A stretch of DNA of 54,964 nt. Origin: Fonticula alba ATCC 38817. Lineage: Eukaryota > Protista > Nucleariida. Below the pieces are notes generated by a model, which worked only from the letters and a program-made list of their open reading frames with translations, was not told where the DNA came from and did no database searches. A program made the translations under genes and the position numbers. The DNA lies in assembly GCA_000388065.2 (NCBI GenBank), contig KB932204.1. One strand, given 5' to 3'. Below, piece by piece: positions 1 through 54,964 of the stretch. Numbering within the stretch: position 1 is the first letter of the stretch; every line of letters begins with the position of its first letter.

Positions 1-120
1 CCCCCCCCCCCGGTTCCCGGGATCCCTTGCTCATCCTCGCGCGCTAATGACTCAGACAGGGGCCGCTCGCAAAGCGATGGGAGATGATCGGCATCGATCA
101 GCAGCGGCATGCTGGTTGGT

Positions 121-3100
121 TTAGTAGCAGTCCAGAACGATGTCGCAGAAGTGCTCGTCCTCGTCGAAGGCGGCCACCAGGTCGACAGCCCGCTGGCGGA
201 GGCCGGCCAGGGGGGGCAGGGCAGGCGCCGGCCCGGCCGCCGGCCCGAGCCCCGCGTCGGCCCGCCCGCAAGGGGGGTCCCGGCCATCATCCTGGCCCGT
301 CGCCGCCCCCGCCGCCGCCGTAAGCACAGCTGCCAGCAGGGCCCGGCATTCTGCATCGTTCTCGCGTCGGCTCGCGTCGGCCAACAGCGGCCGCCAGGCT
401 GCCCCACCGAGCAAGGGGGGCCACCCGCCCGGCGGGCTGGCGGCCATCTTCCGCAGGGCCGCCCGGCGGACCGGCGCGTCGCCATCATGCAACGCCGTCG
501 AAAGCAAACAATGCCCGAGGGCATGCTCCACGTCCGCCGGGCTGGGAGCCGAGCCAGGCACCCGGTCCGGACCATCCGCCAGCCAGGGGCCGAGGGCCGC
601 CGCTGCCAGGAGGAGGGCCGGCGCTTCGGCCGACCCGCCGGCCGCCGCTCGGGCCAGCTGCGCCGCCTCGACCGCCAGCCGCAAGCCCAGCACGCGCGAG
701 GAGCCGGAATCCCCGGTCACCGATACCGGCCAGGTGGCCCCGGGCGCCGGGGCGGCCTCTCCTCCCCCCTCCGGCGGGGCGGTCACACTGGGGGAGGCGC
801 TGCCGCCGGCTGCTCCGAGCCCGGCCGGTGCCAATCCCCGGCCCAGGGCCTGGCCACCCTGGCCAAATAACCGCTGCAACTCGGCCACCCGACTCAGGGA
901 GGGACACAACTGGCCGGCCACCAGGCCGAAGAATGTTCCAGCCGCCGGGTCCCCGGCCACCAGCCCCAGCACCGCCGACACCGGCTGCCGGAGTGCCAAG
1001 CGGCCCCGTGCCCAGGACAGCAGCGCCAGCGCCGCCCCATCCGCCGACTGCCGTACATCCCACGCGGTGTGGAACTTGGCGGCTCGCATGTTGTCAACAA
1101 GCTGACCCGCGGTCTCGGCCAGGGGAGGCTTGTGTTGCCGAGCCGGCGGGGCAGATATGGCGGCGCAACACCGCAGGGGGAAGACGGTGACAGGGCGNNN
1201 NNNNNNNNNNNNNNNNNNNNNNNNNNNNNNNNNNNNNNNNNNNNNNNNNNNNNNNNNNNNNNNNNNNNNNNNNNNNNNNNNNNNNNNNNNNNNNNNNNNN
1301 NNNNNNNNNNNNNNNNNNNNNNNNNNNNNNNNNNNNNNNNNNNNNNNNNNNNNNNNNNNNNNNNNNNNNNNNNNNNNNNNNNNNNNNNNNNNNNNNNNNN
1401 NNNNNNNNNNNNNNNNNNNNNNNNNNNNNNNNNNNNNNNNNNNNNNNNCGGCAGACACCGGGACACAGCGGCAGAGATCGGCGAGGCAGCGGCGGAAACC
1501 AACGAGACATGGCCACAGAAACCGGTGAGACGAGGTGACAGAACCCAGCGAGACAGTGGCAGAGGAGGGGCCAGGAGGAAAGGGAAAGACAAAAGAAGGC
1601 ACGGCTCGAGAAGGGGGAGTGACGGCACGGCACGCACCAGCCCCATGCACGGGCTCATCGAGTGGAGGACCTGCTCGAGCTGCTTCTCCAGGGGGACATC
1701 CATGTCGGGCGACGAGTCACCCGGCGCCAGCAGCTGCCCGGCCAGGGCATCCCACAGCCCGGGGCCCAGGGCCGCCAGCAGCTCCCAAAGACTGACAAGG
1801 GCCCGAGAGTCGGCCGCGCCGGACCCCCGCGAGCCGGACAGCCCGGCCACGGTCCCCAGAGCCGCCCGGCAGCCGAGCGCCGCCAGGGCCCGCGCTCGAG
1901 GGCTGTCCGGGCCGGAAAGCGCCCACTCCCGATTGGCAAGCCGGACCATGGCCCATGCCCGGGTGATCGCCCGGGCCAGGGCATCCGTCACCCCGGCCGA
2001 CTGGCTCACTTGCAAGGCCAGAACCATGCCGGCCACCGTGGCCAGCAGGGCCGGGCGAGCGTCCTCAAGCCGGCAAGCAGCCCGGAGTGCTGCCACGCCG
2101 CCGGCCTCCAGCCGACGGAGCACACACTCCAAGGCCACGGCCGCGTGCTGCTGTGTCCGCTGGTCCGCCTGCCCGGGAGCCAAGTCCTGCCAGGCGGCCA
2201 GGTAGGCCGACCGTGCGCCGCCGTGGCACCGGCCGGCAGCCGCCGCGGCCGCCGCCGTGTCGGGCCCCGGAAACAGCGGAGCCTCCGCACCGACACGGGC
2301 CCCGCCAGCTGCGCGCACCAGCTGCACAAGCACCCGGCACCAGGCCAGCGCGCAGTGCGCGCACATGGGCGCCGCCTCGGTCGGCAGGCCAGCCCCAGCA
2401 GCGACCTGCTCCCGGTCCTGCTTGCAGTCACAATCGAACTGGCTGCCGGCCAGCTGGCTGACGGCCTCCAGGGCCGCCGGCGTGCCGGGCGACGCCACCA
2501 ACAGCCCGGACATCGGGGCCAGCGAGACCCCGAGCGCCGGCAAGGGGCTCCGACAGCACCCGGGCAATGCCCCCAAACAGGCCACCGCCGCCTGGCGCAA
2601 AAACCGGTCGGTGCCTTGGCACGCAAGCCGCACCACCCGCGGGAAGGCTCCCGCCAACACCGGACAGCGGCTCCGACAGAGGGGACGCCCCCGGCCAACG
2701 GCCGCCAGCGCCGCCAGCGTCGACGTGGCCACCGAGCCGCCGGCCTGCAGCCAGCGCCCCAGCAGCTCCTCCGCCCCGGGCCACCCCCGGCCGGGCGACC
2801 CCCGGACAAAGCGCTCCCCCAGGGGGCTCTCGGCAGGCAGGGCCAGCAGGCCGGCCAGCAGCGCGCGTCCCACCTCCGACGCGTGCGCGCCATGCTCGGT
2901 GGCCAGGGCTTCCTCCAGATTCCCGGCATCCAGCACATGGTCCGAGAGCCTGCTTCGTTGTCAGTCGCAAGAGGGCAGGGGGACAAGGGGAATGAACGCC
3001 CGCCCAGCGACAAGATGGCCCGCTGCCCCCCCCCCCCCCCCCTCCTCCCGGCGCCCAAGAAGAGGGCACAGATCCACGCACCATCGAAGGAGGGAGCTGC

Positions 3101-4485
3101 CCGCGTGTTCCTCGCCTGCGCAGGCCTCGACCGCCCGCAGGAACACCCCGAGCGCCGCGGCCCGCTCCATGGCATCCACCCGCCGTGGCAGGTACAACTC
3201 CTCGGTCGAAAGGGCCGGCCGGTCGGTATCGGCCAGGGACAAAGAGAAATCCACCAAATCCGCGTGCAGGCTGCCCGCAGTCAGGCCGCCAAGCCCATGG
3301 TCCATGGCCACATCACCGTCGACCGCCCCGGCACCATCGGCATCCTCGTCATCGTCGTCCCAAAACACCAGGCCCTGGGCCTGGGCATAGGCATTCGCCT
3401 CGCGGAGCCGATGCTGATTCAGCTCATCCTGCGCGGTGAGCTGACAGCCGCCCGCGTGGCCGTGCTCCCCCTCGATCGAGGCGTCCGGGCGCCGCATTCC
3501 CCGCAGCAGGCCGAAATACTCGTCATCCTGGCACCGGCGCGGCTCGCGATCGAGCAACGCCTCAACGGGACCCCCCCGGGGGAAGGCCCGGAAAGCGGCC
3601 TCCGCCAGCAGCAACGGGAATTCCCCCATGCACATTTCAAATGCCTCGGCCCCGGCCGGCTGCCCCGGTCCCGGGAAGAGAGCCGCGCCCAGGACAGTGA
3701 GCAGGGCCGCGCGGACGTGCGGACCCAGAGCCGGCCAGGGGAGCGTCTGTCACGCCGAGCGCATGTTAGTCTTCGCCATCTCCGCCGAGGGGGGGGGGGG
3801 AGGAAGCCGGCCTCCTGCGCAAATGAGAGTGGCGAACCGAAAGGAAAGCCAGCACCGAGCGGGCAAACGTCTGCCGGTCCGTCCAGGGGGCATCCTGCAT
3901 CAGCAGGTAATCCAACACCAAGTCGGCCGCCTTGTCGGCCTTCGGGGCATCGTGCCCATCGTACTCCGGCGGCGCCAGCACCGACAGCGGTGCCGGGTCG
4001 GTTGCCCCGTCGATCGGGACGACATCGGCCGACAATGCAACGACCCGCCGGAGCAGAAGGTGCAGCGCCCCGTGCAGATCCAGCCGCGATGCGCTGTCCC
4101 CGGGAGGATGCTCCATGGCTGGGGAAGCCCAAGGGGGAAAGCCAGGAGCCAAATGTGTGGCAGCAGGTGTGTGCAGGCGTGTGCAGAAATGTGCAAAAAT
4201 GTGCAGGTGTATGTAGGTGTGTGCAGGTGTGTGTGTGCAGGTGTGTGTGTGCAGGTGGGGAGGAGGAGATTTGTGTCGACAGCTCATGAGGGTCAACACC
4301 GGGCGGAGTGGCTTCTCTTGTGTTGGCCTGGCTCGCTGGGGCCGAGATCAGAACCCACCCGTGGAGGGAGGTGATGCGCGACGGGGCCGTGCGCGCGCCC
4401 CCGCCCCCTCCACAGGGGCTGGCGAATGCTCCAACCACCCCCGCACCGGCGGATGGCCGGGAGCTGCCGGCGGACCTCGCGCCAT
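121..4485 (-). CDS. BRAT1: BRAT1-like HEAT/ARM-repeat protein (Integrator cleavage-module assembly factor); multi-exon, 5' end uncertain, gap in an intron
   Basis: Spliced from ORFs 3766..4299, 2961..3635, 894..2936 and 121..1650 with phase-consistent junctions (e.g. SSLLRW|LSDHV; ...SPCMGL|PPLAET). The last exon has TAWDVRQSA (human BRAT1 CWEVRDSA) and DGDAPVRRAAL, and ends DIVLDCY-stop, the BRAT1 C-terminal DCY signature. Coding is supported from 4093 down to 121; ATG 4485 is only a candidate start. Confidence 0.75.
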
Positions 4486-4967
4486 GACGGATGCCAACCC
4501 ATGTAGAAACAGCATTCTCCGGCCGGATCAGCCGGATTGTTTTTTGAAAGCCCTATCCGCTGATTACCAATCCCACGCTGTGCGCAAGATTCTGGCTGGT
4601 TCTCCGTAGTCGGCCGGCCCGGCCCGGTCCTCCCTCCCGGTCTCTCGGGAAGCGAGCCCCCGGCGGCGCCGTCTCGTGCGGACGCGCACGCACGTACGCA
4701 CGCACACGCGCTCCCGCCCTTCCCCCCACGCTTGGCCTGGCGCCGGGCGCGAGGAGGATGGCTCCCCCCCCCCCCCCCCCACGCGACCTCCGACCGGGCC
4801 GCCATTCATTGGCTGGCGCGTCGCCCGGGCGGGATCGTTCTTCGCCAGCCCTCTCCTCCTCGATCACATAGACACACGCACGCACGCACACACACACGCA
4901 CGCACATACCGCCCCGCCATCTCTGCTTGCCCCGGTCCGCTCCACCCCACTCCACCCCTCGACGACG

Positions 4968-6821
4968 ATGCAGCTGTACCAGCAGATCGAGTGGGCCCTC
5001 CTCAGCCCGGAGGGCGTCAGCGCCCTGGCCGGCCTCGATGGTCCGTTCGCCGGATGGCCGTTTGCCCGCTGCCCGGCCGGGCCGGGTCCCCTTCTTTCTT
5101 TTGCGCCTGCCCCTCCCCGCTCACAGCCCCTGCCTCACGCCGTCGACCCCACCCCCTGGGCCTCCATCCGCAGAGTCTGCCTCCTTCCAGTTTGCCAAGG
5201 ACTTCCTGGCTGGCGACTTCGCCCCAATCATCACCTCGCCCTTTGCCCGGGAGATTCTGGCCTCCAGTGGCCCCCTGCAGTTTGACGGTGCGCCTGCTCC
5301 CTCCCCTGCCCTCCGCCAATGGCGCTCCTCCCTGGAGACTCGCGACGATCCTGACCCCCCTCCGGACGTCCTCCCCCGCTCCGCCGCAAACAGACGCGGT
5401 TGCCGACCTGAGCGCCCGGCTGGCGGCGCATTGCGCCGGGACCGACCACACGCCCGACTCGGCCCTCTCGCTGCTCATCCTCGGCGCGGCCCTGCTCCAG
5501 GCCTTCGTCCAGGCCAACTGGCTGGGCCCGGCCCTCGAGGCCCCGGTGGCCCCGGCCTTTGCCCTGCTGTCGCCCGGGTTCGACCCGGCCGATGCGATCA
5601 CCTGGCAACGCGCCGCCGTGGCGTGGGTGTCTCAAGATGAGGCCGACGCGTACCCCCTCCTCCGGGAGCCGGCTCTGCTGATCGCGGCGGTCCTGCTCTT
5701 CGAGCATGCGGCGCCCCTCTTTGCCGCGCATGAGCTCACCGTACGCCGCCATCGCCGGCGTGCTGCCAGGCGCCTGCTTCCTCCCCTCCCCCCCTTTTGC
5801 TCCCAGCCCACTCACCCTTTTCCCTCGTCCCCCCTTCCCCCCCTGCCCCGTCGCCCGGCGGGTGGGCGCTCACCCGGATGCAGACTGCCCTCCTCTGGTC
5901 GGCCCGTGTGACCTTCGCCCACCAGCGCATGCTCGATGACCGGTGCATGAACCTGCGCGAGGCTGTGTACGCCCGGCACCGGGAGTTCTTCCTGAGCCTG
6001 CCGGCGGGCCCCGGCGGGCTGGCCCTGCCCTCGTTGCTGGGCAAGCCGCACCCGGCCACGGATCCGGACTGCCCCCCGGGCAGCCCGGTGTCCTTGATCT
6101 ACGCGCGCTTCTACCTGGAGCACGCCTGTGCGCTGCACTACTTCCACGACCTGACCTGCCATGCGGCCCTGGTGGCGGCCCAGGCGGCCACCGGGCTCGA
6201 GTGGGAGCTGACCGGCGCCCTCGGCCGGAAGACCAAGTTCCAGCTCGACGCCCGGACCATGCTCGTGGTTTTCGCCCGGTACTCCGACACGGCCAAGGCC
6301 CAGTACTTCGGCCAGAAGCCCAGCCAGCCGGCCGCCGAGACCGACATCCCCAAGGCCCTGGACCTGAATGACGACCAGCTGCTGGACCGCATGCGCCTGG
6401 ATGACTCGGCCGCTGCCGAGGTTGGCCAGCTGACCTCCGAGGCCATCTTCCCCCTGGATCAGGCCATCCTCTTGGGCTTCAGGTGCGCGGCCTCCCTCCT
6501 GCCTCCATCCTGGGTCCTTTCCCCTTCCCCTCCGGTGGCTCCCTCCTCCGGCGCCCATGCATCCTGGCCTCGCTGCCACTGACCCGACACGCCCCCGGCT
6601 CTCCGCCGGGGAAAAAAAACACCCCAAACCCACGCACACACCCACATCGCAGCAACTACTTCAAGCTGAAGGACCCCTCCAGCGACCTGACCTCGACCGA
6701 GCTGACCGCCTTCGTTGAGGTACGTCCTGCTGCCGAGCCATTCCCCCATGCACCCATGTGCATGCCACCCCCGGTGCCCGCATGTCCTGGCCATTGACCC
6801 TGCGCCTGGTTCCGCCCATCG

Positions 6822-6858
<37 letters not shown>

Positions 6859-8673
6859 CCTCATCGAGTCGCCGAAGAACTGGCTCGTCCACTCGAGCAC
6901 GCTGCTGCTTCGGTCGCGCCTTGAGGCCAGCAAGACCCGTCGCCTGGAGCGCGCCACGCTCCAGATCCAGGCCCTGGTGGATCAGTTTGCGGACGCCGAG
7001 CCCGGGGTCGCCTCGCGCGGGAGCCTCTTCTACCAGCTGGACTATCCGAATCTGTGGCGCATGCAGAGTGACCTGGCCACCCTCTTCACCAAGCTCGGCC
7101 TGCTGAAGTCCGCGCTGGACCTCTTCGAGAAGCTGGAGAACTGGGAGGGCCTCATCACCTGTCTGGCTCGCACGGGACAGTCTTCCCGGGCCGAGGCCGT
7201 GGTCCGCGAGCAGCTGGCCCAGCACCCGACCCCGAAGATGTACTGCATTCTGGGGGATATCCTGGGCTCGCGTGACACGCAGCCCTACGAGCAGGCCCTG
7301 GCCCTGGCTCGCGGCGGCCACTACGCCCGCGCGCACCGGGCCCTCGGGCTGATTCACTTCAAGAATGACGAGGTTGAGCGCGCCCTGCCGCACCTGGAGC
7401 ACGCCAGCCGGCTGAACCCCCTGGGTGAGCACAACTGGTGGACCCTCTCCGGGGCGTATGCCAAGCTGGAGAACTGGCCCAAGGCGGCCGGGGCCCTGAC
7501 GCGCGTGGTGTCCCTGGCGCCGGATGACGCCGAGGCCTGGTCCAATCTGTCCATCTACTACACCAAGATGGGGCGCCTGTGCGTTGGGGCCCAAGGCGGG
7601 TTCTTGCCCTGCTCTCTTTTTCCCTCTCTCTCTCCCTTTGCCCAGCCTGGCTCCCCTCCTTGGCCGTTCGTCGGCCAGGGCCGGGGAGAGGGGACCTCCT
7701 CCCACGAACTTACACCCCTCCTCGCTCGCTCGCTCTCTCTCTCTCTCTGCCCCCCCCCCCCCCTTCCGTGTGCCATCCATGGCACTTGCCCAGTGTCGAA
7801 TCTCACCGGTCGCTCAAGGAGGCCACTCGGCTCAATCGCGACAGCTGGCGCATGTGGGAGAACCTGGTCCTCGTCAGCCTCGTGGTCAACGAGTACTCCG
7901 ATGTCATCCTCGGCATGTCCCGACTGCTCGAGATCCGCAAGGACAATCCGATCGACGAGCAGAACTTCGGCCGCCTCATCCATGCATACATGACCGGCAA
8001 GTCCGATGCCTCGGAAACCCCCCGTACGCGCAAATGCCCCTCCAGGCCACCTGCCACCGACGAGGCTGATCCCTGTGGACTGACCGGCCGAGCACGCCCC
8101 GCACCACCTCCGCCCCCCGCCCCCTTTCTCCCCCCCCCTCCTCCCCTGTGCGCTGTCCTCCGCATAGTGCATCGGTACACCGGCCAGCTGGAGTCCCTGG
8201 TGGATCGCATCGTCGAGGCGTGCCCGGGGAATGCCAATGTCCTGGCCATCTGTGCGCAGTTCTTCGACTTCCGTTTCAAGTCCAACCTCCCCTCCAGCCA
8301 CTATGTGCAGCGGGTGCACCCGGAGCACTATGAGCCCCTGCCCGAGGTGACCCAGACCATGTGCCTGGATGACAAGGCGGTCGACCTGTACCTCCGAGCC
8401 TACCGCGCGTCGAACTTGCGCTCGGGGTGGGAAAATGACGCCGCCAGCCTGAAGGCCGTCTCCGAGCACACCACCGCGGCGGTGGAGGCGCTGCTGGCAC
8501 GCGCCAGCCGGCACCGGGCCAGCGGGGCCCCAGATGCCGAGGGCCTGGCCAAGACCGATCTCTACCAGGCTCGGACCATCATCCGGGGCTTCCTCAGCCG
8601 CGCCAAGCGGACATTCCCCTCGAGCCCCGAAGTGCAGGCCATGGAGGAGCTCCAGGCGAAGGCCACTGCTTGA
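4968..8673 (+). CDS. TTC27: TPR-repeat protein TTC27/Emw1 (YNL313C-like)
   Basis: Exons 4968-5040, 5174-5287, 5394-5740, 5884-6482, 6653-6719, 6857-7578, 7794-8023 and 8168-8673 splice in frame. Motifs: LQAFVQANWLGP, ELTGALGRKTKFQ, NWLVHSSTLLLRSRLEASKTRRLERATLQIQALVDQF, and TPRs ending DAEAWSNL / NRDSWRMWEN. Confidence 0.9.
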
Positions 8674-9166
8674 GTGATGTGACATGCCCAGACCACGGGC
8701 AGCGCTTCTCCCCTTGGCCGCCTCTCCACCCCGGGGGGATGCTTCCCTCCTTTCGCGTGTTTTCTTTTTCGCTGCCTCTCTCTCTCTCTCCCTCTCTGGA
8801 GTTCGGGCACGCGCGCCATACACACAATGTTAGACGGATGATTTCCCGGTGGCCGAAGAGGGGGGCGAGGATCCGGGCAGAAGGCCTGACATGATACATT
8901 GGCATGCGTCTCGGGCTCCCTGTCTTTCCTTCGCGGGGCAAGGGACCGCGGCGAGCGCAAGACCACAGCAAGGGGAGGCAGACTATGTGTATTTCCGAGA
9001 GCCGGGGAGAAGCCGAGCAAAGGAGGCGCAAGGGGGAAACACAGCAAGAAGGATCTCGGCAGGGCATGAGCAGTGTTGAAAGGTCGAAGGCTCGAGGAAA
9101 AACAGGCCCGCGGACATGCCCGCCCGCCCACACGCCCCTCTCTCTCTCACACGCACACACGCACAC

Positions 9167-10118
9167 TCAAGCACGGATGACCTTGCGCTTCTGCTTCTGC
9201 TTGGGGCCGGGGGCCTCATCGCCGGCGCCCAGGGCGTCCTGCTCAGCCGAGCCGGCACCCCGGCCAAAGATTCCCCCAAGAAGCATGCTGAGCATGCTTC
9301 CCATCGGGCCGGTCGAGAGGTTGGCGTAGGTGGAGTATGCCCAGAGGCCGGGGATCTGCCGACAGCCGGGCGCCGAGGGACACATGGGGATGCGACGTTA
9401 GACCCCGGCACAGGAGCACCGCCGGACGGCAGAGGCCACAGGTGTCACGCACCGTCAACAGGAAGTACCACATCCAGCGGCCGAGAATCGGGCGCAGGAC
9501 CAGCGGCACCCAGCAGAGGATGGCCGAGTCGCCGATGAGGTTGGCCACGCCGATGGTCAGGTCGGCGCCGACCGACACCAGCGGGCCCCGGGTGGGGACC
9601 GGGTTGCCCGCGCGCTGGGCCATCTGCACCACATGCCCGGGCACCGGGCCGTAGGTGGCCGCCCCGAGGCGGCGCAGGTAAAACACCGTCCCCCCGGCGA
9701 TGAGCAGCGCCAGCGAGGAGAGCCACCGGTCGTAGGAGCCCAGCACCAGGGCCAAGACCAGGTGAAGAGCCTGCCATGTCGGGGCCGGGGCCGGGGCCGG
9801 GGTCGGGGCCGGGGTCGGGGCCGGGCGTATTAGTGCACATGCCGCGGGGACCGGCAGGACGACAAGAGGGAGGCAGCAGGGGAGCCACGCACGCAGGAGA
9901 CGGCCGAGCCGATCATCAGGAGTTGGAGGCGCGCCTCGTTGGACGCGGCGCGCTTCTTCTCAGCTTGTCCGGCCTGCGCATCGAGGAGGGAAGAGACATG
10001 GGGGGGGGGGGGGGCAGGATTAGCGTCGGCGAGGGTGGGCACCCCATCGGGCCAGACAGGCATACGGGAGGGGGGGGGGGGAAGGAAAAAAGGCCACCCA
10101 CACCCCGGCGCATACCAT
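9167..10118 (-). CDS. TMEM208: TMEM208/SND2 (DUF788) ER membrane protein of the SRP-independent targeting pathway
   Basis: Exons 10118-10116 (ATG only), 9973-9893, 9770-9453 and 9355-9167 give MAGQAEKKRAASNEARL...GADLT...IGDSAILCW...RWMWYFLLTIPGLWAY...KQKQKRKVIRA. Size, hydrophobic pattern and basic tail match the family. Confidence 0.85.
9781..9825 (+). repeat. (GGGGCC/GGGGTC)n hexamer repeat, about 7 units, intronic
   Basis: ggggccggggccggggccggggtcggggccggggtcggggccggg, inside TMEM208 intron 2. Confidence 0.9.
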
Positions 10119-10456
10119 GGCAGGAGCTATCTGGAAGGGGGCAAGGCGAGAATCAGGAGGGAGGACCAGGATGGGATGTCCGACTGGGCCCCGACAGCCC
10201 GGTGGCCGGCGGTGCCGCGGGAAAAATCTGCCCACCCATCGCCCCCCGCGCGCCCCGCGCCCCGCCCCCTCCACAGCGAGACCATGACCACCGCCGCGCC
10301 GGCCCCCACCGCCCCGGCATCGGTGCCGCACCTCTCTATGTCTCTCTCTCTCTCTCTCTCAAAGAGGTCCCCTGGCAGACTCCTCCCCCTACCGAGCACA
10401 CACACCGCGGATCAAAGACAGGAAGGTCCAGCGGCAGATCGAGCCACGTGATGTGT

Positions 10457-13400
10457 CTAATTGTGGGATACAATGTCCACCAGCTGGTAGGACCCGGAGA
10501 ACCAGGTCCGGCCGGCCGGGTCCACCAACAGGGCGGACACCAGCAGCCGCCGCCGGCGCCCGGGATCGAAGAGGCTGACCACGGTCGCCGGCGAGGAGGC
10601 GGACGCCGGCGAGGGCTCATGCCGCGCGCGGCGCCGGGATTGCGCAGCCGGGTCCAGGAGAAGTGGCAGGTCCGCCGACTCGACGGGCGGCAGGGCATCG
10701 GCGCCCCCGACAAACAGGTCCCCCCGGGCGAAAGTGAACGAGGCCTGGGCAAAGCGCGTGCCACGCAGGGCCGTCTGGCTGGCCGGGCTGCTTGGCTGGC
10801 CGCCGGCCAGGCTCAGCACCGGGCGGGCCGCCGAGCCGGAAGAGACCCCCGCCACCGGGGGGAGCTCGTCCGAGGTGGCCAGGTCCAGAGGCCGACTGTC
10901 GGTGGCGTGCGCGCTCGATCCGGCCAGGGGAACAACCCGCGCCATGCGGCCGGATGCCGAGAACAAGTCCACAAGGTCGATGTCCGCCGGCCCGGGCCCG
11001 CCAGGACCCGGGGCCCGGAAGTGCGGGTCGCCCAAATCACGCCCATCGGTCGCGGCCAGGTCCCCACTCAGCGGCACACACCACACCAGAGCCGCCACCG
11101 GCGGACCGGCGGCCGAACCCGCCACGGGGAGGCCCCTCCCCGGGGACGCCCCGACATCCGACACCAGGGTGCCGAGTGCGGCGCTCGAGGAGGCCCCCGA
11201 CCAGCTCTCGAAGGAGTCAATGCCCAGCCGAGGCCCCTCGCGCCCGGCGCCCTGGGCCCCGGCATCGAGGGCCAGGTGCCGGCAGAGGATGCGCTCCAGG
11301 GTGGCCGAGTCCCGGCGAGATGGCGGGGTCACCTGGATGGCCACATTGAGGACCAGCTGCGAGTCCTCCGGCATGTGGATCTCCATCGGCGCCATTGTCC
11401 CGGCGTCCGGGGAGGCCGGCGAGGCCGGTGCGGTCGCATGGCACGTCGGAAGCACCCGGAGCAAGCACTGCGTCGAGTCGCCCGCGCGGCCGGACAGGCC
11501 ACCGGACAATTCCGAGCTCAGCAGCTGCAGGACATACGCCGGCAGGCCGAGCGGGCTGTGCAACAGGAGTGCCCGTGCAAATGCGGCCACATGCTGCATC
11601 GGCACCCGCGGAGCAGGGGCGTCCTCCATCGAGGGGGAGCCCCCGCATCCCGCCAGGGATAGCAAACCATCCAGCCCGCCCGTGGCGTCCGAGCCAAAGG
11701 CAAAGTCGAAATCCCCATCCGCGTTTGAGGCATCACTCATGGTGGCATCCGGCTCCTCCATCGGCGGGGGGGCTTGTGACAGTGGCTGGCCCAGGAGCCC
11801 GAGTGCCGACCGCAGGCAAAGGCTATCCGGGTCGCGGCTGCGAATGGCCTTCGACAGGATGTGCAAAAGGATCGAGCGGCTGGCAGGACGAAAAAGCACG
11901 ACGGGTGTTAGATGTGTCCGGAGGGAGGGGAGTGGCGATGGGGAGAAGGGCCACTTAATGTGCGTGTGCGTGTGCGTGTGCGTATACGTGTACGTGTATA
12001 TGTACATGTACGTATACGTGTACGTGTACGTGTATATGTACATGTACGTATACGTGTACGTGTACGTGTATATGTACATGTACGTATACGTGTACGTGTA
12101 CATGTACATGTACGTATACGTGTACGTATGGAAAAGGGGGGGGGAGAGGGGCGAGCAAGCGTGATCCTGGAAAAGCAAGGGTGAGAAGGGCGAGCGGCAC
12201 GCACCGGTGAAGCTCTGCCTGCGTGAAGGAATCCAGATCGAAGTGAAGGCGGATGAGCTTCAGGTGGCCCTCCGAGAGCAGGGCCAGGTGCGCGGCCAGC
12301 TGCTCGGCCTACATGCCGTCGCCAAGGAAGAGCCCACCGACAGGGTGCCACGAAGGGGAAAGAACATGATCAGCAAAGGAGACCGCCAAAGCGAACGCCG
12401 GCCCGAAGGGCGGAAGGCCTGTGGCTGTGGCCGTGGCGTACCTGCACCGCGTGCAGCCGGTCGACATCAACGCTGTCGGCCAGCGAGGCTAGCTGCTGCA
12501 GTTGACGCAGGCAGGCGAAAGTACGGGACTGAAGCAGGAGGAAGTTGCAGAGGAAGCGATAATGCGAGCGAATGGAGGGGGAGAAGTCCTCCTCCAGCGA
12601 GGCGGCTCGGCCGCCCAGCTGGTCAAACCGCTGTAGCGTCCGGGCCAGAACCAGGGCATCGTCGTGCGCTCTCAGGACCAGCCCGAAGGGGACATTTGCC
12701 TATGGGGGGCGGGGGACAAAGCGGGGGTCGCCAGAAGGGCAGAGGGAGGGAGAGAGAGAGGGAGAAAAAGAGGGAGAAAGGGGAGAAGAGGGAGAGAAAA
12801 GAGGGAGAAAAGAAAAAGAGGGGGAGAGGAGGCAAAAGGGAGAGAAGAGGGAGAGAAGAGGGACAAAGGAGAAAAGAACAACAGAAGGGACAGGGAGAGA
12901 CAGGGACGAGGATGGCAGCGAAGCACGGTGAGTAAGACAGAGGTGACGGAGAGGAGGATGGCGATGGCTCGATGATGCGCACCAGACCGGCATCCTCATC
13001 GGCGAGTGCACGCAGTGCTGTGGCCGCAATGCCCGCGAGCAGGACCAGAAGGCGGCGAGAGAGTTGCTGCACCTCCGAAGGGGCGGCTGTCTGAATGTGC
13101 GACCCGGTCAGGCCAGCTGGCCGCCGGCTGTCCATGTCCGACGACGAGGCCGGCCCCCGGTGCAGGAGCCCATGCGAAAAGTCGATGGTCGGTAGGGCGG
13201 CCAAGAAACGCAGCGCCAGTGGCGCCGCCCGACCGGTGCGCAGGCAGAACCCGGCGATGCGCTCGACCGTGCACAACAGGAAGGCCAGGCCTGGCGCCTG
13301 GAAAACCACCTGCGGGGAGACAACGCGCGTGCTGCCACCCCCCGGGGCGCTCGCCTCCTCCGCCTCCGTCCCCATGGCCAGACCACTGGCCAGGGCCGTG

Positions 13401-15249
13401 TCCCCGCTGGACAGCCGCCCGGCCACGGCCAGCAGGCGCGCCTCCTCCGCGGGTCCATACAGCCCGGGGAAGCGCCCAAGAACCAGCACAAGGGTGGCTA
13501 GCAGCTCGATGCACCGGCTGGCGCCGGACAGTGCACTCAGGCCTCCGGCAGGGACCGGCTGCGCAAGGGAAAACTCCAACAGGCGATCCATCAGATCCAG
13601 TGCCATGGTGCTCGGGCCGAGCGTCGGGTTGGCCGGGGCCAAGTCCAGTGGGAGCGTCTCCACCGAGCCCAGGCACGCTGCAAGGCAGTGTTGCAGCTGA
13701 AGGAGGATGGCCATCTTGGCGCGGGACGTCGTGTTGTCTGACGGGGGGGCGCATGGTCAGTCCGAGGCCGCCACAGGGCGGAGAGAAGAGGACAAGCAGT
13801 GGGGAGGGGGGGGAGGGTCCCCATCGGAGGCCAATCACCAGGGGCCGGTGTGCTCACGTACCCTCGAGCCGATCAAAGAGCACGGAGGCCACAGTCAGAT
13901 GGATGACGATGAGGCTGGTCCCATCGACCAGGGCGCCCAGGACTGCGCGCGGCTCGGCCCGACCCAGCAACTCCAATGCATCGACCGTCTCCGAGGCGAT
14001 CTGCCCCAGGGGACGATCCGGCGAGGGAGGAGGTCAGCTCGATGGCGAAGAGGTCGAGAGAGGGGGGGAGAGGGGGGGAGAGACCCAGACACGCAGGAGA
14101 CGTGGGGGAACAAAGAGCAACACACAGGATAGCCACGCACCATCAAGTCCGCTACCGCCTCGCGGCCCTCATCAGCCGGGGACATGTGGGCTCGCAACGA
14201 GGCGAGAAGCTTGTCTGCCAAGCTGTCCAGTGTCGCTGCGTGAAAGGGAAGGCCGCGTCAGCACACGTCAAAGGTTGTGGGCAAATGCAAAAGGCAGCAC
14301 GCTCAAAGGAAAAGCCATACCCAGAGAGGCCGCATCGCCCGGGAGGTGATATCGGCGGAAGATGGCCACCACCAGCAGACGCATGGCAGGCACATGGCGA
14401 TCATCAAAGCAAGCCAGTCCCACCACCGCGGCCAGGAGCTCGGGCTCGCCGAAGACAGCCTCCAAATGGCGGTCCTGGTCCGTATCGATGGCCGCGATCA
14501 GCACCTGGCAGATCGGCGCGCAGACTGACACCGGGCCGCGCTGCATGAGTGTCGCAAGCATATGCTGTACGCCGAGGAGAGGGGGGGGGGAGGACGCGTC
14601 AGAATGGTCGAGAGTGCCGCCCGCCGCGAGTCGCCCATGGCCAGATCACACATACCTGACACACATCCACCGGGAGCTCCTGGCCCTGGCTGACCAGTGA
14701 ACGAATTGCAGACAGCACATGCCCCAGCAGAATGGCCGGCCCCTCCTGGCGGAGGTCCACCGTGCTCAGAGGGACCGCCAGGAGGTCCTCGGCGGGGTGG
14801 GCCTTGTCAGCCTGGCGCCGGCCCAGCAGCAGCGTCTGAGCCCAGGCGGTCAGGACCTGGAACAGGGCCGGGCGGCGCGCCGGCAGCCGGAGGACCAGGC
14901 TCAACAGAGTCCCGATGCATGCCTCGATCAGTGGCAGCGACACGTCCTGGGCCGAGGAGAAGCGCGATGCGCGCATCGCCGCAAAGCACAGATGGACAGC
15001 CTGCACCGCGAGGCGAGGGAGCCAAGCGAAAGGTCAGCCCCGGCGGACGAGCACGAGCGCAGCGAAGGCCATCCGCCAAAGGGCCCCGGGGCCGGTGGGG
15101 GCGGGGACCGAAACGCACCTGGTCGGTGTCGGCCTCCGAGGGCCACATGTGTTTGAGCAGGCAAATCAGGGAGACACGAATGCTCGCCGGGTGGCGAAGG
15201 TCTGTGCCGGCATGTGAGTCGCGAGCCGAGGCCGGGAGGTGGCGAAGCT

Positions 15250-15326
<77 letters not shown>

Positions 15327-15648
15327 TGACAAAGGGGCAAGTGCTGAGGCGGACCCTGGAGGAGAGTGACAATTTTCTCGAGAATACTCGAGGCAAAGAC
15401 CGGCGACAGGGCGGCCACCCGGTCGGCCGCACTGATGGTGGCTTGGAAGACACGAAAGTCACATGTGGTCGAGGACTCCGAAGACGAAGACAGTGTCTCG
15501 CGAAGGCTGGCGTGCAAGCGCGTCAGGGCCGGCACGCGGGCGGGAAACAAACAAGCAGGCCACGGCCAAGCAGGCCCAGCTACGCACACATTGTGGATTT
15601 CAACCCGGTCAGCCAGGACACTGGCCATCTCGGACACCATGCTGGGAG

Positions 15649-15689
<41 letters not shown>

Positions 15690-17096
15690 ATGGAGGACCA
15701 TCGGCAGGCATCGGTCAGTGGGGCCGGGGCAGGTGGGAGGCGAGGGGAAGGGCCGCTGGCCGGCGTACCGGATGGTCAGGGCCCGCGCGGCGGGATCCAT
15801 GCCGAAGGCAGTTTCGTGCGTCAGCGACGTGACCACCTCCTCGATGTTGAGGATGAGCCCCAGCAAGCCGGTGGCGGCCATGGTGCGCACGGCCCCGAGA
15901 CACGCATGGCGCAGGGCCACCGACCGCGTGCCACAAAAGAAGTCCACCAGGCGCAGGACCGCCGTGTTGACCACCTCCGCCAGGGGGAAGGTGGCCAGGA
16001 GCCCGGGCAGCCGCGACAGGGCGGTCGTCTGGACGGCGATCACCCCGGAATGGAGCTGCGTCTCGAGCTCGGTCACCAGGCGCAGGCCCCGCGTGGTGGA
16101 CATCGACGCATCCGAGGGGCCCGTGTCCGGGGCAAATTGCTGGAAAAGGTGCCGGCCTGCGGCGCCGGGCCCGGCCGCCAGCGACCCGGACGAGGCCGCC
16201 ATGCCGCCGGATGCCAGGGCATCGGCGCTGGAAAGCCCCCCCTCGCGAGCGACCAGGTGCGCCGCCAATTGGGGCGGCCCGACGGCAATCTGCGGTATGG
16301 CAGCCGAAGTGCCAGGCGCCGGGGCGCTGGCGGGCACGGCCGCCGCCGCGGCCGCCGACGCCGAGGCAGACGACCCCACGAAGGTGACTCCCGAACTGGG
16401 GGGCTCATGCGACCCGGGGGTGGCCATCGCGGCCCCCGGCCGTGGGCCGTAATCGACCATGCTTGGCCCGTGGCTGGGGCCGTAGTTGGGCGGCGGCCCG
16501 GGGTCCGCCGGGGCCGGCGGCAGGGTCCAAGCCCCCGGGCGCCCGGGCAGCTGCAGCCCTCCCGGGTGGATGCCCGGCATGCCCGGCGGTGGGAGGGGCC
16601 CCGTCACCGGAGGGCCCTGGGAAGGAGCGGCGGCGCTGCCGGCTCCGGTCGAATCGAAGCCGGCCACCACCGGCAGGGAAATCCCCGGCGTGACTGGCCG
16701 AGGGCCAGGCCCGATGCCCGGCGGGGGGAGCTCGATCGCCGGCCCCACGCCCGGGGCGGGAAGCTCGATGCCGGACTGGCCGGCCGGCAGGGACACCAGC
16801 GGGACCGGCGCGCCCCCGGGCACCGGCGGCAGGAAGGCCCCAGGCGGGGCGGCCCCCTGCGGCGGGGGCAGCTTCACAATGGCCGGCAATTGCGGCGAGG
16901 GGGCGGCCATGTGCCCGGATGGCGGATGGTGCCGGCCAAAATGCGGCGGCACCGGGTGCAGGTGCGGCCCCGGGAAGGCCCGGCCGCGGGGGTGCTGCAT
17001 CGACGGCGGCAGGGTCAGGCCTCCGGGGGCCGGGGGCCCGGCGCCGCTGCCAGATGCGGGAGGTGGTCCGCCGCCACCCGGCGGGTTGGAAGACAT
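10457..17096 (-). CDS. INTS7: Integrator complex subunit 7 with a long Pro/Gly-rich N-terminal extension; multi-exon
   Basis: The spliced N-terminal domain LVTELETQLHSG...LSRLPGLLATFPLAEVVNTAVLRLVDFF...ILNIEEVV...MDPAARALTIR|MVSEMASVLADRVEIHNV|LRETL...SILEKIVTLLQ|DLRHPASIRVSLICLLKHM parallels human INTS7 LMELDKGLRSG...FPRLFQKYPFPILINSAFLKLADVF...ILNVDEFV...NDPVARAITLRMLGSLASII...LKLKLIPILQHM. The later motifs RFLCNFLLLQ, HFDLDSFT, LPAYVLQ and EDSQLVLNV also correspond. Confidence 0.88.
11958..12130. repeat. 173-nt perfectly alternating purine-pyrimidine tract built from hexamers with a 30/36-nt higher-order repeat
   Basis: Read directly: (GTGTGC)n followed by gtatac/gtgtac/gtgtat/atgtac units. 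It lies inside INTS7 intron 12204-11880. Confidence 0.95.
15250..15325. repeat. G76 homopolymer (C76 on the INTS7 sense strand), intronic
   Basis: Uninterrupted G run. Homology places it in an intron (LLQ G|gtccgc ... cacag|AC LRHPAS), so it is not a real poly-Pro tract. Confidence 0.9.
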
Positions 17097-17375
17097 CCGG
17101 CAGGGAAAGGGAGGCGAGGGGGAGCGAGCAAGCCGAGGGAGGGCGATGGAGGGCGAGGAAGGGCGAGGGAGGGCGAGGGAGGGCGAGGGAGGGGAGAATT
17201 CAAGCACGGAAATGAGTGCAATGCCGCAGGCTGCCAGGGAGGAAAAGGAGGGCGGGCAGGCAGGCAGGCGGGCGGGCGAGCGGATGGGGTCGGGAATGGG
17301 CTGCCGACGGCAGCGGATTGCCGCGGCTTTTGGAGGCTTCACCGGCGGACTTCACCAATCGCGCGCCGGGACGGC

Positions 17376-17406
<31 letters not shown>

Positions 17407-18978
17407 GGGTGGGAGCCGGGGGCGTCCGGGCGCCGGCGCCGACGCCGAATCGAATGGATGCCGGGGGCGGACGCCGCAGAGATCTCGGCCCATCGCGCGG
17501 CGGACACTGGCGTCTACCCGTGCCGAGCCCGCTTCCCCACGCCCCTCCGCTGGCAGTCAAGGGGCGCATCGACGCCAGCCCCGTTGGCATCCGGCCCGGA
17601 CCGAGCACCAGCCCTTGATCACTCGTGCGTGAGTGGTGCGTGATATGCCCGCTCGTGAAGCGCGGGGCTCCGGCCTCCCGCGCGCCCCCCTCCGGACGCT
17701 CTCGGCCAGGCCGGCCGGGGAAAAGCAGCGCGCCGGGGGGGGGGGGGGCGGCGAGCCGCTCCTCCCGCGGCCACGCAATGAATGGTGGTGCCAGGGCCCC
17801 TTGTGAGCGGCTTGGCCTTGCAGCTGGAGGGGGGGGAGTCGGCGGCCGGGGCAGGGAGGGCGGGTCAGCATTGCATTGTGTTGGGGCGTGCTGACCTCCG
17901 CCGCCGCCGCCGCCGGCAGGGCAGGGTGCGGGAGAGGGGGGGGGGGGGTACAGGGGGCGGGGGGGGGTAGGCCGCCAGACCTGGGGTATATGCACATGGA
18001 ACTGGGTGCTCCGCCGGGGGCCGGCTCGGGAAGTCATGGCGCCCCTGTGCTGGCGCGCAATCCAGCGCAGGGCGCACGAGGGGGCGCAGTGGGGGGAAGA
18101 GACACGCGGGGGTCCATTTGGTGCGCCCATTCCACGTGCCGGGCCCAGGCGGCGGAGCTTTCGGCCGCGGGCCCGGCGGACGCCAGGCGCCTTCGCTGTG
18201 GCTCCCCCGCCCTCCCGCCCCGGTCCCGGTGGGAATGGCCCATCTTCGTGGAAGGGGGGCTGTGTTGCCCGTTTCTTTGTTCCGGCCGGCGGAGGGACTC
18301 GCCGGAGGGACTATTCGCTCTTTTTTATTTCCCCCCGCCTCCCAGGAGGCCAAGGCCTCCATGCGCGCCAGCAGCCCGTGCGTGCTTTTGTGCCTCGGCC
18401 CGAAGCCCATCAGCACGCCAGTCGGGCGCGGGAATCCGGCGGCGGGAGGGGGGGGGGGGCGGAGAGACCCGCCCACCGGCCGCCCCCTGCCCCTCCCCGG
18501 CACCTCCCCAAGTGATGCGCGCAGGCGCGGGCCCCGGGCGGGCGCCGGGTCGCCCGGGAACCAGTCGCCGGCCCGGACTGCCACCGAAAACCGCCGCCGA
18601 GGGCGCGCCCAGCCCACGCCACCGCCGGCCCCGGGCCACCTGCGATACCCCCCCCCCCCCTGCAGGGCGAGCCACACGGGCGCCTCGTCCGTCGGGGGGA
18701 CCCGGGCGCGGGGCCGGCGGCAACGAGGCACCGAGTCACCACCGAAAGCAACAGGGCGCGCCCCCCCCCCCCGCCCCCGCCCCACCAACGAACCGCTCGC
18801 CAGTTTGGGGCTCCCGGCCCGGGGGTGGGCAGGGCCGGCCGATTTAGCCCGCAAGTGACGCATTCCGCTCCGGCCGAGTGGCAGGCACGCACCGGGAACG
18901 GGACCAACCGCGCATGGGCCGGGGGCGCCCTCGACGAACGGGGGGGGGGCGCGGCAACGCAGGGACCCCCCCGCCACT

Positions 18979-19010
<32 letters not shown>

Positions 19011-19398
19011 TGCCGCCCTTTAAGACCCGCAGGCGTGGCCCCCAGGGCCGCCCCNNNNNNNNNNNNNNNNNNNNNNNNNNNNNNNNNNNNNNNNNNNNNN
19101 NNNNNNNNNNNNNNNNNNNNNNNNNNNNNNNNNNNNNNNNNNNNNNNNNNNNNNNNNNNNNNNNNNNNNNNNNNNNNNNNNNNNNNNNNNNNNNNNNNNN
19201 NNNNNNNNNNNNNNNNNNNNNNNNNNNNNNNNNNNNNNNNNNNNNNNNNNNNNNNNNNNNNNNNNNNNNNNNNNNNNNNNNNNNNNNNNNNNNNNNNNNN
19301 NNNNNNNNNNNNNNNNNNNNNNNNNNNNNNNNNNNNNNNNNNNNNNNNNNNNNNNNNNNCCCCCCACACACACACACGCCATGATGCCGGCCACACAG

Positions 19399-22360
19399 CC
19401 TCCCCCACCGCCCTGGCCAACCGCAACAAGTACGCCAACGCCCTGCGCCTGGTCGAGGCCTACCGCACCCACGGGCATGTCCTGTCCTCCCTGAACCCCC
19501 TGGCCCCGGCGGCCGCCGGGCAGAAGCAGGACTCGCAGGCGGTGGAGACCCGGCGCCTGCTCAACCCGGCCCTCTACGGCCTGACCCTGGAGGACACCAT
19601 CTCCACCGAGGGCATTGTGGCCGACCTGCCGGCCGAGGTGACCGTCGCCGAGCTGATCGCCACCCTGGACCGCACCTACTCCGCCTCCATTGGGTACGAG
19701 TTCACCTACCTGCCGACCGAGGCCGAGCGCGAGTGGTTCGCCTCGGCGGTGGAGCGCCTGGCCGCCGCCCCGGCCACCGATGCCGCCACCAGCATGCGCA
19801 TGTGGGAGCGCATGATGCGCTCCGAGGTCTTCGATCAGTTCATGACCAAGCGCTTTGCCCAGGTCAAGCGCTACGGCTGCGAGGGCATCGAGTCCATGCA
19901 TGTCGGCCTGGAGGCCATCTTCGAGGCGGCCAACCGCGCCGGCGTCTCGGACATCGTCCTCGGCATGCCCCATCGCGGGCGCCTCAACCTCCTGACCGAT
20001 CTGATGGGCCTCCCGGCCGAGGCCCTCTTCCACAAGCTGGCCACCGGCGAGAGCGAGCTGCCCCCGGATGCCATTGCCTCCGGCGATGTGCTGTCTCACA
20101 TTGCCGCCTCCGTGGACCTGGCCTTCGGTGGCGAGGGCTCCCCGGCCACTCACATTTCCATGCTGCACAACCCGTCGCACCTGGAGGCCGTCAACCCGGT
20201 GACCACCGGCAAGGCCCGTGCCAAGCTCACCATGAAGGAGGCCTTCACCCCGGGGGTGACCTCCGCCCAGCCGGACCTGTCGGTGCTGGCCCTGCAGGTG
20301 CACGGCGATTCGGCCTTCGCCGGGCAGGGCGTCGTCCCGGAGACCCTGCTCCTGGCCAACATTCCCCACTACACCACCTACGGGTCGGTGCATGTGGTGG
20401 TCAACAACCAGGTGGGCTTCACCACGCAGAACCGCAATGCCCGGTCCACTCGCTACGCCTCGGATGTGGCCAAGTCCATCAGCGCCCCGGTCATCCACGT
20501 GAATGCCGAGGACCCGGAGGCCGTTCGCGCCGTATTCACCCTGGCCACCGAGTACCGCCAGACCTTCGGCCGTGATGTGGTCCTGGATCTGATTGGCTTC
20601 CGCCGCTGGGGCCACAATGAGCTCGATGAGCCGGCCTTCACCCAGCCGCTCATGTATGCCGATGTGCGCGCTCGCGAGTCGGTCGTCACCAAGTACGAGC
20701 GTGATGTCATCCTGGCCAAGGGCCACGCCTCGGCCGAGGAGCTCCAGCAGCGCCGCGCCGCCTATGAGGCCGTCCTGGATGCCGCGCTCGATCGCTGCCG
20801 GTCGTATGTCCCCCCGAAGGAGGATCTGGCCGGTCGCTGGACCGGCATCGAGCGCTCGCCCGCCTGCCGCAGCCACGAGACCGCCCCGGTTACCGGGGTG
20901 CCGATGGAGCGCCTCCTGGCCGCCGGCCGGGCTTCGGTCACCGTGCCGGACACCGTGCAGCCGCATGATCGCCTGGTGCGCACGCACCTGCGCAACCGCC
21001 TCCGCCGCCTGGATGCCGGGGAGCCGGTTGACTGGGCCACCGCCGAGGCCATGGCCTTCGGCACCCTGCTGGCCGATGGCCAGGTTGTCCGTCTGTCCGG
21101 CCAGGATGTCGGCCGTGGCACCTTCAGCCATCGCCATGCCATGCTCGTGGACCAGACCTCCGATGAGGTCCATGTTCCGCTCAACTCGGCCCTCCTCCCG
21201 GCCCTGGAGGAGGCCGGTGTGGCCGGGCCGGCCCCGGTCGGCCGCATCGAGCTGGCCAACAGCCCGCTGTCGGAGCTGGCCGTCCTCGGCTTCGAGTATG
21301 GCCACTCGCTTGACACTCCCAACACCCTGACCCTGTGGGAGGCCCAGTTCGGTGACTTCTGGAACACCGCCCAGGTCATGGTCGACACCTTCACCACCTG
21401 CAGCGAGACCAAGTGGCTGCGCCAGTCCAGCCTGACCATGCTCCTGCCGCATGGCTACGATGGCACCGGCCCGGAGCACTCGAGCTCTCGCATCGAGCGC
21501 TTCCTCCAGCTGTCGGATGAGCCCTTCGCCAAGCTTGACGGGTGCGTGTGCCTGGCGCCGGGTTTTTTTTTTCTTCGCCTCCTTTCTCGCCCGCGCACCT
21601 CCTGTGCCGTGCGCGCCCCCCCCCCCCCCTCCCAGGCGCACGCCACTCACCCTTTGGTGATACTCACACACACACACACACACGCACGCACACACACGCC
21701 CCGCTCCCCCGCACCCAAAGCAACATGCCCCTGCCGAACGTCATCATCGCCAACCCCACCACCCCGGCCCAGTACTTCCACATCCTGCGTCGCCAGCAGG
21801 CCCGCTCTTTCCGCAAGCCCCTGGTCCTGGCCACCCCGAAGACCCTGCTCCGCCTGCCGGCCGCCGTCTCCCCTCTGGAGGATCTGACCCCGGCCTCCGG
21901 CGGCTTCAAGCCGGTCCTGGCCGACCCGGCCTTCGCGGACGGTCGCGCCTACTCGGCCGAGCGCGTGCTCCTTTGCTCCGGCAAGCTGTACTACGAGCTG
22001 GTTGCCGAGCGCGCCCGCCGTGGCCTCGACGACAAGGTGGCCATCGTCCGGGTGGAGGAGCTGTCGCCCTTCCCGTTCGATGCCCTGCGCGAGACCCTCG
22101 ACCAGTACTCCAACGCGGTCAACTGCTCCAACAACCTGGTTTGGGTCCAGGAGGAGCACCAGAACCAGGGCCCGTGGACCTACGTCCAGCCTCGCATTAA
22201 CAGCCTGTACGCCTCGGAGGATGTCATGTACGCGGGCTCCGGCGAGCCGGCCGGCATTCGCTACGTCGGTCGGGCCCCGCTCGGCTGCCCGGCCACCGGC
22301 ATCTCCAAGGTCCACCAGGCCGAGGTGGCCAAGATCTACGAGGATGCCTTCACGGCCTAA
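19399..22360 (+). CDS. DHTKD1: 2-oxoadipate dehydrogenase E1 (DHTKD1-type); first exon and start probably lost in gap 19055-19359
   Basis: KRYGCEGIESM, GMPHRGRLNLL, HNPSHLEAVNPV, VHGDSAFAGQG (ThDP motif), RRWGHNELDEPAFTQPLMY, DWATAEAMAFG, LSGQDVGRGTFSHRH, WEAQFGDFWN, LPHGYDGTGPEHSS. KRYGxEG, WGHNELDEP and GYDG are DHTKD1-type rather than OGDH-type (KRFGLEG, GHNEMDEP, GMEG). Intron 21542-21720. Confidence 0.88.
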
Positions 22361-22429
22361 GGAGGAGAGCCGCGCGCGTCTCCGGTCTTCCGCTCGGGTG
22401 AAAATCGCCGACCGGTGTCCCGGCCATGA

Positions 22430-22464
<35 letters not shown>

Positions 22465-23095
22465 CCCCAAACCTCGTCATCTCCCGGGCTGCCCCCTCCC
22501 CCCTCTCCAAACACACATACATCTACCCTCCACCCCCCTTTCACACACCCCCACGAGGGAGGCAGCCCCCCTCTCGCGTGTGACCGCATACATAATAGAT
22601 TCACTTTTGTTTTGACAAGCCGCTCCTCTCCCTGCCCGCCTCTCTGCCCCCAAGAATATGATGGGGTCAGGCCACACACACACACGAGCTGGTGGATATT
22701 TCCTGGTCCCACACCACCAGCACGAGGGCGGCACCCAACAGCAATCTTTCTTTCTTTTTTTTCTCAACCGATGTGGCTTTTTATTGGCCCCCCCGCAAAT
22801 GAAGCACATACCCACCAGTGTGTGGGAGAGGGCAGAACATGCTAAGGGTGGACAGGTCCGCCGCCGACACCTCAGAGGGCAAACACTCTCACGTGCAGGG
22901 GGGAGGGGCACACAGCGCGTACAGGGCATCCCAGGGCGCGGGAGGAGGGAACACGCCCCTCCCCTCGCACCCGGGGGAGTCGTCCATCGGAGGGGGGAGC
23001 CACCTCAACTACGGTGGCCCGCCCAGAAAATACGACTCTCATCGCCGAGAGGGAGGGAGGGGGAGAAGGCGACATCATGCCAGAGGTTGTACCTC

Positions 23096-23395
23096 TTACA
23101 TGTTGGTGGCACGGTTGAAGTCGCCCTTCATGCCTTGGAGGTGGCCCTCGGCGGCGAGCTTCTTGTCGCCAGCGGCGCGGCCGGCAGCCTCCTTGGCGGT
23201 GCCGACCATCTGGTCGCAGGCAGCGTCGGTGGCTTGCTTGGAGCGGGCGGCGGCGAGCTCAGCCTGGCCAGCGGCCTTCTGGGCCACGCCCTGGGCGCGG
23301 ATGCTCTCGTTGCCGACCATCTTGCCGTAGGCCTCGTTGACGGCGCCCTTGGCGGTCTCCCACTGGCCGCTGATCTTAGAAGGGTGGTTGCTCAT
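23096..23395 (-). CDS. CsbD-like small stress protein (fungal Hmp1-type), intronless, 99 aa
   Basis: MSNHPSKISGQWETAKGAVNEAYGKMVGNESIRAQGVAQKAAGQAELAAARSKQATDAACDQMVGTAKEAAGRAAGDKKLAAEGHLQGMKGDFNRATNM has two CsbD-type half repeats (G..K...G...G.......G). Confidence 0.85.
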   Translation of the reverse strand: MSNHPSKISGQWETAKGAVNEAYGKMVGNESIRAQGVAQKAAGQAELAAARSKQATDAACDQMVGTAKEAAGRAAGDKKLAAEGHLQGMKGDFNRATNM

Positions 23396-23482
23396 GGTGA
23401 TAGTTAGACGTATGGATGAATAGGAAAAGTTGGTTCCGGGTTAGGTTGTTTCTCCCCCCTCCAGCGTCCCTCTGCTGGGCCT

Positions 23483-23490
23483 CTTTTATA
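23483..23490 (-). promoter_or_regulatory. TATA box (TATAAAAG) of the CsbD-like gene
   Basis: Consensus TATAAAAG about 90 nt upstream of ATG 23395, standing out in very GC-rich DNA. Confidence 0.65.
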
Positions 23491-24419
23491 CCCCCCCCTC
23501 CCCTCCCCTGCGGCGGGGGCGGCGGAGGGCTCTGCTCCCGGCACGCCAATCTGCAGCTCCTGTGGGGCCTGCCCCCCCCCCCCCTCCCCATCCTGCGGGA
23601 CTCCTGTGAGGATGAGCAGGCTGCCCGTGACCCTACGGCGAGGGGGGGAGGGGGGGGGGGCACTGCTGCTGTGCAGGGATCGTGGCAGATCTCTCGTATT
23701 GGGACGCTGCCCAAGCAGGCGAGCGAGCGGCGGGTCCTCCCCTCAAGCGATCTGCATCTTCTCCTTGCAGGGGCTCGGCACTGGCCTGAGACTGTCCATG
23801 GCGCATGGTCTACCCCCTCGTCCCCCCTCCCCTCCTCACGCGCCCCCACCAGCCCACCCGACCGCCCACCTCCAGCCCCACCACCGCCCGCACTTGTCTG
23901 CGGGTCCTCTGTTTTGAGTGGAGAACTGCCTCGACTCAGGGGCCCCTGTTTCAGGGGCCCCTGGGGGCAGGCGCCCATGTGCCCTCTTCTCGCCCGGCGG
24001 TGAGGCTGACCCGCCCAGGAAAGGTTGCAGGAGAGACCATGGGGGTCCAGGAGGAGGCCTCCGTAAAGGAATCATCACAAGCGACAGTGCAGTGTCAGGA
24101 GCTGTTGAAGAAAATATCGACTTGCATGAAGCCGAGGAAAAAAGACCGGCCCCTTGATTAGAATATTGGCCTGGTCGGCCGCCAGGGGCCAGTTGTAACA
24201 AGCAAAAAAAATCAACCTTTCTCCTCGCGAGCGCGAAGAACAGCGTCAGGGGCAGCCTGCTTGGCTCAACGAGAAGAAGCGCACGGGGGCCCCTTGGACT
24301 GGCGCTGATTGCTGGCCGGTTCTCCTTTGGCCATGCATGCTAAAGAAATTCAACGACCCCAGACGCGAGGGTCGACCACAATCTCGTCACCCCCTTTTGC
24401 ACACACAAGCGAATGACAA

Positions 24420-24466
<47 letters not shown>

Positions 24467-24925
24467 AAAACAAAAAGAGCCCCATGGCCGGAGTGGGTAC
24501 TGTAGTAGCCCATAGTTTCCCCACAATCCTATTGTGCAAATGCCGTGGCGTGATACTTTTCGATTAAGGGACGGTCACATGGTAGCAGATCACGCCCCTT
24601 CGTAGGCCTTGGGCAGAGCCCAGGTCTGGGGCCCAAGGGAGCCGGCTGGATTCGGCGCCTGGGCTGCTTCCTTTTCCCTGTCCCCTCCTTCAAACTCCCC
24701 CGCCTAGATTGTGTCCCCCCCCCCCCTGGGTCATAGATGCCCAAGTGTCCCTGGTGCATCCCGATGACGATGGCGACGACTACGCCCGCGGCCACAGTCA
24801 CGACGAAGGATGCTCGCTGTCGGCCGAGGTGAGCAGACACCGCATGAAGAAAGGTCGGGAGGAGAGGCAAAAGAGACGGCCACCAGCCAGGTACGTTCTA
24901 CTGCCCCCGGGCTATGTGTGCTTCA

Positions 24926-24976
24926 CACGCACACGCACACGCACACGCACACGCACACGCACACGCACACGCACAC
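24926..24976. repeat. (CACACG)n microsatellite
   Basis: About 8 tandem acacgc units. Confidence 0.9.
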
Positions 24977-26189
24977 GAACCGACCGTAGAATTTGTGTTT
25001 GGTATATTTGCAGGAGGAAGAAAGGGGATATGAAAAAGGGAGGAAGTGCAGAGGAGGGGGAAAGGGGCGGTATCCTGCCGTGAGTTGGTTTGCTGCATTG
25101 GCGATGGCTCCTCCTACTCCGGAGGGGGGGGGGGGGGATGGGGAAACAGAGAGAGGGAGGGAACGCGGGCAAAGAAAACCCAGGTGCTTCCTCCGCTCCT
25201 GAATCTTCCTTTGCCACAGAGCGAGAACGCGTCTGATCTTGCGGGGTATCAACAACATGCGCGCCACCGCCCGACGCGCGCGCGTGGATTGTGTCACGCA
25301 TGAATGTGATGAAGATAGGGGGGGCAGAGCAGAAAGAGGGGTACTCCGCTGCAGACAGCACACCGATGGTGGTAGGGGAAAGACACCCTGGCACCATGCT
25401 TCTCTAGGGGGAGAGTGGGGAGATGGCTAATGTACGCGACGTCGAGAGGGGGCGCGCGCGCGCGCGCGCGTGCGGGGGGGGGCGAGGAGGGGGCGCNNNN
25501 NNNNNNNNNNNNNNNNNNNNNNNNNNNNNNNNNNNNNNNNNNNNNNNNNNNNNNNNNNNNNNNNNNNNNNNNNNNNNNNNNNNNNNNNNNNNNNNNNNNN
25601 NNNNNNNNNNNNNNNNNNNNNNNNNNNNNNNNNNNNNNNNNNNNNNNNNNNNNNNNNNNNNNNNNNNNNNNNNNNNNNNNNNNNNNNNNNNNNNNNNNNN
25701 NNNNNNNNNNNNNNNNNNNNNNNNNNNNNNNNNNNNNNNNNNNNNNNNNNNNNNNNNNNNNNNNNNNNNNNNNNNNNNNNNNNNNNNNNNNNNNNNNNNN
25801 NNNNNNNNNNNNNNNNNNNNNNNNNNNNNNNNNNNNNNNNNNNNNNNNNNNNNNNNNNNNNNNNNNNNNNNNNNNNNNNNNNNNNNNNNNNNNNNNNNNN
25901 NNNNNNNNNNNNNNNNNNNNNNNNNNNNNNNNNNNNNNNNNNNNNNNGGGGGGGGGGGGGGGGGGGGGGGGGGGCATACGCATGCGGGCCAACAGTGTAA
26001 ATCTTGGCCTGCCCCAGCCCCCGTTTCTTGAACCGGCCCTGAACCGCGCACACTCGCAGCACGCATGCAGGACCATCTGCCTGTGAGGCAGGCAGCCCGC
26101 CCGCCTCGGGGCGACCTTTCTCCAAGAAGTACATCCCCCGAGGCCCTGCTCGAATTCGTCCCAGTGCGACGAGGAGAAACGCACGCCTC

Positions 26190-26885
26190 TTAGTTGTTGG
26201 CACGAGCGTCGAAGTCAGCCAGGTTGGGGTGAGGCTTGACATCCACGATCTGGATGGTCTCCAGGAGCTGAAAGGGGGGTGTTTTGTCGGTGGGCAGAGG
26301 CGGATCATGACAACCGGCGGAGGCGGGAAGGGGGAGGACAGAGAAGACGTTAGAGATGCCGGGCAGGTCAAGCGAGGGCGGAGAAGAAAAGCAGGGGCGA
26401 GATGCCAGACGTGTGTGAGGAGAGGGTGGTGGTGGAGGGGGGGGGGGGGGGGCGGGCGCGCGGAAAAGCGCAGTGGAAGAAGACGCATGCGGGGACGCGT
26501 ACCTTGTCAATGACAGTCCCCTTGTTGATGGTGTAGGCCTGGTCGATGCTCTGGATGGCCTGGTCGGTGCTCTGGGAAAGGCGAACAATGGCATCGCTGT
26601 TGGCGTGCTCGTTCTGCGTGCGCATGTGTGCGTGCGGGCGTGCATGAGAGGGGGCGGGCCGGGTGGCGACAGCGCCGAGAGGGGGTGGAACGTGGTAAGT
26701 AAGCGGGAAAGGGGGCGGCCCCCGGCCCAGCGGGGCGCGCGAGGGGTCCACCAGAAGGGCAGCCAGCTACGAAAGAAAGCGCACCTTGGAGAGAGCGAGG
26801 TTGTACTCGTCGTTCTTGGCCTTCTGGTAGTCCTGGACATACTTGTCGGCCTCGGCGCGGGCGTTGGTGAGGGTGCCAACACGCT
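26190..26885 (-). CDS. VMA10: V-type ATPase subunit G (Vma10/ATP6V1G); 3' exons only, first exon probably in gap 26980-27880
   Basis: Exons RVGTLTNARAEADKYVQDYQKAKNDEYNLALSK | NEHANSDAIVRLSQSTDQAIQSIDQAYTINKGTVIDK | LLETIQIVDVKPHPNLADFDARANN-stop. These match the subunit G pattern (ARxEAxKEIEEY...K..V...LL..V.DV.P..H.N). Confidence 0.8.
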   Translation of the reverse strand, partial: SVLAPSPTPAPRPTSMSRTTRRPRTTSTTSLSPRCAFFRSWLPFWWTPRAPRWAGGRPLSRLLTTFHPLSALSPPGPPPLMHARTHTCARRTSTPTAMPLFAFPRAPTRPSRASTRPTPSTRGLSLTRYASPHASSSTALFRAPAPPPPPPPPPSPHTRLASRPCFSSPPSLDLPGISNVFSVLPLPASAGCHDPPLPTDKTPPFQLLETIQIVDVKPHPNLADFDARANN

Positions 26886-26979
26886 CTGCGGGAGGGACGG
26901 ACAGGCACGGAGACAGTCGCAGGGTGTGGGGAAGAGGGAGTAGGGCCTTCAAACTCCCCCGCCTAGATTGTGTCCCCCC

Positions 26980-27880
26980 NNNNNNNNNNNNNNNNNNNNN
27001 NNNNNNNNNNNNNNNNNNNNNNNNNNNNNNNNNNNNNNNNNNNNNNNNNNNNNNNNNNNNNNNNNNNNNNNNNNNNNNNNNNNNNNNNNNNNNNNNNNNN
27101 NNNNNNNNNNNNNNNNNNNNNNNNNNNNNNNNNNNNNNNNNNNNNNNNNNNNNNNNNNNNNNNNNNNNNNNNNNNNNNNNNNNNNNNNNNNNNNNNNNNN
27201 NNNNNNNNNNNNNNNNNNNNNNNNNNNNNNNNNNNNNNNNNNNNNNNNNNNNNNNNNNNNNNNNNNNNNNNNNNNNNNNNNNNNNNNNNNNNNNNNNNNN
27301 NNNNNNNNNNNNNNNNNNNNNNNNNNNNNNNNNNNNNNNNNNNNNNNNNNNNNNNNNNNNNNNNNNNNNNNNNNNNNNNNNNNNNNNNNNNNNNNNNNNN
27401 NNNNNNNNNNNNNNNNNNNNNNNNNNNNNNNNNNNNNNNNNNNNNNNNNNNNNNNNNNNNNNNNNNNNNNNNNNNNNNNNNNNNNNNNNNNNNNNNNNNN
27501 NNNNNNNNNNNNNNNNNNNNNNNNNNNNNNNNNNNNNNNNNNNNNNNNNNNNNNNNNNNNNNNNNNNNNNNNNNNNNNNNNNNNNNNNNNNNNNNNNNNN
27601 NNNNNNNNNNNNNNNNNNNNNNNNNNNNNNNNNNNNNNNNNNNNNNNNNNNNNNNNNNNNNNNNNNNNNNNNNNNNNNNNNNNNNNNNNNNNNNNNNNNN
27701 NNNNNNNNNNNNNNNNNNNNNNNNNNNNNNNNNNNNNNNNNNNNNNNNNNNNNNNNNNNNNNNNNNNNNNNNNNNNNNNNNNNNNNNNNNNNNNNNNNNN
27801 NNNNNNNNNNNNNNNNNNNNNNNNNNNNNNNNNNNNNNNNNNNNNNNNNNNNNNNNNNNNNNNNNNNNNNNNNNNNNNNN
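26980..27880. other. Assembly gap (one of 9; the others are 1198-1448, 19055-19359, 25497-25947, 29668-29783, 35619-36108, 37311-38285, 43499-43642 and 47324-47523)
   Basis: Runs of N. The 5' ends of DHTKD1, V-ATPase G and RPN5 appear to lie in gaps. Confidence 1.
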
Positions 27881-28696
27881 CCCCCCCCCCCCCGCCACGC
27901 TCACGCTGGAAGAGTGCCGACGACGGGGCAGAGATCGCTGCCAAGGCCTCCAACCCTACGAACGATCACGTGTGGAGTAGGGTCTGCGTTCTGCTCGGCC
28001 CGGGTCCGCGCCATGGAGGGGGAAACACACGGACACGCCCGGCCGGCCTGCATGCTCCCCCGGCCCCCGGCCCCCGCCCCGGCGCCCTTGTATTTTGTGC
28101 ACCATCCCTGAGTCGCGCCCCCGACGCGCGGCTGGGCACGTCCCCCCCATCGTCGCCACGGCGCCCCCGATCGGGACTGCCCCGACTGCCCCGACTGCCG
28201 CCCCGCACCCGAAGCCCAGGACATGTCCACCACAAGCGCCATGGCGGCCTTCTGAATCGTGTTTTCTATTGTCGCAGGGAGAGGGATCTCTGCTCCGACA
28301 GCGAGTCCTCCCCTGATCCCCCCCCCCTTTCGATACACGCTCCTCAAGTCGAAAGGAACGCGATGGAAGAGGAGGAGGTGGAGGAGGAGGAGGCGGTGGA
28401 TGTGGAGGACGCGGAGGGGAAGGAGGGGAAGGAGGGGAAGGATATCAACAACAACAACAACGAGGACGGCAGCAGCATCAGCGGCAGCAGCATTCGCAAC
28501 CACCAGGCAAAGGCACTTCCCAGGCGGAGGGGGGGGGGGGGGGAGGGAGAACATGCTCCTCTGGCCCGCTCTCCCCCCGCGCGTCAGGCGGCGAACACCG
28601 CGCACGCACGGGCATCGGTGGTGGCTCCTCCGGCTCCTTTCTTCTTGCACGCCTGCCCCTTCGCTACGCGCCCTTCTCTCTCGCTCTCGCTCTCGC

Positions 28697-30233
28697 TCAA
28701 GCGAACCGCTCCGAGATGACCAGCTTCAGGGACTTGGCCAGCACGGCGGCCGCGCGGTCGAGCTCAGCCTGGCCGTGGGCCGCCGAGATGACCACCCGGA
28801 TGGAAGCGGGCGGCGGAACCGGCAGCTCCTGGTCCAGGGCATACTTGGCCCGGGTGAAGACCACGCCACCATGGGGAAGCCCATTGAGCAAGGTGGCAGA
28901 AGCCAGGGCGGCGGCCTTCTCGGCATCGGCCGGCAGGGTGAGATCCTCCTGCGTCGTGCCGGCCAGCGAGGGCCACATCTGCCCGACGGCGGTCTCCTTG
29001 GCGAAGGCGGCCTCGGCGGCTTCGGCCTCGGCCGGGTCGACGACATCGGCCCCGACACGCGCCCGCGTGACCACCGCCTCCAGGAGGCACTCCTCATCGA
29101 AGCGATCGTCCCCGAGCTTGGCCAGCAGCGGCGACCCATGGACAAGGCGCACATGCACGGCCGGGGACTCCACCACGCCCGGCAGCTCCACGGTGTCCTG
29201 CAACCCGGCGGCCTTCAGCTGGTGCGTCAGGGCCTGGCGGAAGTGCGCGGTGTTGGCGCGCAGCCGGCCGATCAGAGCCTCCGGCTCGTCGCGCAGGATC
29301 TTCAGCGCGCGCAGCGACGCCCGCGCCATGATGGCCGGCATCGACGCAGAGAAGGTATACCCCAGGCCGGCCAGGCGCTGGTGATCAATGACATCCGTGG
29401 CACCGGCCACAAAACCGCCAGCACCAGCCAGCGAGTTGGCCAGCGACGCCACATAGAAGTCCACCTTGCCCATGTCGGCGCCGGTGTGCTCGACCGCACC
29501 GCGCCCGGTCTTCCCGAGGGTGCCGAAGCCGAAGCTATCCTCCACCACGAGGCGGTACTTGTACTGGGTCTTGAGACGGGTCTGGACCAGGGGGGGGGGA
29601 GAGGCAGGGGGAGGGCGGGGAGGGGCAGATGTCAGCGACAGACCGACGAGGGGCATAGGAGGAGCCGNNNNNNNNNNNNNNNNNNNNNNNNNNNNNNNNN
29701 NNNNNNNNNNNNNNNNNNNNNNNNNNNNNNNNNNNNNNNNNNNNNNNNNNNNNNNNNNNNNNNNNNNNNNNNNNNNNNNNNNNGGGGGGGGGGACGCACC
29801 ACGGTGACCAGGTCACAAATGGTGCCGGTGTTCTGGTAGAGACCCTCGACGACGATGAAGCGCCGGGTGAGCGGCTGCTTGCGAGCAATGCGAGTCTTCT
29901 CGATCTTCTGCAGAACGGCCTCCAGGTCGGCCATGTCGTTGTGCTTGAACGTGTGCACATCCGCACGGCTGACATAAACACCGCGCTGCACGGCGAAGGA
30001 GGCCGCCTCGTCGACCACGATGATGTCGCCCTTCTTGGCGTATGCCGGGATACAGCTGGCAATGGCCGCGAAGCCGTACGAGTACAGGATAGCCATCTCC
30101 TTGCCGACGAAGTTGGCGATCGACGTCTCCAGCTCGAGGTGGGCATCTAGAGGGCGGGCGGGAGGGGGGGGGAGGTAGGCAGAGACGGGGAAGTCAGCGG
30201 TTGGGACACGAGGATGAGCAAGTTCGGAGGGGG

Positions 30234-30264
<31 letters not shown>

Positions 30265-31203
30265 CAGCCGCCAAGGAGACGCAGTGACGAGAGGATGGTG
30301 AGGAGGGGGGGTATGCGTGTGACAACATACCGAGAGTGCCGTAGAAGCCCGGGGGGCCGCAAGTGCCGACACCATAGTCACGGAGGACCTTCTCGGCCTC
30401 ATGACGGATCTCAATGCGATCGGTCATGCCGAGGAAGTTGAGGCTGGCAAAGTTGAGGCAGCGCTTGCTGTCCACGGCCAGGTACTTGCCGGAGGGACTG
30501 TGTCAAGGGGGCAGGGACGGGAGACGGGGAGAGCGAGGGGATGACGGGGTGGAGGAGGACAAAAGGACCGCAGAAGAACCGCAGAAGAACCGCAGAAGAA
30601 CCGCAGAAGGACCGCAGAAGGACCGCCGGAGTCAGTGGAAAGAGCCGCAGGCTGGGGAGGGGGAGAGGGATCAACTTGACGATCGGAGACGCACCCGTTG
30701 AAGACAATATGGCTGTCCAGGATGAGGTTGTCGGCCTTGGTCAGGGGCATGGGGAGGGGCTCGGGCTCCCACTCGGCCACGAGCTGGTCGATCTCCTGTG
30801 CAAGATGCATTTGGCCACCGGACGAGGAGGGGGAAAGGGGGGGACAGAGAGACGGGAGCGAGCAACCGGGGAGGAACGGGGGGGGAGGAGGGTGAGTGCC
30901 GGTAGATTGTGCTGGGGGGGGGGGGGGGGGGGGGGGGGGGGGAAACGAAAAACGCACACGATCGGTCAGCACAACGGCCGGTGCCTCGCGCGGGCGGTAC
31001 TTCTTCGACAGCAGGTACTTGGTGAGAATGCCCACCAGGAGGATTTCCAGGAACAGACGCCAGCGGTCGTTGTGGTACGAGTGCGAAAGGTAGTTGACAA
31101 CGGCCGGGGCGCCGGGGACCGACTCGACGGCGCGCATGGCCAGGCGGAGGCCACGCTCCAGGAGGGCCACGGTCTCGGGATTGAGATCGGACGTGGTGGT
31201 CAT
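28697..31203 (-). CDS. SPTLC1: Serine palmitoyltransferase subunit 1 (LCB1); multi-exon, small gap in an intron
   Basis: N-terminal TM segment, [37 protein letters not shown]|[75 protein letters not shown] and GYTFSASMP. There is no PLP lysine (ASLAN), which marks LCB1 rather than LCB2. Confidence 0.95.
30568..30626. repeat. 11-bp minisatellite (CCGCAGAAG[A/G]A)x5, intronic in LCB1
   Basis: Five tandem units read directly, followed by a partial ccgc. Confidence 0.9.
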
Positions 31204-34200
31204 GGTGGGGGGCGGCAGGGAGGGGGGGGGGGTATAGAGAGAGGAGAGGAGGGGGGGCAGAACCAGGGGAGGGGGACAGAAGGGGCGAGAGGGAGAGACC
31301 GAGAGAAGGCCGGCCGGTTCGGGATCTGGGCAGACCTCCTCCAGCGGACTCGGGGATCCGCGGGCAGAAGAATGGGCCCGCCCGGGGCGTGGTGGGGGGA
31401 TTCGGGGCGCCCTGGGGTCCGGGGGGCGAGGTGCGGGGGGCGGCGAGAGCGGCAGGACCGACGGCCGACGACCCGGGCGCTATCCTGCCCGGTGTGGGAT
31501 CTCCGCCGGCTCCCGGGAGGAGGGGGAACCCAATAGGCAAGGCCGGGAAAGCAGAAGCCCGGACGGAAACCGAGGGAGCCGCGAGAGGGAGTCACCGCCG
31601 GGGGGCGTCCCCCCCCCCCGCCCCCGCCCCGCCCCGCCCCTCTGCACATGCACTCCCGGACCGGGCGTGTGCATCCGGCGCCCGGGCAGATGGCGGCGCG
31701 CAGGCAGAAGCGGGGGCAAACGTGGGGGGCCGGCCGCCCGGCGCGCCTGTGCCGAAGCCAATATTCCGCGCAAAAGCATGAACGTGGACTAGCCGGACCC
31801 GGAGAGCGGGAATGACGACCCCCGCCGCCCCCGCCGCCCCCGCCCCCCCCCCCCCCCCTGTTCCTCGGCCCTGGCCATCGGCTCCTGCAGCACTACCTGG
31901 GTGCACACCCCTTCTCGGGATCCAGTCGGAAGCGGGGCGCACGAGAGCATGGCCACCGGAGGGCGAGGGGGGGCAAGGAAAGAACCGACGCGTTGCCCCC
32001 CTCCCCGGTGGGAGAAGAAGGCTCGCGGCGCGGGAGATGTTCCGGCAACACGGTGCTCGTTCGAAACGAGAGAAACTCCGGGTGCCAGTCCCCATGCGTC
32101 CACATGCGGGGGGGGGGGGGGAAAGAGCAGCGCCATCATATGCTGGGAGGGCCCTTTTTCAGCATCGGCCGCATGCGTGCGCGCCTGTGGTGCGCACAAA
32201 GGAAGCCCGGACATGCATAAAGGGTCATTAAATAATGCCCTGTATTTGTTCATTCCGCGCGCCGGGGAAACCTCCCCTCGCGCGACCAAAAGCCTCCCCT
32301 GTTCTCTCCGGCTCGCCGGTCTGCCAGGCTCGTCAGCTTCCGGGCGTGTTCTTGCACATGCCACGGCTTCCGCGCGGCACAGCGCCGCACCGGTGCGCTG
32401 GTGCCCAGGGTGGCCCGCGCGCCCGGGGGGGGGGGGCGAGACAACGCTCTTGCCCGGCCCCCTAGGCAGGGCCCCCGCCCCCCCTCCAACCCGGCCTCAC
32501 CCCACGATGTTGCCGCGATCCGCGACTTGTTCACGCTGCGTGTGTGTACGCATGTGCGCCCGCCGCAGGTCACACCGCCCCCTCGCCCCCTTTCCTGCCC
32601 TTGGCCGGAGCGGAGGGATGGAATGCCGCGCGTTGCCGGGCGGTTCTTTTTTGTTTGCTGGCGCCGTGCCAGGCCCGCAGGAGGGCGGGGGCTCGGGCTC
32701 GGGCTCGGACTCGGGCCCGGCGGCCGAGAGCAGGCGCTTCTCCCGGGGGCCTGGGGCCGGCCTTCGCTTGTCCGTTCGCCCGACCCTCACGCGTGCACGT
32801 CCCGGTCGAGGCCGAAGCGGATTTCGGTGCGGCCCGTGCCCCGCCCGGCCCCCGATGCCTTCTTTGCTGGCGGCTCGCCGGCGAGAGCCTTATGTCGGAA
32901 ATATTTCCGGACTTTCGGCCGATCCCCGGAGATTCCCCCGGGGCCGGGGCATTCGCGCACCACCCCCGCCCCATAAACCCCCGGGCGAGGGAGGGAGGGC
33001 GGAGGCGCCGCCGCGGGCCGGCCACCACCCGCCCCAGGCCGGCGGCCGACGATCGCAGCCGGGGAGCGGGCAGACCGCCGGCTGCGGTTGCAGGTCGCGT
33101 TCGGCCCCCCCCCCCCCCTCCCCCGGCTGAGGGTTCCCTCCGGGCGATGCCCGCGAGGATGCCCTCCTTTCTCGCCGTCTGTGGCAATCGTCTTGTGCGA
33201 TGCGCGCGGTCTTCTCGGGTTCACTTCGATGTCGCCGCCGCCGGCTGGCGGCCTTCCCCCCCCCTTTGCGGGATAGTGGGCAGTAACCCTGGCCAACCCT
33301 CCGAGGCCCGTGCATTGGGACCCCAACGGCGATCGGACCAATGTCCCCCCCTCCCCCCCCGGGGGTGGAACGGGGCGGGCGCCTCATCCTCCGACCTGGG
33401 GAGGCTGAAAAGCACCCCCGCGCCTCCGGGCGCCCCTCCGCCCCCATGATTTTCCCTCTGCCTCCGCGCGTTTGGGGCCGCCGCTGCGCGTGAAAGAGCC
33501 GGATGTGTGGGCGACGAACACCACGCTCAATGGGCCACCCCACAAAAAGCCTGGGAGAGCATGAACGCTTGTGTGCGTCCTCTCGTCCGCCGGGCGCCCC
33601 CCGCCCCCCTCCCGATCAATCCCTCCACCGCGCGCTTCTGTCCCGCTCTCCCTGGTGTGTTCAGGGGGGTTCCTGTCTCTACCTCTCTCTCTCTCTCTCT
33701 CTCTCGGCCCCCTGGTGCGTGGAGCGAGCGATGCGCCCTGACTAGCTGTGTCTCTTGCCGGCTCGCCACAATCCCCCCTGGCAGTTAGCCATCAGACAGA
33801 GAAGGAAAATCCGGGTGTTCAATTTTTAAATGGGGTGGAGGGGGTGGGGGGGGGGAACACGAATAGGCATCAGGCTCTTTCATTTTTACTGTTTCCTTCA
33901 GAGAAATTAGGTACAGGTCTGTGAAATTATCATCAACTGCCGATCGTGTGTGTGTGTGTCATGTTTTCCGGGGGGGGGGAAGGGGAAAGGAGGGGAGAGG
34001 AGGGCGCGAGCAAGAGGTGAAGGGGCGAGGGATAGTCCGGGAGAGGGGCCATAAGTGCCGATAGTACGGAGATCACAGCGCCCGCGTCAACTCATCGCAC
34101 GCGAAAAGCAAGAGAGAGGAGAGAGGAGGGGGCGGGAATGCGGGCGTGTGCGGGGAAATGGGCAAAAGAAGAAGGGATCATGGCTGGCAGCCACGGATGG

Positions 34201-34240
34201 CCGGGATGGGCCCTTTCTTCGGGGAGCATCACCGATCCTC

Positions 34241-34248
34241 CTTTTATA
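34241..34248 (-). promoter_or_regulatory. Candidate TATA box (TATAAAAG) with no identified downstream gene
   Basis: Same TATAAAAG(A/G)G context as the CsbD-like promoter, followed on the minus strand by a CT-rich UTR-like stretch. Confidence 0.35.
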
Positions 34249-35137
34249 GTCCCGCGTGCGCGGCCTCCCCCGCCTGGGCCCCCCTGCCCGTCCTTCCGCC
34301 CGGGGCTCCACAGGGGAGCCTGGCGGCCCTGTGTGTTGCCGCCGCCCCTCCGACCAGCCGCCGGTCCCTGCAATCCCAATCCCACACCGAAGGGGGTGTG
34401 CGGGACGCGGGCAACGAACGATCCCGCGGCGGCGGCCGCCGCCGCCGCCAGAGGATGGTCGCTTGAACTCAGTCATGGAGCACGGAAAGTGGCACGCCGG
34501 GAATGACATTACAAGTTAAGAGCAGCATTGTAAGTAGGGTCATCGGGAAAATCCCCATCCATTTTCCCTTTCCATTTGGGCACAATCAAATGTCTATTGG
34601 TTAGCGGGGAATCTTCCCGCATTTCCGGCTCTTCGCCGCATCCCACCACCCGGCCACCGGCATTCGTCTCGAAAGGCGTCCCCGATCGACCGCCCGCCCT
34701 CGGGACAGACGCGGCTGCTGGAGGGCCATTCCTCTTCCCGGTCTTCGCCCCCACGCCGGAGGGCGGAGGGTCCAAAGGCACAGCAAGAACCCACATCCAT
34801 GTGTGTGTGTGTGTATTCGTATTTATCGGGGATTAGGGAGAAGAGAGAGAGAGAGAGAGCAAAGAGACAGCCAGGCGGGCACAGAGGGGCGGCTCGGGGA
34901 TCTGCACGCATACGCGCATGGCCCCCGCCTGCACGCCGCCGCCCACACACGCGAGTGCGGGCGTGCGAGCAGGCGACCGCACATATGCCGGCCTGTCCCC
35001 CCCCCCCCCCTCCCGCCGTTCGAGCCCCTGCTGCTGTCTGGCAGAATGTACCAGGGGGCCTCCGGAAGGGGGAGGCAGGCAGGCAGGCAGGGAGGGAGAG
35101 ACGGGCTCGCGCTCGCGCCCCCGGCCTCTCGGGCTGC

Positions 35138-37310
35138 TCACTCTTTGGACTCCAGGAGCATGTTCTCCTTCTCGATGAGGTGGACGGTTTCCTCCACGCG
35201 CGAGAGCAGGGTCTCCACATTCTTGGACCAAGTGTTGAGGGTCGAGTGGGCGGCGCTCACCCGGGGCGCAGCGGGCTGCTTGGCGCCATCGGCCTTGGTG
35301 CTCGTGGTGGTGGCGGCGGCGGCGGCGGCCGGCGCCGTCCCCTTCGGGCCCTTGTTGACCGACGTGGCGGCCGGGGAGAACTTCACCAGCTTGGCCGGGC
35401 GGTCGATGCGCGCGCTGACCGTGCCGTTGGCCACGAGCTTGGCCAAAACGACCTCGGTTTTCTGAGGCGCCACAGAGGACACCCCCCGGCAGGCGAGGAG
35501 GGACGCACGGTGTGTCCAGCGATGCCGTCAGTTAGTGTGTCCGTCCAGGGAAGAGGGTGTGTGTACATCAGGCCAGGACAAAAGGACACAGGCACGGGGT
35601 CTCCTCGCATCGCTGCCCNNNNNNNNNNNNNNNNNNNNNNNNNNNNNNNNNNNNNNNNNNNNNNNNNNNNNNNNNNNNNNNNNNNNNNNNNNNNNNNNNN
35701 NNNNNNNNNNNNNNNNNNNNNNNNNNNNNNNNNNNNNNNNNNNNNNNNNNNNNNNNNNNNNNNNNNNNNNNNNNNNNNNNNNNNNNNNNNNNNNNNNNNN
35801 NNNNNNNNNNNNNNNNNNNNNNNNNNNNNNNNNNNNNNNNNNNNNNNNNNNNNNNNNNNNNNNNNNNNNNNNNNNNNNNNNNNNNNNNNNNNNNNNNNNN
35901 NNNNNNNNNNNNNNNNNNNNNNNNNNNNNNNNNNNNNNNNNNNNNNNNNNNNNNNNNNNNNNNNNNNNNNNNNNNNNNNNNNNNNNNNNNNNNNNNNNNN
36001 NNNNNNNNNNNNNNNNNNNNNNNNNNNNNNNNNNNNNNNNNNNNNNNNNNNNNNNNNNNNNNNNNNNNNNNNNNNNNNNNNNNNNNNNNNNNNNNNNNNN
36101 NNNNNNNNCGAAATACACATCGGCCAGCTTGAACTTGGCCTCCTTGCCGAAGCGGTGCTGGTCGGACAGGTACTCACCGAACTTGGAGGCGAATTGCGAC
36201 CAGACAATCAACTCCGAGGAGGTGAAGGCCTGGATGATGTCCGGCGAGTGGGGGAGCTCGGAAAGCCGGCGCTCGGCCGCTACCCGGTGCAGCATGTCGC
36301 TCTGCTCATGGTCGAAGGGGGCCAGGGTGGCGAAGACCACCATGTTGGCCAGGGCCTGGCGCCACTGCTGGTCATCATCCTCGGCGCTGGTGCGAGTGGG
36401 CTTCAGCTGGGAGACGGCCACGTGCGACGGGTCGAGCGACGGCTCCAGGGCCTTCGCCCCGCCGGCAAGGGCCGCCTCCTCCGAGGCGCCGGCGCCACCC
36501 GGGCCCGGGGCCGGGGTCATCTCCACATCGCCGCCGGAAATGGCCTCGGCCGGCAGGAGCCCCTGGGCCCGCTGGGCGGCCCGGTGCTGCACCGTGTCGT
36601 AGATCTGCCGGAAGAAGCGGCACACATCGAGGAACTTCTCGTCATGCATGGCCAGGACAATCTGCAGCTGCAGGTAGCGCAGCTTCAGGTCGGTCATGAT
36701 GGCGGCCTCCACCCGGGCGGCAGCCTGTTCCGAGGACAGGCGATCCTTCTTCTGCTTGGCCGAGGCCTTGCGGTCGAAGGTCCGAGGGCTGATCTTGCGG
36801 ATGGCCAGCCCGGCCCGGATGTAGTCCCCCTTGGCGGCCAGCAGGCGGACCTGCTCCAGGATGAAGTCGATCTTGTCGGTGCGCGACAGCGACCCGAAGG
36901 TCTCCACCTGCAGGGCCTGCAGGATGTCCGCCGCCTCGGGGATGTCGCCGGAGGCCTCGCGGATGGCCGCCAGCAGCCGGGCCAGCTGTGCGCGCTCCAC
37001 CTCCACGTAGATGCGCCCGTCGGTGATGGCGATCAGGGTGTCGATCAGGGCCAGCTTGGTGGTCTGATCCGGGGTCTGGGGGATCAGGGCGATGGTGTGC
37101 TGGACCATCTTGACAATGGACTGTGGTGTGGCCGGCGAGAAGCGGGGGGGGGGGGGGGACGAACACGGAGATGGATGGCAGATGGTGAGTATCCATGTAT
37201 GTGTCTGTGTGTGTCTGTGTGTGCATGTGTGTGCATGTGTGTGTGTGTGTGGCAAACGGGGGCCAGGCGTCGGGAGTCCGGAAAGGGCAGCGACGCACAT
37301 GCTTGAGCTG
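35138..37310 (-). CDS. PSMD12: 26S proteasome lid subunit Rpn5; 5' end in gap 37311-38285, internal gap 35619-36108
   Basis: QLKH|SIVKMVQ...LIDTLIAITDGRIYVEVERAQL...AADILQALQVETFGSL...KIDFILEQVRL...KISPRTF...LAPFDHEQSDML; PCI tail LAKLVANGTVSARIDRPAKLVKF...LNTWSKNVETLLSRVEETVHLIEKENM. Confidence 0.95.
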
Positions 37311-38394
37311 NNNNNNNNNNNNNNNNNNNNNNNNNNNNNNNNNNNNNNNNNNNNNNNNNNNNNNNNNNNNNNNNNNNNNNNNNNNNNNNNNNNNNNNNNN
37401 NNNNNNNNNNNNNNNNNNNNNNNNNNNNNNNNNNNNNNNNNNNNNNNNNNNNNNNNNNNNNNNNNNNNNNNNNNNNNNNNNNNNNNNNNNNNNNNNNNNN
37501 NNNNNNNNNNNNNNNNNNNNNNNNNNNNNNNNNNNNNNNNNNNNNNNNNNNNNNNNNNNNNNNNNNNNNNNNNNNNNNNNNNNNNNNNNNNNNNNNNNNN
37601 NNNNNNNNNNNNNNNNNNNNNNNNNNNNNNNNNNNNNNNNNNNNNNNNNNNNNNNNNNNNNNNNNNNNNNNNNNNNNNNNNNNNNNNNNNNNNNNNNNNN
37701 NNNNNNNNNNNNNNNNNNNNNNNNNNNNNNNNNNNNNNNNNNNNNNNNNNNNNNNNNNNNNNNNNNNNNNNNNNNNNNNNNNNNNNNNNNNNNNNNNNNN
37801 NNNNNNNNNNNNNNNNNNNNNNNNNNNNNNNNNNNNNNNNNNNNNNNNNNNNNNNNNNNNNNNNNNNNNNNNNNNNNNNNNNNNNNNNNNNNNNNNNNNN
37901 NNNNNNNNNNNNNNNNNNNNNNNNNNNNNNNNNNNNNNNNNNNNNNNNNNNNNNNNNNNNNNNNNNNNNNNNNNNNNNNNNNNNNNNNNNNNNNNNNNNN
38001 NNNNNNNNNNNNNNNNNNNNNNNNNNNNNNNNNNNNNNNNNNNNNNNNNNNNNNNNNNNNNNNNNNNNNNNNNNNNNNNNNNNNNNNNNNNNNNNNNNNN
38101 NNNNNNNNNNNNNNNNNNNNNNNNNNNNNNNNNNNNNNNNNNNNNNNNNNNNNNNNNNNNNNNNNNNNNNNNNNNNNNNNNNNNNNNNNNNNNNNNNNNN
38201 NNNNNNNNNNNNNNNNNNNNNNNNNNNNNNNNNNNNNNNNNNNNNNNNNNNNNNNNNNNNNNNNNNNNNNNNNNNNNNNNNNNNNTGGGCGGCCCCTCTA
38301 TCCTGGCCAGCGTGTAATCGGGGCTGGCCAGCGCCCAGGGCTCAGGCCCCGGTTCGACAGATGACAGAGACACGCCCCGGGCGTGTCGGCTGGC

Positions 38395-38436
38395 GCTTGT
38401 CAGACCGTCTGCCGCTTGTCAGACCGTCTGCCGCTT
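38395..38436. repeat. 19-bp direct tandem duplication (GCTTGTCAGACCGTCTGCC)x2
   Basis: Two exact copies plus a partial gctt, upstream of RPN5. Confidence 0.85.
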
Positions 38437-39697
38437 CGAGAGGGAGAGAAAGAGGGGGGGACAGCCGGGCCGTTCGGAAAGGAAGGGGAGGGAGGGGGGT
38501 GGTGGAATCATGGGCTCACATCCCAAAGCCCGAGTGGCGTGCACCGCACAGAGGACCGCCCGGGGGGAACGGCGGAACAGAAAGAGACCCACCGCGGCCA
38601 GGGGGGCGGGCGGGGGGTGTCGCTTCGTGTCGTCGCGACCCGTGCATGCCTATCCCCTGATCGGGTCACATGTTCACAAGGGAACCGGCCAGGTGGCCTT
38701 GCTGCACCCACAATCCCCGCCCCCCGCTTGCCGGCGCCGTCCGACTGGCCCCGGGGGCGCCATGGGGGCGCGACTCGCCCGTGCACTTTCAGCCGGTGGG
38801 TCACGATCTGGCGGGGGCGATCTCGCCGGTCGCAGGCCCCGAGGGCGAAGGAGGCCCCTATTCTCGATGGGGTTTTGCCCTCGCGCGGTGACACCAAGGT
38901 GGAAGCCCCTTGGCGAGGCGCGGGGAAAAGAGCCTCGCCCGGCGGCTCGCCGGTGCTCTCTCGCACCCCCGCCAGCTGTGACAGCGTCCCCCCGGCATGG
39001 GGAGAGGCAGGGCGGGGAGGGAGAGAGAGGGAAGCACATTTTCCAACTCGGAGCACGGGGGGGGGGAAGTGTGGGGCAGCATCTGGTCGAGGTCCTCAAA
39101 GCCCTCATGCTCCCGGCGGGTGCATCTTCCCCCAGAGCGAGGGGGGGGGGAAACATGAGGCCGCGTCGGCCGCGGGGAGACAGAAATCCCCGGAGGGTAA
39201 TTAACCCACCCGGCCTCGGGGATTCCGAAGCTGGAGAGACTGCCTGAAAGGCGGCGGCGCATCGCCCTGCATGCTGCCCCCCCACAAACACCCCGCTTGC
39301 AAGGGGAGGGGTTAAGCAAAATGACCGGTCCCTGTGGCCCCCCCTCCCCCCCCCCCCCCCCCCCCCCCCCTGGGTGTTAGTTTTCGTGCGCATGGTGTCG
39401 CCGGACTAATTGGCCGGGGCGCGTCTGGAGCGCTCCGTGCCGGGAGATGCGGGCGACGCAGTGGAGGGGCGCCACAGCCGAGGGAGGCCCGCGCGGAGGG
39501 GCGGACCGCCGGAAGGACAAAGGGACAAAGCGCCCCGCCACGGCACCGCGGCTCCCAGCTGGCTGCAAAGACGAGATCGATCTGTTTGGCCGCCTCGCCC
39601 CTCTCCCCCCCCCCCCGCCCGCCCTCGCCCTGATCCGATCCTCCCTCCTCTGCCACTCCCTTGCCCCCTCTGCCTGTCCTTTCCTTGCCCTGTCGCC

Positions 39698-42600
39698 ATG
39701 ACCGTCACCGGACGCCCGCCGGCCGCAAGTGGCCAGCTGGAAGCGCGCCCGGTCGAAAAGCGCAAGGGCTCCTCCAAGCGCCGCACCTCCATGGGGATGG
39801 TCCAGTCGGCCTCGGTCGTGTCGGTGTCCGCCTCGCAGGCGGCCCTGGAGGAGGCCGACCGACCGCCGACCGACGCCGGAGACATGCCGGCCGCCGCCGC
39901 GGCGGACAGCGGCGCACACACGCCCGATATGCTGGAGGCCGGCTCGCCCGGCGACCGCGGCGGGTCCCCCCCGGCGACCGACCCGGCACCGACGGCCCAC
40001 CACCCGGATGCCGACCTGGCCAGCATCCACAGCCTCGAGCCCGAGTCCAGGCCGGACCTTGGGGGGGACCCGCCGCGGTCGCGGTCGCGCTCGTCTTCCT
40101 CCAGGCGCCGGGACCCCGGCGATCCGGACAAGCCACGCCGGACCCGGCGCTCGGACCCCGCCGACCCCGATCGCCCCCGGCGCACCGACCCCAATGACCC
40201 CGCTCGGCCGCGGCGAAGCCGCCGGACGGACCCCAGCGCTCTCGACGCCGAGAGCGGGGTGTCGGCTGCCCGGGTGGTTGGCAGCGGGTCGTCGGTGCGC
40301 ACGCGCGGCACCACATCCCGCGGCCGCCCGGAGCGCGCCCTGTCGCCGACCTTCGCCGACGAGCAGGATGGCATGCGCCGGCATGCGGCCGAGCGGTCGC
40401 AGCGCGCCGGCCCGGGCAGTGCCACGGCCCCGTCGGCCCACCATGCCGCCGCCCGGCAGTCACAGGCCCAAGCCACGAGCCCGATCGCGCAGCCCACCAC
40501 CCCGGGCGGGCTGCCGGCGGATTTCTTCCTGCCGCGCGTGTCGAAGGAGTTCTACATCTGGGAAAAGTCCCAGCTGGGCCAGCTGCCCACCGGGTGGGAG
40601 ATGCTCCAGTCGCGTGGCAGCGATCCCGCAGACCCGCACCCCTCCTTCAGCGGCCCGAAGACCCTCTACATCGAGTGCGTGTCGGCCGCTCCCGGGGCAG
40701 ACGCCGTCGATGGGGCTTGTGCCGGGTCGCGCGTCCCAGCTCAAAGTCCCGCCGCCCTGGCACCTTTTCTTTCTTTCGCGCCCTCTCTCCCTCTCTCTCT
40801 GTGCCTCTGACTGGACAACGGTGACGCTGCTCTCGCCCTCGCCCCCGCCCGGCCAGCCATCTGAACCAGCAAACCACCTGGATCGACCCGCGTACCGAGA
40901 AGACCCGGACGATGAACATCCTCGAAACCAAGTATGGCGGTGCGCATATACCCCACCCTCTCCCCCCCCTGCCCCGGGTGAATGAGCCGCCGGCGGAGGC
41001 CCCCCTCGGCTCGGGCCCTGGGGTCCCCTGTGGCGATCGATCGATCGGATGCTGACGACACACGCACCGCCCTCGGTGGCCTTCCTTCCCGGCCGAAGAG
41101 CTGCCCTATGGGTGGGACGAGTGCGTGGACAAGGACATCGGCGTGTACTACCTGGACCACACCATGCAAACCACGTACCTGGACCCGCCTTGGGACGAGC
41201 GGGTCCGCTTCCAGGTGGCCGTGCTGGCCAACTTCATCACCGAACAGACCCGCCGGATGCAGGTGCGCGCCCTTGGGCCCGGCCGGCAGCGCGGCCTCCC
41301 TCCCGCTTGGGCTCGCCCGCGCAAGATGCCCCTTCCCCTGCGCCCGCCGCTCGCTCGCTCCACACACACACACGCACTGGCGGACAGCTGACAAGGGGGT
41401 GCATCCTCCCAACTGCCCGTCCATCTGGCACGTGCGCCTCGTCAGCTCCTGCAAGACCGCGCCAAGATGGATGACGCCGCGCGCGCGGCCGAGGCCAGTC
41501 GCCGGGTGACCGAGCTGGAGGCGATGCACAAGAATTTGTCGGTCGAAATCGAACGCCTGGAGGCGCTGGAGGCCGAGAGCCGCCGGCGGATAGGCCTCGA
41601 GGGGCTGAAGCATGGGTCGCGTGGGCTCCTGGAGGACATCAACCTCGAGGGGCTGACCCCCGAGGAGATCGAGGTGGAGCTCATGCGCGCGGAGAAGCTG
41701 CGCCATGAGCTCCTCCAAGAGCAGAGCCTCATCGAGGTGGAGGGTACGCCCGCGCGCGAGTCGGTTCCTGCCAGAAGGGGAGCGAGGGGGGGGGGGGGAT
41801 GGCGGCTGTGCCTCGCAACGACCCTGGTCATGGTGCTCTTCACACGCGCAACGCCCAGCAACTGACACACTTGCAATCCACCTGGCCGTGGGGGCGGGGA
41901 AAACGAACAAACAAACAAACAAACAAACACAAATCCCCACCCGCTTGTGGGAACTGGACCAAAACAACACCCCCCAGAGCTCCGCTCGCAGCTGCAGGAT
42001 GTCGACGACGAAATCCGCCTCGAGCGCATGCTTCTCAATGAGGATGCCGAGACGTGCTCGACCATCGCCGACATGCTGGCCGAGCGGCTGAATGCCCTGC
42101 GCGCGGCTCGCATGCCGGCCCCGGGCGAGCGGCGCCCCGGCCAGGAGGACGACGATTCCGACGCGCCGGCCGAAGACACCACCAGCAACATCGCCAACCG
42201 GACGGAGGCCATCCGCGCCGAGCTCATGGAGGCCGAGCGCGATGTGCGCGACGAGCGTGAGCGCCGGCGCCGGGCCGAGGCCGAGCTCCTGCAATTCCAG
42301 ATGAACATCATGCGCGGCCCGGCCCGCGATGAGGACGACGATCCGGACGAGGACAGCCAGTCGCAGGCGCGCCGGCGCCGGCGCCGGGCCACCGCCTCGG
42401 CCATCGCCGCGGCCAACCGCCGTCGCGAGAAGGAGGAGGGCCTGGCCCGAGGTGGGGAGGCCACCGGGCCCGGGGCCGGGCCCGGGGCCGGCTCGACGCC
42501 GCGTGCCAATTCCCTCGCCGGCGAACTGGGCGCCGACATTCGGCGCCTGCACATGCGTCTGCAGCAGCAGCGTCTCGAGGTGGAGACATTCGAGCGGGCG

Positions 42601-43200
42601 CGCGCGGAGCGCTCGGCCGCCGCTGCGACTGCCGCCGAGGATCCCGAGCGCCCGGCTGCCGGCCCGCCGGTCGACCAAACGTCCCGCAAGATCCGCGAGA
42701 TGCATGGCATGGTCGAGGCGTCGGAGAGCGTGCGCGAGGCTGTCGTCACCAACTACAACCCGGACAAGTCGTCCTTCCAGTGCGTGTCGCCCCCCGCGTC
42801 CCCGCCCCTCTTTGTCGCTCCCGCCCGCGCAGGTTTCCGCTTTTCATGCCTTCCACACGCCCGGCGAGCCCGAGGACCGGGGGCTGCCCCGCGCCGTGGG
42901 GCCGGCCCGGAGGAGGGCGCTCCTCAGCAGCCCCGGTCCGGCGTCGATCGGACGGCCAAGGCGAAGTCGGTCCCGCCCCGCTGTTTTGATCGATCTGAGA
43001 CTGACCATGCCCGCCCTGTGACCTGGCCGCTGTGCGTGCGCCCTGTGCCGCCGACGCTCCGCGATCTGGCCGCGCCTTGTCCTGGTGTTGTTCTCCGTCC
43101 GGCCGGGGGGAACAAAAAAAAAAGGGAACGCATGCTCTTCTTTGCTGCCAACGCGGCCAACAACAAGTCCCCGCCGCCGGTCCCGCGGAAACTCTGGTGA
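39698..43200 (+). CDS. Kibra/WWC-like protein: disordered N-terminus, tandem WW domains, coiled coil and C-terminal SFxExMxFF motif (predicted 799 aa)
   Basis: Exons 39698-40674, 40857-40939, 41099-41262, 41446-41743, 41978-42779 and 43125-43200 total 2400 nt in frame. WW1 LPTGWE...LYIDHLNQQTTWIDPR, a 15-aa linker, WW2 ELPYGWDECVDKDIGVYYLDHTMQTTYLDPP, then heptad-rich helix. The spliced C-terminus NPDKSSFQ|ERMLFFAA parallels human KIBRA PPEVQSFREKMAFFT. Confidence 0.75.
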
Positions 43201-44009
43201 GGGGGGGCGGCAGCACGGGGCCCCGAGGCCGCGGGCCCGTGGCTGCCGGCCGCGGGCGCAAGAGGAGGCGTACCCCGAGCGAGATCGGCGGCGGTGCAGC
43301 CCCCGAGAGAAGGCGACCCAGCCAGCGATGCTGATCGTTGCCGTGCCCGAGCAATTGTGGCCTCGGCACCGGGCGTGCTGGAAGCCAGCAAGCCGAGGAG
43401 GGCCGCGCCCCCACACCCGGCCCGAAGTAGGTAGAATACACACCCCCACCCTGACACGCATGTGCAACGACCGAGGCGAGTGCGGGGGGGGGGGGGGGNN
43501 NNNNNNNNNNNNNNNNNNNNNNNNNNNNNNNNNNNNNNNNNNNNNNNNNNNNNNNNNNNNNNNNNNNNNNNNNNNNNNNNNNNNNNNNNNNNNNNNNNNN
43601 NNNNNNNNNNNNNNNNNNNNNNNNNNNNNNNNNNNNNNNNNNCCCCCCCCCCCACGGTCGCCCCTTCCGGTCGACCTTTTGGTTGTTGCGCCGCTGTTGT
43701 TATCGCCGCTCCGGGAGGCGTCGGCGGGAGGCCGCCCCGGAGGTACCAACTCTTGGGTGATCCTGGCTGCCGTGAGACTTTTGCACTCGCAGGGGCGGTG
43801 GCCCGCGCGATCTGGCCGCCGGCCTTCGTGTCGCCGTGTCTCAGCCCCCGGGTGGTGGGGGGATGGTCGGCTATTTGGGCGCCGGGGGCGATCCGAGGCC
43901 GCCGCCCACACATGGTCAAGTTCCCTCCCTACATGGCTGCCCCCTCCCCTCCCCTCCGCTTCCTTTCTCACTCTCCCCCCTGTCCTGCTTGGGCGGTCTG
44001 CCAGCACAC

Positions 44010-45982
44010 ATGTCCTCGGCTCGGGCTCCTCGCGGGGGGCGCCCCCCGACCCCCGGGCCGGCGGCTACCGCCACTGCCGCGGCGAAGGCCTCCTCCCGGC
44101 GCCTTCAGTCTTTCTTGTCACAAATGCCCTCGGAGTCCAGTGAGCGGACTCTCCTACAACGGTACCCTCCCTTTCGTGCTCTTGCCTGCGAGGATGTCCA
44201 CCTCCTCACTGCCGGACGACTCACCATCCCCCAAACTCCATCCAACTCTCTCCCTCTCTCTCTCTCTCTCCCCCGCTCCCCTGCCGCCAGGTTGAATGCC
44301 TGCTTTCAGCTCGTCCAAATCCCCCCGGAGGAGCTGGACCCCGAGTCCCGATCGTTGTACGCCCTGCGGCACATCCTGCAGCAGCGCCATATCGGGCGCC
44401 GTGCATCGGGCTCCGGCAGTTCCAGCCCTGTCCTCCGCCATTCGGACCGGCGGTCCGTCTCGCCGGGGCCCGTCTCCCCCGGGTCGCAGACTCTGCAACC
44501 CGGTGACCGGGGCTTCGCGGCGGCCGCCCTGCGGCGCACCCTTCAGGAACTTCTGGACGCCGGCGGCAGCGGCCCCGGCCTCCTGCAAACCGGTGCGATT
44601 CTCGGTCGCTGGACGCCTCCACCGGCCCCGGGCCATGGGGGCGGGGATCTCGGCGAGGGGCTTCCCCCCGGTGACCCGGCCTCCGATTCGGGCTCCGAGT
44701 CCGACACCGAGTCCGGCACCTTCTCCCAGCGTCTGCACACCACGGCCGAGGCCGAGGTGTCCTTCAAGCGCCGGTCCGGATCGGCCATGGCCTCGACCAT
44801 GTCACCTCCCCCCCCGGCCGACATCATTCGATGTCCCCCTCGCGGCTGGCGGCCCCAGTTGTCGAGCTCGGCCAAAAGTGTCACCTTCCTGGTCCGGCGC
44901 CGGAATTTCACCGAGCGCGCCCTCGGCGTCAACCGCCTGGCCATCGTACGTGCTCATGCGTGCCGGGCTCCCGTCCCTCCGCCGTATCTCCCCCTGGCCG
45001 CCGGCTGTCGATTGATGCTGACTCTGGTGGTTGTTGGATTTTTCGTCTTTGACCATGTACCCAGCCGGGGCCGGTGATCTCTCCCCTTTCGCGGAAGATC
45101 CTGCCGGCATACATTCTGCGCGATCGACTGGATGGCCCCGGTTCGCGGGTCCCCCCGAAGCTGGCCCTCCTCCGGGAGGTGCAGCAATTTTTCCACGGCC
45201 CCTCCCGGCTACGAGGGACCCTGGACTTCGGCGCGGCGAATCCCCTGCTCCTGGGCCTCCATGTGACCGGCGCCGGTGGGCCCGACGCCGAGTTCCACCC
45301 GGTTCCCCTGCAAACCCTGGATTACATGCACTTCCGCGAGGAGCATCTGAAGCAGGTGAATGCCCTGCTGGCGGCATGCTTCTGGCCCGGGATTGACAGT
45401 ACGTTCATTGGAGGGGGGGGGGGGTGCTCGCCGTGCGCCCACCACTTCCGCCCCGCCCGATGCCACCTGTTGCCGGCCACATCTGCTAATCTCCATCTCC
45501 GTCGGATCCCCCCCCCCCCTCGCTCCCCGGCCATAGTGTCCGATGCCCTGGACTACCCGGACCATACGGTGGTCATCGTGTATGGGCGCCTGGTGGTGGC
45601 CTGTGCATTTTTGTCCCCGCCGCCACCCGGCTCCCCTCCGACCACGCCGATGTACCTGGCCTTCCTGTGTGTGCACCCGGAGTGGCGCCGTGCCGGCCTG
45701 GCCAAGCGCATGCTGGCCCTGCTGCTGCTCGGGGCCCCGCCCGGGCGGGATGTCACGCTCCATGTGTCGCCGGAAAACCCGGCCATGCTGCTGTACCAGG
45801 GGATGGGCTTCAAGTGTGACCAGTTTGTCTTTGGCTTCTTCCATGCCGTGGCCAAGACCCTGGCCGGGACGGTGCTCGACTCGGAGCCGGGGGTTGTCTC
45901 GTGGGACGGCATCAGCGGGGGCTTTCGTGCCGACGCCAGTGCCAGTCGGCGCAATGCCTTCCTGATGCGTCTTCGGCGGTAG
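44010..45982 (+). CDS. KAT14: KAT14/CSRP2BP (ATAC2)-like GNAT lysine acetyltransferase; start uncertain
   Basis: VISPLSRKILPAYILRD...PPKLALLREV; LDYMHFREEHLKQVNALLAACFWPGID|MSDALDYPDHTVVIVYGRLVVACAF; YLAFLCVHPEWRRAGLA; DVTLHVSPENPAMLLYQGMGFK; ends NAFLMRLRR-stop. Human KAT14 has FFWPGIDLSECLQYPDFSVV, VHPEWRRAGIA, DVTLHVSASNPAMLLYQKFGFK and HAFFLRLRR. Introns 44162-44290, 44946-45064 and 45399-45536. Confidence 0.9.
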
Positions 45983-46323
45983 CCATGTGTGTCCCCGACC
46001 CGGCGCCTGGGGCCCCGGCTGGTGGGCATCTTCTTCACATCCTCAAAACAACACCGGCATGCCTTCCGAGCATGTCGCCATGTCCCCAAATCCCAGGCAG
46101 TGGTGTATTGCACGTCGAGCGGGCGAGGAGCCCGCGCGGGCCCGGGAGCAGAGGGGACTGAGGACAAAGGGGAGGAGAGCGAGCAGGCATGCCGTCGCCC
46201 GGTCTATCGGGATGTTTCCAGGGGAGTGGATTGAGGGAGAGAGAGAAAGAGGGAGAGGAAGGGGAGGGAAAGTGGATGGAGAGGGGGCGCAAGGGCAACA
46301 GGGGAAGGCCCCGGCATGCCGCA

Positions 46324-47262
46324 TCAGAGGTCGCAGCTGTGCAAACGGGACTCGGCCCGGAGGGCAGCCATGGCGGCCTCGATATCCTGGCAGTTCCGGG
46401 AGGAAGCCCCGGGAGATGCGCCGCGAGCACCGGCAGACAGGGACTCGAGCACCGCCGGGGTGCCGGGCACCGCCGGGAGTGCCCCCAGGTCCTGGAGAAG
46501 ATCCGCATCCTGGGCCGCCTGCAGCGGGTCGGCCAGCTGGTGCGGCCAGGCCGGTCCGGGGCAGGCATTCGGGGTCCCCTCGGCGGCCAGCAGGGCCAGG
46601 CACCCGGAGGAAAGGGGCTGCATCCGGCAGCACAGCTCCAGGGTGACCGGCTGGCTGCGGGACACGGACCAGCGCGAGACGGTGGCCAGCCCGGCCGGCG
46701 CCCCGAGCAGTCCCAGCAGCAGGGCCGCCTCGAACAGCGGCCAGAGGCCGCGCCAGGAGGCCGGAACCGGCTTGGAGTCCGGCCCGCCGGCGGCGGGCAC
46801 CTCGGCCGGGAAGAGCTCGGACCACCAGCGAAGGTACCGCTGGCGCTGGTACCAAACCTGGTAGTCGTACTCGAAGAGCAGGCGGATGGCCCTCGGCCGG
46901 TGGGCCTCCGGCACCAGGAAGCCGAAAGTCCCGGCGATGATCGGCAGCAGGAGGATCACCACCAAGAGCAGGGACCACCAGCGGGCCACCAGGAAAAGCC
47001 CGGCCACCGGCCGCGGCGCAAACATGTGCATCAGGAAGAGCCCGCCCGCCATGGGGGCCCAGACCAGCCGGGCCAGGGCGACGAGGATGGCAAACTGCGG
47101 CTCCGGGCCGTAGGGGTTCGGCCGGTCCTTCAGTTCCTCCACCGGGGGGAGGGGCTCCTCGGCGTCATCGGCGTGGTCCTCGGCGTCGGCATTCCGCCGT
47201 CCGGGGACAAACGACTGCACCCACGAGATGAGGGAGTGCAGCTTCTCGCTGGTCGTGGACAT
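46324..47262 (-). CDS. Hypothetical membrane protein, apparently intronless, 312 aa, 2-4 hydrophobic segments
   Basis: ATG 47262 opens MSTTSEKLHSLISWV... with the same C/G-ending codon usage as the neighbouring genes. Hydrophobic stretches FAILVALARLVWAPMAGGLFLMHMF, WWSLLLVVILLLPIIAGTFGFLV and LWPLFEAALLLGLLGAPAGL. I recognise no family. Confidence 0.65.
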   Translation of the reverse strand: MSTTSEKLHSLISWVQSFVPGRRNADAEDHADDAEEPLPPVEELKDRPNPYGPEPQFAILVALARLVWAPMAGGLFLMHMFAPRPVAGLFLVARWWSLLLVVILLLPIIAGTFGFLVPEAHRPRAIRLLFEYDYQVWYQRQRYLRWWSELFPAEVPAAGGPDSKPVPASWRGLWPLFEAALLLGLLGAPAGLATVSRWSVSRSQPVTLELCCRMQPLSSGCLALLAAEGTPNACPGPAWPHQLADPLQAAQDADLLQDLGALPAVPGTPAVLESLSAGARGASPGASSRNCQDIEAAMAALRAESRLHSCDL

Positions 47263-48059
47263 CTTCGGGGAGGATGCGCCGTGGCGATGTGTAGGCGGGT
47301 TTAGCGGGAAAGCGGGAAGGGCGNNNNNNNNNNNNNNNNNNNNNNNNNNNNNNNNNNNNNNNNNNNNNNNNNNNNNNNNNNNNNNNNNNNNNNNNNNNNN
47401 NNNNNNNNNNNNNNNNNNNNNNNNNNNNNNNNNNNNNNNNNNNNNNNNNNNNNNNNNNNNNNNNNNNNNNNNNNNNNNNNNNNNNNNNNNNNNNNNNNNN
47501 NNNNNNNNNNNNNNNNNNNNNNNCCCCCCCCCCCCACACACACAGACCCCCATCACTCATCAGCCGGATGGGTTTGATTAAGCAACTGGGAGGGGATCAT
47601 CAGGATGCCGGAGCGTTCTGGCACGGCCGCCAGATGCCAATCTTCGCGCGTCTTCGGTGGCACCTGGCGGGGGCGAATCCCGAAAACCGCTCTCGCTGGT
47701 GCCTCAGGGACAACCCCGCGAAATGGGCCCTCCCTGCGGTGGCTGTCCGCGCCCGCCTGGCGGAGAGCCGGCCACCCCGCTCCTCTTTCCTCGGCCCCCC
47801 CCCCCCTCCCCTCCCTCCCCTTTCCGCGCGCGCGCGCGCACACACACGCACTGGGACCAGCCTCCGCGCCACCTCTTCCCCGACCCTCCACGCCCCCGCC
47901 CTTTCGATCTCGCCCGCCGCTCGGCCCCCGACTGTCGCCTCTTTCCGCCCTGCGGAGCGCGCGTCCTGGCGCGCGTGTCCCACCTCCCTCCCTCCCTCCC
48001 TCTCTCTCTCTCTCTCCCTCCTCGCTCCCTTTCGCCCCTCCTCCTCTCGGCGGTTGTAA

Positions 48060-51000
48060 ATGGCCAACGCGCCGCCGAATCCCCTCCCGCCGGCGACGGC
48101 CCCCGTGGCCCGGACATGGCCACAGCCTGGCGGCCGGGCGGCAGCGCCGGCCGGCGGGAGACCCGCCTCCTCGGGGCCGGTCGCGCGACCGGCATCGGCT
48201 CCAGGGCCCACCCCGCCCCGGTTGGCGAATCAGCAGCCGCAGCAGTCTCCCGGGCTGGCATCCATCCTGCATGTGGTGGACCTGTTGTGCCTGTTGCGGG
48301 CGGTGCTGGAGGCCGGGCCGCCGCTTTGGTGGGCCGGCGGCGTCCAGCCGGATGACCACTTTTCCGGGGACTTCCTGCAGGAGGTTTGGCTGGGGGTGGC
48401 TCGGCGCGTGGCCGAGGTCACCGGCGACGAGGAGGCGGCCGTGGCGGCGTTCGCCCCGCAGCCGACTCCCCCGGGATCCGGCACCCCGCCGCACCCGTTG
48501 TCCCCCTTCGCCGTTGGCGACCTCCTGGCGTCCGAGGCTGACGCCGAGCTCCTCGGGGGCGAGCTCCTGGCCGGGATCCGCTCCACGGCCGAGCTCTACC
48601 TCCGGACGCCGGCATACGGCCAGCTGTATCGGCGTCTGGTGGGGGATTTCGCTCGAACTGCATCTGTTCCGACCGAGCTCCGCCTGCCGCCGGGAAGCCA
48701 TCTGCGCCCGCGGACCGGGGGCCCCGTATCACCGGTGGTTCGTCTTTCGTGCCCTCGTCCGCCTCCCGGAGGGCTGCCCTGTGGCGCGGCCTCTGTGTGT
48801 TTGTGCTAATCCCCCGCTCTTCCCTCCTCCCTCCTCCCTCCCTCCCCCCCCTCTTCACCGGCCTCCTCTGCTCTGGCCGCCTTCCCTTTTTTCTTCCCGC
48901 CTCTTCTTCCTGCCCAGCAATGCTGGCGGACCTTCTCCGCCCTGGTGGCAGCCGAGACACCGGTGGACATGAGCCACACTCGCTTCCCGGCGACGCTGCC
49001 GCTGGGCCCCGCCGTCGACCGCGGGGCCCTCCTCCCCGCCATCCTGACTCGACTGCGCTTCCACCTGGCCTTCCAGCTGGCCGTTCTCCAGCGCCTCGAC
49101 GAGCTGGCCCTGGCCTCGGCATTGGAGCTGCGCCGTCAGTTGACGACCGGACCGGAGGTCGCCGACGCCGGCGCCGGCGGCTCGCCGCCCGGCCTGGCGG
49201 GCAGCCACCTGTCCCCCAAGCAGGTGGCTCAATTGCTGGCGTCCTTGCAATCGGCCGATCCGAACCCCCCGGCCCTGGCATTGCTGCCCTTCTCGGCGAG
49301 CCTGCTCCGACGCCCAGGCGAGTCTCTCTCGTCCGAGCGCCTGCCGGCCTGGCCGCCGGCCGTCGCGCAGGACGTCCTGCATTTTGGCCCGCCGGCCTCC
49401 GAGGCCGTGGCCATCTCGATGGATCTGGACTCCTCGCGTGGGCCTCCTGCCGGTGCGTCAAGCGGCATGGGGCTTCTTCCACCGGCTCCTCGGTGCACCC
49501 CTTCGTGGCTAACATGTGACCGATGGCCTTTCGCCATGCCGCGCAGTGACTCCCTCGGTGTCGCGCCCTACCACGGCCCCGGCGCCCATGGCCGTGGACC
49601 CTGCCCCGGCGCCGGCGGCCCCCCCGGCGGCTGGGGGCTCCCTGCCCTCGGCGGAGGGCGCGCCCCAGGCCACGGGTACCGAGCGGCCTGGGCCCTCGTC
49701 CCCGCCCCCGGGCGAGCCTCGCCGCGCCGTGTCGCCCTCCTCTCCACCACCCAAGTCCGTGGGATCATCCCCGCCCGGGCGCGGGTCGCCTGGGTCAGCC
49801 CCGCCAAGTCCCGACACAGCGAAGGAGTCCCCGGGGCCGGCATCGCCGCCGGACAGCGAGGCGACCCCCCCCAAGCCGGCGGCCGATCCTGGCCCTGTCC
49901 CCCGGAAGGCTCCCCGGCACACTCCCGAGCCCAAGTCGCCGGCAGCCAGTGGCCCATCCTCCGGGCCGGCGGTCGGTCCTTTGCCCGCGGCGGCCGGCGC
50001 CGCGCACGATGGCGAAGCCATGGCGCGGCCCCTCCCCGAATCGGGGCTGGAGTCAAGGTCGGCCCCGGGGCCGGCCTCGCAGTTGTCTCCCATGGCCACC
50101 CCCGAGGCCAAGCCCGAATCCGAGCCTGAGCCCGAGGCCGTGCTCGGTCCTGAGCCGGCGGCTGTCCTTGCTGCCGCACCAAAAGCCGTGCCCGAGTCTG
50201 TGCCCGAGTCTGCGCCCGAGTCTGCGCCCGAGTCTGTGCCCGAGTCTGTGCCCGAGGCCGTGTCCGAGGCCGTGTCCGAGGCCGTGTCCGAGGCCGTGCC
50301 CGAGTCTGTGTCCGAGGCCGGGCTCGCATCTGATGCCAACGCCAAGCCTGAGCTCGAGCCCACGGCCAAGCCCGAGGCAGGACCCGGACTCGAGCCGGAG
50401 ACCGGCACACCCTCCGGGCCGGGCCCCGAGTCAAGCCCTGTGTCCCCCTCTGCCGACCCGGAGGGGCCCCCGCCAGCTGACCGCAGTGCGAGTGACAGCG
50501 ACGCGGACATGCAGGATGCAGAGCAGGGCTCCCTCGACAGCCTTGAATCCGTGCCGGCGCCTGATCCAACCAAGCATGTGGCATCGGCGGCACCGGCCGC
50601 GGACGGGGCCTCGACCCCGGCGGTGGCCAGCGCCCCGACATCGCCTTCTCGGACAGCCTCGCCTTCGTCGACGCCCCCGGCAACGCGGCCAGCTGGGCCC
50701 GCCGGCCCTGCCACCCTCGCGCCGGCCTCTGACGTCTCCATGGCCGATGTCCCCGAGGCCGATGACGCCGGGGCTTCGACCGGTGTGGCCGATGTCCCGA
50801 TGGCTGATGCCGCCGTGGCCGGCCAGGCGGCGAGCGAGGCGGCTGTGGCTGGCTCCGCCGGAAGTGAGCCCCCTCCTGAGGATGTCTCCGTGACGGCCGG
50901 CCCGCCGGGCGCTGTTCCGCCGGTCGCCATCTCACCCGCCGAGGACCTTTCCCCTCCTGATGTCACCATGGCCGATGCCCCGGTGGCCGGCGCGCCGGTG

Positions 51001-53839
51001 GCCCATGGTCCTGTTGAGGCGGCCGAGCGTGGCGAGATGGTGCCCGAGGCCGAGGGCCCCGACGAGCCCGCAGCCGGTGGCACCGCCGCCGGCCTCTCCA
51101 CAACTGCTGCCCCCGCAGCTGACGCGCCGCCGGCCAAGACGGTCACGGATGAGGCCGACAAGGAGGCCGATGCCCAGTCCACCGAATCTGGCCACTCCGC
51201 CATGGAGCCTCCCGAGACCGAGGCGCCTGCCGCCGGGCCCTCCGCCCTTGGCGTCCCTGCATCTGCGGCCCCTGAAGGTGAAGCACCTGCTGCCGAGCCA
51301 CCTGTGGAGGGGGTGCCTCATTCCGAGCCACCTGCCGCGAGGGTGCCTGTGGACGAGGCCCCTGCAGCCGAGGTGCCTGCCGCCGAGATTGTTACCCCCG
51401 AGACCCCTGCCGCCGAGACTCCCACCGCCGAGACTCCCACCGCCGAGACCCCTGCCGCCGAGACCCCTGCCGCCGAGATCCCCACCCCCGGCGCCACGGT
51501 GCCGGAGGACCCCACAACCGGGACTCCAGCCGATAGCTCGTCTCCTGTCGAGCCACCGAGTGCAGCTGCCCCTGCCGCCGACGAGCCCATGCCTGTAGAC
51601 ACCCCCGGCGGCCCTCCATCGCCGAGCGTCCCCGACAGCGATGCCGGCGCCAAGGAGGCCGATGATGAGGAGGACGTCCCAGGACCGGCTGCTGCGTCGG
51701 GAAGTCCGGCCCCTGGGCCGGCTGCTCGGGACCCGACCCCGGCCTCGGCTGTTGACAGCTCCGCCGGGGGATTGGCCCCCGAGGGCCCCGAGCAGCCGGC
51801 TGCGGAGGTGCCGGCTTCCTCGACGGTGGCGCCCGGCGGGGGTGGCACTTTCACCGACGCCAGCCGGGGGGCGGCCCCCTCAGGGTCGGCACTCTCCTCG
51901 GAGTTGGCACACCGCACTGCCGGCGGCCAATCTGCAACGACCCCGGTCCCGGGCTCCGAGCCGACGGGCCATCTGTCGCCTCTTTTTAGCCCCATTTCCC
52001 CGGGGCCGGTGGCCGCTGAGGCGGAAGTCTCGGCCGCCGGCCGGCGCGAGCCGGCGCATGAGGGCCCCGCGCTCGGCGAGGAGGCGCCCTCGGACCGGCC
52101 GGCCGAGGTGAGCACCCGCAAGCGGGCTTCCTCCCCGTCGGACGCCGAAATGAGCGACGGCACCGCCTCGCCGGTCCCACCTTCCAAGCGTCCTCGGGCC
52201 GGGCTCTCCTCGCCCTCGCTCTCCGCCGCCCCGGCTGACCGCGACTCGAAGAAGTCCTCCGAGGAGGAGAGCCGCCGCATGCGGACCTTCCGCCGGACGG
52301 TGGCCATCCTGTTTGACCGTACGCCCCCCCCCCCCCTCCCCCCTTGCCTCCCTCCTGCCGGCACCTCTCGGTGCTCTTTCTTTTTGTCGATATGTCTCCT
52401 GACACCGAGTGGCAGAAATCCTGAATCTGCGCCATGCGCCGGTCTTCTCGAATCCGGTCAAGCCGGACCAGGCACCCCGCTATCACTCCACCATCCTGGC
52501 ACCGATCGACCTGCCGCAGGTCCGGCAGCGCATCACCGACAGCGTGCGTCCCTCTCCCCCCCTCCTCGTGCCCCCGCGCGCACACGCCTCCGCATGCACA
52601 CTCGTGCATGTTCCCCGCCACTGGCCCTCGATTCTGATGGGCTTTCTTCGGGTCCTGACCACACACCGACACACCCACACATCCACACACCCACACATCC
52701 ACACACTCACACACCCAAACACGCATCCACACACACCCACACCCACACCCACACCCACATATCCACACACCCACACTCACACACCCACACACCCACACGC
52801 ACCCACACACCCACACGCACCCACACACCCACACGCACCCACACACCCACAGCGCGTCCGCAACCTGGACGAACTTCACCGCGACGTGCTGCTGGTCTTT
52901 TCCAATGCATTGATGTACAATCCGGAGGTGCCGCCACCGCCGCCGCGAAAGATCAGCATCACGCCGGCCGCCCTGTCGCAGAGCACCTACTACGACTACT
53001 CCAGCGTCTCGGGCGGTGTGCACGCCATGGCCACCGAGATGTGGCACGGGTGCGAGCGTCTGATTGCGGCCTTCCGCGAGACGCAGCGCTCCAGCTCCGG
53101 GTCCAGCGCGGCGGCGGCCAACCTGGCCAGTCTGGTGCTCGCACACACCGGCGGGCTGGCCACCACGCGCCTCGATGATGCGACCCTCGGGGACATCCTG
53201 GCCTCGCTGCCGACCGATGTCTATCCCAATGAGTCGGAGCTGTTGATCTCCCTTTGCGAGAGTTTGGCCGAGGAGGTCTCGCCCGATGTCGCGGTACGTG
53301 CCGCGCCCTGCCGTGGCATCTGCCTGCCGCTCTCTTTCATCCATCCTTTCTCCTTATCTCTTTCCGTCTCTCTTTTTTCCTCGTCCCCTCTCCGTCCCTC
53401 CTCCCCCTTTCCCGTTCTCCGCGTGCCTTCTCCCCTGCACAACGTATCGCTGCTCCTTGGCCGTTCTCCTCGCCACCTCACACTCCGCCCCCTGCGCGAA
53501 CGTGACACTTCCACTCCCCCCCCCTCCCCCCCTCTCCCTGCCTGGCAGAACGAGGCCCCGGATGATTCGCAGTATTCCCAGCGGACACGCGGCCGGCGCC
53601 GGCGCGGGGCGTCGGTGTCGGCGCCGACGCGCGCGCCGCCGGTTCGGCGGACCCGTTCGTCCGCGACCGCGACCATCAGCGGCCCGGCCAGCGGCGCGCC
53701 GCCCTCCTCCCCGCGGCTGGATTCCCCGGTGCCAGACCCCCCGAGCGAGGGTGGCGACCATGGCGCGGAGGATGCGCCTGCTTCTGACACCGGGGCCGCA
53801 GCCGCTCGGCGTCGGCGAGCGTCCACCACGCAAAAGTAG
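48060..53839 (+). CDS. BRD8: BRD8-like bromodomain protein (NuA4/TIP60 subunit; Bdc1-like), predicted 1608 aa
   Basis: Exons 48060-48734, 48918-49437, 49547-52318, 52416-52543, 52853-53293 and 53549-53839 total 4827 nt in frame. The N-terminal ILHVVDLLCLLRAVLEAGPPLW...QCWRTFSALVAAETP parallels BRD8 WSIREKLCLASSVMRSGDQNW...HCASQYSELLETTETP. Bromodomain: RHAPVFSNPVKPDQAPRYHSTILAPIDL...ELHRDVLLVFSNALMYN...VHAMATEM. Confidence 0.85.
50188..50319 (+). repeat. Coding 12-bp minisatellite, 11 units (VPES/APES/VPEA/VSEA)
   Basis: G(T/C)G(C/T)CCGAG(TCT/GCC) units in BRD8 exon 3. Confidence 0.9.
51400..51474 (+). repeat. Coding 15-bp minisatellite, 5 units (ETPAA/ETPTA)
   Basis: GAGAC(C/T)CC(TG/CA)CCGCC units in BRD8 exon 3. 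Confidence 0.9.
52660..52850. repeat. Degenerate (CA/CCCACA) repeat array in a BRD8 intron
   Basis: About 190 nt made almost only of C and A, with an 18-nt cacacacccacacgcacc periodicity at the 3' end, leading into the acag acceptor. Confidence 0.85.
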
Positions 53840-54964
53840 GCCCCTCGTGTCGGGAGGCCGGTCACGCCGCACAAGAAATACACACAAACGCTTCCCTGCG
53901 CATGTGCCGGGTGTCGATGCGTCGTGGGGGTGGGGGTGCGCACGCGGTGCACCTGCGTCCCGCGGGCCATGGGGGACGCGCGCGCATGGGTCGGGCCGGG
54001 CCAGGCCGAGCATGTGGCAGGGGCGAACAAGGAGGGCGCTGGCCGGGCGGGAGGGGGGAGGGCAAGGAAGCCGGCAGGATCCCCCAGCTTCTGAGCCCCC
54101 GCCCCCGCCCCTCTCTCTGCTCATCCTCACGCGTGGAGATGGTCTCCCCTTTCCGACGGGCAGGGGGAGAGGGGGGAGGGTCGAGAGCGCGATCCGCCGG
54201 GCCCCCTTCTTCGCAAGGCCACAGGGAACAGGCCGAACGAGGAGGGGAACTAGGGGGCGGGGAGAGGGGGGGGGGGGGGGGTTGCCCCACTGGCGGAAGA
54301 AGGCTCGGGCTTCTTCACCCGCGGCCGGGCCAGATCCCGACGGACTCCGCTGGGTGGCGGTGCGCCCGCCGGTCCATCTTTCGCACTCCGGCCGCGCCGG
54401 CCCGGCCGCACGACAAGGAAGGATGGGCGCATGTCGCCGCGGTGCGCCCCCCCCCCCCCCCCCCCCCCCCCCCGGGGCGAAGAAGGCAAACGCCGCCGTG
54501 GCAGATCGGCGGAGCTTCTGCCCGGGCCGGGGCGAGGGAGCGGATCGTGAGAAAAAGAATGGCCGCCGGGGGCCGAGCTGAGGTGCCAGCGGGTGGCCCG
54601 GCCGCGGGTGGCCGGGCGGGGCGCGCGCACCGGCGGCAGGAGGGGAGCCCGCACCGGGGGGGCGGCCCTTGCGCAGGCACCTGTGTCCGGCTCCCCCGGC
54701 CTCCCCCGGCGAAGACGCCCGAAGACTTGCCGGCACGGGCGCCGGTCCGCCGGCCCGCCAGAGCCTTCGGCGCGCAGCCCCCCCCCCCCCCCCCCCGGCC
54801 GCTCTCTGCGCAGCCCCTGTATCTCCCCCCCCTGCCGTCCATATATTTGAATGTACCTCGACCTCGGCCGTGCAAGGGGCCGCATTCCAGCTGTTCCGTG
54901 ATGCGCGGGCCCGAGATTGGCCCGACTAAACGCTTGTCAGCGGGGAGGCCCGCCGCGGGGGGGG

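Follow-up and report, generated by a model that had tools for sequence, protein, structure and literature searches.

Kibra is usually regarded as a regulator of holozoan or animal origin, and the C2 domain gives the WWC family its name. Animal Kibra proteins (WWC1-3; PDB entry 6J68; the Branchiostoma 'Protein kibra' P0064) have two WW domains with 15 residues between the WIDPR and ELPxGW motifs, a second WW domain without its second Trp, a helix after WW2 and a coiled coil directly behind the WW unit. Their C-terminal part consists of a coiled coil, a P-x-W motif and a helix of the form ...PD..SF(R/K)EKM.FF, for which we found no described function in the literature. The paired WW unit of KIBRA (WW12) relies on the linker and the post-WW2 helix, and binds the PY motifs of LATS1, PTPN14 and AMOT (PMC6744271). 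MAGI2 and MAGI3 (6JJZ, 6KKG) have a similarly tightly coupled tandem, in which the linker is structured and a C-terminal helix follows. Their linker is one residue shorter: the MAGI2 spacing is 14 residues in the PDB-match alignment, in agreement with the linker counts of 23 versus 24 aa given by Lin et al. 2019 (PMC6744271). In a survey covering Fonticula and fungi, Kibra was scored absent from both because a C2 domain was required, and Hippo (SARAH-containing), Salvador, Merlin and Yorkie were scored absent from Fonticula. Human cells that lack LATS1/2 can be rescued by the Warts of Fonticula (PMC7035326). The C2 domain is the Kibra criterion in Chen et al. 2020. Among the papers searched, none ties Kibra positively to Fonticula, or to chytrids or Holomycota.

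We analysed a window of 54,964 nucleotides from contig KB932204.1 of Fonticula alba ATCC 38817, in which an earlier reading of the DNA letters alone (the original prediction) had proposed a hidden Kibra/WWC-like gene. The features of this gene are listed in Table 1. Joining its exons gives a coding sequence of 2400 nt, i.e. 799 aa and a stop codon, and the six exons do splice to a tandem of WW domains as had been proposed. It was not hidden: the public annotation H696_02608 (P0001) already has the identical 799-aa sequence, under no other name than "hypothetical / WW domain-containing protein". The five introns all have GT..AG borders, and the branch-site-like pentamer CTGAC occurs exactly once in each of them. 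The exons have GC3 values of 0.81-0.92, and the introns are flat at 0.6-0.8. Intron 5 has an in-frame GC3 of 0.68, which is non-coding-like; a six-frame ORF (41947-43200) spans this intron because it is in frame and free of stops. The last splice assembles the C-terminal NPDKSSFQERMLFFAA motif, with ...SSFQ|ERMLFFAA formed across the junction. The original prediction had named this junction, 42779/43125, for an RNA check, and we found it joined in RNA-derived contigs of two runs, X2 (134+106 nt) and X4 (96+66 nt), with 345 nt skipped, GT..AG borders and zero mismatches. The two runs come from one sample of low depth (about 3.6), and this is the one junction of the five that is covered. H696_02608 is thus expressed and spliced at its last junction. 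A long antisense ORF at 40741-42705 was rejected as a GC-rich artefact, since it failed the codon-position GC screen, while strong GC3 periodicity is seen in the sense exons.

Table 1. Features of the H696_02608 locus; positions are those of the analysed window.
Feature	Position	Strand	Description
Whole gene, start to stop codon	39698..43200	+	six exons, 799 aa
Exon 1	39698-40674	+	GC3 0.90; disordered N-terminus (aa 1-284) and first part of WW1 (LPTGW ... TLYI)
WW1, aa 296-338	40583..40893	+	KIBRA WW1 alignment; split by intron 1 (40675-40856)
Exon 2	40857-40939	+	end of WW1 (HLNQQTTWIDPR) and 15-residue inter-WW linker (TEKTRTMNILETKYG)
Exon 3	41099-41262	+	WW2 and onset of post-WW2 helix
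WW2, aa 354-386	in exon 3, through 41196	+	Pfam WW; Tyr in place of second Trp
Exon 4	41446-41743	+	coiled coil 1, continuing the post-WW2 helix
Exon 5	41978-42779	+	central coiled coil, acidic/basic low-complexity stretches, most of the C-terminal module
Central conserved helical block, about aa 574-620, ...AERDVRDERERRRRAEAELLQFQMNIM	42175..42315	+	alignment A1, columns 421-460
C-terminal module, aa 696-789	42541..43167	+	coiled-coil helix, second helix, NPD..SFxERMLFFAA helix; interrupted by intron 5 (short-family HMM, alignment A5)
Intron 5	42780..43124	+	345 nt, GT..AG, single CTGAC at 43001; in frame, stop-free
Exon 6	43125-43200	+	(Q)ERMLFFAANAANNKSPPPVPRKLW, then stop codon

The two WW domains of the protein form a tightly coupled unit of the KIBRA type, with a linker of 15 residues and a post-WW2 helix. 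Pfam WW gives 26.1 bits for exon 3 alone and 39.1 bits, in two stretches, for the tandem. The spacing in WIDPR-(15 aa)-ELPYGW equals that of KIBRA, as originally claimed: it is found in all animal-type KIBRA rows with the motif (19 matches) and in 38 of the 43 matches within a family of short relatives described below, and is therefore not a product of chance. The best PDB sequence match of the WW region is KIBRA WW12 (6j68; E 2.4e-15, 59.9 bits), extending into the post-WW2 helix, with MAGI2 behind it at 46.5 bits in the same single-sequence search. A profile built only from fungal-side sequences gives 102.6 bits for KIBRA (positions 5-130) versus 87.5 bits for MAGI2 (positions 5-86).

We predicted the structure of aa 288-432 using AF2 (pLDDT 93.2). 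The strands of WW1 lie at model residues 13-17, 35-39 and 44-46, and those of WW2 at 72-93, followed directly by a helix from residue 100 to 144. The latter corresponds to aa 387-431 and to the coiled coil that was originally placed directly after the WW pair. Foldseek ranks KIBRA WW12 structures as the six best PDB matches, 6jjw with a target-normalised TM of 0.75 and an rmsd of 3.3; MAGI2 comes next and the MAGI2/MAGI3 tandem has a similar predicted fold (target-normalised TM 0.72), and the tandems of YAP, SAV1 and ITCH are far poorer. Differences from animal Kibra are present too. WW1 carries an insertion of ~15 residues in its beta1-beta2 loop (loop pLDDT about 66), while it keeps the class-I PPxY-binding positions (Tyr, His, Thr and the second Trp). 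The alignment of the post-WW2 helix varies by tool, and the key Trp88 of KIBRA has no clear counterpart in place; the Trp in DPPW of H696_02608 stands three residues before the Trp88 position.

Beyond the WW unit, the full-length animal KIBRA HMM matches H696_02608 with E 1.6e-22. In the first large-database search, KIBRA-like and WWC2 were the only named matches beyond close relatives, and protein language-model features give WWC2, WWC3 and WWC1 as the nearest clusters, which serves as a lead only. A large-database search with the family profile returned the query alone, with low-complexity words swamping the candidates. The central helical block is common to the whole short family (alignment A1), and the corresponding block of a relative aligns with KIBRA residues about 213-260; one relative (P0002) matches KIBRA by BLASTP with E 1e-24 over 328 residues. 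The family profile A1 has two collinear matches in animal KIBRAs, one N-terminal (9-404, in one stretch) and one C-terminal. The matched proteins carry Pfam WW, the WWC1 hairpin and C2, and are named kibra at source. At the level of the short-family profiles, the long coiled coil and the C-terminal module are thus linked to animal KIBRA parts in the same order.

Since hhalign of the family against KIBRA recovered the WW region alone, we tested the C-terminus by separate HMMs with shuffled controls. The short-family C-terminal HMM, built without H696_02608, matches aa 696-789 of this protein with E 1.9e-7 (30.1 bits), and it matches animal KIBRA C-termini with E-values down to 9e-8; its best shuffle has E 0.34. 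In the reverse direction, the animal KIBRA C-terminal HMM finds 17 short-family proteins at E<0.01, against 0.16 for the best of 6880 shuffles, and H696_02608 is not among these 17. Positions 1115-1133 of the animal KIBRA HMM do align at the right place (aa 766-784) but with just 0.3 bits, and a pairwise BLASTP comparison between the C-termini of the Fonticula protein and a mollusc KIBRA is not significant. The KIBRA-like C-terminal motif of the original prediction therefore stands as to its position, and its significance comes through the short-family profile: the link between the Fonticula and KIBRA C-termini is transitive because the motif is not significant against animal-only profiles. 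The P-D/x-W motif common to KIBRA and the other short-family members is lost in Fonticula. The AF2 model of the module has three helices (mean pLDDT 79.7, pTM 0.43), and a comparison with AFDB Swiss-Prot gave nothing meaningful (all E>3), so its fold offers no functional clue.

Several Kibra features were not found. The Pfam scan of H696_02608 detects WW only, with no C2 domain, no domain in the disordered aa 1-284 (rich in Arg, Pro, Asp and Ser) and no PDZ or guanylate-kinase domain of the MAGI type. The Pfam matches to PsbQ, TAF4 and BrxC are below threshold and were discarded as noise. We judge from the sequence that aa 520-690, which appear helical or of low complexity, leave no room for a beta-sandwich. 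The C2 domain is below the Pfam threshold in three of the eight animal KIBRAs scanned. The WWC1 helical hairpin (PF25802), which scores 110-183 bits in animal KIBRAs, has no match at E<=1 in H696_02608 or nine relatives, and is missing by Pfam from both Capsaspora proteins of this family as well. As these two show only Pfam WW, the lack of a C2 match extends beyond the fungal side. The aPKC-binding region has no match in H696_02608 with the full-length animal KIBRA HMM, and the protein ends in ...PPPVPRKLW instead of the PDZ-binding ADDV. The lack of a Pfam C2 match, of the ADDV tail and of the MAGI domains agrees with the original prediction. It had also pointed to the published Hippo surveys, in one of which the Fonticula lineage has indeed been scored, with Kibra absent under the C2 requirement (PMC7035326).

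H696_02608 belongs to a family of short proteins (about 350-600 aa) that many chytrid fungi, filastereans and Syssomonas also possess. The chytrid proteins match its architecture over the whole length, with WW-WW, DPPW, the coiled coil, the central helical block and NPD.LSFRERMLFF; examples are Borealophlyctis HK104_001995, Blyttiomyces BDK51DRAFT_47614 and Gonapodya M427DRAFT_143237, with others in Polychytrium, Nowakowskiella and Clydaea, none of them characterised. They differ from the Fonticula protein in being 400-600 aa long, without its 284-residue N-terminal extension or its WW1 loop insertion, and they keep a PDW(I/V)K...SKTLR motif that Fonticula has lost. The short architecture is therefore not special to an aggregative amoeba, since many chytrids and filastereans have it. 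Among the holozoan protists, Capsaspora owczarzaki (CAOG_07806, 2199 aa; CAOG_03283, 575 aa) and Pigoraptor (P0131; P0010/P0012) each have one KIBRA-proper-like and one short gene type. With the animal KIBRA HMM, the long type (CAOG_07806, P0131) scores 257-288 bits and is much nearer animal KIBRA than the filasterean short type (88-102 bits) or the fungal-side proteins (58-98 bits). The filasterean short proteins have a 10-residue linker, no PxW and a diverged tail, LTFTQKLEYF.

In a WW tree of 130 columns, a single starred clade (99/89) unites KIBRA with the short family and two myosin-linked WW proteins and separates them from the HECT/NEDD4-type tandems; MAGI, SAV1 and YAP were compared outside this tree, through PDB scores and folds, by which KIBRA is the nearest. 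Fonticula groups with the chytrids (97/80), and the sequences of two chytrids, Synchytrium and Caulochytrium, fall on the animal side. The filasterean short genes are on the holozoan side of the free tree (99/88), while a tree that forces them together with the Fonticula/chytrid clade is as likely (AU p 0.51). For the comparison between orthologue and ancient paralogue the AU p values are 0.51 and 0.25, with the two not distinguishable. Of the Kibra orthologue originally proposed, the homology to Kibra/WWC stands, and the orthology is not settled, given the two filasterean types and the AU p of 0.51. On the distal acceptor, the grouping of the WW pair and the alignment of the C-terminal motif, where the original prediction had exposed itself to refutation, our results do not refute a Kibra/WWC reading.

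Taken together, our data support H696_02608 as a homologue of Kibra/WWC and not merely a WW protein. In our view, with a probability of roughly 60%, it represents the Kibra/WWC family in Fonticula alba as a short form without a detectable C2 domain. Both this protein and animal Kibra would descend from a single gene present in the opisthokont ancestor, and the helical hairpin, the C2 domain, the aPKC-binding site and the PDZ-binding tail would have been gained in the animal lineage or lost in the fungal one. The same similarities could also come from an ancient duplication, which we regard as rather unlikely although it is the most serious competitor. Here the opisthokont ancestor would have had two WWC-like genes, of which the short one was lost in animals and survives in Fonticula, the chytrids, the filastereans (CAOG_03283 and its Pigoraptor counterpart) and Syssomonas, while Kibra proper was lost on the fungal side and is represented by CAOG_07806, Pigoraptor P0131, choanoflagellates and animals. 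The coexistence of both types in Capsaspora and in Pigoraptor fits such a history, as do the HMM scores, which place the filasterean short type near the fungal-side proteins, and the forced joining of these groups, which costs no likelihood. It is at odds with the free tree, and with the 15-residue linker and the P-x-W before the last helices, which are common to the fungal-side proteins and KIBRA proper. As the filasterean short type has neither of them, it looks like a derived copy. Were the duplication real, the Fonticula protein would remain a scaffold built of WW domains and a coiled coil, with little bearing on Hippo regulation.

It is very improbable that H696_02608 is a generic WW-plus-coiled-coil protein unrelated to Kibra, with a tandem made similar to those of KIBRA and MAGI by convergence or by a common descent with MAGI, and with a C-terminal motif arising by chance. 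MAGI2 is just 13-15 bits behind KIBRA with a nearly equal fold score, two chytrid homologues are called 'MAGI2' by NCBI's automatic naming, and the C-terminal motif falls short of significance in animal-only profiles. However, MAGI proteins have PDZ and guanylate-kinase domains and neither a coiled coil nor the SFxEKMxFF module, the linker has the KIBRA and not the MAGI2 length, and no MAGI was present among the Pfam-checked proteins from the 150 best matches of an exhaustive search. Moreover, three further collinear blocks tie the short family to KIBRA at a significance controlled by shuffling, namely the post-WW2 helix with its coiled coil, the coiled coil and PxW of the C-terminal part, and SFxEKMxFF. 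An annotation artefact or a decaying gene, stitched from spurious ORFs of a GC-rich genome, is hardly credible. Long overlapping ORFs do occur in all frames at the locus, and the RNA coverage is thin with one of five junctions seen. But the strong GC3 periodicity is found in every exon and in no intron, homologues from other phyla can be aligned over the full length of the product, and the sole covered junction is spliced exactly as modelled.

As a short-form Kibra/WWC member, the protein may work as follows. If the WW pair behaves like that of KIBRA, its partners would have one or two closely spaced PPxY-type motifs, lying antiparallel over both domains. The coiled coil could provide self-association, and the conserved C-terminal helices could recruit a further partner. 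Given these three putative activities, we propose a scaffold role. An NDR/LATS-type kinase would be its most attractive candidate client, a step that we consider less likely than not, and any Hippo role of H696_02608 is one that we infer. We further speculate, as an unlikely extension, that the short form without a detectable C2 is the ancestral opisthokont Kibra, which in Fonticula and zoosporic fungi would already activate the Warts/NDR kinase as a scaffold acting through its WW domains, before Salvador, Yorkie and a SARAH-bearing Hippo kinase became part of the pathway. If so, the Kibra-Warts link would be among the oldest parts of Hippo signalling, and in an aggregative amoeba it might serve as an input for cell density or polarity.

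The family is probably older than stated in published surveys, because it is expressed in Fonticula and present in chytrid fungi; a homologous short form in these organisms would place its origin no later than the common ancestor shared by animals and fungi. Both lineages have retained the coupled WW pair, a coiled coil and the SFxEKMxFF helix at the C-terminus, and this shared core offers a testable hypothesis on the role of the unstudied KIBRA C-terminus. Our analysis also corrects the misleading name MAGI2 on the chytrid homologues. As Fonticula and the chytrids have few Hippo components, they allow one to ask what Kibra may have done before the full pathway existed.

H696_02608 adds a new, short variant without a detectable C2 domain to the Kibra/WWC family, and the novelty lies in the identity of the protein, not in the gene model. 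The original prediction had called the gene hidden, which does not hold since the 799-aa model is already publicly annotated: exon 1 is 100% identical to 'hypothetical protein H696_02608 [Fonticula alba]' (799 aa, NCBI), named 'WW domain-containing protein' in UniRef. The proposed exon structure, including the last junction, is correct, as our model spliced independently from the sequence is identical to the public protein and the transcript contigs agree at that junction. All five introns are GT..AG with exactly one CTGAC in each; GC3 is 0.81-0.92 in all exons, and the introns have a flat composition. Intron 5 is in frame and has no stops, and hence a six-frame ORF reads through it; the in-frame GC3 of this intron, 0.68, looks like that of non-coding sequence. 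Its retention would lengthen the protein by 115 residues, inserted immediately ahead of the conserved ERMLFF helix; all contigs seen there, at low depth, were spliced. Four small 2012 runs contain parts of the gene, and the 42779->43125 joint was observed without mismatches in contigs of X2 (134+106 nt) and X4 (96+66 nt), two runs of one sample; such a spliced contig shows that cDNA is present in the libraries. The RNA depth is low, and the contigs cover the last of the five junctions alone. Near the 3' end of the gene the assembly has gaps with long G or C homopolymers on their flanks, and hence its 3' UTR may be incompletely assembled.

Coordinates (window positions) of H696_02608 and of nearby sequence features
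Feature	Position	Strand	Remark
Exon 1	39698-40674	+	
Exon 2	40857-40939	+	
Exon 3	41099-41262	+	
Exon 4	41446-41743	+	
Exon 5	41978-42779	+	
Exon 6	43125-43200	+	
Intron 5	42780-43124	+	345 nt
Six-frame ORF	41947-43200		runs across intron 5
Three RR.DP.DP..PRR copies in the disordered N-terminal extension	40106-40222		aa 137-175
Proline-rich tail	43156-43197		aa 786-799
CT-rich tract	40774-40812		intron 1
(CAAA)n microsatellite	41897-41937		intron 4
Runs of N	e.g. 43499-42 to 43642, 37311-38285		nine in the window

The WW tandem is closer to that of KIBRA than to that of MAGI2 by sequence and by fold. Pfam recognizes WW alone in the protein (39.1 bits, two stretches). Searched against all PDB sequences, residues 285-430 matched KIBRA WW12 best (6j68, 59.9 bits, E 2.4e-15), with the alignment extending into the helix after WW2, and MAGI2 came next with 46.5 bits; a profile made from Fonticula and chytrid sequences only gave 102.6 bits for KIBRA (positions 5-130) versus 87.5 bits for MAGI2 (5-86). 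The KIBRA-like distance between WIDPR and ELPxGW is borne out: it is 15 residues in H696_02608, in 19/19 motif matches among animal-type KIBRA rows and in 38 of the 43 among the short WWC-like proteins of chytrids, filastereans and Syssomonas (the short family), whereas MAGI2 has 14, consistent with the linkers as counted by Lin et al. 2019 (PMC6744271). In the AF2 model of the region (77-sequence alignment, pLDDT 93.2), WW1 contains an inserted loop of low confidence, the linker between the two WW domains is structured, and WW2 is followed by a helix that starts at residue 387. Its six top Foldseek matches in the PDB are all KIBRA WW12 (6jjw: target-normalised TM 0.75, rmsd 3.3 A), followed by MAGI2, with the YAP, SAV1 and ITCH tandems far worse. 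Such linker-plus-helix coupling lets KIBRA and MAGI2/3 bind a pair of close PY motifs with high affinity, the orientation being antiparallel (Lin et al., PMC6744271). KIBRA Trp88 has no conserved counterpart at the matching position in Fonticula, and three residues before that position a DPPW is invariant in the fungal-side clade (Fonticula and most chytrids). The positions that we take to be those of class-I binding are all kept in WW1, and in WW2 save the second Trp, which is Tyr here and Ile in KIBRA.

The likeness goes beyond the tandem. The first database search returned unnamed proteins (460-590 aa) together with one from the chytrid Borealophlyctis, then KIBRA-like and WWC2 entries, and Fonticula and the short proteins are laid out alike: WW-WW and DPPW are followed by a coiled coil, then a central helical block, then a C-terminal motif. 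An exhaustive search with a profile, over 1.84 billion representatives, yielded 72 proteins below 1e-30. Animal KIBRAs align with the profile in two stretches of conserved order, the N-terminus (9-404) and the C-terminus; Pfam finds WW, the WWC1 hairpin and C2 in them, and their source records name them kibra. The short-family motif reads ...PDW(I/V)K...SKTLR.K...NPD.LSFRERMLFF, the animal consensus RTSLDLELDLQA...LP.WL...SKEI.KLR...P...SFREKMAFFT, and mollusc KIBRA has ELPAWL ... NALTTSFREKLAY at the matching place. We tested the C-terminal module against 7052 sequences, 6880 being shuffles. The animal C-terminus HMM found 17 short-family members at E<0.01 (best shuffle 0.16) but not the Fonticula protein, while a short-family C-terminus HMM built without Fonticula found its residues 696-789 at 1.9e-7 (best shuffle 0.34) and reached animal KIBRAs down to 9e-8. 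In the full animal KIBRA HMM, positions 1115-1133 fall on Fonticula 766-784, the expected spot, with 0.3 bits. Judged from these profiles, the C-terminal motif claimed earlier is homologous to that of KIBRA by transitive, not direct, evidence, as the link comes from the intermediate short-family HMM.

Reviews define WWC by WW-WW, coiled coil, C2, aPKC motif and PDZ-binding motif (PMC7829927; PMC12916667). No C2 domain or WWC1 helical hairpin was found by Pfam, the aPKC-binding region has no match in the full animal KIBRA HMM, and the protein ends in PRKLW in place of ADDV, the lack of C2 and ADDV being as predicted. H696_02608 is therefore a family member whose architecture is either reduced or primitive; in Capsaspora, too, Pfam sees only WW in both homologues. 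The tail after the conserved helix, KSPPPVPRKLW, fits a PxxPx(R/K) SH3-ligand pattern, and the relative P0002 likewise has a Pro-rich end, ...PRKFQ. The N-terminal extension carries three tandem RR.DP.DP..PRR copies; an N-terminal extension rich in Arg and Pro is found in vertebrate WWC3 as well (PMC12916667), probably by convergence.

In a tree of WW12 plus the following helix (95 rows, 130 columns), KIBRA, the short family and two myosin-linked WW proteins form one clade (99/89), away from HECT-type tandems. The two, P0008 and P0009, are sister to the rest; P0008 (1064 aa, Logan assembly) has a myosin motor domain before a KIBRA-like WW tandem and helix. Fonticula groups with most chytrids (97/80), and the other clade (99/88) comprises the animal, Capsaspora, Pigoraptor, Syssomonas and choanoflagellate sequences. 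With its resemblance to the species tree, this topology points to one ancestral gene. Three findings keep that from being settled: filastereans carry two genes, Synchytrium and Caulochytrium are placed on the holozoan side, and in AU tests neither a tree joining the fungal-side clade with the filasterean short genes (p 0.51) nor one uniting all fungal-side sequences (p 0.25) was rejected. Pro-orthology is somewhat favoured, since a 15-residue linker and a PxW motif are common to the fungal-side proteins and KIBRA proper, whereas in the filasterean short genes the linker is 10 residues long and PxW is absent. The original observation is confirmed and its interpretation supported in part: membership of the family stands, and at p 0.51 the AU test does not separate strict orthology from ancient paralogy.

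Named members come from chytrids (Blyttiomyces, Nowakowskiella, Clydaea, Gonapodya, Polychytrium, Synchytrium, Caulochytrium, Borealophlyctis), filastereans (Capsaspora CAOG_03283 and CAOG_07806; Pigoraptor, one short and one longer gene), Syssomonas, the choanoflagellate Salpingoeca kvevrii and animals. CAOG_07806 (2199 aa), the Capsaspora protein nearest animal KIBRA, has its tandem at 1378-1514 after ~1370 residues without a Pfam domain, being either a fused gene model or a protein with a very long N-terminal extension. Two chytrid proteins (P0019 and P0020, e.g. Clydaea vesicula) are automatically named 'Membrane-associated guanylate kinase, WW and PDZ domain-containing protein 2' (MAGI2) by NCBI. 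Their length of 405-433 aa is too small for MAGI, and the short-family relatives scanned are WW-only in Pfam; the name seems to have been transferred in error from a best hit. Chen et al. (PMC7035326), who required a C2 domain, scored Kibra as absent from Fonticula and fungi, and by that criterion gave 0 to Capsaspora and choanoflagellates as well; a passage in PMC10959527 cites Sebe-Pedros 2012 for a Capsaspora Kibra. Among the papers searched, we found none linking Kibra to Holomycota or chytrids.

The coupled WW pair would bind PPxY-type motifs, the coiled coil may mediate self-association and the conserved C-terminal helices may bind a further partner, which together would make H696_02608 a scaffold. 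A plausible client exists, since the Warts protein of Fonticula has LATS kinase activity in human cells (Chen et al., PMC7035326); that the scaffold feeds an NDR/LATS kinase is an attractive idea, to which we give rather low odds. Through H696_02608, the range of the Kibra/WWC family comes to include opisthokonts of the fungal side.
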